Notes under the pieces: generated by a model | Database searches by the model: none | What the model was told of the DNA's origin: nothing | Seen by the model: only the letters and a program-made list of their open reading frames with translations | Made by a program: the position numbers and the translations under genes | In this document: in pieces, positions 1 through 64,000 of the stretch | Layout: each line of letters opens with the position of its first letter | How positions within the stretch are numbered: position 1 is the first letter of the stretch | From: Candidatus Bathyarchaeota archaeon | GTDB taxonomy: Archaea > Thermoproteota > Bathyarchaeia > Bathyarchaeales > Bathycorpusculaceae | Assembly (NCBI GenBank): GCA_963767735.1 | Contig: CAVYES010000005.1 | Location: 192,001 to 256,000, forward strand | Reading direction: 5' to 3' | DNA length: 64,000 nucleotides

Positions 1-2
1 CG

Positions 3-758
3 CAAACTGGACAATTCCTGATAGTTATAAACGGCAAAGAAGGCGAAAGAGTACCCCTGACAATCGCTGGATATGACACAACGAAAGGAACGGTATCATT
101 TGCTTTCCATGAGGTCGGCAAAACCACAAAAGCGCTTGGCTTACTACACGAAGGCGAAAGCATCGACAACGTTACGGGTCCACTTGGCAATCCATCTGAA
201 GTTAAAAACTTCGGTAAAGTTCTCTGTATTGGCGGAAGCGTAATGATTGCGCCGTTGCTGTTGCAGGCTAAAGCCATGAAGGCAGCAGGTAACAACGTAA
301 CCACGATTCTTGGTGCACGAACAAAAGAGTTCATAATGATGGAAAACGAAGCGAAACAGTACAGTGATAAGGTTTACATTGCGACTGACGATGGAACGGC
401 AGGATACAAAGGCTTAGATTTCTTCAAAGACCTACTTACGAAGGAAAAGTTTGACCGCTGCGTGGTTATGGGTCCAGTAATCCTGATGAAGGATGTTAGT
501 GAAATCACTAAGCCCTATGGCATACCAACGATTGTAACTACAACGCCCATAATGATTGACGGTATGGGTATGTGTGGAGTATGTCGAGTCACCGTTGACG
601 GCAAAATGCAGTTTGGCTGCGTTGACGGACCAGAATTTGACGGTCACAAGGTTGATTTCGACCAGTTGATTTTGCGTCAGCGCACTATGTTGCCCGAAGA
701 AAGGTTAAGTTCAGTTTTGTGGGAAATGCGTGGAGGTTGCAAGTGTGGCAGAAGTTAA
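3..758 (+). CDS. nfnA: NfnA/SudB-like FAD/2Fe-2S subunit of electron-bifurcating transhydrogenase (5' truncated by window)
   Basis: Frame open from nt 3 (QTGQFLIVING..ERVPLTIA), GPLG, TDDG, DGMGMCGVCRV and CVDGPEFDGH motifs; overlaps the GltD-like gene. Confidence 0.9.
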   Translation, partial: QTGQFLIVINGKEGERVPLTIAGYDTTKGTVSFAFHEVGKTTKALGLLHEGESIDNVTGPLGNPSEVKNFGKVLCIGGSVMIAPLLLQAKAMKAAGNNVTTILGARTKEFIMMENEAKQYSDKVYIATDDGTAGYKGLDFFKDLLTKEKFDRCVVMGPVILMKDVSEITKPYGIPTIVTTTPIMIDGMGMCGVCRVTVDGKMQFGCVDGPEFDGHKVDFDQLILRQRTMLPEERLSSVLWEMRGGCKCGRS

Positions 759-2154
759 GCCTAAACCAAAATTAAACAAGAAAGCCGTTGAAATGGCTAA
801 ACAAGAACCTAAAATACGCGCTGAAAACTTTAACGAAGTTGCTTTAGGTTACACCGAAGCTGAAACGCTTGAAGAAGCCAGCCGATGCTTACAGTGTCCA
901 AAACCTCAATGTATGACTGGTTGCCCCGTTGAAGTTCCCATACCCGGCTTCATAAAACTGCTTAGAGAAAAGAAGTATGATGAAGCCATAGCTTTGATAA
1001 AAACAAAGAACGCGTTGCCAGCCGTATGCGGAAGAGTCTGTCCTCAAGAATCACAATGCCAAGCCAAATGCGTAGTCGGCAAGATGGGTGAGCCAATCAG
1101 CATCGGACGACTAGAGCGTTTTCTGGCAGATTGGGAGCGAACTAATGGTTCCAAGCTTCCGCCGAAAGCTCCACCAACAGGCAAGAAAGTGGCGATTGTA
1201 GGTGCTGGTCCAGCTGGATTGACTGCTGCAGCTGACTTAGTAAAGCTTGGCCACGATGTTACAATGTTTGAGGCGCTACATGTCGGCGGCGGAGTGCTGT
1301 CATATGGTATTCCAGAGTTCCGTTTACCAAAAGCGATAGTGCAAAACGAAGTGGCATACATTCAAAAGTTAGGTGTTGATTTGCGTCTTGGCAACTTGGT
1401 TGGCAGAATCCACACGATTCCAGAACTTATGAAGAATGGTTATGACGCAGTATTCATCGGCAGCGGCGCAGGCTTGCCCCAGTTCACTGGTTGCTCAGGA
1501 GAGAACCTTGGCGGAATCTACTCAGCTAACGAGTTTCTGATACGCGTTAACCTCATGAAAGCATTCCAGTTCCCAGACTATGATACTCCAATACGCATAG
1601 GCAAACACGTAGTCGTTATCGGCGGCGGAAACGTGGCTATGGACTGCGCAAGAAGCAGCATGCGTCTTGGCGCTGATGTTTGCTTGCTTTATCGGCGTTC
1701 ACGTGCAGAGTTGCCAGCGAGACATGAAGAGATAGAGAACGCTGAGGAAGAAGGCTTAGTCTGCAAGTTTCTTGGTGCGCCAGTCGAGTTTTACGGTGAC
1801 GAAAGCGGCTGGGTTAAAAGTATGAAATGCATCGCAATGGAGCTCACTGAACCTGACGCAAAGGGCAGACGTGGAGTAAAAGAAGTTCCAGGCTCCGAGT
1901 TCACTATGGACGTTGATACCGTAATCGTTGCAATCGGTCAAACACCAAACCCGATTATCCAAAGAACAACAGACGGCTTACAAAGCGACCCAAGACACGG
2001 AACAATATGCGTTAACGAAGTAGGCAAAACCAGCTTAGACGGAGTTTACGCAGGCGGAGACGTCGCAACAGGAGCAGCAACAGTCATCAGCGCAATGGGC
2101 GCAGGCAAACGCGCAGCAAAAGCAATGCACGAATACTTGATGAACAAGAAATAA
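745..2154 (+). CDS. nfnB: NfnB/SudA-like NADPH-dependent glutamate synthase beta-type flavoprotein
   Basis: EASRCLQC..C..GCP, CGRVCPQE, GAGPAGL, GGGNVAMD, AGGD motifs; GTG at 745 follows GGAGG. Confidence 0.92.
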   Translation: MAEVKPKPKLNKKAVEMAKQEPKIRAENFNEVALGYTEAETLEEASRCLQCPKPQCMTGCPVEVPIPGFIKLLREKKYDEAIALIKTKNALPAVCGRVCPQESQCQAKCVVGKMGEPISIGRLERFLADWERTNGSKLPPKAPPTGKKVAIVGAGPAGLTAAADLVKLGHDVTMFEALHVGGGVLSYGIPEFRLPKAIVQNEVAYIQKLGVDLRLGNLVGRIHTIPELMKNGYDAVFIGSGAGLPQFTGCSGENLGGIYSANEFLIRVNLMKAFQFPDYDTPIRIGKHVVVIGGGNVAMDCARSSMRLGADVCLLYRRSRAELPARHEEIENAEEEGLVCKFLGAPVEFYGDESGWVKSMKCIAMELTEPDAKGRRGVKEVPGSEFTMDVDTVIVAIGQTPNPIIQRTTDGLQSDPRHGTICVNEVGKTSLDGVYAGGDVATGAATVISAMGAGKRAAKAMHEYLMNKK

Positions 2155-2342
2155 CTTTGCTGAAGTAACTTAGTCTCTTTGAGACTCTCCATTCTTTATT
2201 TGATGAATCAACTCTTTTCTTTTAAACTTAAATGCTAAGTTCGGGCACTGAACTTTTTCTTCAACATTCTTGCAAATTACGAGTCACTTGCCATAAAGTA
2301 ATATAGCTTCAAAACGATTGAACCTGCCTAGAGCGATTAAGC

Positions 2343-3059
2343 ATGAGAAAGATGAAAGGGTCAAGCAACTATCTCAAGAACCAAGTTAGAAAAAACTTGG
2401 CAAAAGCGGTTCTCTGCATAGCCTTATTTGTCTTGATCCTTTTTGCCCTGAGCTTGAGAGCGCTCTTAACACTGAGTTTTAGCATTTTTGAGGCGGCTGG
2501 ATTGTTGGTTTCGCTGGTGCCCTTAGCCGCTTTCTACTTTTACCTGCGGAAGTACCGAATTTACAACGCCGGTTGGATGGGCGAAAAACAAGTAGCTAAA
2601 CTTCTAAGCGGCAAACTAAGCGACGACTATTTCCTAATAAACGACTTGTACCTGCATGGAGGTGGCGGCGACATTGACCACGTCGTTCTTGGTCCAAGCG
2701 GCATCTTTGTTTTAGAAACGAAGAACTGGAGCGGCGACATAACCTGCAATGGTGATGACTGGTTAAGAGCGGGTAAGCGCAAATTTAAGGGTAGTCCGAG
2801 TTTGCAAGTTAAGAGGAATGCCGCAAAAATAAAAAGCATAGTTGATTCTTCGCAGTCTTTTGGGTCCCTAAGAGTTTGGGTTGAAGGCATCGTGGTTTTT
2901 ACTAATAACCATGCCACTTTCCACTTAAACAATCCTACAGTTTCGATTCTTAAACTTCCACAAATGCCCGGCTACATAATCACGCACAGAAACACAAACA
3001 ACTTGTCCCGTCAGCAAATTGAAGCTATGGGAAAAGAGATTCTTAAACAAAAAAGTTAA
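2343..3059 (+). CDS. NERD-domain (nuclease-related) membrane-anchored protein
   Basis: Two N-terminal TM helices, then GE..V, DIDHVV.GPSGIFVLETKNWSG NERD signature. Confidence 0.85.
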   Translation: MRKMKGSSNYLKNQVRKNLAKAVLCIALFVLILFALSLRALLTLSFSIFEAAGLLVSLVPLAAFYFYLRKYRIYNAGWMGEKQVAKLLSGKLSDDYFLINDLYLHGGGGDIDHVVLGPSGIFVLETKNWSGDITCNGDDWLRAGKRKFKGSPSLQVKRNAAKIKSIVDSSQSFGSLRVWVEGIVVFTNNHATFHLNNPTVSILKLPQMPGYIITHRNTNNLSRQQIEAMGKEILKQKS

Positions 3060-3763
3060 TGTTGGCTCATTTCCTTTGGGGGAGTGATTTTGAGCCAGTC
3101 TTTTCTTTTTACGCAAGCAAACGAAGTGAGGCTAGTGATTAGCAATGTGCCCATTGTGAGGAAGTTTGCGGAGTTTACTTCTAAGTGATAAATGGAAAAG
3201 GATAAGATGGCGAGAAAAATGTAGAGTGTAACGGCACCTGTAATCAGTTGGAGGACATGGAAGCCTTTTCTTACTCGGCAAGCTTGCGATTTTATCTTAT
3301 TTAAGGTAGATTCAATTCTTTTTGAAACGTCTGGAAGATCGTCTAAGAATAAGGTTGCCCCTGTTAAGACAAAAAATCTTCCAGCGTTGATCTCAATGTT
3401 TCCTGTGTTCACAAGAAAAAGAGATACTAAAGAAACCGATGTAAAAAACATTACATAAATGGTGGAGAATACTAAAACAAAAAAGCCGTAAACGTAATGG
3501 TGAAACCAGAGTCGTCCCGTGTGGAGGGCACGCCCTATGCTTGCGCTGGGAAAAATATTAATGAGTGCGGCTATGGCCGCTACTAAAAAGAGGTCGCCGC
3601 TAATTAACCATGGCGTGTAAGGCTTCCACCCAGGCCAAGCGAAGTAAAAACCATACAGAATTCCAGCTATGGCAGTTAAGGTTATGAAAGCATTTAGGAT
3701 TAACGTTAAACTGAATATTTTTTTTATGTATGTGAATACAGAACAACCCATTTTATATCCCAA
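3056..3763 (-). CDS. Hypothetical multi-pass membrane protein
   Basis: 235-aa hydrophobic ORF with HHYVYG and FLDD motifs; start uncertain. Confidence 0.65.
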   Translation of the reverse strand: MGYKMGCSVFTYIKKIFSLTLILNAFITLTAIAGILYGFYFAWPGWKPYTPWLISGDLFLVAAIAALINIFPSASIGRALHTGRLWFHHYVYGFFVLVFSTIYVMFFTSVSLVSLFLVNTGNIEINAGRFFVLTGATLFLDDLPDVSKRIESTLNKIKSQACRVRKGFHVLQLITGAVTLYIFLAILSFSIYHLEVNSANFLTMGTLLITSLTSFACVKRKDWLKITPPKEMSQH

Positions 3764-4021
3764 AACTGTTTGTAGGTGCCCTTTTTCATTTTTTATTACA
3801 TACTAATAATCCGACTCATTTAAAATTAACGTATGTTAAAGATTAAGACTATGTAGTAAGTCGCTTGCATAAGCCATAATTGTGATGTAACGCCGCGATT
3901 TGGAACGTTGTTTTTTGTTTTTTAGTTCATTCATAAAGGATTATCTAATCACGACAGGATTTTCTTTGGCTAAAACTTATAGGCATTCAGGCTATCATTA
4001 ACTTGTAAGGTTGTGGTAAAT

Positions 4022-4386
4022 TTGGGTAGCATTTTGTTAGGTGCCTTTGTTGGATTTTTGGTTACGGTGGTTATTGCTTTTCTGTTTCCAGGAGTCGGTC
4101 ACTTGGTAGGTGGGTTCCTATGCGGTTTAGTGGCTGGGCTCGTGGCTAGAGTGTCGGTAAAGGTTTAATCGCTGGTTTTCTCGCAGGCATATTCGGTGGC
4201 ATAATAATAGCAATTTTAGCCTTCTTAAAACTCGCAATCATCGGAGGCATTCACGGTGGGCTTTCCGGTGCGTTGTTTGGAGGCTTACATGGTTTGGCAG
4301 TGGGCATGGTAGCGATAATACTGGCGGTATTTGCTGGCATAGTTGCAGCTGTCGGCGGCTTGATAGGTGGAGCAATTACGCGATAA
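4022..4386 (+). pseudogene. Gly-rich membrane protein (DUF5518-like), frameshifted near 4150
   Basis: TTG..MGSILLGAFVGF..GGFLCGLVAGLVAR in one frame continues as GVGKGLIAGFLAGIFGG..GGLIGGAITR* in another; 365 nt, one base short. Confidence 0.7.
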
Positions 4387-4530
4387 ACCAAATTTTATCT
4401 TTTTGATATTTGAGTTAAGATTTCAGTGACAACTTGTGTTTGATTTTATTTGTTTGGCTGAGTGCACCGTTGAGTGGTTGCTATTTACTATGCGGTGTTG
4501 GTCGTAAATAGTAGGGAGGGACTCGGCGGT

Positions 4531-6075
4531 TTATCTGTCGAGCATGAACGATTTCTGTGGCGCAAGTCTCTCAGGTACGAGATCCAAAATCATCTTTTCC
4601 GCAGGCTTCTTTGTCAAAACGACCGGCGATAATTGCGTTGCAAGCTGTAACGCCGAAGCCAACTTGCTGCTTCGCTCAGCGTAGATTTCAAACAGGACAT
4701 CGCCTTTATGCACGGTTTCACCCAGCTTTGCATGCAACACCATGCCTGCGCCTTTTTCTTTAGGGGTTCCGGCTTCGCGTGCAATTCGAACGATGTCATC
4801 CGTGCTTATCCAAATAACCTTCCCAGAACATTCAGATCGAACTTCCGCCATTTTTGTGCCGACAGGCAAATCGTCAGGTTTAACTTTTGGGTTTCCGCCT
4901 TGAGCAGCAATTATTTGCCGCATTTTGGCTTCGGCTTTGCCTGAATCAAGCATTTCCTCTGCTTTGGCGCTTCCGTTTTCAACTCCGACCATTTCGAAGA
5001 GAATGCCTGCGAGGCTAACAGCTTTATCCCTCAGGTCAGGCGGTCCCTCGCCCATAAGAGTTGTTAATGCTTCACCCGCTTCAAGGGCAGGTCCGATGCA
5101 GCAGCCTAATGGTTGGTCCCCGAAAGTTAGGGCGCACTGAATGTTTAAGCCTAAACGTTTCCCCAGATCCACAAAATCCGAAGCCAAAGTGTACGCCTCG
5201 GTTCGTGTTTTAATTTTAGCAGCCATCCCCGTTGGAATATCAATCACTACGTGTGTGGCTCCGATGGCTTTTTTCTTGCTAAGAATAGACGGCAAAAGCA
5301 TAGGGTCAATTCCTAAGGGGTATTCAACTTGAATGAAAAGGTCATCGGCTGGCGCAAGCTCCAAAGAGCCGCCCCAAACCAAGCACCCGTTAGTTTTCGC
5401 TACAACCTCTTTTATCTCGTCGATGGCTAAGTTTACGGGGCAGAGAGTTTCCACGCGGTCTGCGGTTCCAGCAGGCGAGGTAATTGCTCGTGAAGAAGTT
5501 TTGGGGATGGTGAATCCTGCAGCCGCCACAATGGGCACAACAAGCATGGATGTTTTGTCGCCTGGTATGCCGCCTACGCTGTGCTTATCAAGGATGGGTC
5601 CTTCGCCGAAGCTGAGTGTTTTCCCCGTGGCAACCATAGCTCTTGATAAGGCTTCATTCTCGCTTGTGCTTAATCCGTGAATGCTGAGCGCCGTTAAGAA
5701 AGCGGCTACTTCAGCGTTACTCAAATGCCGCTCAACAACATCCTTCACTATGTTCACAAGGTCTTTCTCACGCAAACGTTCCCCATGCAGTTTAGCTCTG
5801 ACGTTGAAAAGCGACTCAGGAAGGGGGGCTAGCTGCACAGAAACAGTCTCATCCTCTTTTACGCCTAGCGCTTTGGCGGTTTCATCGTAGAGCCCGATGC
5901 TTTTTCTAGAAAAATATTCCGCGATGTTTGCAATGGCAATCATTTCCTTGTTGCCATATTTTATTCGTATTCTGTCTGAGCTATGCACGCCCAACGAGTT
6001 GGCGCTTTCTTCGCTGATTATGGCGATTCTGCTTCCGCCCGTAAGTATGGGCAAGAGTTCAACCTTTAACTCCAT
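4531..6075 (-). CDS. deoA: AMP phosphorylase
   Basis: DKHSVGGIPGDK, KTSSRAITSPAGTAD, LAPADD, SILSKK motifs with N-terminal extension; next to RuBisCO and R15P isomerase. Confidence 0.93.
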   Translation of the reverse strand: MELKVELLPILTGGSRIAIISEESANSLGVHSSDRIRIKYGNKEMIAIANIAEYFSRKSIGLYDETAKALGVKEDETVSVQLAPLPESLFNVRAKLHGERLREKDLVNIVKDVVERHLSNAEVAAFLTALSIHGLSTSENEALSRAMVATGKTLSFGEGPILDKHSVGGIPGDKTSMLVVPIVAAAGFTIPKTSSRAITSPAGTADRVETLCPVNLAIDEIKEVVAKTNGCLVWGGSLELAPADDLFIQVEYPLGIDPMLLPSILSKKKAIGATHVVIDIPTGMAAKIKTRTEAYTLASDFVDLGKRLGLNIQCALTFGDQPLGCCIGPALEAGEALTTLMGEGPPDLRDKAVSLAGILFEMVGVENGSAKAEEMLDSGKAEAKMRQIIAAQGGNPKVKPDDLPVGTKMAEVRSECSGKVIWISTDDIVRIAREAGTPKEKGAGMVLHAKLGETVHKGDVLFEIYAERSSKLASALQLATQLSPVVLTKKPAEKMILDLVPERLAPQKSFMLDR

Positions 6076-6107
6076 AAATAGTCACGCTGTAAACTGAGTA
6101 CATTTAG

Positions 6108-6943
6108 GAATAGTTAAAGATTTCAAACTGTCAGAAAATCGTCAAACATTGACTGAGCTATGTCGAGGCTTCTTGATTTAATCAGTTTTGCTAGTAGGTG
6201 AGCAAGTGAATAGTATTAAATTTGAAATGAAATATATATCAGTCTATGACGGGTCTTGGGAAGGCTTGGCACGATTAAGCAGAAAAGGCAAGCTCCTAGT
6301 TTCAGCGGCCATACTGATAGTTTTGGTTCTGTTGTTGACTGAATTTTGGATTATCCCACAAATCTTTCCAGAATCGCCATCGGCTGTATCACCCACCATT
6401 GGAGCAATCCAACCAACTGCAGGTTATTACTTGCCTTTCAGGGGAAATGTTAGCAAGATTTTTGTAGTTTCTGTAAACGTTAGTTCTGGTGTCTACCCAT
6501 TTGACCCGCGAGCAAGCATGGGCAGTATAAATGGGAAGCCAGCGGGGAAAATAGTTGTCACAAAAGGGGAACCTTGCGTTGTCATCAACGTTACTCTCCG
6601 TAATGACTATTCAGCACAGAACCCGCCACCTAACCAGCTTATTTACGACCCCAAATATCCGGCACAAGCGTATATTTTCATGACCGCGAAAATATTCAAT
6701 GGGAACAACGAAATCAACTCAACTGATTTAATGCACTTAGACTTGCCCCCTGACGCTTGGTCTGAAACATGGCTAAATGGTGGAGGAACTGGAACAATCT
6801 CAATATATTTAGCCATTACAAGCCACAGGGAAATTACAGGTTTTCAGCTAAATACAATATGGATTGGCGGAGTCCCCCTGGCATAGATTGCATTCAACTG
6901 TTGACTCCTTAAGGTAGGGTTGAACAAGAATAGTTAAAGATTT
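6108..6943. repeat. 16-bp exact direct repeat GAATAGTTAAAGATTT (6108-6123, 6928-6943) bracketing an unrelated gene
   Basis: Both copies read directly; each contains a TATA-like core upstream of deoA (minus) or rbcL (plus). Confidence 0.8.
6266..6886 (+). CDS. Hypothetical membrane-anchored/secreted protein
   Basis: Likely TTG start 6266 (MARLSRKGKLLVSAAIL..), single N-terminal TM helix, beta-rich body. Confidence 0.7.
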   Translation: MARLSRKGKLLVSAAILIVLVLLLTEFWIIPQIFPESPSAVSPTIGAIQPTAGYYLPFRGNVSKIFVVSVNVSSGVYPFDPRASMGSINGKPAGKIVVTKGEPCVVINVTLRNDYSAQNPPPNQLIYDPKYPAQAYIFMTAKIFNGNNEINSTDLMHLDLPPDAWSETWLNGGGTGTISIYLAITSHREITGFQLNTIWIGGVPLA

Positions 6944-6983
6944 TAAGGAAAAACAAGTTCTCACTATCCCTGAGAGGAACGCT

Positions 6984-8208
6984 TTGAAGTATCTTGACTT
7001 TGTAGATTTAACTTACGTGCCGAAAGAAACCGATTTAATCTGCACATTTTATTTGGAGCCCGAAGGCATCAGCCTCAAGGAAGCCGCAGGCGGCGTTGCC
7101 GCGGAAAGTTCCGTGGGTACGTGGACAGAACTCACAACAGAGAAGCCGTACGTGAGCAAGTTGGCAGCACACGTTTACAGCATCGATGGCAATGTAGCTA
7201 AAATCGCTTACCCGATTGAACTTTTTGAGCCAGCCAACATGCCTAACATTCTAAGCAGCGTTGCAGGAAACGTTTTCGGGCTTAAAGCACTCAAAAACCT
7301 GCGCCTCCTCGACATTCAAATGCCAAAAAGCTTAATCCACAGCTTTAAAGGTCCAAACTTTGGCATCGCTGGAATTCGCAAGCTCCTAAAAGTTCCTGAG
7401 CGCCCGCTTGTCGGTACAATAATTAAGCCCAAACTTGGACTAAAAACTAAAGACCACGCAAAAGTGGCTTATGAGGCTTGGAGCGGCGGCTGCGACATCG
7501 TAAAAGACGACGAGAACTTGAGCAGCCAAAAATTCAACCCCTTCGAAGAACGGCTCGTTCAGACTTTGGAGAGCCGCGACAAAGCGCAGCAGGAAACGGG
7601 TGAACGCAAAGTCTACATGGTTAACATCACCGCTGAAACCAACCTTATGCTAAAACGCGCAGAAGCCGTCATCGCTCAGGGCGGAGAATACGTGATGGTG
7701 GACATCTTAACCACTGGCTGGTCAGCACTCCAAACCCTCAGAGACCAAAACCTCAAACTTGTCATTCACGCTCACAGGGCAGGGCACGCTGCTTTCACAA
7801 AAAACCCGCAAACACGGCATAGCAATGCGTCCGATAGCAACAGTTGCAAGAGTAATTGGCGTTGACCAACTCCACGTGGGCACAGTAGTGGGCAAAATGT
7901 CAGAAACAAAAGCAGAAGTGCTTGAAAACATCGACGCATGCAAAGCCATGCTGGGCGGATTAAAGCCTGTTTTGCCCGTTGCTTCAGGAGGAATCCATCC
8001 ACGACTTGTGTCTGCACTTCTTGAAACTTTCGGTAACGATGTGGTTATTCAAGCTGGCGGCGGAATCCACGGGCATCCAAACGGAACCGTAGCGGGAGCA
8101 AAAGCCATGCGACAAGCCGTTGACGCCAAATTGAACGGTCAATCCGTGGAAAAATACGCTGAAACTCACAGAGAATTAAAAGCCGCCTTAGAGCATTGGA
8201 AAGTCTAA
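6984..8208 (+). pseudogene. rbcL: Form III RuBisCO large subunit, split by an extra base near 7805-7809
   Basis: AAESSVGTW, IKPKLG, KDDE, HAHRA in 6984-7865; HVGTVVGKM, SGG, GGGIHGHP in 7759-8208; removing one base restores FTKNPKHG. Confidence 0.9.
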
Positions 8209-9131
8209 GTTCGTTTAAGAACCCAAGGGTAACTTCGATGTACCGTTTCAACTATTGATTGAGGTGCGATTACTCCTTCTTCGCAGATTAAGCCGTGGAT
8301 GTAGCGGCTTGGGGTAACGTCAAAAGCGGGGTTGCGAACAGAAAGCTTCTCGGGAGCTTCATTCCAGACTTCTCTTGGGCTTCGCTGTTCAATGTGTTCG
8401 TATGTTCCGTTTAGGGTTTCTGGGTCGAACTTTAAGAGTTCCGAAACGACATAGAAGGGTTTTCGGGCTTCGTTGGCTAAGACGGCGATGCTGCTGGTGC
8501 CAATCTTGTTAACAACGTTGCCCTCCGAGGTGATGGCGTCTGCACCCACAACTACGAGGTCAACATCGCCCATATAGGAGCGTGCAGCGGAATCGACAAT
8601 GAACATGGTTTGGATGCCGAGCTCGACCATTTCCCTGGCGGTTATTCTTCCTTGGAATGCGGGTCGCGTTTCAGTGCAGATAACGCTGAATTCTTTGCCG
8701 TCAGCTTTGGCTTTGGCAATCATTCGTGTCACTGTTGACGAGTGGCAATGAGTAAAAACTAACATGCCATCGCGGATTCGGTTGGCGCCTATTTCCGCAA
8801 TGACTTCTCTTGAAGCCTCAAGATTCTGCAAAAACAAAGCTACGTTTGAACTAACCATCTCGCCCAGAACATCAACCTTTTCTTTGGTGCTGTCTTGGGT
8901 CTGAGTGATTACCCATCGGACGGCGTTTCTCATTAAGGGCTCAGTTTCTCTTGACGCAAAAAGTGCTGCCTGCGCTTCTTTAAGCTCCTCTAAGAAGGCT
9001 GTTTTGTTTTTAGCTTTTGTCTGCTCTGCTAAAGTTTGGATGGCTTTTACGGCGGCTATGGCAACGTTTCTTGCACCTTGAACTTCAAGTCTTCTTATCC
9101 TATCTGCCGTCGCGAGAACTGTTTCGTTCAC
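8205..9131 (-). CDS. Ribose-1,5-bisphosphate isomerase (eIF-2B family)
   Basis: VQGA, THCHS (catalytic Cys), ETRP, VGADAI (catalytic Asp), NKIGT, NPAFDVTP; pathway context. Confidence 0.9.
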   Translation of the reverse strand: MNETVLATADRIRRLEVQGARNVAIAAVKAIQTLAEQTKAKNKTAFLEELKEAQAALFASRETEPLMRNAVRWVITQTQDSTKEKVDVLGEMVSSNVALFLQNLEASREVIAEIGANRIRDGMLVFTHCHSSTVTRMIAKAKADGKEFSVICTETRPAFQGRITAREMVELGIQTMFIVDSAARSYMGDVDLVVVGADAITSEGNVVNKIGTSSIAVLANEARKPFYVVSELLKFDPETLNGTYEHIEQRSPREVWNEAPEKLSVRNPAFDVTPSRYIHGLICEEGVIAPQSIVETVHRSYPWVLKRT

Positions 9132-9211
9132 AATCTTTCAACCTCTAAAGAGCAACGTTTTTGGCTGTGTTATTTATCAAAAAAGAAGCATATAAGCCAA
9201 TTCATAACAAG

Positions 9212-9652
9212 TTATAGCTGAGTATTTGCCGGCGCCTTTTTAGGGTGGCTAATGAGGTGTCGAAAATATTTTTCCACGGGCGTATGAACATAGATGGCTC
9301 CGCTTATGATGATTGCGCCAATCATAATCAGCAGAAAAGCTATGTTTTGACCTGAAGTCGTTATGCGACTAGTTAAATCTAATGTAGCAAAAACGCCTAC
9401 TACAATGAGTATTAGACCGGCGATTAGATAATTAACTAAGCCATACTGGTTTTTATCGTGAATTTCCATGTTCGGCGGATTCTCATGGTTATCCCGCTTT
9501 TCTGGTTCCTCGCTCCCCGGTGCCACTTGACTTGACATTGAGTCTTTTAGTGCTGTCCCGCATTTTGGGCAGAAAGCCATTGTTTCATCGACGGTATTGC
9601 CGCATTTGAGGCAGTATGGCATGCGAACTCTCCTGTTTTCATATTTCATCAT
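9212..9652 (-). CDS. Zinc-ribbon membrane protein
   Basis: YCLKCG..FCPKCG then two TM helices; probable start at MPYC (9622). Confidence 0.75.
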   Translation of the reverse strand: MMKYENRRVRMPYCLKCGNTVDETMAFCPKCGTALKDSMSSQVAPGSEEPEKRDNHENPPNMEIHDKNQYGLVNYLIAGLILIVVGVFATLDLTSRITTSGQNIAFLLIMIGAIIISGAIYVHTPVEKYFRHLISHPKKAPANTQL

Positions 9653-9738
9653 CTCAAACTATTAAAACATGCACGCTCTTCTTTTGAGAGAAAGATATAT
9701 GTGGCGAAATGGCATAATCGGGTAAGGACAAATGCGCT

Positions 9739-10245
9739 TTGATTAAAGATTTAAACCCACAGGCCTTAGCTGATAAGAAAAAAGAAAACTTAATTACCAC
9801 TGTATATATTGGGCTTATTTTTATTCTGCTTGCAATAATTTACTTCATCAATCTTCATAACAACATTTGGAATAGCTTTGTTAATTTCCTTGGCTCTTTC
9901 GTTCTTACTCAAGTTCCAGGGACCAGCGTTTTTTTGCCTGCGCCTTTTACCCCGGGTGCTTATACGGTTCTCTATACTGCTGCTTTCGAGTTTTGCTTGG
10001 GCATAGGTATTTTAGAAATGTCAATATTGGCTTTAAGAATCAGGATGCATTCGTCTCTTCCAAGGAAAGCTGAAACTATCGAAAACGTTGTTTTTTGGCT
10101 TGGAGCAAGCTATTTAGCAATTACTTATCTTGTTAACATGGCAATAATGAGTGAGTGGTTCGTTTTTTGGGCTGGAATAATTGTGATTGGTGGTTTATCG
10201 CTGATTGCTAGGTCGTTTGTTCTTTTAGCTGGACGACCAAATTAG
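9739..10245 (+). CDS. Hypothetical membrane protein
   Basis: 168-aa hydrophobic ORF, about 4 TM segments. Confidence 0.65.
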   Translation: MIKDLNPQALADKKKENLITTVYIGLIFILLAIIYFINLHNNIWNSFVNFLGSFVLTQVPGTSVFLPAPFTPGAYTVLYTAAFEFCLGIGILEMSILALRIRMHSSLPRKAETIENVVFWLGASYLAITYLVNMAIMSEWFVFWAGIIVIGGLSLIARSFVLLAGRPN

Positions 10246-10985
10246 CTGTCACGCTTTATTTTCAGTTGCCACCAGAGCTTCATTATCTGCGAAAACATGC
10301 TTGATGAATCTTTGATGAGGTTAACTTTTGTGTCCTTGCCGCTTTTCCACTCTACAGGAATCTCTTTGACCTTGTAGCCGTGACGATATGCTCTTACAAT
10401 TATTTCCGTGTCCCAAAACCAATGCGTCGCCTCCACTTCGTCAAGCAGCTTTAAAAGAGGTTCCCTTTTGAAGGCTTTAAAACCGCACTGGTGATCCCGA
10501 ACTTTGGACCCGAGCATGTGTCGAACCAGAAAGTTGTAGCTTTTTGAGCTGATGCTTCTGCGGAGGCTTCGTTCAACTTTGCTTTCAGGCAGCATCCTTG
10601 AACCAGTCGATAAGTCGTAGCCCTCAACAGTGATGGCGTCAACTAGAGGTTTAAGAGATTTAAGGTCTGTTGCTAAGTCCAAATCCATATAAACCAAAAC
10701 TTCGCCGCTGCACTGTCTAAACGCGTTGTTAAGTGCGGTTCCTCTTCCCAGACGCTTTTCACGGTGAATGTGCTTAACGTACGCGAACTTTTGCGCTAGC
10801 TCTTCAGCGCGTTCGGCGGTGCCGTCGGTGCTGCCGTCTTCAGCAATAACAATTTCGTAGGGGTAACCTGTCTCTTCTGCAGCTTGGCTTATTTTTGTTA
10901 CGGCGCCTTCCAATTTGTCCGCTTCGTTGTAAGCGGGAAGAACAACTGAAACCATGGGTTTGATGTTAGGCGCGGTTTTCTCCAT
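10242..10985 (-). CDS. Dolichyl-phosphate hexose synthase (GT2, AglD/DPG-synthase-like)
   Basis: PAYNEA, EDGSTDGT, YMDLD, GSR, DHQCGFKAF, WFWDTE motifs. Confidence 0.88.
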   Translation of the reverse strand: MEKTAPNIKPMVSVVLPAYNEADKLEGAVTKISQAAEETGYPYEIVIAEDGSTDGTAERAEELAQKFAYVKHIHREKRLGRGTALNNAFRQCSGEVLVYMDLDLATDLKSLKPLVDAITVEGYDLSTGSRMLPESKVERSLRRSISSKSYNFLVRHMLGSKVRDHQCGFKAFKREPLLKLLDEVEATHWFWDTEIIVRAYRHGYKVKEIPVEWKSGKDTKVNLIKDSSSMFSQIMKLWWQLKIKRDS

Positions 10986-10987
10986 TT

Positions 10988-12751
10988 TTAGAACACCCAG
11001 CTTTTGAACCAATGTAAACTGTTAATAAATGAGGTGGATGTGGGTGCTCCTGAAATGACGGGGTAGAAGAGGACGAATAGTCCAACTACAACTGCAAAGT
11101 AGGCTATTGATAAAATTTTTCCCCACCTGTTGTTCCAATACCTGTTTATAATAAAGGCTGAGCCTAGACAGAGCAATGGCACATTCACGTAGAAATGGTA
11201 GATGAAGGTTATTCTGGAAATAAAAATGTAAATCAGCCACTGGAAGAAGAAGATTACAAGGATAAATACGGCGGGCAAATTGTTTTTCAGGCTAAAGCTA
11301 ACTTTTTTCCTGAAGATTTTTGCAACTGTGAAGACCGTTAATCCGATTATGACGGCAAAACCGAGCCACCAAACAGCCGGGTTACCCAGCAGAACAATGG
11401 TGGATGTGGTGCCGTTAGGAAGGTACGATACTTGCAGCCAAAGTGGAACATGTATGTTGGGGTTGAAGGGGTTAAACAGGAGAGGCCAACTGTACCACGG
11501 AGACGCAAAAGGATGTGTTGCCTTCAAAGTTGCTTGGTAAATGTACATTTGTTCCTGCAGGTTTAAAACACCAATAAATGATCTGCCCGCAAGCATATCT
11601 GGAATATAAGTCAAAAAGTAAACTACAATCGCGAGCAACAGGAAACCAACAATTTGAGAATACGGGCGGTCAAGAAAAGCATAAAACTTCGTCGTTATGT
11701 TCCGCTTCAACTTTTTAACTTCACTAAGCCGAAGTGACAAAAGAATAGCTAATGCCCCCAGAAAACCGAATAGAACAAGCCATTTTGTCGAAATACCTAA
11801 AGCAGCAAACATAACGGCTAAAAATAGGGGTACAACGCTGGTTTTCCAGCCTTTATCAAGAACATTTTTCAGGTAAATCAAAAAGAACAGCTGCGAAGCC
11901 AGCGAGAAGAACACTACGTAGGTGTCGGCTGTACCCATCCGCGCCATGGTGAAATGCATGAAGTCAAAGGTTAACAGAAACGCGGATGCGAAACCGCCAA
12001 TCCATGTACCGAACAGCTTTTTGCCTAAAAGGTAAATGAGCGGAATCATAAGTGTGGCGAAGATGACGCCCATTATTCGCCATCCGAACGGGTTAAAGCC
12101 GAAGATGACGATGCCGGAAGCTTGGATTAGTTTCCCAAGAGGCGGATGCGTCCACTCATACGGTAACTGTAAATGCAAGTATTGCTGTGCGGTTCTGACA
12201 AAGTAGATTTCGTCAAAATACGTGTTCTGCGTGTAGTCTGAGGGGTACTGAACCAAGTTTTGCTGGTTAATGAGGCTATTGAAGTTAGGGTTTCCCGCGC
12301 CGGCATTGGTTATTGATTGAATATCGACTTGCACGCCATTTTGGTTAATAACTGCTATTTGAGCTATGTCCGTCTCGTAACCCGCTGGGCCAACATCGAC
12401 TTTTAAGTACTGTGTGATTTGGCCAATTGGGATGTCAGTCCATTTATAGTAGTCCTCTGACCACGTTGAACTTGAGTATGGCCAAGGATAATTGGTTACC
12501 TCTGTCCAGTTGCTTGGCGACCCACTAGATACGGTGAAGTTGTATGCGCCTACGTCCAGCAGAACAATCAAATATTTAACGTTGGTTGAGTTGCCCAAGT
12601 TAACGTAGAAGCTTTGCCCAGCAGTAAGCGTAGTCGAATTGGTGGGGATTTGGGTTGCGCCGAGATTCCAAGTGGCTATGGAGAAGAAAACTACTGCAAG
12701 TAAAACAATGGTTATCAAGTCTTTTTTGTTGATTTGCACTCCAAAGTTCAT
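10988..12751 (-). CDS. Protein O-mannosyltransferase-like GT-C (PMT/GT39 family)
   Basis: YFDEIYF, HPPLGK, FGWR, TKW, HPFASPWYSWP, GNPAVWW, FIYHF motifs; multi-TM. Confidence 0.85.
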   Translation of the reverse strand: MNFGVQINKKDLITIVLLAVVFFSIATWNLGATQIPTNSTTLTAGQSFYVNLGNSTNVKYLIVLLDVGAYNFTVSSGSPSNWTEVTNYPWPYSSSTWSEDYYKWTDIPIGQITQYLKVDVGPAGYETDIAQIAVINQNGVQVDIQSITNAGAGNPNFNSLINQQNLVQYPSDYTQNTYFDEIYFVRTAQQYLHLQLPYEWTHPPLGKLIQASGIVIFGFNPFGWRIMGVIFATLMIPLIYLLGKKLFGTWIGGFASAFLLTFDFMHFTMARMGTADTYVVFFSLASQLFFLIYLKNVLDKGWKTSVVPLFLAVMFAALGISTKWLVLFGFLGALAILLSLRLSEVKKLKRNITTKFYAFLDRPYSQIVGFLLLAIVVYFLTYIPDMLAGRSFIGVLNLQEQMYIYQATLKATHPFASPWYSWPLLFNPFNPNIHVPLWLQVSYLPNGTTSTIVLLGNPAVWWLGFAVIIGLTVFTVAKIFRKKVSFSLKNNLPAVFILVIFFFQWLIYIFISRITFIYHFYVNVPLLCLGSAFIINRYWNNRWGKILSIAYFAVVVGLFVLFYPVISGAPTSTSFINSLHWFKSWVF

Positions 12752-14037
12752 CGTGGTTCACCTCTCTCTTCGTTTTGGCTTAACTCGGACGGCGGTGGAG
12801 GTTCAGCTTTGAGCCATCCGTGCCCTCTAAGTTCACCCCACATTAATATTGAAGCATAGAAGAGCATTAATAAATTAATAGCGCTTACGGCGAGAACCAC
12901 AGGGTTTCCAGTTAAATTAGGACCAGCATTGGGATAATAATAATTAAGCCAATAGAGAACATAGGCTTGATTGATTAGAAGCGTCGCCGTCAAAACAACA
13001 TACAGCGGACGGGTTCTTTTGAGGAACGGAAACATCAGCGCCAAAACGCTTATAGCTGGAAACAGGTACCGCTCATGAATTCTGGTTGGAAGCATAAAAA
13101 ACGCAAAGAAAAGCATGAAAGCAGCGAAAATTGCGAGAAATTCATCTGAAGCATGAAACTGTTTATACAAAAAGTAGAGGGTGAAAACGGCAACAGCCCC
13201 AAACAGCGCCCAACCCACGATATAGAGGACGCCGTCAGGAATCCACAGGCCATACAGACCCCACAAGTTAAAGGCGTTCACCGAAGTTACCGCGTATTCC
13301 CCATAGGCTCCAAAGTAAATGTTACCTAAGAAAGTAAACGGATTACTCCATTGGAAAGGAAGAATAACCACGAAAACCGTCGCAACAAATGTTATCACTG
13401 AAAATAGCAGATTTTTCAATCCACTTTTCCTATAAATCAAGAAAGCGACAAGAGGCGCTAAAACTATTCCCTGCGGCTTAGTTAAAAGACCTATTGCGAA
13501 GGCTGCCGCGGCAAGTTTAGGTCTGGATTTAAGTGCAAGCATAAGCGAAAGTATCAGAAAGAAAGTGTAAATTGCGTCGTATTGACCCCATATTGCTGTG
13601 TTGTAAATTATAGCTGGGTTAAAAGTATAGAGCCCCGTTGCCAGAAGGGCGGATTTGAAACTTGCTTGTTTTCTAACAAAAACGAAAATCAGCACTGCAG
13701 TTGCTAAATCAAAAACGTTAGGAATCAACTTCACAATATTTGCAAGGCTTATCCCAACTGCTTTTCCGAAAGATCCGAACGCCCACCAAAGGTAAACGTT
13801 GAAAGGCGGATAATCAATAAATCCTGAAACATTCTTATTGTAAAACGGCCTTATCCCATGTACAGTGGCGGCATTAATCCAGTAACTAAAATCTCCTGTG
13901 TCAATCGGGTACCCCTTTAGCGGAAACAGGAGAACCCTGATTAGGAAGGAAACAGCAAGCAAGACCGCTAAAACAATAATCTCGCGTTTCGCAGACGAGA
14001 CGTTAACCGCGTTTCCCCTCCTGTTTATGCAAAACAC
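12748..14037 (-). CDS. GT-C membrane glycosyltransferase (GT87/GPI-mannosyltransferase-like)
   Basis: DYPP, FNPA, WGQYD, KPQ, NAFNLW, HERY motifs; overlaps the PMT gene by 4 nt. Confidence 0.8.
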   Translation of the reverse strand: MFCINRRGNAVNVSSAKREIIVLAVLLAVSFLIRVLLFPLKGYPIDTGDFSYWINAATVHGIRPFYNKNVSGFIDYPPFNVYLWWAFGSFGKAVGISLANIVKLIPNVFDLATAVLIFVFVRKQASFKSALLATGLYTFNPAIIYNTAIWGQYDAIYTFFLILSLMLALKSRPKLAAAAFAIGLLTKPQGIVLAPLVAFLIYRKSGLKNLLFSVITFVATVFVVILPFQWSNPFTFLGNIYFGAYGEYAVTSVNAFNLWGLYGLWIPDGVLYIVGWALFGAVAVFTLYFLYKQFHASDEFLAIFAAFMLFFAFFMLPTRIHERYLFPAISVLALMFPFLKRTRPLYVVLTATLLINQAYVLYWLNYYYPNAGPNLTGNPVVLAVSAINLLMLFYASILMWGELRGHGWLKAEPPPPSELSQNEERGEPR

Positions 14038-14241
14038 AGTTGCAACAATGGCATAAGAAGCTTTTCAAAAATCAACTATTTACTTATTCGAATAAAAGAG
14101 CACAAGACCCTAATTATCAGGTTTAATGGCAAACAAATGCCTTAAATTAATTGTGCGCTCTCTATGTACTGTTCTGGGTTTGAAACCCTCGAAAAAATTT
14201 GGATAAAGCAAAACTTAAAATCGATTTGATATAATTTATTT

Positions 14242-14988
14242 TTGGTTGAGCAAATGAAAATTCCAACTCCGTTAGCCACAGTCAACTTTTTTACTGAAAA
14301 ACTGGATCTCTACAGTTTCAGGGCAAGATTAGCTTCCTCGGTTTTAAGCAAAAAAGCAGTAAAATGCACAAAACCTTCCGACTACATAGATTTGTGTGAT
14401 GAAATTTTTCGCCACGTTCCTTTAAAATACATTGGTCGACAAATTATACTTTGGCAGGCAAAGCAGGAGATCCAAGCGTTACTCTCTATACTAAGCGAAC
14501 AAAGCGTACGTTCCATGCTTGAAATCGGCACATATGATGGAGGAACACTATTTTTATTCACTCGGATGATAGATTCAAACGCAAGAATAATCAGTTTAGA
14601 CATGCCAAAAGACGGATATGAAAACTACAAAATTCCCTTTTTCATCAACCTCGCTAAAAAAAATCAGCATATATCCTTAGTTAGGGCTAACTCGCGTTCG
14701 CACTCAAGCTTGGTAACGGTAAAATCAATCTTGAAAGGACAAAAGTTAGACTTTCTTTTCATAGATGGCGATCACACTTATGACGGCGTTAAAAGGGATT
14801 TCCAGATGTATAGCCCGCTTGTACGCAAAGGCGGCTTAATCGCCTTCCACGACATTTGTAAGCACCCACCACATCCGGTCTGTGAAGTTGACAGATTTTG
14901 GAATGAAATAAAGACCGCCCATTCATACCAAGAAATCATTGAAAACCCACACCAAAACTGGGCAGGCATAGGATTACTCTACATTTGA
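14242..14988 (+). CDS. Class I SAM methyltransferase (Methyltransf_24-like)
   Basis: LEIGT..GG, DFLFIDGDHTYDGV..DF, GGLIAFHD. Confidence 0.85.
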   Translation: MVEQMKIPTPLATVNFFTEKLDLYSFRARLASSVLSKKAVKCTKPSDYIDLCDEIFRHVPLKYIGRQIILWQAKQEIQALLSILSEQSVRSMLEIGTYDGGTLFLFTRMIDSNARIISLDMPKDGYENYKIPFFINLAKKNQHISLVRANSRSHSSLVTVKSILKGQKLDFLFIDGDHTYDGVKRDFQMYSPLVRKGGLIAFHDICKHPPHPVCEVDRFWNEIKTAHSYQEIIENPHQNWAGIGLLYI

Positions 14989-15164
14989 AGTCCACAAACA
15001 CGCGCATCGATGGGTTAAAAAGGCTCGATTGACCCGCTTCTTTGGAAATCTCAACAGCAGCTAAATTTTGTTTGTGCGGGTTTCTTGATTGAGCAGCCGG
15101 ATAAAGGGTAGCCTTGTTTTGGTCGCGTTAACGAAAAAAATTAGGGGTTGGCTTTTTAGCCAAA

Positions 15165-17051
15165 TTAAAAGCCACGATGAGTTGTGGAGCTGACTGTTAC
15201 TGTTACCTTTGCAGTTTCAATGGGAATTCCGCCTGGACCTGGACCCGTTCCTGTTACTGTGATCGTGTATGTTCCGGTTGCAGTGCTGGCGGCTGTGACG
15301 GTCAATGTAGATGTAGCTGGGGTGACTACGGTGACGCCGCCTGGGACTGAAGTGGTGGTCGGAGATACGCTGGTGGGGCTGAGGCTTGCGGTTAATCCGC
15401 TTCCCGTCACTGTTGAAGTGAGTGAAACTTTGCCTGAGAATCCGCTAATGGGGGTTACGGTTATTGTTGAGGTCCCAGATGATCCGCTTTTGATGTTTAA
15501 AGATGTTGGTGAAGCTGAAATTGAGAAGTCTTGTACTTTCACCGCGAATGCTGTGCTTTGACTGAGTGTTCCCACTGTGCCCGTTACTGTGATTAGGTAT
15601 GTTCCGTGTGGAGTATTAGGGGGGACCGTGACAGTTAATCCGTCTGTGAGTGAAGCGCCGGGGGATAATGTTACGGAGGGTGAGGCGAGGGTTGCGGTGA
15701 AGCTTGGGTCTTCGCTTGGCGGTGCTGCTGTGATGTCAACTGTTCCTGAGAATGAACTAAAGGCTGTTACGGTTACTGGTGTTGTTGGTATTATTGTGGA
15801 TCCAGAGGATTGTACGTAAATGGTGGTTGGGACAGCTGCTGCTGAGATGCTGAAGTCTTGAGGTGTGAAGTTGGTGGTAACTGGGCTTCCTAAGCCTGTG
15901 TCGAGGTCATAGCCTGAGTTCGCTGGGTATCCGTTCGATCCGGTTGGGCTGTCTCGGAAGTAGTTGGAGGAGGGCGACGATCCGTCCGCGTAGAAGTTGC
16001 TGTGGCCAGCTGTTTGTCCAAGAGCTTGGACACCTGCCCAACATTGAGCTCCAACGCTTGTTCCGCCTACTTCCAACCATCCACTCTCTCCGAAGGTATC
16101 ATAAATGGAGATGCCTGTGTTTGGGTTTGCATCAAAAGAAACGTCAGGTGTAGAACGTCCGTTGAAGATTAACCCGTAGTTAATCTGCCATGTCGGTTCT
16201 GGTTCATATGCGCTTACTCCGCCTCCGCTATCGCTCCAAGCTGATTCAGAGGTTGGGGTTGTTGATGTTGCTAAGGTGAGGGTTGTTCCGCCGACGCTAA
16301 TCACGTTTGGTGAGGCAGAAGGCCAGATGACGCCCGCACCACTGTCGCCGCTAGATGCAAAGAAAACTATATTGAGTCCGTTGTGGCTGACTAAGTACTG
16401 CGTGTCGTAGCTGGTTTCGCCGGAGAATTCGTTGGCGCCCCAGCTCATTGAGACCGCCACTACTCCCGGTTGACTTGTAGCGTAGGATATGGCATTCGTA
16501 AGATCGCCTAGGCTGTTGGATTTAGCCTCTACCAGTAATATGTTTGCGTCGGGGGCTATGGCGTGTACCCATTCCACGTCTAAGGAAGTTTCAACTGCCC
16601 ATCCAGCGTTTGTGGTGCTTCCTGCCATATTATATATCGTCAAACTGCCGGTGCCAGTCACGCCTTGTTGGCTGTCGAAGTAAGCTAGGTTACTGGCTAT
16701 GTTTGGGTCGTAGTAGGCGTCGATGATTGCTACGGTTGTTCCTGCGCCGTAGGTTGTTGTTGGGGTGTAGAGATCATATGCACTTATGATTTGGGATGGG
16801 GAAAATCCGGGTGGGTCTCCGTTTTGTTTTTGAGAATATGCGAGTGATGTGGTTCCGTTTTGTTGTGAGGAATATCCGATTGATGGGGCTCCGGCTTGTG
16901 CTGAACGGATTTGATAAAGTGGTTGTGCTGTCAAGTCGTTGGATATTGTTGTTGCTTTCGCTGTTGATGCTATTGCGGGGAAGCTGATTACAAGAACAAG
17001 TATAGCTATAACGATGAAGGCGCTTGCCTTATTTTTATATTGTTTAGACAA
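15165..17051 (-). CDS. Secreted S53 (sedolisin-family) peptidase with C-terminal Thr/Ser-rich Ig-like repeats
   Basis: Signal peptide, ETSLDVE, SSGDSG, PDVS, GGTS, GYDLDTGLGSP; two QDFSISA repeats. Confidence 0.88.
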   Translation of the reverse strand: MSKQYKNKASAFIVIAILVLVISFPAIASTAKATTISNDLTAQPLYQIRSAQAGAPSIGYSSQQNGTTSLAYSQKQNGDPPGFSPSQIISAYDLYTPTTTYGAGTTVAIIDAYYDPNIASNLAYFDSQQGVTGTGSLTIYNMAGSTTNAGWAVETSLDVEWVHAIAPDANILLVEAKSNSLGDLTNAISYATSQPGVVAVSMSWGANEFSGETSYDTQYLVSHNGLNIVFFASSGDSGAGVIWPSASPNVISVGGTTLTLATSTTPTSESAWSDSGGGVSAYEPEPTWQINYGLIFNGRSTPDVSFDANPNTGISIYDTFGESGWLEVGGTSVGAQCWAGVQALGQTAGHSNFYADGSSPSSNYFRDSPTGSNGYPANSGYDLDTGLGSPVTTNFTPQDFSISAAAVPTTIYVQSSGSTIIPTTPVTVTAFSSFSGTVDITAAPPSEDPSFTATLASPSVTLSPGASLTDGLTVTVPPNTPHGTYLITVTGTVGTLSQSTAFAVKVQDFSISASPTSLNIKSGSSGTSTITVTPISGFSGKVSLTSTVTGSGLTASLSPTSVSPTTTSVPGGVTVVTPATSTLTVTAASTATGTYTITVTGTGPGPGGIPIETAKVTVTVSSTTHRGF

Positions 17052-17357
17052 ATAAGATACGCTCCTAATAATCGTAGCTTAATGTAATTATTTAAGCTAT
17101 TCCCAAAAATAACTCTCCAGAATTTGGGGTGTTAGCCGTATGTCCAAGGCTATTCTGAAGGAACATGCTTTTTCATCAAAAGCAGCAAGATGCGGACTAT
17201 CATCCAAAACGCCGCTGTTGAATCAAAACTAACAAAACTTCTCGTTGCAAAGAAGGGCAAAGGTGAGAACCCGTAAAAGAGGGCTGCAATTCGTGCGTTT
17301 TTATTAGTAATCGGTAAACAATCACTAAGATTAGAAGATCGCGTAAATTACAGGATT

Positions 17358-17666
17358 ATGAAGTTCCTTCCAATTATGCTCGCGTTTCTGAAAAAGGCAA
17401 TGGCTATGTCTTCAGCTGAGTGGATTGTAGAGTCGCCTTCAGTAAATGGACAAATAGCGTCGCTGGCGAACTTCGGCAAGGTATCTTTTAGTTCATGTAC
17501 TGCTTCAACAGCAAGTGGACTCATCAGCTTGACAGGTTCTTCGGTTTACGCAATAACAATAGTGGCGGAAACCAGAGCAGAAACTGCAATGGTAACACCA
17601 TCAGCATTGACCGTGGCTTCAAATGTGGGAAGCTTCACAGACACGTGGGTTAGCGCCGGTCCATAA
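17358..17666 (+). pseudogene. C-terminal fragment of a G1 (glutamic) peptidase
   Basis: SAEWIVESP..LANFGKVSFSSC motif; N-terminal half absent. Confidence 0.65.
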
Positions 17667-17749
17667 ACTAATAAGCCAACACTTTTTTCAACTACCCTTT
17701 TTTCTTTTTTTAAAATCATAAACAAAAACTACGTTTTTTTTGAAATTAA

Positions 17750-17796
17750 TTGGAGCCTTCGGCGGGATTTGGACCCGCGACCATTACCTTACCAAG
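17750..17796. repeat. att site: duplicated 3' half of tRNA-Thr
   Basis: TTGGAGCCTTCGGCGGGATTTGGACCCGCGACCATTACCTTACCAAG identical to 23937-23983. Confidence 0.93.
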
Positions 17797-18656
17797 CCGC
17801 CCGATTCATTGAACCGATGAGCTTTAGAGCTTTTGATTGGGTTGAATTCAAAAAATTCGTCCAGGGAAAATACCGCAAAACCACCGCCAAAAGAGTCATG
17901 TGCTATGCCAAGCGCTACTACCCTGTGCCTGAATCTGGCAATGTCGGGCAACTCAATGTTGTCCCATCAACCGTTAAATCTGAAGTAATCAAAAGTCTAA
18001 TCGTGATCTCGAAGTACATCGGGTGCTATGAGCAGTTCAAGGCTTCACTGAAAAGCTACGGAATCAAATCAGCCCAGCCAGACGCGCTTGCCGCCTTCGT
18101 CAGAATATACAACAATAACAACAGCAATTTGGACGAGTGATTCGCCAAAGTCAAGCCAATACTCACGCCACAGGAGAATTTATTGCTGAAATTCTTGCAC
18201 CAGACAGGGCTACGATGCAGCGAGGGCATCGAAAGCTTCAACCTGATAATCGAGCTTTCGCAGAAGCAAAGATTGCACGAGTACCTAAGCACTGAAACCG
18301 GGATCCTATAGAATTTCAGGTACAAAGGCAAATTCCTGCGCGGCACCAAAAATGCCTTCATCAGCATTGTGCCCGAAAGCTTGATCGGCGAAATTACCGG
18401 CAGCCAATTTGTCACTTATGCAGCCATCACCAAAAAGCTTCAAAGGCGGAAAATTCCAACTCGAATCAGCGAGCTATGGGATTACTATGGCACCTTCATG
18501 ATCAGGCATGGACTCGTTGCCCAAGAAGCAGACTTGCTCTGTGGAAGGATTCCGTCAAGCATATTTGTCAGGCACTATTTTTCCCCAGCGATAAAGGACC
18601 TTAGAGATCGAACCTTGAAATCTCTTGAAGAAATGGACGTCAAAGGCCTTCAATAA
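17751..18656 (+). pseudogene. int: SSV-type tyrosine integrase, Int(C) fragment, inactivated
   Basis: Single frame from the att: TGLRCSE, RGTKNAF, LWDY (Arg position is Trp), GR, FVRHY; in-frame stops at 18138 (TGA) and 18309 (TAG). Confidence 0.85.
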
Positions 18657-18771
18657 ATTAGGGGGTATAGAGGAAGGTCTTCCGTCTAAAAGCTAATCAT
18701 CAGAACCTATAAAAACAAACAAATAATATTCAAGAGGCTCGTCTCTATACCGCCCATTTCTCGAAAGGCCT
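18643..18771 (+). repeat. Palindromic ~130-bp repeat R1
   Basis: AAGGCCTT..GGGGGTATAGAG / CTAATCATCAGAACCTATAAAA / CTCTATAC..AAGGCCT; overlaps the integrase stop. Confidence 0.85.
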
Positions 18772-18838
18772 ACGGAAAAAAAACGGTCTTAGATCAACAA
18801 AAAAGTTGGAGAATAAAACTCCCTATTGAATTCTTACC

Positions 18839-19129
18839 TTATGGCTTTGTGAGAGTTATCTCCATAGTTGAAACCATTCTTGACCTGTTTTCGCCTTCTC
18901 TTGGCGGCATCTCTACTGTTCCGATTGCTACATTGGTCACTTTGAGGTCTTTTATAAAGCGGTTTCTTGTAATTTCTGCGCAGTCAACTGCGGTCGTGAT
19001 TGCTTGTCCTCTTGCTTTTAGTGTTATTTCTTTTTCGGTGCCTGAAGAGAATGCTGTTATGATAGCGAGCACATAGCTCATTGGCGGTTTGTTTCCGACG
19101 AATATTACGTCATTAGGTTTTTGTGTCAT
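18839..19129 (-). CDS. albA: DNA/RNA-binding protein Alba
   Basis: IFVGNKPPMSYVLA, LKARGQAITTAVD, VSTMEITL; alternative start 19153. Confidence 0.92.
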   Translation of the reverse strand: MTQKPNDVIFVGNKPPMSYVLAIITAFSSGTEKEITLKARGQAITTAVDCAEITRNRFIKDLKVTNVAIGTVEMPPREGENRSRMVSTMEITLTKP

Positions 19130-19200
19130 ATTCTTGTCACTTCCCGATTTCATATGGTTCCGTCTGGTATATGGCTAGTGCCGTTTTAGATATGGTTGCC

Positions 19201-19332
19201 TAGGCCTTCCAAAATTTTACCCCCATAGAGAGAAAGACTTGTCAGGTTTTATCTAATCATCGCAACAAATAAAAATCAAATAAATTAAATCAAACTTATC
19301 TACTCTACGCCCGCCAGTTTCCGGAAGACCTT
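19201..19332 (+). repeat. Palindromic repeat R2
   Basis: AGGCCTTCCAAAA..CCCCCATAGAG / CTAATCATCGCAACAAATAAAA / CTCTAC..AAGACCTT. Confidence 0.82.
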
Positions 19333-19417
19333 TGCCCTGATTGCGGCAGACAAGAACGGCCGAACCGGGCAAATCGAGACTTACAGATGCCGCGACTGCT
19401 GCCACAGGTTTTCATGA
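19333..19417 (+). pseudogene. Zinc-ribbon remnant (CPDCG..KNGR..YRCRDC.HRFS), InsA/integrase N-terminal-like
   Basis: Two frames joined give CPxCG...YxCxxC..RF; abuts R2. Confidence 0.45.
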
Positions 19418-19686
19418 TTAATCGTTTTTCTCTATTTTTTCATTTTGCTTATTGCTTAATTCGTAAGATATAATAAACTGAGTGCATTATGATCTGAAAG
19501 GCAAGTCTGAGTGGGGGTGGCGAACGTAGGTCAAGGCAAGGACGGCAGGTGCCGAGCAAAAGCCCGGGCAATCCTCGAGAGGCTCCAAAAAGATTGATGG
19601 CAGAATCCTTAGAGACTACTTTCACTTAAGTCTCCACTGCCACTTCACTCCTTTACTTCGTTATATTTTTAAGGAAAACCAGCAAA

Positions 19687-19878
19687 ATGTTTTGCGCTAT
19701 GTGCGATCAATGCCTGGTCAAGTGCTGCTATGCGTGCGGTCGCATGCCAATGGGCGGAGGCGGCAAGTGCTGCCCGAGATGTAAGATCCGCTTCTGCTAC
19801 ACCTGCACGCTCGAGCTCACGTATGCCCAAAAGAAGCTCCCGCTCGAATGCCCCATGTGCGGTGGAAAATTTGGGTAG
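19687..19878 (+). CDS. Small Cys-rich zinc-finger protein
   Basis: 63 aa with multiple CxxC pairs; homolog at 25345-25524. Confidence 0.7.
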   Translation: MFCAMCDQCLVKCCYACGRMPMGGGGKCCPRCKIRFCYTCTLELTYAQKKLPLECPMCGGKFG

Positions 19879-20237
19879 CGGAGAAGGTCGTAAAGTTGAA
19901 AAACACAAGTTATTAGAAAAAACTTCTAACGCCAAAAGTCTGAGCACAGCAGCCAAAGAAACGGCAAGCGAGACCGTAAAACTCAAACATACCGCTGCCA
20001 AGATTGCGCGCACAGGTTTACATAAGTGCATTCATTGCTTTTTCAATTCTGTCCCAAGCGATATCAGTCGATTAAGACATTCTATATCGTTTCTTCACAA
20101 TTTCATCATTTGGGTAAAGTAGAATCATTAAGTGATAAATTGCCTTTTCAACATCGTGAACATACGCATTTGCTTCCTCTGATGACTGGATCATATGTTT
20201 TGAAAAAGGTTTAGTAGGGCAGTCGTGCTCGCTTTAT

Positions 20238-20513
20238 TTACCTTTGAGATTCTTCTATGATAGGTAGCACTTGCGTGAGTTCTCGGAGTTGCTTAAGCAC
20301 AGTTATGCCTTGTTGTGTGACGGCGAAAACTGTGCTCCTTTTTTTAATAGTGCGTTCTTCGACCAGTCCCTGTTTGATAAGGAAGTCCAGATGGCCTCTA
20401 AGCATGCTGCCATTGACGTTAGCTTTGTACATGATGTGTGTCAGCTTTAAGGGACCTAACCGCGCCAACGTGTTGAGGATATCAATGTACGTTTCTAGTT
20501 TTGATCGTCTCAT
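20238..20513 (-). CDS. Winged-helix regulator (HTH_45/DUF4364-like)
   Basis: MRRSKLETYIDIL..LTHIMYKANVN..FLIKQGLV..VTQQG. Confidence 0.85.
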   Translation of the reverse strand: MRRSKLETYIDILNTLARLGPLKLTHIMYKANVNGSMLRGHLDFLIKQGLVEERTIKKRSTVFAVTQQGITVLKQLRELTQVLPIIEESQR

Positions 20514-20794
20514 AGGTGTTGCCTCAAGACTCTCCAGTTTCACAGGTGGTCTTTCCACTGTATAAAAAAGTTTATTTTTTTTATAAGCTTTTGCTATTTT
20601 CATTTGCTTAATTCATTGTAAACTGTATTCGGAATCAAGAAATGAGTTTTAAAGCTAAATGATGAAGAGACTTATTGCCGTGCTGTTTCTGTGATTGCGC
20701 AAAGCCTATAACAACGTCTTATATGCGATGCGGGAGAAGTAGGAATCCCTTGCTCCTTTACCTATCAAAAGGGGGCAAGTCTGGAGTTAGAAAT

Positions 20795-21076
20795 ATGACA
20801 AGAAAAAGCACCCAAGAAATCAACTTCTCTTCTGGTCAAGACAGCAAAAGCAAATCTGCTGTTCGCAAAGAAAGGATGCCAATTGTCAGATGCTTGTGCG
20901 GCTCCGAAATTTTGGTGGTGCCCGATTTGAAAGCCATGAACCGTGCTATAAAAAATCATGTTGCCGAACACAAGCAAGCACGTGATGGTTCAGATAGGCT
21001 TGAGTCGTTGACGGAGTTCTTGATAGAGCAGGTTCTTACAGTGGCAAGCGAAATAAATCTGCCGAATGTAAAATAG
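20795..21076 (+). CDS. Small CxCG/His putative metal-binding protein, paralog A
   Basis: MTRKSTQEINF..CLCGSEILVVPDLKAMNRAIKNHVAEH; paralog of 22627-22911. Confidence 0.75.
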   Translation: MTRKSTQEINFSSGQDSKSKSAVRKERMPIVRCLCGSEILVVPDLKAMNRAIKNHVAEHKQARDGSDRLESLTEFLIEQVLTVASEINLPNVK

Positions 21077-21092
21077 TCATGAACAATCTACC

Positions 21093-21224
21093 AAGGCTTC
21101 CAAAAATTCACCCCCATAGATGGAAGAAGGCTTTTCGGAAAATAGCTAATCATCAGAGCATATAAAATAATTTAATATAAATTATGGCTTCTCATCCTAT
21201 GGCGCCCAATTCGTGACAGGCCTT
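21093..21224 (+). repeat. Palindromic repeat R3
   Basis: AAGGCTTCCAAAAA..CCCCCATAGA / CTAATCATCAGAGCATATAAAA / CCTATGG..CAGGCCTT. Confidence 0.85.
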
Positions 21225-21360
21225 CTGCCCTCACAATATACGCTGAATCACCTTCCGGGCGGTTTAATTTTCGTGATGCACGTATAGTACTATTTTTTAA
21301 ACTAAAGTGACTAATAAGTACAAAGGAACAGTTCGAGAATCAATCTTGAAAGTGATAAAA

Positions 21361-21633
21361 ATGGGCGAAACAAAATCGCAAAAAAAGCAAACTGGACAAT
21401 TAATAATTCGCGGGATCACTCAAGATAACGCTACAAAACTTATCGAGTTTCTCACACAAGGAACATTGCTGTCAGAAGAGAAACTGTTTGAAACGGCTGA
21501 CTTCTGGCCTCAGAACGAAATGGATGACTATACCGATGCCGTGATCGCAGCGATGCTTATAGCAAAAAATACCGCGCACGCTAAAGACCACAAAAAGAGT
21601 CGCAGGCCACAAAATGTAATTCACTATGAGTGA
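21361..21633 (+). CDS. Hypothetical protein
   Basis: ORF with ATG 21361 after GTGA; no family recognised. Confidence 0.55.
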   Translation: MGETKSQKKQTGQLIIRGITQDNATKLIEFLTQGTLLSEEKLFETADFWPQNEMDDYTDAVIAAMLIAKNTAHAKDHKKSRRPQNVIHYE

Positions 21634-21821
21634 CGGTATTATTTTTTGGACTTAAACTGCCCGACACCCATTCCCTCGCAATGTGCATATCATCGATTTA
21701 TCCCGAAATTTTTTCCGGGAAATTTTTGACGCGCCCGAGCGAGTAAGCCTAGCCTTTGAACGGAAAAACATTTCTGCCTGAGTGGATTTTTGGTACTTTT
21801 TTGGAAGTTTGTCAGACCTTT

Positions 21822-21980
21822 CTAACGGACGGTGGCTATTCGTCCGTCTGAAGTATCTGTCATTTGCCATTCGAGCGTGTCGCCGGGTTGTAAATTCAAA
21901 AATTCAGCTATTCCTTCAGGCACCGTTGCTCTGGGGATTTCGATTTTGGTCTTGCTATCGATGTTTTTGATTTGAGGCGA
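21822..21980 (-). pseudogene. AbrB/MazE/SpoVT-family DNA-binding protein, frameshifted
   Basis: LKSKTSIARPKSKS / RATVPEGIAEFLNLQPGDTLEW in adjacent frames. Confidence 0.65.
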
Positions 21981-22172
21981 GCCTCAAAATTGGTTTAAGC
22001 GGATTAAACAAAGGACCCAAAGCGGAGTCTAATTCGAATCTCTTGAGACGCGATGAATGTGGTGTAAAAGAGTTCAAATGCGGGGACCCGGGCATGTTGC
22101 GATGGACCGAAAACCGCTCATAACGCGGCGCCATAAAAGTTATTAAATTTTCGTCATTTTTTATCATCCTTC

Positions 22173-22254
22173 AATCCGTATAAAGTGTTTTGGGGACCTC
22201 GGTCGGGTCGTCCGCCGATTCCGGGAAGGGCTCCCAATTTACTTTATATGGATT
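22173..22254. repeat. Long stem-loop (AATCCGTATAAAGT...ACTTTATATGGATT with GC-rich inner stem)
   Basis: 13/14 inverted match plus inner TTGGGG/CTCCCAA pairing. Confidence 0.65.
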
Positions 22255-22379
22255 AAATCATATTAGGCAAACAAGCAAGCACTCTCGTCCAGTTTGACAA
22301 GCAGTTTCGCGCTCAGTAAAGGCATGGATTTGTCGGAAGCTTCACGCCCACGCAGTGTACGCTGTTTCAGGGCACGCGT

Positions 22380-22513
22380 AAGGTCTTTCAAATTCTGAGG
22401 GGTATAGAGGGAGTAAGGCTTGCCGGGTTTTACCTTATCATAAGAACATATAAAAAATATAAAATAATTTTGGCTTGTCTTTCTCTAAGGTGTCCGATTC
22501 GGGAAAAGACCTT
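22380..22513 (+). repeat. Palindromic repeat R4
   Basis: Perfect terminal IR AAGGTCTT/AAGACCTT; GGGGTATAGAG; CTTATCATAAGAACATATAAAA. Confidence 0.87.
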
Positions 22514-22626
22514 TCTTAACTTCGCATCACTGTTTCCGTGATTGTGCCAAGCCTATCACAATTTCTTATATGCTTTGCAGACTAAATAGAACTTTACTAA
22601 TCTGGTAAAGTTAGGAATGTGAGGTC

Positions 22627-22911
22627 ATGACCAAAAAAAGCATTCAAGAAATTAACTTTACTTTTGATCAAGACCGCAAAAGCAAATTCGTTTCTCATAA
22701 GAAAGGCATACGTACTATCAGGTGCGCATGTGGTTTCGAAATTTTGGTGCTGCCCGATTTGAAAGCTATGGACCGAGCTATAGAAAATCATTTAGCCGAG
22801 CACAGGGCAGCAAGTGGTTGCTCAGAAAGTAATTTAGCGCTTGATTGGTTAAGACAGTTCTTGACCGCGCAGCTTTTAAGAGCGGCAAGCGAAATAATCT
22901 GCCAACCGTAA
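22627..22911 (+). CDS. Small CxCG/His putative metal-binding protein, paralog B
   Basis: MTKKSIQEINF..CACGFEILVLPDLKAMDRAIENHLAEH; GAGGT RBS. Confidence 0.78.
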   Translation: MTKKSIQEINFTFDQDRKSKFVSHKKGIRTIRCACGFEILVLPDLKAMDRAIENHLAEHRAASGCSESNLALDWLRQFLTAQLLRAASEIICQP

Positions 22912-22931
22912 ATTAGCCTGAACAGTCAACC

Positions 22932-23064
22932 AAGGCATTCCAAAAATTTACCCCTATAGAGGGAAGATGTCTTTCGGGATTTACCTTATCATCAGAACAT
23001 ATAAAATACACTAAATAATTTTTGGGTTGACTTGTCCTATCCCCTCCAACCGGCGACAGTCCTT
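22932..23064 (+). repeat. Palindromic repeat R5
   Basis: AAGGCATTCCAAAAA..CCCCTATAGAG / CTTATCATCAGAACATATAAAA / CCTAT..CAGTCCTT. Confidence 0.85.
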
Positions 23065-23248
23065 TGGCCCCAAACAATGTACAGTGATCGGGCAAGTTTG
23101 CGCTCCGGCGATTTTTATGTATCTTGGATGCGCAAGGTTTAAAAAAAGTAAATCGTTTGCTTGATTGGGCAGGTTCAGAGGGAACTGCTGGATGGTTCGC
23201 CATCTTCACGCACTTCCGCAAACTCTAACCTCCCCGCTTGAATTCTTC

Positions 23249-23379
23249 AAGACCTTCCGAAATCTGGGGGTATAGAAGGAAAGGCTTGCACGATTTTACC
23301 TTATCATCAGAACATCTAAAATGAAAGAAATAGTTTTAGGATTGACTTATCCTATCCTGCCCAGATTTTGACATGCCTT
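23249..23379 (+). repeat. Palindromic repeat R6
   Basis: AAGACCTTCCGAAATCTGGGGGTATAG / CTTATCATCAGAACATCTAAAA / CCTAT..CCCAGATTTTGACATGCCTT; overlaps the stop of the next gene. Confidence 0.85.
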
Positions 23380-23707
23380 AGGTGTCTATTAGTTGCAGTT
23401 CCGAAATTCTTTTCTGCACCGTCTCGGACAGCTGTTGTCGCAACGGTTCGTCTGGTGTTGTTTTATCTATTTCGTCTATTTTTTGGGCGAGTTCCTCGTC
23501 GCCGATTGTGGTTCTTAGCCACTTTTGGAAGTCGCGGCGTTCGAAGTGGAACCTGATTGATTGTATGTCCAAGTGCTTAAGGTCGCTTAAGAAAGAGCAA
23601 AGAGACGTGGCTGTCTCGCCTGAATAATGGCCATCTGGCGCAAAAAAGTGGAAACCTCGCTCGTAAGGAACTGGGCTAAGTATTTTCTGTGCCTTTTCAA
23701 CGCTCAT
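23378..23707 (-). CDS. DUF5752-like protein
   Basis: ILSPVPYERGFHFF..TATSLCSF..SIRFHFERRDFQKWL..IGDEELA. Confidence 0.75.
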   Translation of the reverse strand: MSVEKAQKILSPVPYERGFHFFAPDGHYSGETATSLCSFLSDLKHLDIQSIRFHFERRDFQKWLRTTIGDEELAQKIDEIDKTTPDEPLRQQLSETVQKRISELQLIDT

Positions 23708-23768
23708 TGACAAGGTAGTAATCTCCAGATGATAATGGAGACAAGATGCTAAAATGGTTTTTGCGCTT

Positions 23769-23899
23769 AAGGTCTCCAAAAACTGGGGGTATAGAGGGAT
23801 AAAGCCTTTCGGGTTTTATCTTATCATCAGAACATATAAAAATCAAATAAATAAATTCAAACTTACAAACTCTATACATGGCAGTTTTCGACAGGCCTT
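23769..23899 (+). repeat. Palindromic repeat R7
   Basis: AAGGTCTCCAAAAACTGGGGGTATAGAG / CTTATCATCAGAACATATAAAA / CTCTATAC..CAGTTTTCGACAGGCCTT; 37 bp from the att. Confidence 0.87.
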
Positions 23900-23937
23900 T
23901 GCCCCAATCATGGCATGCAATGAATCAGGGGCAAAGT

Positions 23938-24014
23938 TGGAGCCTTCGGCGGGATTTGGACCCGCGACCATTACCTTACCAAGGTAACGCCCCACCGGGC
24001 TAGGCTACGAAGGC
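23938..24014 (-). tRNA. tRNA-Thr(GGT), CCA encoded
   Basis: GCCTTCG/CGAAGGC acceptor, TTACC-TTGGTAA-GGTAA anticodon arm, GCGGG-TCCAAAT-CCCGC T arm. Confidence 0.93.
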
Positions 24015-24188
24015 AAACATGTGTTCCCGTGAAAGAACTGTGTCTTGGCAATAAAATGCTTACGGTCAGAACCTGAGGCAAACTGCAACGTTCTCAACTC
24101 TCTTCATTTTCGCTGGTGGGAAAAGCTTCATATTAATTAGTTGGTACAGAGATTATCTCGGCTTGAGCAAAAAAGCTCGTGTAATGTT

Positions 24189-24273
24189 GCAGGGGTCTCC
24201 AAGCCTGGTCAACGGAGTAGGGCTTAGGACCCTATCGCGTAGGCGTTCGTGGGTTCAAATCCCACCCCCTGCA
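24189..24273 (+). tRNA. tRNA-Leu(TAG)
   Basis: GCAGGGG/CCCCTGC acceptor, TAGGG-CTTAGGA-CCCTA anticodon arm, long variable arm, GGTTCAAATCC. Confidence 0.95.
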
Positions 24274-24408
24274 CTTTTTTGGTTATTTTCTGCTTGCTTC
24301 TTGCTATTTTCTCGCTTTTTCGCAAAGAAATGGTAAGGAATATTCACTTTGATTGGAGTTCAAACCTCCAGATCATAATAGGGCTCAAATTCTGGAAAGG
24401 TCATTGCC

Positions 24409-25278
24409 TCAAATGAATCGACTAATGACAATAGCTATGACGGCGACTGTTAGAACGAGGTAGAGTTCGCGGATTCTCTTTCTTCCTTCTTGTGAGGTCT
24501 GGCTTGTCAGCAGCCTAAGAGAGAAGTATACGACGCCTAAATCCGAGGTTGCCATCACAGCAATATAGACGTTGCCTAGCCAACCTGCTAAGAAAGGAAG
24601 AAAGCTTAAACCTACAAATGCAGCGAACAGCAAACCAGAAACTCGCAAAGCGAATCTCCGTCCTTTAAGAATGCCTATGCTTCGGGCATGACGTGCCTTG
24701 TCGCCTTCAATGTCCATGGCACCACCGGCAATCTCCTCGCCCAAATCGAACAAAAACGCTAAACTGCCAAAAGTCCAAACAACACCGCTAAACAAACCAC
24801 CTACCACCAGCCCTCCGAAAACAAAAGTGCTGGCCACCGAAAAAGCAACCATCATATTTCCAAGCAGCCCCATTTCCTTAATCCGCCAATTGTAAAGCAG
24901 ACCCACTGTCCATATGACTAAAGCTGCAATGAGCATGGTTAAATTCAAGAATGCAGCTGCCAAAAGCCCCGCAAATGAAAACAAGCATGCAACCACGATT
25001 AGCTCAAAAATAGTGATTCGCCCCGATGGCAACGGCCTGTCAGGGTGGTTGATTTTGTCTACCGCTGAGTCGAAGTAATCATTAGTTATCATGGCTGTTC
25101 CTGCGATAAAGAAGCCTGTTAGAAAGCCCAGAAGTAGCATAGCAAATGTTGGCAAGTAACCGGACGCAATGATTTCGCCAGCTATCACACATATGCCCGC
25201 TGCTAATGGGAGCTCAGGTTTGAGCAAATCAGAAAACGCCTGCACTTTTCCCTTCATATTCACGTAATTCAGCCTCAA
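24409..25278 (-). CDS. UbiA-family prenyltransferase (DGGGP synthase-like)
   Basis: NDYFD..VDKINHPDRPLPSG, YN..K, GN, D.EGD motifs. Confidence 0.87.
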   Translation of the reverse strand: MRLNYVNMKGKVQAFSDLLKPELPLAAGICVIAGEIIASGYLPTFAMLLLGFLTGFFIAGTAMITNDYFDSAVDKINHPDRPLPSGRITIFELIVVACLFSFAGLLAAAFLNLTMLIAALVIWTVGLLYNWRIKEMGLLGNMMVAFSVASTFVFGGLVVGGLFSGVVWTFGSLAFLFDLGEEIAGGAMDIEGDKARHARSIGILKGRRFALRVSGLLFAAFVGLSFLPFLAGWLGNVYIAVMATSDLGVVYFSLRLLTSQTSQEGRKRIRELYLVLTVAVIAIVISRFI

Positions 25279-25344
25279 TTTAATTTACCCAAACTTGCTT
25301 TTTCAATTTTCCATTCGACATAGAAAAACTTCAAGTGGCGATTA

Positions 25345-25524
25345 TCAGCCTTCTGATGGGTTTTGAAAAAAGGGGAAATGGTAATCCATTTGCGGCTTAG
25401 ACGATGAAAGCTTTAGTGGCCTTCCATCGCAAATTGGGCATTTAAGCGGAAGGTTCTTTTGCAGATATATTTGTTCAACCATACATGGGAAGCAAAAATA
25501 ATTATTGCATTTTAGGCAATGCAC
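25345..25524 (-). CDS. Small Cys-rich zinc-finger protein (not in ORF track; possibly 5' truncated)
   Basis: CLKCNNYFCFPC..QKNLPLKCPICDG aligns with CPRCKIRFCYTC..QKKLPLECPMCGG of 19687-19878. Confidence 0.55.
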   Translation of the reverse strand: MHCLKCNNYFCFPCMVEQIYLQKNLPLKCPICDGRPLKLSSSKPQMDYHFPFFQNPSEG

Positions 25525-25550
25525 ACGTTTTTCTTTTATTAATTAATTTT

Positions 25551-25769
25551 TTACTGAGCGGCTCGTTGGGTCGTCTGGCTGGATGAGCTAGTTTTTAGGG
25601 ATTTATAATCCAAGCTACCAGCGTAAATTCCCAGTCCTATAAGCAGCAAACCAATAATGAGGGCTGCAATACTGTATGGGCTTGATTCGCCTAGGAAAAG
25701 GATGCCGGTTAAAAAGGCGAGAAATATGCCTAAGCCTGAACCTAATAGTATTACTCCCCTGTATTTCAT
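25551..25769 (-). CDS. Small two-TM membrane protein
   Basis: 72-aa hydrophobic hairpin ORF. Confidence 0.55.
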   Translation of the reverse strand: MKYRGVILLGSGLGIFLAFLTGILFLGESSPYSIAALIIGLLLIGLGIYAGSLDYKSLKTSSSSQTTQRAAQ

Positions 25770-26022
25770 TGCTGTTGACCTGCCTATTCTCGTGGTGGTT
25801 TATCCTGTTTTGGGGCTTTCTTAAAGATTTTGGCTTTTGTTCGCCTTTGAAGCTGGTTTCTAGGCGCGCCGCCCATCGCCAACAGGTTGTTTTCCGCATG
25901 CGTTACGCGGTTTAGTTATCCATTAATTTGTATAACACAAGAATTACTGTTCAGCATAGTTAGTTCTACATTGCACCTAGTTTATAAAAAGCGTTTAAAG
26001 CGATTTAGTTGTAGCTGATTTA

Positions 26023-26196
26023 ATGCCTACAATAAAGTTAACTTGGCGATGCAAAAGAGATCTTTTATCTTGCACTGTTTGCCGAGCTTTAGACGGTTAC
26101 ACTTGGATATTCGACGTTAAAAAAGAGAAGAAAACTTCCAGAGTACTGGTTCACCCGGTTTATGGTACTCTCGGGGGTCTAGATTGGTTACTTTAA
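26023..26196 (+). pseudogene. Small CxxC protein remnant (CTVCRALDGYTWIF..HPVYG)
   Basis: 57-aa ORF; HG..PENC-like continuation in another frame; weak resemblance to phage head-morphogenesis motifs. Confidence 0.35.
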
Positions 26197-26446
26197 CAAT
26201 CACTATCACGGTTATGCTCCAGAGAATTGCCTTCAGCTTATTGAAAAACTGGGATTAATAACTGGAGAACAAAAGAGAGCGAAGGCTAAAAACACCGTTA
26301 AGCAATCACAATTAGGATCATTCTTTAGCTAAACTTTCCACTAAACATACAGCATTCAATGAAAGCTTATTCTGCGCTTAATTTACCTCGAGTTTACAAA
26401 GGTTAATATTGCTTTAAAAAATCAAATAGGATGTGGAGAAGTCGTT

Positions 26447-26668
26447 ATGACTGAATTAGAAATTGCAGTAGCTGCAATGCATAGATTATGTAAGAAAGCT
26501 GGTGCTGAAAGAGTGAGTGAAGCAGCAGCAAAGGAACTTGCAAAGGCGCTTGAAGAAATCGGCGTGAAGATTGCTAAAGAAGCACTTGACTTTTCAATGC
26601 ATGCTGGAAGGAAAACCATTAAAGTTGAAGATATTGAGATTGCTGCTAGAAAAGTTATGGGAAAATAG
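26447..26668 (+). CDS. Archaeal histone (HMf-fold)
   Basis: [30 protein letters not shown]. Confidence 0.93.
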
Positions 26669-26780
26669 TAATAACTTAAACTCGCTTTTCGGACTATTTA
26701 TAAAGAGAACTATACAGCGTGGGCTCTAACAAGTTATAAATACAAAGTACTACCATATCTAGAATCCCGAGGTTAAAGTA

Positions 26781-26834
26781 GTGGCTAAGAAACCAGTCAA
26801 GAAAGAAGAAAAGAAACCAGCAAAGAAAAAGTAA
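26781..26834 (+). CDS. 17-aa Lys-rich micro-protein MAKKPVKKEEKKPAKKK
   Basis: TATA (TTATAAATA ~26734), GAGGT RBS, GTG start, T-rich terminator 26866-26879. Confidence 0.55.
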   Translation: MAKKPVKKEEKKPAKKK

Positions 26835-27031
26835 AACCCTCGGTATGAGCAGATTTACTTCTCTATTTTTTCTTTTTTTCTCATCAAAAAGAGAGCTTTC
26901 TCGCAAAGATTCTCATGGGAATAGAGAAGCCAAAGACACCCTGAAATTTCTCTGGCAATTAACGCTGAAGTATAATAGGCAAAGTTTTATCCGCTCATCA
27001 AGTCTGTTATCACATTAATGGAGGCGAAATT

Positions 27032-27193
27032 ATGGCAAAATGTCCCAAATGTGGAAAAGAAGTAGCTCCTAAAAAAACTTGGAAGATGGCTGGAAGACCT
27101 GACAAAACGGGAAAGAGAACAGAACTTACCATCGGTCTGTGCGAGTGCTGCGGCAAAACCTTTAGAACCACACTCAACAAACAGAAAATCTAA
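27032..27193 (+). CDS. Cren7-like chromatin protein with Zn-binding cysteines (not in ORF track)
   Basis: MAKCPKCGKEVAPKKTWKMAGRPDKTGKRTELTIGLCECCGKTFR; GGAGG RBS; T-rich terminator. Confidence 0.8.
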   Translation: MAKCPKCGKEVAPKKTWKMAGRPDKTGKRTELTIGLCECCGKTFRTTLNKQKI

Positions 27194-27325
27194 CTTGCTG
27201 AAATATTAAAAATCACCTTTTCTTTTCTTTGTGATTAATCGATTTTACAATATTAGTCAATGCACATCTGGAGTTCAGAAGATTCTAATTGACTCCGCAA
27301 TATATTGGTTAAGAAGCGAGTGAAT

Positions 27326-27615
27326 ATGGTCAAGCTGACATTTTATTGAGGCGTAAACGAGATCGGCGGCAGCAAGATTCTTTTAGAGGATAACGGAACC
27401 AAAATATTTCTTGACTTCGGGCAATCTTTCACTTTTGGCTCAGGGTTTTTTACGAGCTGGCTTCAGCCAAAAGTCCTTAACGGTTTTGGCGATTACTTTG
27501 AGTTCAACCTGTTACCTAAGATAAGCAGCTCGGACTCTAAGGAAATGTTTGATCCCACGAACCTCGCGCCGAGGTTGACCGTGTGTTCCTGTCGCACGGC
27601 CACTTAGCCCACTTA
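27326..27615 (+). pseudogene. MBL-fold metallo-hydrolase (RNase J-like) remnant
   Basis: MVKLTFY*GVNEIGGSKILL..IFLDFG..VFLSHGHLAH, with stop and truncation. Confidence 0.75.
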
Positions 27616-28040
27616 CAACGCTGCGCTCAAATAATGAAGAGATGCCAAAAAACTCTATAATTTATTTATACTTTTCCGATGCAACTGCGCGCTAGCAAAA
27701 GTCACGGCATCGGTACAGCTGAAGTTCTTCTGAGCTGATGGACCCTTGCCCCGTTCTTGGTTGCCCTTTGGCGTTTGAAGTTTTTTGTAATAACTTCAAT
27801 TTTTCAACTTTTCGGCAATTTCAGATTTAGGTTATTACATGAAGCATTTGCCTTTGCCATCGATTTGGTCGATGGTGCATTCGCTTTCCATCGGTTTGAT
27901 TGATTAGCGAAGCGCAATCGTCAGAATGTGGCTGTATCATTACAATCACATAAGTTTAAGTCTGAAAACGAGAGCCGTTCTGTTAGCGAGCTTGCTTTTG
28001 TATAAACTCGATGAATTTTTGAGAATGGAGGTGAAAATTA

Positions 28041-29273
28041 ATGGCAGATGTAATAGATATAGCTATTGAAGCTGGGGGTTTCAAAACATTTGTCGCAGCA
28101 GTACAAGCGGCAGGATTAGATGAAACATTAAAAGGTAAAGGACCGTTCACGATTTTTGTGCCAGATGATGCTGCATTTGCAATGCTTCCCGCGGGCACTG
28201 TCGATGAACTATTGAAAAATGTTCCAAAACTTAAGGCGATTCTGATGTACCATGTTCTTCCGGGAAAGTTTACGGTTGACGAAATAGCTCAAATGAAGAC
28301 CGCTAAAACTATTCAAGGTCAAGAAGTCAAGATTGACGCCGCCCATTGGTGGTCTCTTCACTTTAACCCAATAATCAATGATGAAGCACACATGATAAGT
28401 ACAGACATTATAACCGATAACGGCATAATACACGTTTTAAACAGAGTGCTTATGCCAAATATGGAACTTACCTGTCCAGTGTGCGGAATGGGCTTTATGA
28501 ACATGGAAGAAATGAACACTCATACCAAAACGGCTCACGTAATTGAGAAAACACCAGAGTCACCGCCGTCCAGTGGAGAGATGCCTATGGCTGAGAAAGC
28601 AGCCGAACCTATTCAAACCGCTGAGGTAATGCCGGTAGTTGAGAAAGCACCAGAACCGATGCTACCTGCCCAAGTACAGGAACCAATGCTACCTACCCCA
28701 GAACCGGAGCCAATGCTACCCACCGAAGTTACGCCAGTAGTTGAGAAAGTGCCAGAACCAATGCCTCCCACTGAACCTATGCCAATAGTTGAGAAAATGC
28801 CCGAGCCAACGACGACCGCAGAGGTAGTGCCAGAGCCAGTTTCTGCAACGGCTAAAGCGGTGGCAGGAGTTTTTGAGATCATACGAGACGCTGATAGAAA
28901 GTTCCGTTTCCACCTCAAAGCGACTAACGGACTGATAATTGCTGTAAGCCAATCTTATGGAACAAGAGAGGCAGCTGTAAAAGGCATTGCCTCAATTATG
29001 AAGAATGCTCCAATGGCTAAGGTTGTTGATCGCACATCGGCAGGAGGAGCTATGCCAGAGATAAAGCATGCTGGAATTGTACAAGACCCAGTGTTTGAGA
29101 TCATGTGCGATGTTGGCGGAAAGGTCCGTTTCCATCTGAAAGCTGCTAACGGACTGATAATTGCGGCAAGCCAATCATATGGAACAAGGGAATCAGCTGA
29201 AAAAGGCATCGCATCAATAAAGAAGAACGCTCCAATGGCTAAGGTTGTTGATCACACAATGGCAGCGACTTAA
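28041..29273 (+). CDS. Fasciclin (FAS1) + C2H2 zinc finger + Pro/Glu repeat linker + tandem DUF1508 (YegP-like) fusion
   Basis: GPFTIFVPDDAAF, YHV, NGIIHVLNRVL; CPVC..H...H; EKxPEPM repeats; two FRFHLKA.NGLIIA.SQSY repeats. Confidence 0.82.
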   Translation: MADVIDIAIEAGGFKTFVAAVQAAGLDETLKGKGPFTIFVPDDAAFAMLPAGTVDELLKNVPKLKAILMYHVLPGKFTVDEIAQMKTAKTIQGQEVKIDAAHWWSLHFNPIINDEAHMISTDIITDNGIIHVLNRVLMPNMELTCPVCGMGFMNMEEMNTHTKTAHVIEKTPESPPSSGEMPMAEKAAEPIQTAEVMPVVEKAPEPMLPAQVQEPMLPTPEPEPMLPTEVTPVVEKVPEPMPPTEPMPIVEKMPEPTTTAEVVPEPVSATAKAVAGVFEIIRDADRKFRFHLKATNGLIIAVSQSYGTREAAVKGIASIMKNAPMAKVVDRTSAGGAMPEIKHAGIVQDPVFEIMCDVGGKVRFHLKAANGLIIAASQSYGTRESAEKGIASIKKNAPMAKVVDHTMAAT

Positions 29274-29848
29274 GCCCAACCCCTTTCTTCTTTTTTTTAA
29301 GTTTGATCAACAAAGTTAGAGGTCTAATTAAAGAGAAGAGGATTTTTATGTAAAATCGAGGGCGGAGCGTAAGATCATGAAAACCCGTGGCACAGTCACG
29401 GCATCTGTAAGTCTGAATTTGCGCGGTTCGAATATACCTAATTCAGTTTTTTGGAGTTTCTTTGACTGCCGCAATCAGGGCAGCTATTTGTTCAATTTTG
29501 TTCGATTCCTTTTTCATTTCACGAAGAAAGAGGGAATTTGCGAGTGATACCTCAAGAACTTCAGGGGTTCAAATCCCACCCCCTGCACTTTTTGCTTATT
29601 TTTCTGCTTGTTTCTTGCTATTTTCTTGCATTTTCGCAAATAAAGGATAAGACATATTCACTTTAGCGGGGTTCAAACTCCAAGTCCATAATGCGGTTCG
29701 GACTCTAAAGGGTTTAAATCCCATAGAGCCTTGCACCGCTTTAGGCTCGAATTCATGCCTCTTCTAAATATCTAGCTTAACAATATCGCTTTTGCAAATA
29801 ACTTATATGATACTTTTGGTTTTATTTTAAGTTCGGGAGAAACGAACC

Positions 29849-30127
29849 ATGAAACGCTTCATAGTCAACTCGAAGGTACCTCAAATCCAGCTTAACAGGC
29901 TCACCTGCATTATAGGTACAACCAACATCTTCGAGAGAACAGGTATTAAAGATGTCTATTTGAAAACATGTTATTGTTGTTCTCCTGAGTCGAACGCTGA
30001 CGTGGAAAAAGCTATTATCGAGTTTGAAGCTCCATCCAAAGAGGCTCTGGAAGCGGCACTTCAGAAGATTGACTTCCCCGCTGAATCGATCGTTGAAGTC
30101 ACCAAACTCGAGGCTGGCAAGAACTAA
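29849..30127 (+). CDS. Small ferredoxin-like-fold protein (DUF4242-like)
   Basis: IIEFEAPSKEAL..PAESIVEV pattern. Confidence 0.55.
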   Translation: MKRFIVNSKVPQIQLNRLTCIIGTTNIFERTGIKDVYLKTCYCCSPESNADVEKAIIEFEAPSKEALEAALQKIDFPAESIVEVTKLEAGKN

Positions 30128-30614
30128 AATCGCTTCTGCTTTTTCACAGCCCATAACTTTTAGCGTACAAACGCCTCTTCTCCTTAGTAGTTCCCGATGA
30201 CTTCGGGAGTTAGTAGTGTTGGACTTGATATTAATCCTACCTACCAAAAGCTCGCCAAACTTTCCACATCAGACTACATGAAATCAAGGTTTCACTTCGC
30301 AAGATAAAAGATCAAGTATATAGCAAACACTGCGTCGCCAAATAAGTTTTTATATTTTAAATTTCTGATCATCTACAAGTAAGGTTATGGAAGGGCTTTT
30401 ACTCCCTCGTTTAAGCGAAATACAGCAACTTTTTGAGCAACATAGCAATTAGACAAATCAATCAAAATAAAGAACATTACAATAGCTACCCGATTTAGAA
30501 AGCCGTATGCAATTGGAACCACAAAGCCATTAGATTTATAAAACTCCTTCTATAAGTATGGCTCTTAATAAAAAAAATTTACGCTTTGCGAGTTTCCAAC
30601 GTCTCCCCAATTGA

Positions 30615-32564
30615 GTGACAAAAATGCCCAGAGAAATAGTGCTTGGTAACGGTCGTTTAACAGTCGCTATTGACAAAAAAATGAATATTAGAGATTTCTC
30701 TTATCCGCAAGTAGGGTTAGAAAATCATGCCAAAGGGCACCCTTTTCGAATAGGCGTGTGGGTTGATGGAGCTTTCTCTTGGGTAGGAGATGAATGGGAA
30801 GTTTCATCAAACTATCTGTCAGATACTCAGGTGAGCAAATGCTCGGCAGTAAACCAAAAGCTAAAAATTGAACTGAAAATCAACGACGCTGTCTACAGTT
30901 TTCAGGACCTGTTTCTAAGAAAAGTTCGTGCCAATAATCTAACAGATGGTAACCGCGAGGTTAGAGTCTTTTTTTCACATGATTTTCACCTCTATGGCGA
31001 AGAATCCGGCGATACTGCTTTTTATGAACCATCGCACAAATCAATTATACATTACAAGCGTTGTCGATATTTCCTCGTCAACGGCATAACCAAGGCCAAC
31101 AATGGAATTTACGAGTTTTCTACTGGGCAGAAAGAAGCTTTCGGTAAAGAGGGCACTTGGAAGGACGCAGAAGATGGAAAATTAGAAATGAACCCTATCG
31201 CACAAGGGTCGGTTGATTCAGCAATATCTTTTAGACTTGAAATGAAACCAAAAGCCACAGAGACTCTTTACTATTGGATTGCTTGTGGAAAGAATATCAA
31301 GGAAGTAAAAGATCTAAATAGTTTCGTCAAAACTGAAAAAGTTGAACAACTATTGCTAAGAACTGAAGATTATTGGAGTGCGTGGACTAACAGGCGAAGC
31401 ATAGATATTTCAGTCTTACCAAGGGAGATATCGAGCTTAGTGAAAAGATCACTTCTAACTATGAGAAATCATGTCGGCGATAACGGAGCAATAATATCCT
31501 CTTGCGACTCCGATGTATTATACTTTAACAAAGATACTTACGCCTATGTTTGGCCAAGAGACGCGGCAATATGTGCTATGGCATTTGACATCTCAGGGTT
31601 TCAGGAAATCTCGCGATCGATCTTTAGCTTTTGTGATAGAATAATGTCTGATGATGGTTACTTCGCACACAAATACTGGTCTGATGGTTCTCCAGGAAGC
31701 AGCTGGCATGCCTTAATCGACGACGCGGGACAACAGCAATTACCCATCCAAATCGACGAGACCGCTCTTGTCTTGTATGCCCTTTGGAAACACTTCGAAA
31801 AATATCAGGATGTCGAATTTATCAGCAAAGTCTACCCAAAACTGGTTATAAAAACGGCAGATTTCTTAAAAAGTTATATTAGTCAAAAAACAGGACTCCC
31901 AAAACCCTCTTTTGACATCTGGGAAGAAAAGGGAGGAACTTTTACTGCTACTACTGCCTGCGTTTATGCGGCACTGTCTGCTGCAGCCAAGTTTGCAGAG
32001 GTTTTCTACGACAAAAAACGTCAAACGGAACTCAACAAAGTTGCCGGCCAAATAAAAGAGTCAATTCTAAATAATTTCTACGATAACAAACTGAAAAGAT
32101 TCATAAAAGGGTTCTACTCAAACGGTCAGCGCGACACCACTGTGGACAGCAGTTTGAGTTTCATTTTTTTGTCGGAAACTTTGGAGCCTGAAGATAAACG
32201 AGTCTTAGAAACCATGAGAACTTTAGAAGAGAAACTTTGGATCAACGAGGTTGTCGGTGGGATGGCTAGGTACGAAAATGATGAATATTTCCGTGTTTCA
32301 AAAAATATTCAAGGCAATCCTTGGATCATCTGTACACTTTGGCTTGCAAGATGGTACATTGCCAAGGCAACCTCAAAAAATGATTTAAGTAAAGCTTTAG
32401 ATTTACTTGGTTGGGCGGTAAAACATGCTTCGCCATCAGGTATATTGGCGGAGCAAATAGATCCTTTTAACGGGAATTTAATTTCAGTATCGCCGCTTAG
32501 TTGGAGTCACGCGGAATTCGTCATAACCGCAAGTGAATATGTTGAAAAGTTCAAGAAAATGTGA
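30615..32564 (+). CDS. GH15 glucoamylase/glucodextranase-like glycoside hydrolase
   Basis: YAYVWPRD, QIDET, DIWEE, RYEND.Y, NPWIICTLW, AEQ, PLSWSHA. Confidence 0.9.
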   Translation: MTKMPREIVLGNGRLTVAIDKKMNIRDFSYPQVGLENHAKGHPFRIGVWVDGAFSWVGDEWEVSSNYLSDTQVSKCSAVNQKLKIELKINDAVYSFQDLFLRKVRANNLTDGNREVRVFFSHDFHLYGEESGDTAFYEPSHKSIIHYKRCRYFLVNGITKANNGIYEFSTGQKEAFGKEGTWKDAEDGKLEMNPIAQGSVDSAISFRLEMKPKATETLYYWIACGKNIKEVKDLNSFVKTEKVEQLLLRTEDYWSAWTNRRSIDISVLPREISSLVKRSLLTMRNHVGDNGAIISSCDSDVLYFNKDTYAYVWPRDAAICAMAFDISGFQEISRSIFSFCDRIMSDDGYFAHKYWSDGSPGSSWHALIDDAGQQQLPIQIDETALVLYALWKHFEKYQDVEFISKVYPKLVIKTADFLKSYISQKTGLPKPSFDIWEEKGGTFTATTACVYAALSAAAKFAEVFYDKKRQTELNKVAGQIKESILNNFYDNKLKRFIKGFYSNGQRDTTVDSSLSFIFLSETLEPEDKRVLETMRTLEEKLWINEVVGGMARYENDEYFRVSKNIQGNPWIICTLWLARWYIAKATSKNDLSKALDLLGWAVKHASPSGILAEQIDPFNGNLISVSPLSWSHAEFVITASEYVEKFKKM

Positions 32565-32594
32565 TTTAGATGCGTCAGCAAGGAGGGTAAAGAT

Positions 32595-32906
32595 GTGGGT
32601 CTGCTAAAAGTATGTGATCTTGAAGTTGCGCCTTTACCAGGAAGCCTAAAAGAGTTCAAAGTGGGAGCCATAGAAATTTTAGTTACCAATATAGACGGCA
32701 AATTTTTCTGCACAAGTGCGAGATGCCCACATGCAGGAGGAGCACCATTGTCCGAGGGTACTTTAGAGGGAATTGTGTTAACTTGCCCTTGGCATGAGGC
32801 GCAATTCAGAGTGACTGACGGGCAGCTGTTAAGGGGGCCAGCCAAAGATAATTTGCGCGTGTTTGAAAATAAAGTAAAAGACAATCAAATTTTTATTGAA
32901 GCATGA
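32595..32906 (+). CDS. Rieske 2Fe-2S ferredoxin
   Basis: CPH...CPWH, GPA. Confidence 0.88.
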   Translation: MGLLKVCDLEVAPLPGSLKEFKVGAIEILVTNIDGKFFCTSARCPHAGGAPLSEGTLEGIVLTCPWHEAQFRVTDGQLLRGPAKDNLRVFENKVKDNQIFIEA

Positions 32907-33007
32907 AATTACTCTTCCAAAACCGGCGCATTAGACTAAGTCGCAAGCGAAACGAGAAAAAGGTTTCTTAAAAAATAGCGCGTGCGCCAATTTTAAGTAA
33001 AAGGGAT

Positions 33008-33481
33008 TTATGGAAAGCCACTTATTAAGTCGTACAAGTAGGCATCCCATTCGGAGGATTCCTTCTTCAGAATCTCCAGCAAATCTGATAGGACTCTATG
33101 ATGTTTTTTCTCATCTTCCAAAATGTTTAGAACAAGTTGCTTAATCTTTTTGTCTTTTACAACTTCACTGATGTCCTTTGCCTGCTTCAACATGGTAGCT
33201 TCTTCTGCGATGTGACTTTTTATCTCTTTTTCTCCAATATCTTTGCTTTCCTTGCCCATGACCGCACTCGAATTCAAGTCGATAAGCATTTGATAAGTGT
33301 CTGAGTGCTTCATGGTGTCTAAGATTATGCTGTGAAGAAACAGTTTAATGATGGGGTTTTGCGCTGATTCATACAACGGGGTGAGTTTTTTAGCTGTCTG
33401 ATCTTCAAAATCTTTCTGTTTCTTAATTTTGCTAAGTGCATCTTCATCTAATATTTCCCAAGACAAATGAATATACCTCAC
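33008..33481 (-). CDS. Ferritin-like (rubrerythrin-type) protein
   Basis: DTMKH and DEKKHH helix-pair motifs. Confidence 0.75.
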   Translation of the reverse strand: MRYIHLSWEILDEDALSKIKKQKDFEDQTAKKLTPLYESAQNPIIKLFLHSIILDTMKHSDTYQMLIDLNSSAVMGKESKDIGEKEIKSHIAEEATMLKQAKDISEVVKDKKIKQLVLNILEDEKKHHRVLSDLLEILKKESSEWDAYLYDLISGFP

Positions 33482-33885
33482 TATTTTGTCATAACTATTA
33501 CCTTATTAACTTTTAATCAAACTCTCAAAACCTAACAGCGGCAGCTTTGGAGTTAAGTCGCAAGCTATATCTACAGAATGTCAAATAAAAAATTGTCTAA
33601 CAAGAACCTCAATTATTAATTATGTCAAAATTGAGACGTCACATCTCTTTGCAGCAGCTAAGATTTTCTTCAAACTTAGAAAATACACCAGTTAGTTTCT
33701 GTTGTATCCTTCAGATAATTGTGTAAGTCGACACATTAAACCCGTTAAATGTGTTATTTGCAAGGAAACAATACACGCAAATCGAGTGTTTCTGCCCTTC
33801 AGATTTTAAGCGCGCTCGACCAGTAAAGCAACCGACATACTATTATTTGGTGAGAAAGTATACAATAATTAGATAGGGAGAGGCG

Positions 33886-34275
33886 TTGGTCTTGGAAGTA
33901 GAAAACGTGTTCAAAATAGCGATGACCTGTTCTAGAGTTCGCAAGTTCCTGACAAGCAAGAGTTGGGAATTCCAAGGAAAGGATGAAGAAATGGAGATGG
34001 ACCTGTTCAGAAACAAAAAGACCGGGAAGAAGATGTTCGTCGAGGACATTTCGGAGGACTTTCCAGTGACTTTTCTTATGGGCGAGCTTAGCGTGGCGGA
34101 GTTCAGTATCATTGCTAGTGAATTGGCGCCGGAAATCCAGTTACTGGAAGTTGACAGTAGTTGGGAAGGTAAACCGACGACCATCGTGGTTGCGATGACA
34201 GAAGAGCAAGTTAGGAACATGTTCGGCAGAAGAACGAAGATGAGAAAGCTTGCGGTTCGCCGCGCGAGCGCTTAA
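33886..34275 (+). CDS. Hypothetical protein
   Basis: 129-aa ORF with GGGAGAGG RBS and T-rich 3' end. Confidence 0.6.
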   Translation: MVLEVENVFKIAMTCSRVRKFLTSKSWEFQGKDEEMEMDLFRNKKTGKKMFVEDISEDFPVTFLMGELSVAEFSIIASELAPEIQLLEVDSSWEGKPTTIVVAMTEEQVRNMFGRRTKMRKLAVRRASA

Positions 34276-34439
34276 ACAGCTTTTTCCATTTTAAAGGTTC
34301 CTCTTTCTCGAAGATTTTCATCCTTCAAACTCGGTGAATATTCCACTCTTGCCTTAACTAGAACGCAGATTTCTTTTCCCGTTTTGGTAACTAAATAGCC
34401 ACAGATTTGGGAATTAATGCTTTATTTGGGTTTTCGATT

Positions 34440-34856
34440 CTAAGATAATAACATGGCTACGTTCTGAACTTCGACCTGTTTTTCAGCTTTGGTCTTTAAT
34501 GCCTTGTCTTCCGTTACTAAAACAAGCCCTTTTTCTTTTGCAGCGAAAAGATAGCTTGAATCATAAAATGAGAGTTTTTCGCTCTCTGAGATATCTAATA
34601 TTTTCTGAAAGTTACTTGCTTCGCTGAGTATCTTATCGGTTCTTGCAAGAACCGTTTGAACTCTATTTCGTAGAACTTCTGACTCGTTTTTTGTTAGAAA
34701 CTTCGTTAGGCAGGTTTCTTTCCAGATTGCATTTCCCGCCTCATAAAAAGTTAGGTCAAGGAGGAAAGATGTTCGCAGAAGGTCTAACTCAGTTTGAATA
34801 TTTGCTGTTTTCATTAAAAGCATTAACGAACTTATATCTATAATAAGGCGTTTCAT
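34440..34856 (-). CDS. vapC: VapC PIN-domain toxin
   Basis: IIDIS, YEAGNAIWK, SFYDSSY, LVTEDK. Confidence 0.88.
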   Translation of the reverse strand: MKRLIIDISSLMLLMKTANIQTELDLLRTSFLLDLTFYEAGNAIWKETCLTKFLTKNESEVLRNRVQTVLARTDKILSEASNFQKILDISESEKLSFYDSSYLFAAKEKGLVLVTEDKALKTKAEKQVEVQNVAMLLS

Positions 34857-35077
34857 CTTTGGTCTCTTGATTCCCTTATGGCTTTCACGATTTCCTCATC
34901 AGGAATCTTTTGCAGAATAGTCTTTATGTCGCTGAGAGCTTGAGATAATTCTTCTTCTTCACGTTTCCTGATTTCATCTTCTAGAGCCGCTCTCACAGTT
35001 TTGCTGATGTCTACCTTATATTTTCGTGCCTTCTCTTTCAAGGATTTTTTGACCCTGACCGTAACTATTTCTGTCAT
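34853..35077 (-). CDS. vapB: VapB/CcdA-type antitoxin
   Basis: IVTVRV..LKEKA..ISKTVR.ALE; ATGA overlap with vapC. Confidence 0.85.
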   Translation of the reverse strand: MTEIVTVRVKKSLKEKARKYKVDISKTVRAALEDEIRKREEEELSQALSDIKTILQKIPDEEIVKAIRESRDQR

Positions 35078-35610
35078 ACAAATAACGTATTACATTATTG
35101 TATATAAGATTAGCGAAAGAAATACCGCGAATAATGAAACATGGACGTAACGGTGATTGACTTTAGGAACTTTACGGAATAGGCCCACCAAACGTCGAAG
35201 CATAATCAGCAAAGCATTTGGCGTAGAGAATAAAGACTCTTCTTTGAGACATAAGCCTCTTCGACGGGGAAATCACCGTAACTGAAAAACAAACCGCGAA
35301 GGGTCCAGAAAAAATTCTGCGAGTCAGAAAACTCGTCGGCCAAAAATACCTTGAGAGCTGCGCCATCAACAAAAGTAGGGTCCTATTTCTTGAGAACACT
35401 TGCCCTACGATCGACCAACCAAATTCGTAAATTGTTATTTTAGGGCATCGTAAATTTAGTATTGCTATACGGATAAAGAGAAGCTGGAAGACCCCCCTCC
35501 GGGGTCTGTCTCTGTCTGTCTATGAGACACACCTCTCAAAGCTTCCTGTTCAACTCGGCGGGTTTACTTTCGAAAAGGTTTTGTTAAACTATTATGTTTG
35601 ATGCGATTGT

Positions 35611-35659
35611 TCCTACGCGTTAAATTTAGACGTGAGTTTAAATCTAACCCTCTGCACCA
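35611..35659 (+). other. Degenerate tRNA-Leu-like 3' half (old att remnant)
   Basis: CCTACGCGT..CGTGAGTTTAAATCTAACCCTCTGCACCA vs tRNA-Leu CCTATCGCGT..CGTGGGTTCAAATCCCACCCCCTGCA. Confidence 0.5.
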
Positions 35660-35788
35660 TTTTCCGAATTCAGACAAACCAGCTAGCTGGAGCAGTCATT
35701 CTATGTTTAACTACTCTTCAAGTTGTTAGTCCTAACTCGCATTTGCGCAGGTTTTAATAGGTAGAATAATGCCATATCATACAATAGA

Positions 35789-36109
35789 GTGAAAGATTTG
35801 CCGACCATTGTAAAAGTTGACGTGGCGGATTTGGACGAAGAGAAAGAGAACCTTGCGAATTTCCTGCATAGCCAATTCGGTTTAAATTCGTCAATAACTC
35901 ATGAGGGCTTGGAACTAAATATGGAAGATGCGTCGACTTACGCTTTGGCAAGAATGGTAACTAAGTTTGTTTATCGCAAAAATCTAAACGGCACGCATTG
36001 GGTTGATGTGAAAAATAACGTGGTCAAAATTAACAGGTTCACACACCAAAAGACAGCTAAGAAAAACAAGCACCCGACTACCGCCTCGACGATCAAACAC
36101 GGGTGGTAA
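35789..36109 (+). CDS. Small basic protein, possibly a divergent eL22-like protein
   Basis: VDV.DL..LANFL..L.RMV.KF.YRKNL pattern resembles the L22e fold. Confidence 0.45.
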   Translation: MKDLPTIVKVDVADLDEEKENLANFLHSQFGLNSSITHEGLELNMEDASTYALARMVTKFVYRKNLNGTHWVDVKNNVVKINRFTHQKTAKKNKHPTTASTIKHGW

Positions 36110-36199
36110 AAAAAGCAGCTAACAACAAGCCTCAAGTTTTCCCATGGAAAAGCCCTCGTTTCAACAACCATTATAATTGGTTTCGAAAACTTGCGGAAA

Positions 36200-36751
36200 T
36201 TAGGGTTCTTCAAGGTTCACGTCTATGTTTTTTATTAGCTTGTCCAAAACTTCAGTGCTCATCCACTCCGTCTTAAGGTACTGGCGAATTCTTGCAGCAC
36301 TTAGCCCAATGCGCTTGGCTTCCTGCACCGCGTAACGGTATGCTTCGACTTCTGTTGGTCTATCCACGTAATCGTAACGTGGGTCAAAGAGGTCTCGGCC
36401 TTCCATGTGCTGCTTTACGTGGCAGAGTTCATGAACGACGTCAAGATAAATATCTTCTCTGCTTCCGCTGTTCAAGTAACGCTTATTCACCAGCAAATGC
36501 CCATCCTTGTCGCTGACACCCATATAACCAAACCAGATGAAATCCACTTTCAGGTTCCTCAAAACTTCTTCAGTATCTTCCCCGAAGATTCCGCGAACAG
36601 CAGCATTTTTCTCAAAACCCTTAAAATAATCCAAAAATGTACCTCTTTCCGCAGCCAAACGCATAAGACTAATAAACGGCAACCTAGGCAGTAGGCGGAA
36701 AAATCGCCCCGCAACTTTCTCTATCCCGCTCTGAGCAGACACAGCAAACAA
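36200..36751 (-). CDS. HExxH zincin-like hypothetical protein
   Basis: VVHELCHVKQH..PTEVEAY. Confidence 0.7.
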   Translation of the reverse strand: MFAVSAQSGIEKVAGRFFRLLPRLPFISLMRLAAERGTFLDYFKGFEKNAAVRGIFGEDTEEVLRNLKVDFIWFGYMGVSDKDGHLLVNKRYLNSGSREDIYLDVVHELCHVKQHMEGRDLFDPRYDYVDRPTEVEAYRYAVQEAKRIGLSAARIRQYLKTEWMSTEVLDKLIKNIDVNLEEP

Positions 36752-36907
36752 CCTACCTTATTCTGAAAGAGACTCACTCTTCATAAGCATTCAGCCCTTT
36801 GCATCAGCCGCTGCGTCTAAGTACAAGTGAGTTAAGTTAAAATGCTTTCGTCAACCGAAAAAATAATGCATCAAAATTATCGGCGCGCGAAATTCTGAAC
36901 TTGCTTT

Positions 36908-37642
36908 TTAGTTTGCACGCTTTAATTTGCTTGCGGCTATTTGGTAACAGACGATGCCTGCGTAGAAGCCGTATGAAAGAATAAGTATGGGGCGGTGAAC
37001 GGCGTATTTGAGGTCGCTGACCATCAGCTCTACGTGCTTTCTGGTTGTCCAAACTTCCTCCGGTCGATAATGGATGCAATAGGGTTCATAGACGCCTAAG
37101 ACTTTGTAGCCTTTTTTGCCAATCCAATCTTTGATGTATCCGTCCTCGTAAGTATGCAGCTGATACGGTATTTTGATGTCATCAACCGTTTTTCGTCGAA
37201 TTAACGTGTCGTGGGTGCCGCCTCTTTTTTCGAATATTTTTATGGTAACCCGCTCAAACAGCCTCAGTAATTTGCTGTCCCTTAGCACCGACCAAATTTC
37301 GATTCCCCAGACAGCGCCCACGTCGTCTTTCACTAGTTTTTCCGCCTCGGCAAACCAGTTCTTTGACAAGATAACGTCGCTGTCCACAAACATGAACCAG
37401 TCACTTTTGACTAGTCGAATCGCTGTCTGCCTAGCGCTGGCTCTTGTTCCTTTTTCTTGAATGAAGCTAACGTTCCCGTATTTTTCTTGGAACTCCTTCA
37501 CAATTTCTGCTGTAGTATCGGTGGAGAAGCCGTCAACAATAATGAGGTTTTTAACGGGTATGTTCCGGTAAACAGAATTAATACAATCCCTCAACATTCG
37601 TTCGCTGTTCATTGTGAGAATTGCAACGTCAATCGACTCCAT
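36908..37642 (-). CDS. GT2 glycosyltransferase
   Basis: IIVDGFSTDTT, FVDSD, ED motifs. Confidence 0.85.
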   Translation of the reverse strand: MESIDVAILTMNSERMLRDCINSVYRNIPVKNLIIVDGFSTDTTAEIVKEFQEKYGNVSFIQEKGTRASARQTAIRLVKSDWFMFVDSDVILSKNWFAEAEKLVKDDVGAVWGIEIWSVLRDSKLLRLFERVTIKIFEKRGGTHDTLIRRKTVDDIKIPYQLHTYEDGYIKDWIGKKGYKVLGVYEPYCIHYRPEEVWTTRKHVELMVSDLKYAVHRPILILSYGFYAGIVCYQIAASKLKRAN

Positions 37643-37785
37643 AGCAAATCAACCTATTTTGCTTTAATTCTGTAGCTTTGGTTAAATAGAAAAGTTTTGG
37701 TTGCTCCCTGTTGCAATCTTATGTTAGCAGAACTGGTAATTGTTGCTTCTTTCAAAAAGTTTTCTTCTCCTTTGCAAAAGCATTT

Positions 37786-38955
37786 TTAATATCCCATCAA
37801 GCCGCAGCATCGGGAGCATATTGGAAAAACTCCGTTGTCGCAGCTTCTTAGGGCTCGTCTGAATTTGCGGTGTTTTTCATTATTGTATATTTCGAGGATA
37901 CTTGATTCCTTAATGTTTCCTGTAACAAAGTCTGGAAAGTCTCTACATGTAACGGTATCTCCATTTGGCATTACGTCTAACTGGAACCACGGTGAAACAC
38001 ATTTTTTGTATCCGAAGAAATTTTCAGGTTCAGTATAGTACGTTCGGATCTCCTCTGGTTTGAGGTCAGGCACAAACAGAATAGGCATTTTGGTTTTTCC
38101 AGATTTTATCTGTTGTACTTGCTCAGCAATTTTGCCTATGTTCAATTTTGTTGTGTCGCGAACGTAGCCTTTCCATGCAAAAGGTGTTATGCCTAACTTT
38201 TCTTCCGCTATTTTTGTGTGTTTTTGTCCTATCCACTCTTTTGTGAACCATGAGTAGTAAATCGTCATGCCGTCGGGGCTTAGTTTTTCTGCTTCTTTCA
38301 CTGTGTCAAGTAATGTGGATTCGTTGTTTTTGGAGATTGTTGTGATAATGAAGATGCCTGGTTTTGTCTTTTTTTTCTGTTTCTTTATCTTTTGGATCGC
38401 CAATATTCCTTTTTTGGCCGTATCTAATGCGCCTGGAACGCCTCGGCATTTGTCGTGAATTTCTCTCGGACCATCGAAGGAGACGCAAATCATATCCCAC
38501 CCGTTTTCAACTATGGTTTCAGCATTTCTCTCTAATCCGACCCCGTTTGTTACTACTTGAACGGTTAGTCCTTTTTGTTTCATGTAGTTAACTAGGGGGA
38601 CCAGTGGTTCGTAGAGGAAAGGTTCTCCGCCTGTTATGTAAACGTGAACTTTTTTTGGAGCAACTTCGTCTATTACTTTTTTGTAAATTTCAACTGGGAC
38701 TTCGCCGGTGACTTTTGGTGTATCGTCTCGTGCATTGTATCCGGCTTGTCCCCATTGTGCACAAATTGCGCATCTATGATTACAGCGATGCGTAATTCTT
38801 AAGCTCAGCAACCCAAGGGAAGAGCTGCTTCCATCCTCATTTCGGTAATCTAGTCTTGATTTAACAAGCCCCCTGTATGAAACTCTAGCGAAGCTCAATA
38901 AGAGCTCAGGGTTTCTGCACACCGGAGTAACAAACTGTGTTGGAATCCGTCTCAT
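37786..38955 (-). CDS. Radical SAM/SPASM protein
   Basis: CNHRCAIC, GGEP, C-terminal C..PW..G.TVTC..GNI..C..CC. Confidence 0.88.
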   Translation of the reverse strand: MRRIPTQFVTPVCRNPELLLSFARVSYRGLVKSRLDYRNEDGSSSSLGLLSLRITHRCNHRCAICAQWGQAGYNARDDTPKVTGEVPVEIYKKVIDEVAPKKVHVYITGGEPFLYEPLVPLVNYMKQKGLTVQVVTNGVGLERNAETIVENGWDMICVSFDGPREIHDKCRGVPGALDTAKKGILAIQKIKKQKKKTKPGIFIITTISKNNESTLLDTVKEAEKLSPDGMTIYYSWFTKEWIGQKHTKIAEEKLGITPFAWKGYVRDTTKLNIGKIAEQVQQIKSGKTKMPILFVPDLKPEEIRTYYTEPENFFGYKKCVSPWFQLDVMPNGDTVTCRDFPDFVTGNIKESSILEIYNNEKHRKFRRALRSCDNGVFPICSRCCGLMGY

Positions 38956-39352
38956 GAATACTACTCGTTTGCTCTATGCCTTAGACATATATATAATTTA
39001 AGTTTGCCGCATGTCCATCATTTTTGCCAGTTGTCCAGACGCAGAACAATGGTGCTTAGAAATCTCATAGCAATGCTGGCCCGATTTTCATGACCCCAGT
39101 GATTCAAAAAATTAAAGCCGCCTCCTTCAAATGTTCCAAAAGAAGAGACAGAGCGAAACAATGTGTTAAAATTTGTGCTTTCGCAAATTCAATAATTTGT
39201 GGAAACATAATTTCTGCGAATTTATCGAACGTTTTTTGGACAAATGTAATTTACGGCTGCCTTTTTTTAATGTTATACATAATTTTATTAACGATTGACA
39301 ACAGATAGGAAGTTGAGTTGTTAGATTACTCTTAAACAAGAAGGTATCTTGC

Positions 39353-39733
39353 TTGGATAATGAGAATGAAATATTGGAAGAGTTAAAGAAAATTAGAGAA
39401 GCTGTTGAAAAAGCCCCCACACCCGCACCGCCAAAAGGCATGTGGAACGAGTTCAAAGACTTTCTATCATCATACAAAGTTCTTGGCTTGGCTGTTGCTT
39501 TCGTCTTAGGTTTGTATCTTGGCGCCTTGGTTAAGGCGCTTGTAGCAGACTTCGTTATGCCGCTCTTAGGCTTAGCGATTCCAGGTTTGTCAAACTTAGC
39601 TACATATGCAGTTGCGGTTTCGAAGCAGTCGTTTGGCATCGGCGACTTCTTAATAGCTCTAATTACCTTCATCTTTGTGGCACTTGTCGTGTTCCTCATA
39701 GTGAAGGTAGCCAAAAGATGGAAAATAAACTAA
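39353..39733 (+). CDS. mscL: Large-conductance mechanosensitive channel family protein
   Basis: EFKDFL..VLGLAVAFVLG..LV.D.VMP..GDFL.ALITF. Confidence 0.85.
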   Translation: MDNENEILEELKKIREAVEKAPTPAPPKGMWNEFKDFLSSYKVLGLAVAFVLGLYLGALVKALVADFVMPLLGLAIPGLSNLATYAVAVSKQSFGIGDFLIALITFIFVALVVFLIVKVAKRWKIN

Positions 39734-39956
39734 ACCTTCCCTCCTTTCTTTTTTTAAGAAATTTTTTTTTAAAAAAAATAATAAGCTAAGTAACATTTTT
39801 ATCAAATAAAAAGATCAAAAAACACGTTTAGGTTATAGGTTGAGACGGCAAAATATATATTCTCAGAAACAAACGAAGACAGTAACTGAAGCAACCGAAA
39901 ATTCATTTAAAACAGAAAATAGAAAAACAAACGTCTCTCTTATTTGATGGTCTACG

Positions 39957-40514
39957 GTGATTGGTTTGGCGTTGGATTGTTTTCTTCCTGGAAAAACGAT
40001 TTTGATAGATGCTTCAGGTTGGGGCGATCTTTTGTTAGGCGTGGTGGTGGGCGCGCTGAAACCTCCGCACCCAATGGTGATGGAACGCCGAATTCCCACA
40101 TCTTCTTTTCAACCGCCGAACTTCAAGAACAAAAAATATTTAGACGATGCCGTAAAAATCGCCAACGAAATCGTTGAAGTAATGCAGCCCGACGCTGAAA
40201 CCTGTTTTAAAGTTTGTTCAGAATACGTCCTTTCCAACGTTTCTGTGTACTTACTAAGCTTAGGGTTCAAAGTTCAAAGGGTCGAATCCACCGGTGAACT
40301 TAAACAGTTGGTTGAAAGAGGCTATGTTAGATGGTGTATCGAAAAAGGGGTGCCTGAAGAAATGCTTAAAGACAAAAGGCGCTTCTGGAAATTTCTGGAC
40401 TGGGTCGCTGAAAAACCTCACTTGCGAGAAAGCCTGGTAAAGACAGGCTGGGCTAGCTGGGAACAAAAGTGGCGAGAAGAAATATTCAAAAAAACCTTAA
40501 ATCAACATAACTAA
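39957..40514 (+). CDS. Hypothetical protein
   Basis: 185-aa ORF (IDASGWGD..KTGW), family not recognised. Confidence 0.65.
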   Translation: MIGLALDCFLPGKTILIDASGWGDLLLGVVVGALKPPHPMVMERRIPTSSFQPPNFKNKKYLDDAVKIANEIVEVMQPDAETCFKVCSEYVLSNVSVYLLSLGFKVQRVESTGELKQLVERGYVRWCIEKGVPEEMLKDKRRFWKFLDWVAEKPHLRESLVKTGWASWEQKWREEIFKKTLNQHN

Positions 40515-41019
40515 ACTAATTTACCCAATTCTCTATAGCGTCAAAAATTTTAACACACATGCAGAATTAATTCGTGGGCGGCTTTAACTTTTTTATGGAT
40601 TAAAAAGAGCATGGCCTTCTTGAGTTAAGTTATTAAGAAGAACAGGTTGGGTCTGAGCCTTAAACATGTTCGCGGTCCATTGAGGCGATGTCTTTGTCGC
40701 TTCATGGTCTTTCACCGTTTTGACCACGCCGCTCATCTCCTCGCTGCAACAGTGCATGTCCAGCCCATCGAAGCAAAGTCTTTGACGCGCATCAATTTTC
40801 CGCTGTTTTAATTGATGCGCTCCCTGCCTCGACACATTGCGTCTAAAGCGTGCTCCCCGACCTGCAATAACTAATAGGCTGAGGTTTGATTTAACCTGTC
40901 TTGAACAAAAGCGCGGCAATAGCACAATTTTTTAAGCTGATAAAGACCTCCTTTCTATCTAAATTCTATTTCATCAACCGAAAACCGTCTTCAAGAGCCT
41001 GGGCGACCAGATTACATTT

Positions 41020-41057
41020 TTGACATAAACTACGCAATTTGACATGAACAACGCAAT
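41020..41057. repeat. 19-bp tandem repeat TTGACAT(A/G)AAC(T/A)ACGCAAT x2
   Basis: Seen directly; ~240 bp upstream of the MFS gene. Confidence 0.6.
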
Positions 41058-41299
41058 TTTTCTGAAACCTGAAAGCTCACACGATACTTCCAAACTGGGC
41101 GGTTTTGTTACAACCGTATCGCTTAGGAAGGGGGCCTAAATGCACGGCTGTTTTGATGTTGCAGCTTCCTCTGCTTTGAGTTTGCAAAAGTTAGAAGCCC
41201 GCCGAAAATGGCATTTTCAGTTGCATATGTTATGCGAAAACCGTTGACTTTGATTGATAAACTATTTATGGCACACCAGACACACTGGGTAAAACTTTA

Positions 41300-42988
41300 G
41301 TGAAAAAAATGGTTGAGTACAAGTGGGTTGCGCTTTCTAACACTACTCTTGGCACTTTGATGGCTTCTATAGACAGCACCATAGTCTTGATTGCGCTGCC
41401 CGCTATCTTTCGTGGAATCAACATCAATCCTTTCACATCTTTTCAGTATATGCTGTGGATACTGTTCGGATACAGCATCGTTACCGCTACGTTGCTTGTC
41501 ACTTTTGGCAGACTTTCAGACATGTTTGGGCGAGTAAGGCTCTACAACCTTGGGTTCCTAATCTTCACAGTTGGCTCAATACTGCTTTCAATAACCCCAA
41601 GCCAGGGCGACGCAGGTGCAATCGAGATTATAGTTTTCAGGGTAGTTCAAGGAATTGGCGGCGCGTTCTTGTTTGCAAACAGCGCTGCGATAATAACTGA
41701 CGCATTTCCCAGCAATGAACGGGGAAAAGCACTTGGGATTAACCAGATAGCTTTCCTCGCGGGCTCTATAATCGGCCTGATTATGGGAGGAATTCTGGCG
41801 ATTTATGACTGGAGACTAGTGTTTCTAGTGAGCGTTCCAGTTGGGGTAATAGGCACGGTTTGGTCGTACTTGAAGCTGAAAGAACGCGGAACCATTAGAA
41901 AAAACCAAAAATTGGATATCTGGGGAAACATCGCTTTTGGTGGGGGCTTAACATTGATTTTAGCGGGCGTTATCTATGGTTTGATACCGTATGGTGCCTC
42001 GGCTATGGGTTGGGGTAATCCATGGGTCATCGCCTCCCTCGCCGCCGGGGCGGGTCTTCTTGTTGCTTTTCCGTTTATCGAAAGCCACGTTGCTGATCCA
42101 ATGTTTAGGCTTGAATTGTTTAAGATAAAGGCGTTTAGAGCAGGTAACTTTGCTTCGCTTTTCAGTTCAATGTCAAGAGGCGGAGTTTTGATTATGCTTA
42201 TCATATTGCTTCAGGGCATTTGGCTTCCTCTCCACGGGTACAGCTTTGATTCCACGCCATTCTGGGCTGGCATGTTCATGATACCGATGTCCATAGGCTT
42301 TGTCTTAACAGGACCAATCAGCGGCTGGCTATCAGACCAACGTGGCGCAAGACTACTCGCCACTCTTGGGATGGTAATTTCAGCAGGTGCTTTCATAGGG
42401 TTCGTTTTGCTCCCAGTCAATTTTATCTACATAGCCTTTGCAGTTGTGCTTTTCATAATGGGCGTCGGAGGCGGCATCTTCGCTTCTCCCAACATGGCTT
42501 CCGTTATGAACTCAGTACCCGCAGAGCATAGAGGTGCGGCATCTGGAATGAGAGCAACCATACAGAATACTGCAATGACGATCAGTCAGGCTGTGTTTTT
42601 TACAATTATCATAGTTTCACTTAGCGCGAGTCTTCCTGGTGCATTATCGGCTGCAGTTACGAGTGCTGGCGCCACTTCGCAGCTTGCACATATCTTCAGT
42701 TCCACGCCTGCCTCAGGTGCTCTTTTCGCCTCATTTCTAGGTTACAACCCAGTTCTAACAATACTTCATACTCTACCTCAATCCTTAGTAAGCACCATAC
42801 CAAGCACAACAATGACTTATCTTACGGGATCAACCTTCTTCCCAAATGCAATTTCAGGTCCGTTCATGACTGCTCTTAGAGAGGCGTTCATAATCGGTGC
42901 TATAATGTGTGTTGTAGCTGCGATTTGCTCCGCGCTAAGAGGCGAAAAATACGTGCTCGAACAAAATAATCCCACAGAAAAAGCTTAA
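41300..42988 (+). CDS. MFS transporter (DHA2/EmrB-like)
   Basis: [30 protein letters not shown]; 14-TM size. Confidence 0.9.
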
Positions 42989-43123
42989 ATCTTTCAAACT
43001 CAAAATTTTTTTCTGAAGTTTTACTTATAAATTAAGAAGCCGTGGATCTATCAAAGCGTTTAACTGAGTTATAAAAACTGGTTCCATAAATGTTTTTTAG
43101 GTGCTTTTTTCTTCAAAGAGTTT

Positions 43124-43552
43124 ATGCCAGCAGTAAAAGATATCATGACGAAGAATGTCGTTTCAGTCTGTGTTGAAAATAGCGTTTTTGAAGCGGCGGA
43201 GTTGATGAGTTCAAAACAGGTGAGTTGCTTGGTAATTATGGATGGGGAAATGCCTATTGGAATAGTTACTGAAAGGGATATCGTCAGAAGGGTTGTTGCG
43301 AAAAAAATGGCGCTAGAAACCAAGGTCTCTGAGATTATGTCCAAGTCTCTTATTACAGTTGATGCTGATGCTTCGCTTAAGGAGGCCGCTAGGCTAATGT
43401 CAAGCAACAAAATAAGAAGACTACCCGTATTGAAGCAGAACAGATTAGTTGGGATAGTTGTCGCTGCCGATTTTGTGCGAAATCTCGGAAAAAAATCGGC
43501 CTCTGAAGAAATACTGGAAGCCATGGGTCGCTACCCCTCAACTTTTCCATAA
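43124..43552 (+). CDS. CBS-pair protein
   Basis: VKDIMT..GIVTERD..V.EIMS..IRRLPV..LVGIV. Confidence 0.9.
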   Translation: MPAVKDIMTKNVVSVCVENSVFEAAELMSSKQVSCLVIMDGEMPIGIVTERDIVRRVVAKKMALETKVSEIMSKSLITVDADASLKEAARLMSSNKIRRLPVLKQNRLVGIVVAADFVRNLGKKSASEEILEAMGRYPSTFP

Positions 43553-43720
43553 AGATAGGGCAAATTAGAGCAAGAAAATCTGCGTTTTTGAATTCAACTG
43601 CATAAATTTTGCAGGTTACATGAAAGCAAACAAATGCCTTGCTTGTTTGGGGTAAGCATTGGGGAAAAACGTGGTTCCCTTCTGGGTCTAAGTCCAAATG
43701 TACAAAACATTTATAGATAG

Positions 43721-44557
43721 TCAGGTGGCGAGTGTTTCAGGCATGGTTTCAGGAGGATTTGTGGGGTTAGGCGTTTGGCGCATGTCGATTTTTTTAGGAA
43801 GGTAAATTACTGCAAATCCTATGCCCACAATTATCATCACGAATTGGGCAGCTTGGCCAATTTGTGTTGTTGTGGCTACTCCCAAGAAATCTGTAGCGTC
43901 GTATAAACCGTGAATGAGCGCGAGTACCAGTATGTTTCCTCCTGACCAATAGTAGGCGATGGACATGGCTAAACCGAAAGTTATTAAATCTATAAACGGC
44001 AGAACGCTGGCGACGCCGTATGTTGTGGCGTAATAAGCGTGGACAGAGGCAAACATTACACTTGAAACAGCCGCCAGAAGAATCCAGTATTTCCCTTTGG
44101 AGATGCTGAGTAGTCCCCCGTAGATGAAGCCGCGGAACAAGTACTCTTCAGCCGGACCCACCACAAGTATGGAGACGGGAATCATTAGCCACGCAACGTT
44201 AGACGGAACGTTGAGCACAGGATTCGGCTTGTTTAGCAGGTTTGCCGCGTGCGGGTCAAAATGCGTTATTACTGCTAAAGCAATGATAGAAAGAAAAAGG
44301 CCGATTACGGTTAAGACGCCGAATAGTCCTAAGCCGAATTTAGCGGCTTCCTTATTGTTTTTGCCAGCTCGATGAAGCAGTTGCTTGCCAAAGAGGAGGC
44401 TTACAACAAGAACGGGAATTCCGTAGACGACAAGATACCCTGTTATTGACCCATAACGTATGAAGTATTGCGAGTAGACGCATAGGAAGATAACTACTAC
44501 GCCTATGAAGTAGAATTTTTTGGGTAGAGAGTTTGTGGGCGACATCTTTGCATACAC
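43721..44557 (-). CDS. CPBP/Abi (CAAX) intramembrane metalloprotease
   Basis: EEYLFRG, FASVH, HGLYD. Confidence 0.88.
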   Translation of the reverse strand: MYAKMSPTNSLPKKFYFIGVVVIFLCVYSQYFIRYGSITGYLVVYGIPVLVVSLLFGKQLLHRAGKNNKEAAKFGLGLFGVLTVIGLFLSIIALAVITHFDPHAANLLNKPNPVLNVPSNVAWLMIPVSILVVGPAEEYLFRGFIYGGLLSISKGKYWILLAAVSSVMFASVHAYYATTYGVASVLPFIDLITFGLAMSIAYYWSGGNILVLALIHGLYDATDFLGVATTTQIGQAAQFVMIIVGIGFAVIYLPKKIDMRQTPNPTNPPETMPETLAT

Positions 44558-44882
44558 GCTAATACTAAATCAGAGGAGGGTTGCCAAATGTGGGTTTTGT
44601 CCTCTTTGTAAACCTTGCGTTTTTAGACTAAAAATCCAAGAGATCAAAAACTGATCTTTTAAGTTACAGCTTGAGAATCACGCGTAAAATGCTTCATCAA
44701 ATTAAACATTTTAATTCAAGTTTCATGAGAAACAGAGAAAAGTTTAGTTATCAAGAATGAAAAAACGGTGAAAAGCCAACCTTTAAACAAACTGATAGTT
44801 ATAGTTCTTCAAATTTAGGGACGAGGTTACCTCTAAACTAAGATGTATTTTTCTAGCTTTTCATTGTTTAAAGCAGCTATTC

Positions 44883-45005
44883 TTATTTCTTTCCTTTAGG
44901 AGGAAGCTGTTGTCGCATCTGTTTCTTTTTTGCATCCTTTTCTCGCTGAGCTTTCTTCTGCTGCTCAAGCTGCGTATTCTTCTTTTTCCTTTTCATCACA
45001 CTCAT
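44883..45005 (-). CDS. 40-aa Lys/Gln-rich basic protein (not in ORF track)
   Basis: MSVMKRKKKNTQLEQQKKAQREKDAKKKQMRQQLPPKGKK; GGGGTGA RBS. Confidence 0.6.
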   Translation of the reverse strand: MSVMKRKKKNTQLEQQKKAQREKDAKKKQMRQQLPPKGKK

Positions 45006-45665
45006 ATTGTCACCCCTAGCCAAGCAATCAAACGCATGCCGCATTCTAAAACATTCCCTTTCTGTAAGAGAATTAGGAAACTACGATTGAATCTTATTGA
45101 ATGACACAAGAACAACTAGACCCTTTTTCAGTCTAAAAGATTTTCTACAAGTAAACAATCAAAGAAAGTTACTTAACCCTCTTTGGATATTCCTTAGCTC
45201 AATTGGATTCTTAGAACTAAAACAGAAGAGAAAAAAATAGACACTTTTTTCATAAAAAATTATGTTTATAAAATCTGAATCTCGGACATTAAAACGAGAG
45301 AAATCGTTATGAGGTATTGATGACTTATACACTGGTGTACTTGGGGTTCCCTGAAGGATGGGAAATCTTGACGATTAAAACTTTGATTTGCGGATGCGTT
45401 TATGAAGAAAACGGTTGGATGCTGGTAAGAATAAAAGAATGCGAAAAGCATCATAAGCAGCGAACCAGAAAAAGAGAATACCGGCCAAAATCGGAATGTT
45501 GCAGAAACGATACGAGAGGTGAGTAAACCTAAGCAGTGACTCGTGAATGAACTTACCTGTAGTTCACTATTATATTGACTTAGCTATTATTATTTCACTG
45601 ATTCTACTGTTTAGCAATTAATAGTGTTTAATAGTGTTACTGACATGTATATAGTGTGAACACAT

Positions 45666-45968
45666 ATGTCTAAACTAGAAAAAAGTAGAAATAAACAAAT
45701 AGTGGCAAAAGCAACCCCAGTCAAAGAAATTCCTGAAGGAAGAAAAATCGCCAAGATCCCCGAGTATGATGCGGTTTTCAAGCAGATTATAGAGAGTCCT
45801 GAGAAGATGTTTAAGGTTGAGGTTGAGGGTAAAACGGTAAGATCACTCTACGCGCCGTTCTCATTCAGAGTTAAGTCCTACAACAAGATAACAGACAGAA
45901 AATTCAATGCCGCACTCAGAGTTCGCAACAAAGAAATTTATATTGTTAAATTGGACAAAAAAGAATAA
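45666..45968 (+). CDS. Hypothetical basic protein
   Basis: 100-aa ORF after an AT-rich promoter region. Confidence 0.6.
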   Translation: MSKLEKSRNKQIVAKATPVKEIPEGRKIAKIPEYDAVFKQIIESPEKMFKVEVEGKTVRSLYAPFSFRVKSYNKITDRKFNAALRVRNKEIYIVKLDKKE

Positions 45969-46018
45969 AGCACTCAACAACATTCTTTCTTTTCTGCAAG
46001 TTAGAGCAGATGTAACCT

Positions 46019-46810
46019 ATGTCTGAACATAAATCTGAATGGCCCGAATCTGGAGATCTCGTAATCGCCACCATGGAGAGCGTGATGGATTATGGAGCGT
46101 ACGCTAACCTAGATGAATACAATAAACGCGGGTTCCTTCATATCTCCGAAATTTCCAGCGCCAGAATAAGAAACGTCCACGACTATGTTCGTGAAAAACA
46201 AAAAATGGTTCTAAAAGTTCTCCATGTAAACCTTGAAAAAGGCCACATTGACTTATCCCTCAGACGCGTCACAAAACGCGAAAGAATTGAGAAAATCAAA
46301 GCTTGGAAACGAGACCGAAAAGGCGAAGTTCTTCTGCGTGCAGTCGCGGAAAAAGTAGGTTTGCCCGTACATGAAGTCTACCAGCAAGCAGGCGTTATTC
46401 TGGAAGAAAACGTTGGTTTATATGAAGGCTTCGAAAAAGCTCTCAAAGAAGGTGCAGAATCCCTAACTAAACTTGGAATCTCTGAAGATATCGCCAAAGC
46501 CTTCGTCCAAGTTGCGGAAGAACGTATCCATATCAAACTGGTTAAAGTTAGAGGTACGCTTGAAATTCGCTGCATGAAACCCAACGGCGTTAAATGCATC
46601 CAAGACGCAATCATCAACGCCAAGAAAGCACAAAAAGCTAAAGACGCTAAAATCGAATTTTGCGTCATCGCTGCTCCCAGATATAGTGTAGAAGTCTCTG
46701 CTGATAACTGGAAACGTGCCGAAGAGGTTCTCGACGAAGTAAGCCAAAGCGTAGTTACAAACATCACTAAAGCAGGCGGACATGGCTCCTTTAAACGGGA
46801 GAAGCAGTAG
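46019..46810 (+). CDS. eif2a: Translation initiation factor aIF2 alpha subunit
   Basis: WPESGDLVIAT, YGAY..LDEY..GFLHISEIS, KGHIDLSLRRV, AAPRY. Confidence 0.95.
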   Translation: MSEHKSEWPESGDLVIATMESVMDYGAYANLDEYNKRGFLHISEISSARIRNVHDYVREKQKMVLKVLHVNLEKGHIDLSLRRVTKRERIEKIKAWKRDRKGEVLLRAVAEKVGLPVHEVYQQAGVILEENVGLYEGFEKALKEGAESLTKLGISEDIAKAFVQVAEERIHIKLVKVRGTLEIRCMKPNGVKCIQDAIINAKKAQKAKDAKIEFCVIAAPRYSVEVSADNWKRAEEVLDEVSQSVVTNITKAGGHGSFKREKQ

Positions 46811-46818
46811 GTGAATAA

Positions 46819-47157
46819 ATGAGAGAACCAATTGACAAAGTAATTTGGGGTCACGTAGAAAAACTTGGCAAAGGCACCCGAGCAAACTATGAACCTGACA
46901 AAAAAACCATTACCTTCTGCTTCAAGAGAGGCGAAGAGACTTCAAGTGAGCAACTAAGAAAATTACGTGAGCAACTTATGGGTGAACTAAAACAGCTAGG
47001 CTACGCCAGCCACATGAAATACAACGGAGAAGTAATTGCAGAAAACATAGACGAACAGGATGTAGTTTTAACTAGAAAAAACCACCAGCTCTCAATTCAC
47101 CTAAACAAGAAGGGTTCTGGAGAGAAAGAAAAGGACGTTTCAGAGCAGCCGACTTAA
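46819..47157 (+). CDS. Hypothetical protein
   Basis: AGGTGA RBS, 112 aa, directly after eif2a. Confidence 0.65.
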   Translation: MREPIDKVIWGHVEKLGKGTRANYEPDKKTITFCFKRGEETSSEQLRKLREQLMGELKQLGYASHMKYNGEVIAENIDEQDVVLTRKNHQLSIHLNKKGSGEKEKDVSEQPT

Positions 47158-47242
47158 CTTTTCAAGCCTACGCATGCTTAATATGCAGCTTATTGTTTGG
47201 CTAAATGTAAGTTTAGACAAGAGTTTTCATTAACTGCAACCG

Positions 47243-48259
47243 GTGAACCATCTGTTAACCATAACTCAGTTGAGAAAGCACGAGGAAGGAAGATGGCAGT
47301 CCGATACTTTGGAGTCTCTTCCAGACAAGATCCGTGAAGATTCCGTGCTGTGGGTTGATGTGGAGGATCCCACGGATGATGAAGTTGACGCGATACAGAA
47401 GAATTTCAAGTTAGATGAACTGTGTCTGAAGGAATTAATGGCGGAAGGGCAGCGTTCAAATATTGAGGAACAAGAGAACCACTTAGTCTGCGTTCTTAAT
47501 TTTCCTAAAAGGGACGGCTTCGTTTCCGATGGAAAAATGGAAAGTCTCGCGCTGCTAGTGGGAAAAAAATGGATTATAACGGTCCACAAGGGTTACTCAG
47601 ATATCACATGCGCAGTTTACAAAAAAATCAGTACACACGGCTACTTCGCGCTCTCACTTTCGCCTTCAACAGACATTCTCTTGTACATATTCTTAGATTT
47701 AACCACAAATGAGTATTTTTTGATTTCCGATTCAATACACGAACGATTGCAGAATTTGACTAAAAAGGCGGGGGCACTCTTTAGGGAAAGGCCAAGACAG
47801 TTGGATACGAGCTTCGGATCAGAAATCTCCAAGTCAAGAGACCGAGTGTTGACCCTGAGGCAGTCCATAGGCCCAATGCGTGAAATAATGGGGAAAATAA
47901 CTAGAGGCGAGTTTGCCCTAGTTTCCAGCAATTCAATGTCCCGCTTTGAGGACCTATATGATAGGACAATCTCGCTGATTGAAGTGGTAGACAACCATCG
48001 TGAAGAAATTAGAGACATAACCGATACCCTGATCAACGTTCAAACCTTAACCACCAACAACATAGTCAGAGTCCTCACCATTATATCAGCGATTTTTCTT
48101 CCCTTAGCCTTGATTGCTGAAATATACGGAACCAACTTTGGAAAAGGTTTCCTTGTGCCTGGCAGCAGCAGCTCATATGGCTTCTACATTATGGTCACGA
48201 TAATGATAGGCGTAGCAGTAGCACTCATAGTGATTTTCAGGAGAAGAGGATGGCTATAA
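47243..48259 (+). CDS. corA: CorA-family Mg/Co transporter (GTN instead of GMN)
   Basis: WVDVEDP, IITVH, N..VRVLTIISAIFLP..IYGTNF, RRRGWL. Confidence 0.85.
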   Translation: MNHLLTITQLRKHEEGRWQSDTLESLPDKIREDSVLWVDVEDPTDDEVDAIQKNFKLDELCLKELMAEGQRSNIEEQENHLVCVLNFPKRDGFVSDGKMESLALLVGKKWIITVHKGYSDITCAVYKKISTHGYFALSLSPSTDILLYIFLDLTTNEYFLISDSIHERLQNLTKKAGALFRERPRQLDTSFGSEISKSRDRVLTLRQSIGPMREIMGKITRGEFALVSSNSMSRFEDLYDRTISLIEVVDNHREEIRDITDTLINVQTLTTNNIVRVLTIISAIFLPLALIAEIYGTNFGKGFLVPGSSSSYGFYIMVTIMIGVAVALIVIFRRRGWL

Positions 48260-48398
48260 AAAGCACGCTAAGGCTCAACATCAAATAATCTAAGGTTTTA
48301 AGTTACATATTGCGTTAAACAAGAGAAAAATGGCCCAAATCCAAAATAGGTAAGGCTTTTAAAGCAAACAGCATTTTATTCCAAAAGAAGGCAAAGCT

Positions 48399-48812
48399 TT
48401 GCGAAAACTCAATGCGGTCATAGTGGCTGGTGGTGCAATAGCGCTCGTTTTCGCCTGGCTCAACAACGTCTCTGTCCAGGCTGAGCTTATTCCAACAATA
48501 GTCAACGGCGAAATCATCGCCACTTCCATCGCGATAATATTCACCGGTGTATTCTTCACAATAGGCTACTCTCACAAACTAGTGGAGCTTCAGAAAAAGA
48601 AAGACCACACGTACTTTATTCTCGCTATACCAGGTTTGGCCTCACTTTTTGTTGTAAGTACTTTTCTATGTTTAATGACCAACAATTTCGACATAGCATT
48701 AAAGCTGAGCTTCACAGGTCTAATACTTGCTATCGGAACTTTCATGAGTCTAATAGGATTGCTTATCCAGCAACTAACTCCACAAAACTCGGAGTCAGTC
48801 GACCAACAATAA
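48399..48812 (+). CDS. Hypothetical membrane protein
   Basis: 4 hydrophobic segments. Confidence 0.55.
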   Translation: MRKLNAVIVAGGAIALVFAWLNNVSVQAELIPTIVNGEIIATSIAIIFTGVFFTIGYSHKLVELQKKKDHTYFILAIPGLASLFVVSTFLCLMTNNFDIALKLSFTGLILAIGTFMSLIGLLIQQLTPQNSESVDQQ

Positions 48813-48878
48813 AATCAGTTTAAGAAATAGTCAAAATGGATTAGTGCACATTTTCAAAGGGGCAAATTTTATAAGCAA

Positions 48879-48910
48879 ATATCGGTAATTCGATATCGGT
48901 AATTCGATAT
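48879..48910. promoter_or_regulatory. Tandem palindromic operator ATATCG-N6-CGATAT x2 overlapping the PadR start
   Basis: ATATCGGTAATTCG repeated exactly twice plus ATAT; TATA TTTTATAAG at 48867. Confidence 0.75.
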
Positions 48911-49331
48911 GTGGTCTGATTGGACGAAATTCAAACGTCGCGGTCTTCACGCCTGGATTTTGTACGTTCTAGACATTTCGCCGAAAAACGGCGCCGAAAT
49001 AATGGACGCCATGGAAAGCATGAGTCAAGGATTGTGGAGGCCCTCGCCAGGCTCGGTATATCCTCTGCTTGACACAATGACCAAAGAGGGCTCAATAAAA
49101 AAAAGAGACGACAGCAAGTACGAGTTAACCGAGCAGGGAAAAGAGGAAATGGATTGGCCACCTGGAATGAGATCAAACCGCCCGCGAACGTTAGAAGAGG
49201 TCCTGAACGAAATGAACAGCTTCATCTCATACTTTGAAGACCTCGCAAAATCCGACCCCGCTAAACTTTCACCTTATCAAGAAAAAATCAAGGAAATCCA
49301 GTCAAGACTCTCCAAAATAACCAACGCATGA
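48909..49331 (+). CDS. PadR-family regulator
   Basis: RGL..WIL, W.PSPGSVYPLL, YELTEQG. Confidence 0.9.
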   Translation: MWSDWTKFKRRGLHAWILYVLDISPKNGAEIMDAMESMSQGLWRPSPGSVYPLLDTMTKEGSIKKRDDSKYELTEQGKEEMDWPPGMRSNRPRTLEEVLNEMNSFISYFEDLAKSDPAKLSPYQEKIKEIQSRLSKITNA

Positions 49332-49367
49332 CAACCCGTTTAAAAAAAAGAATTAGGAGAAAACAAA

Positions 49368-50393
49368 ATGTCGACAAACAAAATTGATACGTCAACCCCG
49401 AACATAATTACAGTAGAAAACCTTTCAAAAACCTTCGGAAGCCTCAAGGCAGTTGATAACGTGAGCTTCGAGATCAAAGAAGGAGAAATCTTCGGTTTTC
49501 TTGGCCCCAATGGCGCCGGCAAAACCACAACCATCAATATGCTAACGACCCTCCTTAAGCCCACGTCGGGAAAAGCTGTGGTCTGCGGATTCAGCATTTT
49601 TAAAGACGCAAACGAAGTGCGAAGAAACGTGGGAGTCGTTCCACAGGAATACACGGCAGACGAAGACATGTCAGGAATCAACAACATCATTCTCTGCGCA
49701 GACCTTTACGGAATGGCCAGAAAGGATTCGAAGGCTCACGCAAAAGAGCTCCTAAAACTTGTTGAGCTTGAAGACGCAGCAAACAGGAAAGTCTCCACGT
49801 ATTCGGGGGGAATGCGAAGGCGCCTAGAACTCGCCTGCGGACTGATTAACTACCCGAAACTGCTTTTCCTCGACGAACCCACGCTGGGCCTTGACGTTCA
49901 GACGCGAACTGCAGTTTGGAAATACATCAAGACGCTAAAAGAAGAGTACCAAATGACCCTGTTTCTCACTACTCACTACCTTGAAGAAGCCGATTCTCTT
50001 TGCGACAGAATAGGCATAATAGATCATGGTCACTTAGTGAAGATCGGATCGCCCGAAGAGCTCAAGCAAAGCGTAGGCGGCGACGTCATCGTTGTCGACG
50101 TAAGAGAGAGCGAGCCAGACATATCATCAGACATAGCTAAGATCGAGCTTGTCAAGGAAGTTAAGAAGCAAGGCAACAATTACAGGATTAAGGTGAACGA
50201 TGGGGAAGAAGCATCTCCCCAGATAACCGACCTGATCCGATCTAAGGGACTGCACGTTACAAGAATCTCTCTGACTAAGCCCAGTTTAGACGAGGCATAC
50301 CTCGAATTAACAGGCCGTAACCTTAGAGAGGAAGAAGTCGATAAGATGCAGATGTTCCGTCAACGGGTAACTATGAGGAGAGCTAGGTCCTGA
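49368..50393 (+). CDS. ABC exporter ATP-binding subunit (DrrA-like)
   Basis: GPNGAGKT, YSGGMRRR, LFLDEPT, TTHY. Confidence 0.93.
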   Translation: MSTNKIDTSTPNIITVENLSKTFGSLKAVDNVSFEIKEGEIFGFLGPNGAGKTTTINMLTTLLKPTSGKAVVCGFSIFKDANEVRRNVGVVPQEYTADEDMSGINNIILCADLYGMARKDSKAHAKELLKLVELEDAANRKVSTYSGGMRRRLELACGLINYPKLLFLDEPTLGLDVQTRTAVWKYIKTLKEEYQMTLFLTTHYLEEADSLCDRIGIIDHGHLVKIGSPEELKQSVGGDVIVVDVRESEPDISSDIAKIELVKEVKKQGNNYRIKVNDGEEASPQITDLIRSKGLHVTRISLTKPSLDEAYLELTGRNLREEEVDKMQMFRQRVTMRRARS

Positions 50394-50394
50394 G

Positions 50395-51345
50395 GTGACA
50401 ATCATGGGCAAAGACACATCAGACTCCAAAATCGAAGCTTCAAAAGACCCAGAAGACCAAACCAAAACTTCCGAACAAGATTCAGCCCAGCAGGAACGAA
50501 GATTCAGGTCAGCTCCAAAGCTCAACAAGAGCCCCTTTCACGGTTTATGGGCGCTGACACTTAGAGATCTTCGAAAGTGGTACACCAACCCAATCCAACT
50601 CTTTGTGTCACTAATTCAACCAATTATCTGGCTTGGCTTATTCGGCAAAGCACTTAACTTTGGCTCCTTCATCGCCGGGTCGGGAGCCAGCATAGCGCAA
50701 CAGGACATAATTTTGAAGAACTTTTTCGGAACAACAAGCTACTTCTCATTCTTGTCATGCGGAATGCTTGCTTTCATCGTCCTCTTTACTTCCGCTTTCA
50801 GCGGAATGTCAGTAGTCTTCGACCGTAGATTCGGTTTCCTAAACAAAGCTTTGAGCACACCTGTTGCGCGTGGATCAATTGTGATGGGCAAAATCCTACA
50901 AAGTGTCGGCAGATCTCTGATACAAGCAGGCATAGTTCTAGTGGTTGCAGTAGCGCTTGGGATGGAGACGACACATTTCACTCCTCAAGGAATCGCTGGT
51001 GCATTCCTAATCATCTTCCTTATGGCCGTCGGGTTATCTGCGTTGTTCACGGTGCTCGCTCTAAGATCGGGTGACTGGCAAACACAAATGGCAATCATAA
51101 ACCTACTCAACCTCCCGCTACTATTCGCAAGTAACGCATTGTTCCCAGTAAAAATAATGCCAGCTTGGCTTCAAGACGTCGTAAAAGTTAACCCCGTAAG
51201 CTACGCAGTCGACGGAATAAGACAAATGTTGATAGGCGCGACAGGCATGAATAGTCTCTTGCTTGACTTCACGGTTGTGATAGGATTCGCAGTAATATTA
51301 TCCGCAATCGGAATAGTTCTCTCCTGGAAATATCTCTCTAAGTAA
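50395..51345 (+). CDS. ABC-2 permease
   Basis: DRRFGFL, P..IMP.WLQ..NPVSYAVD. Confidence 0.9.
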   Translation: MTIMGKDTSDSKIEASKDPEDQTKTSEQDSAQQERRFRSAPKLNKSPFHGLWALTLRDLRKWYTNPIQLFVSLIQPIIWLGLFGKALNFGSFIAGSGASIAQQDIILKNFFGTTSYFSFLSCGMLAFIVLFTSAFSGMSVVFDRRFGFLNKALSTPVARGSIVMGKILQSVGRSLIQAGIVLVVAVALGMETTHFTPQGIAGAFLIIFLMAVGLSALFTVLALRSGDWQTQMAIINLLNLPLLFASNALFPVKIMPAWLQDVVKVNPVSYAVDGIRQMLIGATGMNSLLLDFTVVIGFAVILSAIGIVLSWKYLSK

Positions 51346-51684
51346 ACTCGCGACAAGCTAAACCAAGAAAACAGCCTCCAACAACCTTCACAACACCTTT
51401 TTCTTTTATTGAAAAGCAAGCCTTTTTCGAGAAGCCAGCTGAGCGCCCACTAACTTGCTGAAAAACATCGAATATGGAAAGGGAACGCCAGGTTTTTTCC
51501 AACATGTAGATGAAAAAGAGGGAAACAATGGCAAAAAATGCTCCGTTGGTGCTGACATCTCTGGCTGGAGGGTTCAAATCCTCTGGTTCACTTCAAAATA
51601 CTAGGCGCCAGCATCAAATTGTGTAAGATTTAAATGATTTCTCCGTGTTACTTGCTTTCATTAAATATTCCCTGAGAACTATTC

Positions 51685-52383
51685 ATGTCATTGATACCAA
51701 CAATATCCAATCCGTTTCTAGGAGCGTTCGCTGGCGGCTTACTGTATGGATTGGCTGTTTGCACAGCAGCGTGTGTGCCTTACATCGCAAGTTACATTGC
51801 AGGCATCGGTGCAGGGTTCCGCAAAGGGATTGCTGTAACAATGATTTTTAATTCCGGGCGGATAGCAGCTTACGCCTTAATCGGCTGTTTGGTCGGTTTA
51901 TTTAGCGGCTTGTTCAGGTTGGCTCTATCTAATACCGCCATTTCGCCATTTCAAATTTATTCCTCAATTACCTTCAGCATCGTGACTATGATTATTGGCG
52001 TTAGCGTTCTTCTAAAGTTAAGATCACCCTGCGAGTGCAACCTACCAAAGAGCAAAACCTCGGTTACTCAGGGAACAACAGGTAGGTTTGGGTTTGATTT
52101 TGGCGCTTTTTCGCTTGGTTTAAGCAGAGGACTAATCTTATGTCCACCGTTAGTGGCGCTTTTAATTTATTCGCTGCCTTTCTCAACTCCATTGGGCAGT
52201 GTGGGGTTAGCTGTCTTGTTTGGTTTAGGAACCGCATTGTCCCCGATGTTGCTGCTTGGAGGAGCTACCGGTTGGCTTCTTAACAAAGCCCCATTGTTGC
52301 GGAAATGGATTTCAATTGGGGGCGCGGGGATTCTAATAGCGCTTGGAATTGCCGAATTAATAAATGCCATAATCAAAATATAA
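51685..52383 (+). CDS. DsbD_2/TauE-like membrane protein
   Basis: C.AAC.P, FNSGRI..Y, LCPP, FGLGT. Confidence 0.75.
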   Translation: MSLIPTISNPFLGAFAGGLLYGLAVCTAACVPYIASYIAGIGAGFRKGIAVTMIFNSGRIAAYALIGCLVGLFSGLFRLALSNTAISPFQIYSSITFSIVTMIIGVSVLLKLRSPCECNLPKSKTSVTQGTTGRFGFDFGAFSLGLSRGLILCPPLVALLIYSLPFSTPLGSVGLAVLFGLGTALSPMLLLGGATGWLLNKAPLLRKWISIGGAGILIALGIAELINAIIKI

Positions 52384-52449
52384 TAAATAGTCAAAATGGT
52401 AAAAAAGAAATGGCTTATAATCAAGCAAGAAGTCATTAATTTTACGAAT

Positions 52450-53667
52450 TTATTGTTGTTCCAACCAGTTTCTTGATTTCATCATTGTTTTTTCTGCAAA
52501 CTTTATTTCCAATGCGCCTTCATAGGGGCATTCTTCAACACATCGCGCGCAGAGTATACATCTGGATTCAGTTACGTCGCCGCCTTTCTTCTCGTACACA
52601 TCTGTTGCTTGGGTTGGGCAAACACGTTTGCAAACTCCGCATTTGGTGCATTTTTGTTCGTTCTTCTGCAATTTTGTCACGGCGATTTGTTTGAAAGGGG
52701 TGAAAGAACTGAATAGTGCGGTTAATCCGCCTAACGGGCAGATTCTGCACCAGACTCGTCTATAGGCTAAAGCTAAAACGGTGATGGTGCTTAAGACGGC
52801 TAAATTTATGGATGTAATGTAAAATCCTGTCATCCAGAGGGGTCCATAGACTATTTTCGAGACGTATGACCACTTCATTTCGCCCAAAGCGCACTCGATT
52901 AATATGCAAAGAGGTCTCATTGGACAAACCAAACAGAAAGGCTCGTTGAGGTTACCCACGATGCCCGCTTCGGTTCCCTCTAGTCCACCCGGAGTGGTGC
53001 CTGGAATAAGGTGGACGCCGAAAATGGCGTATGAAGCAAAGATGACGCTGAGAATTAAAAAAATCGCGATTATAACGTATCGTGATTGTTTGAGTGCCGC
53101 ATTTGTTTTTTCGGAAAAGTGCAGATGCCGCAACCGTGTGGTTTTGCGGATTCGTGTTAACACGTCCATGTATAGGCCAAATGGGCATAGCCAACCGCAG
53201 AAGAACCTTCCCAAAATAATAGCCGCCACAGCCACTAAGCCTATGACTATTCCTATCTTTTCCAAACCTGAGGTAGAGTATAGTACGTCATAGCCTCTTG
53301 AATAATTCCAAAATGGAAAAATGTAAGCTTGAAGTTGCCAAAGTGGACATGTAACGGTTCGCCCATTAGGGTAATAACATGCTAAAACAGGAACAGATAA
53401 GCCGTCTGGAAACTGGTTTCCCAATATATTTGATCCAAGTAGCAGGCTGCGTGGCGAAGGTCCCAAAGGCAGGAATAATTGTTCATTAAAGGGACCCAAG
53501 ATAAGCCCCATGAATATTGCAACGGCAGCGTCTATTTGAATAAAAAGCCTCAGGGAACTGACTTTGCTAGTTTTGTCTTTAGCCAGCCTCAGGATAAGGT
53601 AGATTCCAACCAGTATTATTATTGCGAATACGGGCAATGCGATGTTACTGGGAATTTCCCACGGCAT
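52450..53667 (-). CDS. NapH/MauN-like membrane 4Fe-4S protein
   Basis: GRFFCGWLCPFG, FCLVCP, WCRICPLG, two CxxCxxCxxxCP. Confidence 0.87.
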   Translation of the reverse strand: MPWEIPSNIALPVFAIIILVGIYLILRLAKDKTSKVSSLRLFIQIDAAVAIFMGLILGPFNEQLFLPLGPSPRSLLLGSNILGNQFPDGLSVPVLACYYPNGRTVTCPLWQLQAYIFPFWNYSRGYDVLYSTSGLEKIGIVIGLVAVAAIILGRFFCGWLCPFGLYMDVLTRIRKTTRLRHLHFSEKTNAALKQSRYVIIAIFLILSVIFASYAIFGVHLIPGTTPGGLEGTEAGIVGNLNEPFCLVCPMRPLCILIECALGEMKWSYVSKIVYGPLWMTGFYITSINLAVLSTITVLALAYRRVWCRICPLGGLTALFSSFTPFKQIAVTKLQKNEQKCTKCGVCKRVCPTQATDVYEKKGGDVTESRCILCARCVEECPYEGALEIKFAEKTMMKSRNWLEQQ

Positions 53668-53710
53668 CTTTGCGCTCCCTGCTACTTACATGTGCTCAGC
53701 TTCATATTAG

Positions 53711-54415
53711 CTAAACACTTTTCACCAACTCATCTTTGCTCGAATGCTTTCTGTTCATCACTTTAATTACAACGGCGATGGTGACTGTGGCAATCACTCC
53801 TAACGCTGTTATGATTGCTATTGAATGTTGCTGGTAGAAGGGTAAATTTGAAGGCGCGATATTTCCAAAGTCAAAGCGGATTACGCTTATGTTGCCAGTT
53901 GCACCAGTAATAACTAATGTTCCATCATGCGAAATACTCCAACCATCACCCTCACTAATCACGGCGCCATTGAAACTAACAGTCCATTCATATCCTTCTC
54001 CTGCGGAGCCTGAGCCAAGACCAAGGTTTAGAATCTGAGTACCTTTGCCTTCAGCGATGTAACTTAACCGAACGTTTGGAAACGCCGCATTGTTGGTTGC
54101 TACATAAGAGAGAATTGTTACGTTTGAGTTTTGGGTTGAAATCTCAAAGTTTTCAAGAGGTTGCGATCCCGTTAGGCGCAAATTAGTGAAAGCCCAAGTG
54201 TTATTTTCAAATGTTGCGTTGGAGTAGGTTCCATTTACTGCAAAACCGATACTGCCATCATACGCAGGAACACTGAATTTGTCGGCAGGGTTAATGGCTG
54301 TGTTAGTTTGCGCTTGAATATTGGGGCAGATCATTAGAAAGGTAAATACGATGACAATTATGGCCATTACCGTTGAGCTTTTATTGTTATTAATTGCCAC
54401 AAAGCCACACGCCAT
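53711..54415 (-). CDS. Hypothetical secreted protein with C-terminal anchor
   Basis: Signal-like N-terminus, Asn/Thr-rich body, C-terminal TM. Confidence 0.65.
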   Translation of the reverse strand: MACGFVAINNNKSSTVMAIIVIVFTFLMICPNIQAQTNTAINPADKFSVPAYDGSIGFAVNGTYSNATFENNTWAFTNLRLTGSQPLENFEISTQNSNVTILSYVATNNAAFPNVRLSYIAEGKGTQILNLGLGSGSAGEGYEWTVSFNGAVISEGDGWSISHDGTLVITGATGNISVIRFDFGNIAPSNLPFYQQHSIAIITALGVIATVTIAVVIKVMNRKHSSKDELVKSV

Positions 54416-54582
54416 GCTTAACTATGCACTTATCAAGTTTGGCTAATAATGCTTTAGGCATTAATTCTTTTTGTTACGTCCCGATCAAGCGTCAAGATTA
54501 GCTTGAAGTTGCATAACGAATAATTGCAAAACAAAGAGCTAATAATTCGGGCTCTTGTTGTTCTGATTTAAAGCATATATTC

Positions 54583-55197
54583 TTGAAGAAACAAGCTAGT
54601 TCCGACGAAAAAATCCGGGAGAATCGAAACATGTCTCATAAGAGAGAAGCATATTCAGCGTCAGGCGCCTTTTTTCTGGATAATCCGATAAGACGGTTGA
54701 TTCAGCCGCCTTCCGAACTAATAGAGAAACTTGCCATTAACCCAGACGATGTTGTAGTGGATTTCGGGTGTGGACCCGGCTATTATACCATAGAACTCGC
54801 AAAAAAAGCCAAAAGAGTGGTGGCGATTGACCTTTCGTCTGAGATGCTTAAGAAAGCCCAACACAAAGCTGAGAAAGCAGGAGTAAAGAACATTCAGTTT
54901 TTGCAAAGTAAGGGCATAAACATTCAACTAGAGGACAGCTCAGTCGACAAGGTTCTTCTTGTAACGGTTTACCATGAAGTAGGCGAAAGTGAAGCCGTTT
55001 TAAAAGAGTTCAACAAGATTCTAAAGCCTGACGGAAAGCTGATAATTGTTGAAGTCATAAAGAAAGGCATCTTTCCCGGCGCTCCAGTTCAAAATCCAGA
55101 AACGCTAAAAAAAGAAATCGAAGCAGGAAATTTCAAGCTTGAACAGATGTTGCCTCAAAAGGGTTACGGCATTTTCTTCTTCACCAAAAAAGCTTGA
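54583..55197 (+). CDS. Class I SAM methyltransferase (UbiE-like)
   Basis: VDFGCGPG, AIDLS..ML, ILKPDG. Confidence 0.88.
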   Translation: MKKQASSDEKIRENRNMSHKREAYSASGAFFLDNPIRRLIQPPSELIEKLAINPDDVVVDFGCGPGYYTIELAKKAKRVVAIDLSSEMLKKAQHKAEKAGVKNIQFLQSKGINIQLEDSSVDKVLLVTVYHEVGESEAVLKEFNKILKPDGKLIIVEVIKKGIFPGAPVQNPETLKKEIEAGNFKLEQMLPQKGYGIFFFTKKA

Positions 55198-55350
55198 TAG
55201 GTTGGTCTGGCCGCTCTTTCTTCTTTGCTTATGGTTAGGTTGGCTTTTCCTTTTTTTTCACCCTATTTACTTCAATGCAACCTCAAAAATAATGTATTTA
55301 TTAGCAGGTTAAAAAATGCGAGGTCGTAAGCGAATAAGCGCGCTGCCCTC

Positions 55351-56436
55351 TCAGAGGCCGAAACTGTTGATTATTCTGCCCGAGTTGGCATCTATGACAA
55401 GCACAATCTTGTTTCCATGATGGTCATACTTTGCGAACCATACCGGAGCATGAAGCAACTCCACGTCCCCAACATCCGAATCAGTATGCATCGACTGGAT
55501 CATGTGATATTTCGCGTGAGCCTTTTGTGATTGGAGCTGATCTACCAGAGTCTTTGCCTGCATTTTGGCAACGTCTTCGCTTATGTCTCCGTTGAGGATC
55601 TTAACGCCCTTGGGTAGCTTGGAAATGTCAAATAATGCTCTGCCCTCAAGATTAAATTGGTAGTCCTTAGGCTGATAATCCGTTAGAGCTTTCAGCGCAA
55701 TCACAGGAAAGTTATAGTTCTCATCCATTTGCTCGGTTTTTCTCATTCCGCCTCCCCCCATCCCCATGCCCATGCCAAAAGCCATTATTCTTATCCGCTT
55801 TAACCCGAGAATGCCTGTAAACAGGTTGCTTACTGCAAATTCTCTTTCAAAAGCGCGTCTGCCTCCCATTCCGCCGCCCCTTCTTCCTCCTCCGCCTCCT
55901 CCAAAGCCTCCGCCCATGCCGCCGAATATTACGCCCATCAACGCGGCAGTCGAAGCAGTCTGTGCAACTTGTGCGGTTTCATTTGTTGCGGTGATGCTTG
56001 TGCGTGCAGAGACGCTAACAATCCAGTAAGGCACGTAAGTGAGGCTCATTTCCTCTTGTGTGGAGTCTTCGTGAAGGTGCCTATGCAGAAGACCCTTGTC
56101 CATCATCGGGATAATTATTTTGTTTACGTCGTCAACAGTCGGGACCTTCAATAGAAGCATTGTCTGCTTCTGTATGTTAGTCCAACCTTGTGTTCCCAGA
56201 GTAACTGCGCTGCCACAGTACTCGCAGGTTATAACCATCTCTCCAAATTTGGGCGCGATAGGCGCTCCGCAACTTGGACATTTCAGTGATGCTACTCCAG
56301 AAGGCGCAATAACAGGTCCAGTAGAAGCCGAAGCTACAGCTGGTTTAGGTATAGCATTTACTGTTGTGCTTGCTCCGCACTTCGGACAGAATGCTGCATC
56401 GTCTGGAATTTGAGCGCCACAATTTTGACAAATCAA
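55351..56436 (-). CDS. Multi zinc-ribbon protein with Gly/Met-rich insert
   Basis: CQNCG, CPKCG, CPSCG, CEYCG; YVPYW; IDANSG. Confidence 0.75.
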   Translation of the reverse strand: MICQNCGAQIPDDAAFCPKCGASTTVNAIPKPAVASASTGPVIAPSGVASLKCPSCGAPIAPKFGEMVITCEYCGSAVTLGTQGWTNIQKQTMLLLKVPTVDDVNKIIIPMMDKGLLHRHLHEDSTQEEMSLTYVPYWIVSVSARTSITATNETAQVAQTASTAALMGVIFGGMGGGFGGGGGGRRGGGMGGRRAFEREFAVSNLFTGILGLKRIRIMAFGMGMGMGGGGMRKTEQMDENYNFPVIALKALTDYQPKDYQFNLEGRALFDISKLPKGVKILNGDISEDVAKMQAKTLVDQLQSQKAHAKYHMIQSMHTDSDVGDVELLHAPVWFAKYDHHGNKIVLVIDANSGRIINSFGL

Positions 56437-56600
56437 ATTTTACACCGAATTACTTATTCAAAGTTCAATCTCTTAAATTTTCCTCAAATAACCTCGCTTG
56501 GGGGATTAATAATTTAATATTTCTGCAATTTATCCGAACTTGCTTTTGATAGACCTTTAGGGAAAAAAACTAAATACCCGAATCAGGAATCATACCCCTT

Positions 56601-57290
56601 ATGGCATTTAAAAAGAAAAATAATAACAAAGTCTACGCTGCCATCATCCTTGTAGCCATAATAGCTATTGCCGCAGCTGCGATAGTTTACGTAACCAACC
56701 AACCTGCCCCTTCCCCTAAGCTAATAGTGCCAGGCGTCCATGTAGGCGACACTTTCTATTACAATATAACTGGCTATTGTGATGCCAATCCAGACTCAGT
56801 GGACCCAAATTTCGGAATGTATAATGATACAGCATACTACGAAGTTGCCATAACAGGAGTCACCGGCTCTGTAGTCTATCTTACTTCCGATTGGAAATTA
56901 ACAAATGGAACATTAATTCAGAACTCAGACTGGATCAATTTGGAGAATGGTAACGTTAGTGGCGACTTCTGGGCTATTTACCCTCCAAACCTTACATTAA
57001 ATAACCTGCTTTACCCTCAGGAAGAGAATACTGCACTCATCGTTAACAGCACCACCACTCAAACGTTTGCTGGCTCTACCCGGCCAAGCAATTTCTGGTC
57101 AGGCGATGACGTGCTATATAACACCAACGATCCAACAGGTAGCACACAAGAGTATAACTACATACAAGTCAATTTCGATGCACAAACAGGAATAATGACG
57201 TCCTTAACCAACCTTCAAGAATACAACAACCCGCCATTGGATTTACAAATCACTTGGCAACTTACTAACTCATCACTTTGGGTTGTTTAG
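56601..57290 (+). CDS. Hypothetical membrane-anchored secreted protein
   Basis: KKK plus TM, GVHVGD, FDAQTGI. Confidence 0.7.
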   Translation: MAFKKKNNNKVYAAIILVAIIAIAAAAIVYVTNQPAPSPKLIVPGVHVGDTFYYNITGYCDANPDSVDPNFGMYNDTAYYEVAITGVTGSVVYLTSDWKLTNGTLIQNSDWINLENGNVSGDFWAIYPPNLTLNNLLYPQEENTALIVNSTTTQTFAGSTRPSNFWSGDDVLYNTNDPTGSTQEYNYIQVNFDAQTGIMTSLTNLQEYNNPPLDLQITWQLTNSSLWVV

Positions 57291-57442
57291 CACTCTCTTC
57301 TTTGTTAATGTCTCAACATATGATTTAACATAGAACTGCGACGTCTTCACTTTCAACATTGTTTTGAGTCTTTTGTACGTTGAAAGTATGCGAAAAAATG
57401 AAATAGACCAGCAATCAACAACATAAAGCAAGAGGCATAAAC

Positions 57443-58210
57443 TTGTCGTTTAAAGCAAAAATGCAAGAAGCAGCCAAAAGCAAGAATTCACCGATCGTTT
57501 TAGCGTTGGATCTTCCCTATGAAGCTCCAGAGAACCGCGGTAAAGTTTTGGTTAAAGCCCAAAAAATCCTCAAAGCAGTTCATCCCTACATTTGCGCTGT
57601 AAAGATAAATCATCATCTTACGCTTCCGCTGGGCACGTTTGATGGTGTGGCGCAGCTTGTGGAGCAAATTCGGGGGCAAGGGTTGCTGGCGATTATGGAT
57701 GCTAAAGTAAACGACATAGGCGCAACCAACCAAGTCATAGCTGACTATTATTACTCTGCGGGTTTTGACGCATTAATCGCAAACCCGTTTGTAGGCTGGG
57801 AAGAAGGCTTAAAGCCGCTCTTCGAAGTTTCACAGCGCCTAAACAAAGGCGTTATACTTCTCTGCTACATGAGCCACAAAGGAGCAAGCGAAGGCTACGG
57901 ACAAACAATAATAGATTCAGAAACAGGTGAAAAAACGTTGCAGTATGTTTCCTTTGCCAAAAAAGCGTTGAAATGGGGCGCTAACGGAGTAGTAGTTGGC
58001 GCTACTTATCCTCAAAAAATAACTGAAATAAAGAAGATTCTTGGGGGAAAAGTACCCATTTACTCGCCGGGTGTTGGTGCTCAGGGTGGAGCTGCGGAAA
58101 CGGCGGTTAAGGCTGGAGCTAGCTACCTTATTGTGGGGCGCGAAATCACTATGGCAGGTGACCCGGCTAAAGCGGCAAGTCAGCTTTGTGACTCAGTAAA
58201 AGGAATTTAG
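57443..58210 (+). CDS. pyrF: Orotidine-5'-phosphate decarboxylase
   Basis: LALD, DAKVNDIGAT, VVGAT, PGVGAQGG, IVGR. Confidence 0.93.
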   Translation: MSFKAKMQEAAKSKNSPIVLALDLPYEAPENRGKVLVKAQKILKAVHPYICAVKINHHLTLPLGTFDGVAQLVEQIRGQGLLAIMDAKVNDIGATNQVIADYYYSAGFDALIANPFVGWEEGLKPLFEVSQRLNKGVILLCYMSHKGASEGYGQTIIDSETGEKTLQYVSFAKKALKWGANGVVVGATYPQKITEIKKILGGKVPIYSPGVGAQGGAAETAVKAGASYLIVGREITMAGDPAKAASQLCDSVKGI

Positions 58211-58216
58211 ACGGGT

Positions 58217-58372
58217 TTATCTTTGGCGTTTGTTTTCCCAGAGCTCTTTCTTCAGCAAATCACGGACAGAAGAGCGAATCACGCTGCTTCTACTCGGATA
58301 CATGTTAGCTCGGACTAATTCATCTAAACCTTCCAGATAAGCTTCTGGTAACAAAACCGTTACAAGTTTCAC
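58217..58372 (-). CDS. Ribbon-helix-helix regulator (CdrS/aCcr1-like; not in ORF track)
   Basis: MKLVTVLLPEAYLEGLDELVRANMYPSRSSVIRSSVRDLLKKELW; GAGGAG RBS. Confidence 0.85.
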   Translation of the reverse strand: MKLVTVLLPEAYLEGLDELVRANMYPSRSSVIRSSVRDLLKKELWENKRQR

Positions 58373-58452
58373 TTTGTTTATTCCTCCTCAACTATATCAT
58401 GCTTATAACATGCCCCAAATATAAGAGTTAACCAGCAAAAACCCCAGCTAAA

Positions 58453-59301
58453 TCATAGACTTCTAAGCTGATTTAACGTTCCCAGATATGTGCCATCCAA
58501 AAGGTAAAGCTCAGAATTATCAACATCGACGGCTTCCGAGCGCAACACTGGTCCAATCAATGCTTCGCTACCGATTTCTTTTCTGGGTCTTGTTTCGTTT
58601 ACTGGTCTGCCGCCGAGGAAATCGTTGAAGCTGGGCATTATGAAGATTTCCTTCACCTTCAACCTGATATTATAGTGCTTCTTGAGTGTTTCAGCTACTG
58701 TGCCTTTGATTTTTACGTTGTGCTTCTGCAGCAGAATCTTTGCCAGGGCTTCGGAGTTACAGTTTACCCTCATCCACACTTGTCTTGTAATTTTAAAGCC
58801 TATTGGGTCACGGAATACTACAACGGGGTGCAAATGCCCCATAACCAAAGTTTTGCAGCTAAGCAGGGTAGGCGAGGGCCATTTGTGACCATGAAAAACG
58901 CCTATGTCACCGATTACCGTTCCCGTTGCGGGCAGAAGCCGAACGTTTTCGGGCAATAAAGGTTCAATGTTAGCGTCATGGTTACCCCGTACAATAGCTA
59001 TGTCACCAACGTAGCTTTGCAATTTAGCAAAAAAATCGGGAATATCATGCCACTCACCCATTTCGCTGGAAATAACAGTGTATTTTACGTCACCAAGAAT
59101 AACCAGTTGCTGCGGCTTATATTTGGTGATAATCGCCGTTAGCTTGTTAAGGATTTTTGGCGTTTGGCTTGGAACATGAATGCCTTTTTCTTGAAGCGAG
59201 GTTTCCCAACCGAGGTGCGGGTCAGCGATGAGAAGAGTTATAGTTTTTCCATTTTTTATCAATGCCGCTGGGTGAGGCCAAAGCAAACTCAACATGGACA
59301 T
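58453..59301 (-). CDS. Metallophosphoesterase
   Basis: ADPHLG, LGD, GNHD, HGH, GHLHP, PSFN. Confidence 0.88.
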   Translation of the reverse strand: MSMLSLLWPHPAALIKNGKTITLLIADPHLGWETSLQEKGIHVPSQTPKILNKLTAIITKYKPQQLVILGDVKYTVISSEMGEWHDIPDFFAKLQSYVGDIAIVRGNHDANIEPLLPENVRLLPATGTVIGDIGVFHGHKWPSPTLLSCKTLVMGHLHPVVVFRDPIGFKITRQVWMRVNCNSEALAKILLQKHNVKIKGTVAETLKKHYNIRLKVKEIFIMPSFNDFLGGRPVNETRPRKEIGSEALIGPVLRSEAVDVDNSELYLLDGTYLGTLNQLRSL

Positions 59302-60125
59302 TTAACCAAGCTTAAGATTTTTTCATGAATCTGCATGTTGCCTGAAGCTATGAAACTTAAAGTTTGTTTGGGATCCAACTCAATGTTTAATGCTTGATTC
59401 TCTGGCGATGTTACTATTCCGCCTGCCTCCTTTATAATGAGAAAGCCTGCCGCTACGTCTGTGGTTCGGAGTTTTCCACGTATGTCAACAAACGCATCCG
59501 TCAACCCATTTGCCACATAGCAGAGTTCAAGTGCGTTGGCGCCGAAATGGCGGATATGTTTTGTTTTGGCGATAAGTTCGGTCAGTTTTGGCGCAATTTC
59601 CTTGACTTTGTAAGTGTTTAAGTCTAAGCCTATCATTGCATCGTCCAACGTGGCCGTTTTTGAAGTCTGTATTTTTTCACCATCCCGATAAGCCCCTTCA
59701 CCCTTAAAGGCGGTGTAAGTTACCTTGTGGTATAGGTCAGAAACCATGCCTGCATAAACGTTTGCAAGCATGCGTTTGTCAGAAACTGCGATTGAGCAAG
59801 CATAGAAGGGTAAACCATGCATAAAATTTGTGCTTCCATCAATAGGATCAACCGTAACAAAGCATTCCTCTGCCGAAGCGCCGAACTTTTTTACCCCTGA
59901 CTCCTCGCTAATCAGCGTAAACGAAACGTGATGCTGCTTTAAGGTTTCAACGATTGCTGTTTCAGCCGCCAAATCCATCGGCTTCATAACGTCTCCACCG
60001 GCGCCCATGCCCAAGTTAGGTTGAGGCTCCCGGATTGTGGCTAAGCATGGCTGAATGCTGGCTCGTACATTGCTCTGGCATTCAAGCAGAATTTTTTGCC
60101 AGCCGTTTGGTTTTTGCGTTTTCAA
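59289..60125 (-). CDS. suhB: Inositol monophosphatase/FBPase
   Basis: SEE, DPIDGSTN, R.FGA, D.AAG..I..EAGG. Confidence 0.9.
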   Translation of the reverse strand: MKTQKPNGWQKILLECQSNVRASIQPCLATIREPQPNLGMGAGGDVMKPMDLAAETAIVETLKQHHVSFTLISEESGVKKFGASAEECFVTVDPIDGSTNFMHGLPFYACSIAVSDKRMLANVYAGMVSDLYHKVTYTAFKGEGAYRDGEKIQTSKTATLDDAMIGLDLNTYKVKEIAPKLTELIAKTKHIRHFGANALELCYVANGLTDAFVDIRGKLRTTDVAAGFLIIKEAGGIVTSPENQALNIELDPKQTLSFIASGNMQIHEKILSLVKCPC

Positions 60126-60308
60126 TGGAACACCTTCGCGTGTTTTCTAATATGCTGACAAGTTGATAAATGCTATACTTTGTATTTTTATGGGAAGGAC
60201 AAATATGCAGTTAGCCTCAGAAACATTTGACGTGAAAGCAAAGCAGATTATTTGAGCCTAACTCCCGAAACGCTTATATTTTCTGGATAACGTCCTATTG
60301 AGCAAGGT

Positions 60309-60441
60309 TCGAAGCTACCATGTCCAATTGCAAAAGCAACAAAGAAAACAACACATCACAGTCACCTAGCTTCGACTACTATTTTTACGGTTATTTTTCT
60401 TAAGCCCAGAACTGAAAAGTTTTTTGAGCAAAGTTCTGGGC
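60309..60441 (+). promoter_or_regulatory. Leader RNA hairpins (putative attenuator)
   Basis: TCGAAGCTA(60309)/TAGCTTCGA(60367); GCCCAGAACT(60404)/AGTTCTGGGC(60432) enclosing a T6 run. Confidence 0.65.
60320..60403 (+). CDS. Putative Phe/Tyr-rich leader peptide (27 aa)
   Basis: MSNCKSNKENNTSQSPSFDYYFYGYFS; 7 of codons 18-26 are Phe/Tyr; lies upstream of the aro operon. Confidence 0.7.
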   Translation: MSNCKSNKENNTSQSPSFDYYFYGYFS

Positions 60442-60459
60442 AAGGCATGGGTGTAAGAG

Positions 60460-61707
60460 ATGGCAAAAAATAATTCTTGCAGAAGAATTGTTGTTAAATT
60501 CGGTGGTTCTAGCTTAGCTGATCATGAGCGTCTCTTAAAAGCGGCGCTTGCGGTTGTAAACGAAGCAAAGGAAGGCACGCAGGTGGCTGTTGTAGTTTCT
60601 GCTATGGGTAAAACCACCGATGCCCTTATGGCGACAGCGAAAAACGCTTCCAATGGGAAACTGGAGAAAAAAGACTTAGACGATATTCTCTCGATGGGTG
60701 AGCGAACCAGCATAAGAATATTTGCTGCTGCGCTAAAGACCAACGGTGCAGAATCCTGCTATTTTGACCCGATAGACAATAACTGGCCAATAATAACTGA
60801 TTCTGCATTCCAAAACGCCAATCCAATCCTGAAAGATTGCGAAAAAAACATACGTGAATGCATACTGCCCATTTTGGAAAAAGGCGTCATACCTGTAGTG
60901 GCAGGGTTTCTTGGCAAAACTAAAGACGGCAAAATCACTACTCTCGGAAGAGGCGGCAGCGATACAACGGCGTTTATTTTAGCTGAAGCATTGAACGCTG
61001 ACGAAATCGTCTTAGTCACCGATGCAGACGGCATAATGTCAGGTGACCCAAAAATCGTCTCCAACCCAGAACGCCTAGAAGAAATCGATGTTAACACAAT
61101 AGTTGGACTTGCCGACTCAGGTGCTAAATTTATTCACAGTAAGGCCTTAAAGTACAAACCAAAAAATATCAACGTTAGAGTAATCAATCATGCACACGGC
61201 AACTTAACTAACGAGGGAACAGTAATCACGGGAGCGTTAGCAAGTGAACTTGACGCGGAAATAGCCCATCCTTTTCCAGTTGCTGAAATAACGGTGGTCG
61301 GAAACGGAATCTCCGCTAATCCGCAAATTATTCAAGAAATGGTGGAAAAAACAAAACAGCACTCCCTGCTTTTGGGCATGTCGATGAATACAAACTCAAT
61401 CTTACTTTACGCTTCTCAAGAAAAGAACTTAGACACTCTCTTCAACGATATTCACGATATCACAAAGCGCAACAAAGAAACCATCGCGATGGCGGTCAAA
61501 AAAGACCTGGTCTTCATAAAAACAAGCGGCGTCGGCTTAGAAGAAACCCACGGCATTATCGGTAAAATCAGCGAAGACCTCAGACTGAACGGCATAAACA
61601 TTTCTGGCATACTAACCATAACATCAAGCATCCTGCTTTTTGTAGATTGGGCTGAACGTGAAAAAGCTCTTAAGCTAATTAAAAACTCATTAAGGACTTC
61701 TAAATAA
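60460..61707 (+). CDS. lysC: Aspartate kinase
   Basis: KFGGSS, VVSAMG, GE, TTLGRGGSD, TD..G..DP; ACT domains. Confidence 0.92.
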   Translation: MAKNNSCRRIVVKFGGSSLADHERLLKAALAVVNEAKEGTQVAVVVSAMGKTTDALMATAKNASNGKLEKKDLDDILSMGERTSIRIFAAALKTNGAESCYFDPIDNNWPIITDSAFQNANPILKDCEKNIRECILPILEKGVIPVVAGFLGKTKDGKITTLGRGGSDTTAFILAEALNADEIVLVTDADGIMSGDPKIVSNPERLEEIDVNTIVGLADSGAKFIHSKALKYKPKNINVRVINHAHGNLTNEGTVITGALASELDAEIAHPFPVAEITVVGNGISANPQIIQEMVEKTKQHSLLLGMSMNTNSILLYASQEKNLDTLFNDIHDITKRNKETIAMAVKKDLVFIKTSGVGLEETHGIIGKISEDLRLNGINISGILTITSSILLFVDWAEREKALKLIKNSLRTSK

Positions 61708-61723
61708 CAAAAGGTGACAAAAC

Positions 61724-62515
61724 ATGAATCAAGGCAAAAAACGGCGATTAAAAAGAATCATGCGCGAAGACAACCGCACGGTAATCGTGCCCATGGATCA
61801 CGGCGTAACAATCGGACCAATCCAAGGAATAACCAACATGCAAGAAATAATCAATCAGCTCCTAAAAGGAGGCGTTGACGCTGTGCTGGTCCACAAAGGC
61901 ATAGCCAAGCTGGTAGATGTTGAAAACGCGGGTTTAATAGTGCAGTTGTCAGGCATGTCAAACCTTAGCCCGAACATAAACGGTAAAGTCCAAGTGTGCA
62001 GTGTTCAAGAAGCCATACGCTTAGGCGCAGACGCGGTCTCCGTGCACGTGAATGTTGGTTCACAAGATGAGGACAAAATGCTAAGCAACCTAGGCAAAGT
62101 ATCTGACGAATGCGACATATACGGTATCCCGCTGCTTGCCATGATGTACGCTCGAGGACCAAAAATACAAAATGAACATGCGCCAGAGGTGGTAGCTCAC
62201 GCTGCAAGAATCGGCGCTGAACTAGGTGCAGACATAATCAAAGCAAACTTCACAGGAGATATCGACACGTTCAAAACAGTCATCGAAAGCTGTCCAGTTC
62301 CAGTTGTAATTGCTGGAGGACCAAAATGCAAAACATCCCAAGAAATCCTTCAAACCACGCATGATTCAATAACGGCGGGGGCTGTAGGGCTCTCCATTGG
62401 ACGAAACGTGTTTCAACATGAGAACCCAACTTTAATTGTTAAGGCGCTCTCAGCAATCGTTCATGATGGGGTTAGCGTGGAGCAAGCGCTTAAAATTCTC
62501 GGTGAAAAAGCTTGA
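61724..62515 (+). CDS. aroA': 2-amino-3,7-dideoxy-D-threo-hept-6-ulosonate (ADH) synthase
   Basis: PMDHG, AMMYARG, ELGADIIK, IAGGPK, GRNVFQ; adjacent to DHQ synthase II. Confidence 0.9.
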   Translation: MNQGKKRRLKRIMREDNRTVIVPMDHGVTIGPIQGITNMQEIINQLLKGGVDAVLVHKGIAKLVDVENAGLIVQLSGMSNLSPNINGKVQVCSVQEAIRLGADAVSVHVNVGSQDEDKMLSNLGKVSDECDIYGIPLLAMMYARGPKIQNEHAPEVVAHAARIGAELGADIIKANFTGDIDTFKTVIESCPVPVVIAGGPKCKTSQEILQTTHDSITAGAVGLSIGRNVFQHENPTLIVKALSAIVHDGVSVEQALKILGEKA

Positions 62516-63540
62516 AGGAACTTTGGATAGAAACATCGCTGGAAAAAAAACAAGCTTTAGAGCCGCTTGTCAGTCAGTTTAGCGATTGGGTGGTTGAAGA
62601 AGATAAAGCCACCTTTCTGGTAAACAAAAAAAACATAACCCTCGATATCTTTTCTCCCAAAAAAGCAGAGAAGCTCGAAAAAATTAATGTCTACAAGAAA
62701 ATTGTACGGATTTGTATCAGTGATAAGGAAACCGAAAACCAAATTGTTGAAGCATCTGAGCTTGGAGCAACCTACTTAATTATAAGTTGCGCAAACTGGC
62801 GTGTTATTCCGCTAGAAAACCTAATCGCGCGCATAAAGGGCAAAAGCAAATTAATCGCCGAAGTAACCAATGCCGAAGAGGCAAAGGTGGCACTTGAAAC
62901 CCTTGAATTAGGAACCGACGGCGTTTTGCTGAAAACTTCTAACCTTGAAGAAGTTCGCAAAACGGTTGCCATCGTTAAGCCAGAGGCTTTGAATCTTGAA
63001 ATGGCGGTCGGAAAAATAGTTTCCACAAAGCCTATCAGCACTGGTGCTCGGGTTTGTGTGGACACTTGTGAGTTGATGACACAGGGCGAAGGCATGCTCG
63101 TCGGCAGCCAAAGCGCAGGCTTATTCTTGGTGGAAGCAGAAGTCAACGAGAACCCTTATGTCGCGTCCCGACCATTTAGGGTTAATGCGGGGTCAGTATC
63201 CATGTACACATTAGGTACCCTGCAAACCACCCGTTATCTCCAAGAATTCAAAGCAGGAGATGAAGTTATAATTGTAAACCGCGAAGGCAAAACACGTAAA
63301 ACCAACGTGGGACGCATAAAAATCGAAATCAGACCGCTCATTCTCGTAGAGGCGCAGGTTGAAGGCAAAATCATAAAAACCATTCTGCAAAACGCCGAAA
63401 CCATCCGCCTAGTCACCCCAAAAGACTCAAAGCCAATAACCGAACTCAAACCCAACGACGATGTCATAGTGCACTTAGCTGCGAAGGGGGGCCGGCACTT
63501 CGGCGTATCCGTGCCTGAAGAAACGGTGATAGAGAAGTGA
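62512..63540 (+). CDS. aroB': 3-dehydroquinate synthase II
   Basis: W.VIPLENLIA, RVCVDT, GEGMLVGS, RPFRVNAG, LQNAET, RHFG. Confidence 0.93.
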   Translation: MKELWIETSLEKKQALEPLVSQFSDWVVEEDKATFLVNKKNITLDIFSPKKAEKLEKINVYKKIVRICISDKETENQIVEASELGATYLIISCANWRVIPLENLIARIKGKSKLIAEVTNAEEAKVALETLELGTDGVLLKTSNLEEVRKTVAIVKPEALNLEMAVGKIVSTKPISTGARVCVDTCELMTQGEGMLVGSQSAGLFLVEAEVNENPYVASRPFRVNAGSVSMYTLGTLQTTRYLQEFKAGDEVIIVNREGKTRKTNVGRIKIEIRPLILVEAQVEGKIIKTILQNAETIRLVTPKDSKPITELKPNDDVIVHLAAKGGRHFGVSVPEETVIEK

Positions 63541-64000
63541 CAGCGAGAATCTGCGTTTCGATTCTCCCAAAAAACAATCTTGAAGCGTTAAGTCTCATCG
63601 AGACGGCAGAGAAAGCAAAGGCAAACCTCATAGAAGTTAGGCTAGACTGCCTTGAGTCACATAGAAACCTGTCAGATCTTGTTAAAGGCACCAAAATTCC
63701 CCTAATCGCCACGAACAAGCTAACAATTGAAAAAGGATTTTTTGCCGGAACTGAAACGGAGCGGCAGCAAACATTACTATCAGCTGCCAAGAACGGTTTC
63801 GAATATGTCGATGTTGACTTATTAAGCCTAAAACTTAATGAAACAATCGGCAAACTCAAGCCATTAGGCGCTAAACTAATCGTTTCTTTCCACAAATTCG
63901 ACGGCGTCTTAAGTGTTTCTGAAATGGAGCAGATTCTGAAGCAAGAAATGGCTTGTGGTGCTACCGTCTGTAAGATTGTGACAACAGCAGAGAAAATCGA
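63537..64000 (+). CDS. aroD: Type I 3-dehydroquinate dehydratase (3' truncated by window)
   Basis: GTG 63537: RICVSI..IEVRLD..IATN..EKG..YVDVD..IVSFHKF..CKIV. Confidence 0.88.
   Translation, partial: MTARICVSILPKNNLEALSLIETAEKAKANLIEVRLDCLESHRNLSDLVKGTKIPLIATNKLTIEKGFFAGTETERQQTLLSAAKNGFEYVDVDLLSLKLNETIGKLKPLGAKLIVSFHKFDGVLSVSEMEQILKQEMACGATVCKIVTTAEKI

Follow-up and report, generated by a model that had tools for sequence, protein, structure and literature searches.

Co-oriented repeats of about 135 bp as probable linkers between exchangeable gene units in integrative elements of one Bathyarchaeia genus

The repeats reported here, which we call REPs, are probably conserved linkers of about 135 bp that part self-contained gene units, and at which these units appear to be exchanged, in integrative elements and islands within one Bathyarchaeia genus. 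REP arrays have an integron-like layout without the integron parts. The window, i.e., the whole stretch of 64,000 nucleotides that was analyzed (Candidatus Bathyarchaeota archaeon, GCA_963767735.1, CAVYES010000005.1:192001-256000), holds seven copies, all on the + strand: R1 (18643-18775), R2 (19201-19335), R3 (21093-21226), R4 (22380-22512), R5 (22932-23066), R6 (23249-23380), and R7 (23769-23899). A preliminary description had proposed seven co-oriented repeats, and the repeat search and MAFFT alignment recovered all of them with the same starts at 131-135 bp, which confirms their place and form. With an HMM built from the seven copies, each of them scores E 1e-27 to 1e-33 in the 3.04-Mb source genome, which has 14 strong copies; the core 11-mer ATCATCAGAAC occurs nine times in this genome, in each case within a REP. 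The consensus given earlier holds in 279 distinct full-length copies, i.e., terminal AAGGcCTTCC, ATAGAG, the core CTtATCATCAGAACATATAAAA, CTAT, and AGgCCTT, with a core of ~22 nt that is nearly invariant and ends that are palindromic. Of the inverted arms described before, the motifs common to both arms in inverted order stand; a conserved pairing does not. The window REPs are 75-89% identical to REPs elsewhere and only 58-73% to one another, indicating an origin of the array by assembly and not by local duplication. The left arm of R3, up to 21130, lies within a 946-bp near-identical copy on another contig (C4) of the same genome.

The window array is part of a 6.2-kb element at a tRNA-Thr, for which the repeat search of the window gave an exact 47-bp att repeat at both ends. 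The left copy, attL (17750-17796), is 100% identical to attR (23937-23983, repeat family D9), which is the 3' part of the target gene tRNA-Thr(ggt) (23938-24014, - strand); R7 ends 37 nt before it, in agreement with the distance noted earlier. The C-terminal piece of a split SSV-type ("suicidal") integrase, int(C) (17797-18656, + strand, Pfam PF16795), follows attL, and its ORF end at 18656 is within R1, as had been described: the left terminal palindrome of R1 supplies the final integrase codons together with the stop. The start codon and first codons, int(N) (23920-23983, + strand, frame traced by hand), run into attR, and int(N) and int(C) are in one frame across the 47-nt repeat. The PF16795 ORF thus contains the att and was split at the tRNA by integration, as in SSV-type elements. 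Within int(C) there are two in-frame stops, TGA at 18138-18140 and TAG at 18309-18311, and its alignment with an intact 280-aa homolog (86% identity, residues 1-274) has the one TGA and the one TAG inside. The window array is a fossil, its integrase having been split by integration and carrying two nonsense codons. The intact homolog, like the window fragments, matches PF16795, and it has no NCBIfam match, the integron integrase model TIGR02249 included, consistent with the earlier statement that IntI is absent and the integrase SSV-type. A second, Xer-like tyrosine recombinase is left as a frameshifted N-terminal Zn-ribbon remnant (19333-19419, + strand), with CPDCG and YRCRDCCHRFS in different frames; an intact 399-aa form, Zn-ribbon plus recombinase, is found in locus L145, and the Xer-like fragment scores 42.7 bits against TIGR02249, for which the cut-off is 265.

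Three intervals were said to hold exactly one gene, and we agree: an Alba-family gene between R1 and R2 (18839-19153, - strand, PF01918, E 5.7e-19), paralog B, a 94-aa CxCG...H..H small Cys/His protein (22627-22911, + strand), and a DUF5752-family gene (23378-23707, - strand, PF19027) with its stop within the right end of R6. Homologous flanks of the Alba unit in L181, L097, L092, and L163 tie the right flank of R1 and the left flank of R2 to adjacent REPs; REP–DUF5752(-)–REP was aligned in four genomes, and L042 has a lone DUF5752 unit between half REPs that overlap in the core. Between R2 and R3 there are a 63-aa Cys-rich zinc-ribbon ORF (19687-19878, + strand, PF14369, weak, E 0.0016) and a recurring two-gene unit, consisting of a winged-helix regulator (HTH_45, 20238-20603, - strand, PF14947, E 5.5e-15) on the left and paralog A, a 93-aa CxCG...H..H protein (20795-21076, + strand), whose stop is 16 nt before R3. 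L002 and L027 have the same order, REP–wHTH(-)–small protein(+)–REP, as does L036, where the right REP is truncated. Nine of the ten members of the paralog A family (F2) are on the REP strand, mostly with a REP directly after. A 108-aa ORF (21307-21633, + strand) has no family match. The ~185-bp interval between R5 and R6 is occupied by a conserved non-coding unit (23067-23248, + strand) that has an A/T box resembling a promoter and a hairpin with a UUCG loop; the REP flanks of which it consists have 97% identity to flanks in four other contigs and 77-94% to those of seven more REPs. The unit may be a small RNA gene, a candidate for which Rfam gave no match at E<=1. Nearly every member of a gene family is on one strand relative to the REP. 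Promoter-like boxes were read inside the units, between REP and start codon, and those upstream of paralogs A and B are conserved (repeat family D7).

REPs are present in 28 of 61 genomes of the genus; among the genomes surveyed the family was found only in this genus, i.e., in 14 of 36 other genomes of it versus none of 24 from the order's other genera. Of 53 genome stretches with the exact core, the HMM finds REPs in 51, of which 49 are titled Bathyarchaeota/Bathyarchaeia or archaeon and two Acidoferrum. The arrays are located in tRNA-integrated elements. Neighboring REPs less than 10 kb apart are co-oriented in 52 of 53 pairs, and further loci gave 188 of 191, a count that includes repeat organisms and kin and so overstates independent events. 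By hand tally, the right-hand neighbor genes of REPs are on the + strand in ~31 cases and on the - strand in ~29, and for roughly half of the REPs the facing gene is convergent, with its 3' end toward the repeat.

The two flanks of a REP have largely separate relatives. Among 54 copies (1431 pairs), 24 pairs share the left flank only, 11 the right flank only, and one both; here and in the larger set below, many one-sided pairs involve paralogous gene families and not orthologous positions. Among 363 copies, again with repeat organisms and kin included, 20 of 1072 left-homologous pairs with 70-95% flank identity share the right flank too, and 15 of 604 right-homologous pairs the left flank; at flank identity of at least 99%, 71 of 79 pairs are linked on both sides. 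For R1 to R7, 2-25 REPs elsewhere are homologous at the left flank and 0-13 at the right, and none at both; the left flank of R1 (the integrase 3' end) is common to 14 other REPs, the right flank to none of them. We found 29 candidate cases of unit gain or loss, which are comparisons of different species or contigs and are read without direction or rate. For example, integrase–REP–Zn-ribbon in another MAG (L062) was aligned to integrase–R1–Alba–R2–Zn-ribbon of the window, the Alba unit being absent; the block comparisons L092/L163, L188/L225, L082/L224, and L076/L057 also show gain or loss. The preliminary description had suggested testing whether gene order between repeats varies; content between repeats does vary among relatives, and units recur with other neighbors. 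No circular or excised unit forms were seen in short contigs from four DNA runs, in which two joints were explained by a paralogous copy.

Inside the REP, homology of left-only pairs ends at column 20 or earlier in 39 of 49, and that of right-only pairs (n = 70) starts at column 117 or later in 33, at columns 43-64 in 21, and at columns 98-106 in six. The exchange patches lie at both ends of the REP (the left terminal AAGGCCTTCC and the right terminal AGGCCTT) and inside it, at the core and where the right arm begins; please note that the breakpoint estimator is blind inside invariant patches and that some of the events could have a fixed site within one patch. In the source genome, the latest exchange stops past the left arm but before the mid site, outside the core, and right-truncated copies end at columns 100-108. 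Since the exchange points are at several conserved patches, exchange is probably guided by homology and not cut at one fixed site. The integron-like interpretation offered earlier is partly supported: the repeats do delimit units that change neighbors, but the attC-like mechanics fail, with no conserved hairpin and with exchange over at least four conserved patches instead of a single crossover point. What the comparisons show is that units reassort at co-oriented REPs. Two co-oriented REPs might recombine so that a circle with one unit and one REP leaves, and this circle could be reinserted at any REP by a single crossover; such reinsertion would keep all REPs co-oriented. The catalyst may be host homologous recombination, or the element's SSV-type integrase in a homology-dependent mode. 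REP conservation would come from an added sequence-specific role on double-stranded DNA, most likely as a binding site for proteins, at its palindromic ends and its BRE/TATA-like core.

The clustering with the integrase that had been suggested for checking is found in many loci, where a REP adjoins the SSV-type integrase 3' end (REP start 0-7 nt away in 11 locus rows), and the integrase start also has a REP upstream of it, at 20 nt (R7 in the window) or 149 nt (L200). Integrase matches share the strand of the REP without exception. REPs are present in each of the 11 genomes whose integrase match reaches 60% identity, versus 17 of the 50 others among the 61 genus genomes, and likewise in all three genomes chosen only by close integrase homologs (66-72% identity). 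We take this association as a lead, not proof, concerning the candidate catalyst. It could also mean that the REP is functionally analogous to attC/attI, i.e., a true site of site-specific recombination that a dedicated tyrosine recombinase recognizes in double-stranded form; the enzyme capturing and excising units would then most likely be the SSV-type integrase, whose own gene is flanked by REPs. Strict co-orientation regardless of gene direction, the nearly invariant core between palindromic ends, and the half REPs overlapping in the core in L042 agree with this explanation. Nevertheless, we consider it unlikely, given the several exchange patches, a latest exchange that ends outside the core, a weak likeness of att to REP (8 of 300 shuffles score as well), 17 REP-bearing genomes without a close integrase homolog, and the dead integrase in the window. 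The core could instead be promoter-like: AGAAC-ATATAAAA resembles the purine-rich and A/T boxes 35-45 nt upstream of the source genome's tRNA genes, a resemblance that suggests the BRE/TATA-like reading, several REPs are 12-110 nt upstream of + strand starts, both integrase types among them, and right-truncated copies stop near the expected transcript start. A mainly regulatory cassette, present repeatedly among the genes of a single mobile-element family, with operator or terminator arms and with reassortment as a by-product of recombination in plastic islands, would nonetheless have to accommodate units with their own promoter-like boxes, an orientation blind to gene direction, and the absence of a conserved stem-loop, and we think it quite improbable.

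A MITE, i.e., a non-autonomous transposon that is bounded by terminal inverted repeats and has accumulated in tolerant intergenic DNA, was one alternative in the preliminary description. The size, the ~30-nt imperfect inverted motifs at the ends, and the intergenic copies, often between convergent genes, are what one would expect of it, as are the 35 singletons among 117 hits; the inner G5/C5 box, however, has the flipped form in roughly half of the copies. The other 82 hits are clustered, not dispersed in either orientation, and co-orientation of 52:1 and 188:3 is unexpected from transposition. Flank homology stops within the repeat, the arms travel with the adjoining genes, and target-site duplication is not apparent in the aligned flanks of 13 copies. 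No longer element with REP ends was found in the source genome, where matches beyond the 14 copies are weak and partial (E >= 6e-4), nor did any empty site turn up that differed by a single REP and nothing else. A MITE is accordingly disfavored and, in our judgment, very improbable. The least credible to us is a structured non-coding RNA or attC-like single-stranded hairpin. Although the arm motifs are inverted and R1 and R7 fold better as ssDNA than shuffles (z -3.1 and -2.9), the other five of the seven copies do not, and RNAalifold finds no consensus structure on either strand in 13 copies. In 137 distinct copies, paired cells amount to 74.6% versus 74.7% in shuffles, with covariation scores of 0.114 and 0.112, respectively. 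The left arm has C5 in place of G5 in about half of the copies, without a compensating change in the right arm, and the REP has no Rfam match. The RNA or hairpin reading, also raised earlier, is largely refuted. Covariation is therefore absent, as one half of the preliminary description's refuting case had it; the other half, fixed gene content between repeats, is contradicted by the variable units.

The linker reading, which we prefer, can be set beside several known systems. MITEs and Correia-type intergenic repeats are like REPs in size, inverted end motifs, and intergenic position; REPs differ in being clustered and co-oriented, with arms co-inherited with flanking genes and with duplications and a parent element not found. 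The direct-repeat motifs of Sulfolobus conjugative plasmids are much shorter than the REP. These plasmids too are archaeal mobile elements that rearrange or delete by recombination at repeated motifs, which are not described as delimiting every gene unit in the text consulted (PMC4872121). With SSV-family "suicidal" integrase elements the window element shares PF16795, an att in the int gene, and int(N)/int(C) split at a tRNA, and one family member, the pTN3 integrase, can recombine identical segments down to 104 bp in length (PMC8371274); in contrast, the part of that account consulted does not describe repeat-delimited gene units, and the present host lineage is of mesophilic soil or peat Bathyarchaeia.

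Integron arrays (IntI, attI, attC) are alike in that co-oriented ~130-bp imperfect-palindrome repeats part mostly single-gene units near a tyrosine recombinase gene, and in that these repeats bound variable cassettes, with units differing between relatives and recurring beside other neighbors. The attC boxes R''/L''-L'/R' are RYYYAAC ... GTTRRRY. By inspection, the 279-copy consensus starts AAGGcCTTCC and ends AGgCCTT, so that the earlier remark on the lack of such ends is right. The REP system is further unlike integrons in its SSV-type integrase (PF16795), unmatched by integron-integrase models, in having no conserved hairpin, covariation, or single crossover point, and in residing as an entire array inside tRNA-integrated elements. 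Mostly promoterless one-direction cassettes under a common promoter do not describe it either, with REP-unit genes on both strands and promoter-like boxes of their own. Archaeal integrons were reported in 2022 (10.1101/2022.02.06.479319). PeSL cassettes of T4-type phages are described as short conserved intergenic cassettes flanking small non-essential genes in plastic regions, where inter-cassette recombination mediates shuffling by insertions, deletions, and replacements, possibly through mini-circles (PMC2839356); REPs, in our sequence comparisons, likewise have indels and replacements of the genes they flank. PeSLs are ~50 bp, have a proven sigma-70 promoter and a terminator stem-loop, and follow transcription direction (PMC2839356; see also PMC4122927), whereas the REP is 135 bp, without a conserved stem-loop in folds or covariation, blind to gene direction, and located in an archaeal chromosome or integrated element. 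In their layout, REP arrays resemble those of integrons, and their probable mechanism is like that of the T4 PeSL cassettes.

The seven repeats on which the preliminary description was based, from R1 (18643-18775) to R7 (23769-23899), are real, lie on the same strand and were recovered by repeat search and MAFFT alignment at the positions reported there; they belong to a family of about 135 bp, here called REP. The first unit (gene segment between REPs) carries an Alba gene (- strand), the second block a Zn-ribbon remnant with a frameshift, a 63-aa Cys-rich ORF, a winged-helix gene (-) and a gene for a 93-aa CxCG...H..H protein (+), the third an ORF of 108 aa and then ~750 bp in which no gene is convincing, the fourth a paralog of the 93-aa protein, the fifth 185 bp of non-coding DNA and the sixth a DUF5752 gene (-). 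The 185-bp R5-R6 interval (23067-23248) is a conserved unit, with matches at 97% identity in four other contigs and at 77-94% in further ones, in which a AAGGTTTAAAAAAAG box precedes a conserved stretch of ~80 nt with a GGAUGG-UUCG-CCAUC hairpin; it is a candidate for a small RNA gene and has no match in Rfam. A 946-bp segment (20185-21130), which covers the winged-helix and 93-aa genes together with R3's left arm, is nearly identical to positions 255714-256659 of C4, another contig of the same genome (G000, 3.04 Mb; the window lies on C5); REPs stand at both of its sides on C4, and its left end in the window is without REP. The divergent winged-helix (HTH_45) gene and the ~90-aa CxCG...H..H gene (20238-21076) form a much-multiplied two-gene module in this genome: tblastn gave 16 match rows at 13 distinct loci for the former (two of them at only about 32% identity) and 11 match rows at 10 distinct loci for the latter, and most of the loci stand apart from REPs.

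The array lies within a 6.2-kb segment bounded by a 47-nt direct repeat whose two copies (17750-17796 and 23937-23983) are identical; the right copy is the 3' part of a tRNA-Thr(ggt) gene (23938-24014, - strand). The left copy runs into the C-terminal body of a tyrosine integrase with the archaeal PF16795 domain (Pfam search); the beginning of the gene, with its start codon at 23920, is found immediately to the left of the right copy, and the reading frame is continuous across the repeat. The window integrase is an SSV-type "suicidal" integrase in its split int(N)/int(C) form; PMC8371274 describes this class and associates it with PF16795. It is also dead by mutation, since it has two in-frame nonsense codons relative to an intact 280-aa homolog (L029:1192-2031, - strand; 86% identity, residues 1-274), i.e., a TGA (18138-18140), where the homolog has Trp, and a TAG (18309-18311).

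The central result is that REPs are junctions. The flanks of every pair of copies (120-150 nt per side) were compared for homology at the left, the right or both. Of the 1431 pairs that 54 copies make, 24 have the left flank alone in common, 11 the right alone and one both. With 363 copies, the right flank is also common in 7/239 pairs whose left flanks are 70-80% identical, in 9/656 at 80-90%, 4/177 at 90-95%, 6/36 at 95-99% and 71/79 at 99% or more; the mirror counts taken from the right flank are, for the same five classes, 5/178, 9/299, 1/127, 10/70 and 71/74. As for R1-R7, their left flanks recur elsewhere at 2-25 copies, their right flanks at 0-13 and both flanks together at none. The seven are 58-73% identical to each other and 75-89% to their closest relatives elsewhere; the array was therefore assembled from old lineages and not amplified in place. 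What the preliminary description observed is real and far beyond chance.

Whole units differ between loci as well. A search for cases in which the flank left of one REP and the flank right of a later REP both match a single REP elsewhere gave 29 cases among the 363 copies; one-unit differences were absent among the first 54 copies and were found only when 173 more loci were added. The clearest is a locus (L062) that reads integrase 3' end, REP, Zn-ribbon, where the window reads integrase 3' end, R1, Alba, R2, Zn-ribbon, so that the two differ by exactly one unit plus one REP. Block comparisons revealed one extra 1.2-kb unit (L092/L163), two differing units (L188/L225) and the same kind of unit difference in two further locus pairs (L082/L224 and L076/L057). 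Such differences are compatible with gain as well as with loss. Two DNA joints (21130>22983 and 23321>20185), from four DNA runs whose contigs on the window reach at most 619 nt, were considered as excision products and rejected, both reproducing the paralogous C4 copy.

Where within REP do the partners change? When diverged pairs are compared, the left ~30-40 columns track the left flank and the last ~45 track the right flank, and the REP middle is at background identity for both flank types. Where the common flank reaches 93% identity or more, left-only homology stops by column 20 in 39/49 pairs, at 28-41 in seven and at 78-82 in three, and right-only homology starts at column 117 or later in 33/70, at 43-64 in 21, at 98-106 in six and elsewhere in ten, the estimator being blind to positions inside an invariant patch. 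These positions therefore point to several preferred exchange points, each at a conserved patch. The near-identical C5/C4 segment terminates inside R3, past its left arm and before its mid site, right-truncated REPs at array ends stop at columns 100-108, and a lone DUF5752 unit has half REPs at both sides, which overlap in the core. Spread exchange points are what homology-guided exchange, and not one fixed cleavage site, would predict.

The consensus of 279 distinct full-length copies has a conserved terminal AAGGcCTTCC, ATAGAG, a second AAGG-type site, the core CTtATCATCAGAACATATAAAA, an A/T-rich spacer, CTAT and a terminal AGgCCTT, and REP further features AAGGCCTT palindromes and a ATATAAAA box. 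As single-stranded DNA, R1 and R7 alone among the seven fold better than their own shuffles. RNAalifold found no consensus structure for 13 copies on either strand, and when the R1 arm-to-arm pairing was written out and scored on 137 distinct copies against 500 shuffles, 74.6% of cells paired vs 74.7% in shuffles (305/500 shuffles equally high), with a covariation score of 0.114 vs 0.112. The left arm carries C5 in about half of the copies and G5 in the rest, the right arm being C-rich regardless, and an Rfam search of the window passed two tRNAs and nothing else. The arms therefore share motifs that run in inverted order on duplex DNA and do not form a selected stem. Two boxes (columns ~22-28 and ~51-56) occur in either orientation (GGGGGT/ACCCCC and GTTTTA/TAAAAC-like) within fixed surroundings, and their flips are uncorrelated. 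A minus-strand ORF across REP (family F8, "YFICSDDKV") was dismissed as an artefact: the CTAATC core variant is a stop in that frame, which is open throughout in 46/194 copies only.

Bathyarchaeia are an uncultured, globally abundant archaeal class. The window's own genome has 14 strong REPs: seven in the window, three at 255.5-264 kb of C4, and one each at C4 197.7 kb (with two partial arms near), C6 366.5 kb, C2 120.6 kb and C2 89.7 kb (truncated). A sequence-only covariance model detected REP in 14/36 other genomes of the genus and in 0/24 genomes from 20 other genera of the same order; a second draw gave 28 positives among 61 genus genomes. The exact core occurs in 53 stretches of a species-representative genome collection, where two stretches in Enterobacteriaceae endosymbiont MAGs are without REP (HMM), two lie in one MAG titled Acidoferrum and the remaining titles read Bathyarchaeota/Bathyarchaeia or archaeon. 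Metagenomes contributed at least 120 stretches with the exact core, and viral contigs gave no match.

REPs are clustered and polar. Clusters of two to eight hold 82/117 hits, and neighbours within 10 kb are co-oriented in 52/53 pairs, as in 188/191 neighbouring pairs of the further 173 loci (not de-duplicated). By hand tally, right-hand neighbour genes lie on the REP strand in ~31 cases and on the opposite strand in 29, so that REP orientation is independent of genes as a whole; within a gene family nearly every member keeps one polarity relative to REP. The CxCG family (9/10), the stand-alone Lrp/AsnC ligand domain and both integrase types are on the REP strand; REP-sandwiched DUF5752, a 128-aa family and the CPCG family are opposite, and in the two loci where DUF5752 is on the REP strand it has no REPs at its sides. 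Arrays of three other species (L028, L035 and L037) end beside a tRNA-Cys(gca) gene on the strand opposite REP, the arrangement that tRNA-Thr has in the window. The tRNA-Cys gene is followed in all three by the same operon, with ABC-type permease genes and a thioesterase-like gene among its members, which suggests that this locus is a second conserved chromosomal anchor of REP arrays. A partial tRNA-like match at L037 was rejected as a clean element end, as a Na+/H+ exchanger after the truncated REP argues against it. Units are not just small DNA-binding proteins: larger accessory genes lie in or beside arrays (L030, L034, L035). Two of them, for an AIPR abortive-infection-type protein (PF10592) and for a histidine kinase of ~590 aa, are each enclosed by a pair of REPs, and a third, for a nitroreductase (PF00881), comes right after the last REP of an array. 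Large array-adjacent proteins (family F1) are beta-propeller surface-type proteins, and a replication or recombination role for them was rejected.

Which enzyme, if any, acts on REP? In REP-bearing loci, SSV-type integrase matches share the strand of REP without exception; the distance from the end of the match to the start of REP is 0-7 nt in 11 locus rows, the last codons being the left palindrome; in L200 an unsplit integrase N-terminus lies 149 nt downstream of REP, and R7 is 20 nt upstream of the window integrase start. Integrase matches of at least 60% identity (some of them fragments) occur in 11/61 genus genomes, and REP is present in 11/11 of these and in 17/50 genomes without such a match, counts that include kin and are not independent. 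Five genomes were picked from the integrase table while their REP status was unknown: REP was present in three at 66-72% and one at 54%, absent in one at 48%, and adjacent to the integrase in just one genome. Colinear likeness between att and REP (GCCTTCGG..GATTT, TTACCTTAyCA) is weak, 8/300 shuffles scoring equally, and REP arrays clearly persist without this integrase gene. An SSV-family integrase might, besides tRNA insertion, use REP as a secondary double-stranded substrate and in this way gather single-gene units, among them its own gene, cut them out and change their order in arrays that outlast it; such a non-IntI archaeal gene capture we regard as unlikely. A second recombinase type has left remnants in the window, i.e., a frameshift-broken Zn-ribbon (CPxCG ... 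YRCxDCxHRF; 19333-19419), a partial second copy of its end (19930-20023) and a stretch (21673-21790) that matches the beginning of an Xer-like recombinase on C4 at 77% identity; an intact 399-aa fusion of Zn-ribbon with recombinase is present in L145. This family, often in many copies, is found in 53/61 genus genomes and thus has no specific tie to REP, and it was rejected as the REP partner.

REP may also be conserved for other reasons. Its core resembles the purine box and A/T box upstream of tRNA genes in G000, and several + strand genes, both integrase types included, start 12-110 nt after REP. Units have promoter-like boxes of their own, and one REP in two is turned towards the 3' end of a gene; for this reason we go only so far as to call a regulatory role plausible from the sequence. 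The palindromic ends hint that a dimeric protein binds them; that it could be the winged-helix protein encoded by the commonest unit is a guess.

The classical example of gene cassettes bounded by repeats is the integron, and to our knowledge the archaeal integrons reported so far use IntI and attC. Judged by titles and abstracts, we found no published description of REP in the literature on Bathyarchaeia mobile elements, miniature inverted-repeats or SSV-type integrases. We regard the REP system as repeat-mediated modular gene shuffling, a known kind of process that is not known to have been described in such a lineage and with such components; among its units are regulators, Alba, a histidine kinase, an AIPR protein and a nitroreductase, and hundreds of REPs in public MAGs and peat/soil metagenomes make it a countable system for archaeal accessory-gene shuffling. 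The integron array is the closest system in layout, and the term "integron-like" used initially holds for architecture and variable content; it does not hold for the parts, and probably not for the chemistry, as REP differs in integrase, attC boxes, hairpin and the one-direction rule. What we have instead is an integron layout built from unrelated parts: another, hairpin-less repeat, an SSV-type integrase and tRNA-integrated elements. Closest in mechanism are the PeSL intergenic cassettes of T4-type phages, between which, according to PMC2839356, recombination at short conserved sequences shuffles small genes and yields mini-circles, although REP has neither the stem-loop of PeSL nor its alignment with transcription. 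The pTN3 integrase, whose homology-dependent activity on identical segments of at least 104 bp is reported in PMC8371274, may by analogy serve as a precedent for an SSV-family enzyme recombining repeats, and the REP system would allow a direct test for a possible second, homology-dependent activity of this family outside Thermococcales.

Follow-up and report, generated by a model that had tools for sequence, protein, structure and literature searches.

The window examined here, a 64,000-nt stretch of DNA from a Candidatus Bathyarchaeota archaeon, carries an operon of the common aromatic pathway directly downstream of the leader described in this report. The first gene of this operon (60460-61707; + strand, as for all features given below) encodes an aspartate kinase with AA_kinase and ACT domains (Pfam PF00696, E = 4.3e-49), and its orthologue at locus L001 scored 389 bits against the NCBIfam aspartate kinase model NF005159 (cut-off, 379). 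It is followed by genes for an ADH synthase family aldolase (DeoC-family; 61724-62515), 3-dehydroquinate synthase II (DHQ synthase II; 62512-63540), and type I dehydroquinase (aroD; 63537 to the window end at 64000), as assigned by Pfam, by NCBIfam searches with the orthologues at L001 and L032, and by ORF maps. In relatives, aroE and a gene for the archaeal shikimate kinase come next after aroD (NCBIfam and ORF maps), and the operon order in Bathyarchaeia is aspartate kinase - ADH synthase - DHQ synthase II - aroD - aroE - shikimate kinase. When 36 further ORFs of the window were searched with Pfam, no other amino acid operon was found. The comparison set comprised the window and 45 Bathyarchaeia loci (n = 46, of which 44 were distinct at the nucleotide level), with aspartate kinases that were 70-94% identical. 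The leader is known from one clade, kinase identity being at least 70% in all relatives compared. It travels with the kinase gene, and the upstream neighbor differs between loci, even at 94% kinase identity.

A BRE/TATA-like promoter, CCGAAACGCTTATATTTT, is located at 60265-60282 and forms a near-invariant block in alignment A1 of the 46 sequences; conservation was absent upstream of this block in the same alignment. The TATA-like sequence that the initial annotation had placed at about 60273 is present as CTTATATT (60273-60280). The TATA-to-start spacing of archaeal promoters is fairly standard, and on this basis transcription is predicted to start at about 60304-60306. Downstream of the promoter lies the leader ORF (60320-60403), which consists of 27 codons and a TAA stop and encodes MSNCKSNKENNTSQSPSFDYYFYGYFS. 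Its SD-like motif is weak (AGGT at -15), in contrast to the GGTG that other window genes carry at -10 to -13. Two RNA helices frame the end of this ORF. Helix H1 is a 9-bp inverted repeat in which TCGAAGCTA (60309-60317; conserved 7-nt core TCGAAGC, 60309-60315), near where the transcript is predicted to begin and just after the AGGT motif, pairs with TAGCTTCGA (60367-60375) over the codons for Ser17-Phe18-Asp19. Helix H2 (60404-60441) is a hairpin with a perfect 10-bp stem, formed by GCCCAGAACT (60404-60413) and AGTTCTGGGC (60432-60441) around an 18-nt loop; its first base adjoins the TAA stop codon, and a T6 run lies in the loop at 60420-60425. The segment between the helices (60376-60403) contains the run of Phe/Tyr codons and the stop codon, and it was unpaired in a fold of 60304-60445. 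The ORF, the inverted repeat joining the region before the ATG to the start of the Phe/Tyr codons, and the stem between the stop codon and the kinase RBS had all been claimed in the initial annotation; each was found where described, with small coordinate corrections.

In one sequence, these features barely exceed chance. The folding energy of H2 was -16.7 kcal/mol (z = -3.76), and the fold of the region 60290-60470 gave z = -1.21, with 23 of 200 shuffles folding equally well. Across its six frames, the window has ten-codon stretches with at least 7 Phe/Tyr/Trp codons at 7 sites, and the leader is among them. Because such single-sequence statistics are unpersuasive alone, the case rests on comparison. 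The ORF, both helices, and the promoter were kept in 46 of 46 sequences, a retention that, judged from the alignment, goes far beyond chance.

When the relatives were compared for the frame of the ORF, an orthologous uORF of 24-29 codons was found in all 46 sequences, with the ATG invariant and the frame, stop position, and aromatic codon cluster retained throughout. There were no in-frame stops, and the other two frames were interrupted in 18 and 38 of the 44 distinct sequences. Every indel within the uORF was a multiple of three. Accordingly spaced distances were seen within the coding region: 42, 45, or 48 nt from the ATG to the H1 3' arm, and 33, 36, 39, or 42 nt from that arm to the stop codon (n = 46). 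The non-coding distance from the H1 5' arm to the ATG was 9, 10, 11, 12, or 15 nt and thus was not confined to multiples of three; that from the BRE/TATA block to the H1 5' arm was 24-28 nt in 46/46. Regions preceding long ORFs, in the window and in every locus, were screened for further leader-like uORFs with the same residue at 4 or more of 8 positions; of the 188 small ORFs flagged, none but the leader looked both conserved and correctly placed. In that screen, a recurrent ORF encoding MFGAFFTF... was seen to start about 115 nt upstream of the aroE-sized ORF; by its coordinates it would fall where aroD lies at L001.

The conserved part of the peptide is its tail, where the last 8-11 codons are nearly all Phe/Tyr. 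In the window ORF, 3 Phe and 4 Tyr fall within 9 codons, and the earlier codons specify no aromatic residue, as had been noted. Over all 46 sequences, Phe/Tyr/Trp made up 345 of 532 tail residues (6-9 per tail), compared with 66 of 715 residues in the head and 9.2% in the long ORFs of the window; the 532 tail residues included a single Leu and no Ile or Val. The alternative raised initially, that the cluster might reflect mere T-richness, was examined at the codon level. T occupied position 1 in 237 of 299 tail codons, and position 3 was a pyrimidine in 292 of 299. All 227 T[AT]N tail codons ended in C or T, that is, they encoded Phe or Tyr, and therefore neither Leu TTR codons nor stops occurred among them; out of frame, this stretch yields Ile/Leu and stops instead. 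On both grounds, mere T-richness fails as an explanation. At homologous tail positions, the variation took the form that had been sought, namely synonymous TAT/TAC and TTT/TTC changes or Tyr/Phe exchange. The tail also favored the T-ending codons, with TTT 83 : TTC 12 for Phe (genome-wide, 321 : 309) and TAT 129 : TAC 73 for Tyr (genome-wide, 163 : 246). These comparative data argue well for a translated Phe/Tyr leader peptide.

A conserved ORF under codon-level constraint could also encode an aromatic-rich micropeptide with a function of its own, merely co-transcribed with the operon, and a public set indeed includes a prediction of one extended form, labeled a hypothetical protein. That form, a natural 48-aa extended frame at L029, matched only itself in a protein collection search, so that the leader is effectively unannotated; moreover, no Pfam family matched the leader peptide. 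We give the micropeptide reading very little credence. Conservation is limited to the aromatic tail, with the head varying almost without constraint, and a free-standing function would leave unexplained the position of the ORF, the match between its residue bias and the products of the operon, the abutting helices, and the TTT/TAT bias.

RNAalifold recovered both helices from the alignment. H1 corresponded to columns 72-78 paired with columns 132-138 (99.7% of cells paired), and H2 to 10 pairs. Both were kept in 46/46, and 98.2% of cells in the two helices were paired, compared with 23-47% in slid controls. In all 46 sequences, H2 started -1 to +5 nt from where the stop codon ends, and in 38 it directly adjoined that codon (0 nt). 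The T run in the H2 loop was at least 4 nt in 43/46 and at least 5 nt in 34/46; 9/46 had only T4, and in 3/46 the run was short or absent. A motif search for H2 matched 44 of the 46 leaders, missing L027 and L029, whose stems differ. The motif was found on both strands because it is palindromic, and there was one per locus, with no second copy elsewhere in the window or in 48 loci. No Rfam 15 family matched the leader at E up to 10, and the gathering-level Rfam matches in the window were two tRNAs only.

The H1 3' arm lies over the Ser-Phe-Asp codons, and synonymous sites are conserved there; the Phe codon inside the arm is TTC in 45/46, unlike in the TTT-rich tail. These observations bear on the possibility that the leader is an arrest peptide of the TnaC or arginine-attenuator type, in which a Ser-Phe-Asp/Glu/Gly-Tyr...Tyr-Phe(-Pro) peptide would stall its own ribosome and sense free Phe or Tyr, not tRNA charging. 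The C-terminal motif is conserved, as such a sensor would have it, and the last residue is Pro in 23/46; a C-terminal Pro slows release. However, Tyr and Phe swap freely, the length of the run varies by whole codons, and the last residue has 8 identities across the set, a pattern that suits codon counting better than a precise tunnel-binding peptide. Since the synonymous sites are fixed at Ser-Phe-Asp, H1 explains the conservation of these residues at the RNA level. We regard an arrest peptide as very unlikely.

Hairpin covariation, which the initial annotation had proposed to look for along with conserved aromatic codon clusters, was thin. Double changes were seen in 2 of 17 pairs, in 2 sequences each (4 cells in total), those at column pair 181/204 being from L027 and L029, and 80 of 500 shuffles reached the covariation measure. 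The other changes were G-U wobbles: of 33 one-sided stem changes, all 33 kept pairing through G-U on the + strand. The helices are kept mostly as sequence, and protein binding could equally account for this. The conserved blocks might, in a translation-free reading, be DNA or RNA sites for proteins (palindromic operators, an internal promoter at the TATA-like CTTTTATTAT, or the target of a repeat-binding RNA protein), the ORF being incidental. The T/A-rich run does look like a TATA box, and the archaeal aromatic regulators Tar and TrpY are described in the available text of PMC6737238 as DNA-binding proteins that recognize palindromes. This reading nevertheless fails on the invariant ATG, the indels in multiples of three, the absence of in-frame stops, and the 227/227 pyrimidine-ending T[AT]N codons. 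In addition, a DNA palindrome would not favor one-sided changes that are all G-U on the + strand RNA, and the centers of the H2 arms are 28 bp apart. We consider it exceedingly improbable that translation plays no part.

Leader-peptide attenuation is a textbook bacterial mechanism that needs coupled transcription and translation. Two properties of the trpL/pheL class are found at the locus: a short conserved ORF, placed in the 5' leader that precedes the amino acid biosynthesis genes, and a cluster of codons for the operon's own amino acids. The layout of the bacterial pheL/trpL attenuators, with which the leader had been equated, is not borne out. RNAalifold was applied to the whole leader and to five sub-windows (transcript start to loop; start to stop codon; downstream of the H1 3' arm; from the last codons on; with the H2 5' arm masked), and it recovered just H1 and H2, which neither overlap nor compete with each other. 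No mutually exclusive antiterminator and terminator hairpins and no further conserved helix appeared in any of these folds, and the classical alternative-hairpin model was rejected. A bacterial-type intrinsic terminator was likewise rejected. No hairpin with a trailing U run was found in 60100-60520 (0 sites); the T run sits within the H2 loop, and AAGGCA directly follows H2.

Archaeal U-tract signals, as defined in the available part of a review (PMC13675443), consist of one or more tracts of U4 or longer and require no hairpin, and such a signal is present in the tail in 46/46. Two T4+ tracts occurred in 37/46 tails, and in the window leader U5 tracts lie at 60382-60386 and 60394-60398. The inter-helix segment that carries them was 27-34 nt long in 46/46.

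The same Phe/Tyr sensor could instead have a translational output, in which the position of the ribosome at the last codons or the stop codon would govern formation of H2, and the state of H2 would set initiation or re-initiation at the kinase RBS, any transcriptional effect arising through polarity. In all 46 sequences H2 borders on the stop codon, so that a ribosome that terminates or stalls late has to melt this helix. The SD-like GGGTG of the kinase gene (60449-60453; near-invariant in A1), which is placed like the GGTG (-10 to -13) of other window genes, and the kinase ATG at 60460 sit only 8 and 19 nt past H2. In partition function calculations on the 46 leaders, the mean accessibility of the kinase AUG rose from 0.39 to 0.58 when the tail was masked, a modest computed change that is not enough for us to prefer the translational model. 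On the other side, the SD lies outside H2, and its mean unpaired probability was essentially unchanged (0.35 free vs 0.39 tail-masked, with mixed signs); conserved pairing between leader and RBS is absent; and a positive coupling by re-initiation would have the wrong regulatory sign. Sequestration of the SD, as in translational attenuation of the ermCL/cat type, was rejected on the location of the SD and the lack of a consistent accessibility switch, which also departs from the pheL/trpL layout. We judge a translational output unlikely.

The reading that we favor is a leader peptide that senses Phe and Tyr for a regulatory purpose, which the comparative evidence makes somewhat better than an even prospect. 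Alignment of the 46 sequences establishes a conserved ORF, codon-level constraint, two helices, U tracts, and the geometry of the leader. From these we infer translation of the leader, stalling of the ribosome, the direction of regulation, and the involvement of a termination factor. Because the last 8-11 codons are nearly all Phe/Tyr, the time that a ribosome spends on the tail would indicate how much charged tRNA-Phe and tRNA-Tyr is available. Three parts would make up the leader RNA: H1, joining the 5' end of the transcript to the Ser-Phe-Asp codons; the single-stranded, U-rich Phe/Tyr run of 27-34 nt; and H2, opening at the stop codon with a T run in its loop. With ample Phe and Tyr, the ribosome would complete the leader and depart, leaving the U-tract-rich segment bare, and the bare U tracts would cause premature termination or cleavage ahead of the kinase gene, either intrinsic or assisted by aCPSF1/FttA, or both. 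When Phe or Tyr is scarce, the ribosome would stall on the codon run, its footprint would hide the inter-helix segment, termination would fail, and the operon would be read through. The Phe/Tyr codons, with their TTT/TAT bias and their place in a single-stranded segment of ribosome-footprint length framed by H1 and H2, could constitute a dual sensor and termination signal.

We offer this U-tract occlusion mechanism tentatively and rate it below an even chance. The broader idea, that archaea use ribosome-mediated amino acid attenuation in a non-bacterial mode in which Phe/Tyr codons double as a U-tract termination signal, is to be taken as similarly speculative. The direction of regulation is assumed from the function of the operon, as there is no terminator/antiterminator switch from which to read it. 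A simple coupling argument predicts the reverse: if the ribosome stalls behind RNA polymerase, RNA would be left exposed and factor-dependent termination favored.

Parts of this logic have counterparts in known systems. In the tna leader of E. coli (TnaC), which belongs to a catabolic operon, a stalled ribosome masks the loading site of the termination factor Rho, and the nascent peptide senses free Trp as the input. The proposed logic is alike in that the ribosome, when it arrests at the end of the leader ORF, would hide adjacent RNA needed by a termination factor, whereas the input proposed here is tRNA charging and the signal would be U tracts. Among bacterial aromatic attenuators, the available text of PMC11802643 covers E. 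coli trpL, pheL (of pheA), and the pheST leader, which resemble the Bathyarchaeia leader in three ways: a biosynthetic operon has a short ORF in its 5' leader, codons for the operon's own amino acids cluster near the end of this ORF, and the rest of the peptide is poorly conserved. Unlike these, the Bathyarchaeia leader has no exclusive hairpins and no hairpin-plus-U-run terminator, its host is an archaeon with a BRE/TATA promoter, and its U tracts lie within the regulatory codons and the hairpin loop. The same source describes the aroR leader peptide of Corynebacterium glutamicum, upstream of the aroF (DAHP synthase) operon, with the codons Phe-Tyr-Phe (PMC11802643). Control of entry to the common aromatic pathway by mixed Phe and Tyr codons would be common to both, the regulation being a proposal in the present case. 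As described there, however, aroR attenuates through hairpins in the bacterial manner and has three regulatory residues, compared with 6-9 aromatic residues in the Bathyarchaeia leader, and the first enzyme is DAHP synthase in place of aspartate kinase and ADH synthase.

On the archaeal side, the available portions of PMC13675443 and PMC13681488 describe aCPSF1/FttA U-tract terminators at gene ends. The leader resembles them, as they are presented there, in having two or three U4-U6 tracts within about 45 nt and no required upstream hairpin, but the candidate signal would be conditional, lies inside a 5' leader, and is overlapped by an ORF. Archaeal aromatic operons are known from the available text of PMC6737238 to be regulated by DNA-binding proteins, namely Tar (TK0271) of Thermococcus kodakarensis and TrpY of Methanothermobacter, which bind palindromes near BRE/TATA. 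These act on the same pathway, whereas in Bathyarchaeia the conserved element includes an ORF and follows the promoter. According to the same text, most Crenarchaeota lack both Tar and TrpY, and a third regulator or mechanism is possible (PMC6737238). A full-text literature search, judged in part from listings, found no paper describing a precedent for leader-peptide attenuation in archaea, and sequence comparison makes the leader a strong contender for the first case in this domain of a leader peptide through which ribosomes sense amino acids.

A 2025 perspective, in its available part, describes the evidence for archaeal transcription-translation coupling as scarce (PMC13681488). The leader offers a concrete, mutable element with which to ask whether archaeal ribosomes signal to transcription, and it also probes how termination at U tracts by aCPSF1/FttA responds to translation. 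As a candidate example, it illustrates that ORFs under the size limits of gene callers hide regulatory genes. If the proposed mechanism is true, the leader would be an attenuator free of a hairpin switch and would provide direct genetic evidence of functional coupling in an uncultured archaeal lineage. How this uncultured lineage, abundant in soil and peat, senses its supply of aromatic amino acids would then be explained as well.

The intergenic region carrying the leader (60126-60459) lies between an inositol-monophosphatase-family gene (59289-60125, minus strand) and a divergent aspartate kinase gene with an ACT domain (60460-61707, plus strand). The features that the initial annotation had named were all found in the window sequence. 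These were, on the plus strand, the TATA-like CTTATATT (60273-60280), an upstream open reading frame (uORF) encoding MSNCKSNKENNTSQSPSFDYYFYGYFS (60320-60403), a 9-bp repeat (60309-60317 with 60367-60375) forming the arms of a helix denoted H1, a 10-bp stem denoted H2 (60404-60413 with 60432-60441) whose first base directly follows the TAA stop, a T6 run in the H2 loop (60420-60425), and a Shine-Dalgarno (SD)-like GGGTG before the kinase ATG (60449-60453). By itself, the window sequence offered modest evidence for a leader. H2 folded alone at -16.7 kcal/mol (z = -3.76), the fold of the whole region was unremarkable (z = -1.21), and 10-codon aromatic-rich stretches occurred at 7 places across the six reading frames of the window.

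The kinase gene is followed by one for a DeoC-family aldolase and then by those for 3-dehydroquinate synthase II and type I dehydroquinase. In two relatives, the genes of this group were tightly packed on one strand and matched aspartate kinase, ADH synthase, DHQ synthase II, aroD, aroE and archaeal shikimate kinase. Gene content and packing thus identify the genes downstream of the leader, at the level of sequence, as an operon for the common aromatic pathway in its archaeal, ADH-type form. The gene 5′ of the leader varied among relatives, the inositol-monophosphatase-family gene of the window being replaced by others elsewhere. In locus L001, the upstream ORF (2781-3620, minus strand) was unrelated to the window's gene (E = 0.15) despite 94% kinase identity, as was that of locus L032 (3020-3499, minus strand; E = 4.7); neither ORF matched an NCBIfam family.

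Species-representative genomes were scanned with the kinase protein, yielding 48 loci. Two bacterial non-orthologues (34% and 23% identity) were removed, and L038, which begins within the kinase gene and so has no upstream sequence, was left out. The remaining 45 loci and the window made up a comparison set of 46 sequences (leader alignment A1), with kinases 70-94% identical to that of the window. All evidence on the leader is comparative and comes from a single clade. The top protein matches of the window's kinase carried names of Candidatus Bathyarchaeia MAGs, and nearly all records of the 45 loci were titled Bathyarchaeota or Bathyarchaeia, a few being titled Methanocella sp., Thermoproteota, Nitrososphaerota or uncultured archaeon. 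Three MAG loci titled Methanocella sp., Thermoproteota archaeon and Nitrososphaerota archaeon (L033, L034 and L036) nevertheless had a kinase and leader clearly of the Bathyarchaeia group; their titles may reflect binning or naming differences in public records.

A uORF of 24-29 codons with a terminal Phe/Tyr run was present in all 46 sequences (44 distinct uORF sequences), with its stop codon (TAA in 39, TAG in 5 and TGA in 2) placed so that the uORF ends 43-66 nt ahead of the predicted start of the kinase. Its ATG was invariant in A1. The distance from ATG to the motif AGCTTCG was 42, 45 or 48 nt, and that from AGCTTCG to the stop 33, 36, 39 or 42 nt; the non-coding spacing from the H1 5′ arm to the ATG was 9, 10, 11, 12 or 15 nt. 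No uORF contained an in-frame stop, whereas stops occurred in the other two frames in 18/44 and 38/44 sequences. The C-terminal tail was aromatic at 345 of 532 residues (6-9 per peptide), compared with 9.2% in the window's long ORFs. Among 35 distinct tails (299 codons), 237 codons began with T and 292 ended in C or T. Every one of the 227 T[AT]N codons was pyrimidine-ended, and hence always Phe or Tyr, never Leu or stop; read in other frames, the same nucleotides gave mostly Ile and Leu, plus 9 stops. Homologous tail positions varied synonymously (TAC 36/TAT 6, TAT 42/TAC 4, and TAT 20/TAC 14) and showed Tyr/Phe exchange as well. This codon signature of frame, pyrimidine third positions and synonymous changes means that neither T-richness alone nor a TATA box can account for the tail pattern. 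A coding uORF might also specify an independent micropeptide; the N-terminal head was poorly conserved, with 66 of 715 residues aromatic.

Two further features were seen at the ends of the Phe/Tyr run. In 17 of the 46 leaders, the window's not among them, a Trp codon precedes the run by a few codons (e.g. ...SWFQSFDY...), and these members of the clade could thereby sense Trp as well. The last sense codon is Pro (CCT or CCA) in 23/46.

RNAalifold on the leader alignment returned exactly two helices. H1 (7 pairs) joins the 5′ end to the Ser-Phe-Asp codons, and H2 (10 pairs) begins at -1 to +5 nt relative to the stop (0 in 38/46). Helix cells were paired at 98.2%, compared with 23-47% when partners were slid by 1-3 columns. 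Covariation is thin: of the 17 pairs, only 2 had changed on both sides (4 cells, from 2 sequences per pair; L027 and L029 at column pair 181/204, as read by eye), and a shuffle control reached this number of pairs in 80 of 500. One-sided changes all gave G-U on plus-strand RNA (33/33). Of 14 unpaired cells, 8 lay at the innermost H2 pair (U-U) and belonged to the most distant group; by eye, 5 reflected a one-column misalignment of L014 and the last was C-A at the H1 end pair of L020. Synonymous sites in the H1 3′ arm were fixed, with TTC as the Phe codon in 45/46. Set against the TTT-biased tail, this indicates that the arm is constrained in RNA or DNA sequence besides the peptide. Pure protein-binding DNA or RNA sites, as an explanation of the whole leader, are hard to reconcile with the coding signature of the uORF.

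Upstream, the CCGAAACGCTTATATTTT block was nearly invariant in A1 and conservation ceased beyond it; 24-28 nt separate its end from the H1 5′ arm. From the usual archaeal TATA-to-start spacing, the transcript would start at ~60304-60306, which would place the H1 5′ arm at the extreme 5′ end and leave the uORF a 5′ leader of ~15 nt. The SD-like motif of the uORF is weak (AGGT at -15), compared with GGTG at -10 to -13 for other genes.

The layout had been likened to that of the pheL and trpL attenuators. The sensing part of this likeness held, but the switch did not: nascent-transcript sub-windows showed no conserved alternative pairing fit for an antiterminator or terminator, and the leader region held no hairpin directly followed by a U run. 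The kinase SD lies outside H2, and its computed accessibility was the same with the tail free (0.35) or masked (0.39). Translational output through H2 is a rival explanation; the computed accessibility of the kinase AUG changed only modestly, from 0.39 to 0.58, on masking of the tail. No Rfam family matched the leader. In function, the leader stands closest to pheL and trpL of bacteria and to the aroR leader of Corynebacterium, which encodes Phe-Tyr-Phe and lies upstream of the DAHP synthase operon (PMC11802643).

No other amino acid operon in the window and the 48 loci had a convincing leader. Elsewhere in the window, an AMP-phosphorylase-like gene (Glycos_transf_3 and PYNP_C; 4531-6075, minus), a RuBisCO large-chain ORF (6984-7865, plus) and an IF-2B-family gene (8205-9131, minus) are neighbours, and together they look like the archaeal AMP/pentose-bisphosphate route. 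The RuBisCO ORF has just 293 aa, with a catalytic-domain match ending at profile position 153 of 299, and may be truncated, frameshifted or mis-started. A divergent pair of tRNA-Thr (GGT, minus) and tRNA-Leu (TAG, plus) genes at 23938-24274 gave the sole Rfam gathering-level matches in the 64 kb; the 7 kb ahead of it (17.1-24.4 kb) holds only ORFs of <135 aa. A 410-aa protein (28041-29273, plus) has an unusual domain pairing, a Fasciclin domain at its N terminus and two DUF1508 repeats.

In the predicted fold, the Phe/Tyr run of each of the 46 sequences forms a single-stranded segment of 27-34 nt that separates H1 from H2. One or more T4+ tracts fall within this segment in 46/46 and two in 37/46, and the H2 loop has a T run of at least 4 in 43/46. 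The codons used in the run favour U, with TTT 83:TTC 12 for Phe (321:309 in the window's genes) and TAT 129:TAC 73 for Tyr (163:246). The footprint of a ribosome is about as long as the inter-helix segment. Archaeal RNA polymerase is described as terminating at oligo-T without hairpins and the KH domains of aCPSF1 as binding U tracts (PMC13675443), and a perspective argues that uncoupling from the ribosome is needed for factor-dependent termination (PMC13681488). One tentative model is that an unhindered ribosome would terminate and depart, leaving the U-rich segment naked, so that transcription would stop or the RNA be cut ahead of the kinase gene; a ribosome stalled at the Phe/Tyr codons would cover the segment and allow read-through into the operon. 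H1 may limit the uORF to the first ribosome through sequestration of the 5′ end, and H2, which would have to melt for a ribosome to occupy the last codons or the stop, may determine the state of the U tract in its loop or that of the downstream RBS. The regulatory sign is assumed from operon function; a naive coupling argument predicts the opposite sign, which is the main weakness of this occlusion model. Its logic resembles that of the tna leader, and a nascent-peptide arrest sensor of a free amino acid is a rival to codon-dependent stalling.

Among the matches listed by full-text searches of the main texts of openly accessible papers, no description of an archaeal leader-peptide attenuator was found, and no word starting with "attenuat" occurs in a review on archaeal transcription-translation coupling (PMC8116511). 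Known control of archaeal aromatic operons is by the DNA-binding proteins Tar and TrpY; those describing them note that most Crenarchaeota are without both and consider a third regulator or mechanism possible there (PMC6737238). Taken together, the data bear out the initial observation. They suggest, with somewhat better than even confidence, that the conserved, codon-constrained Phe/Tyr leader ORF functions as a sensor that regulates the aro operon in this archaeal clade, through a mechanism that would be unlike that of classical attenuators.
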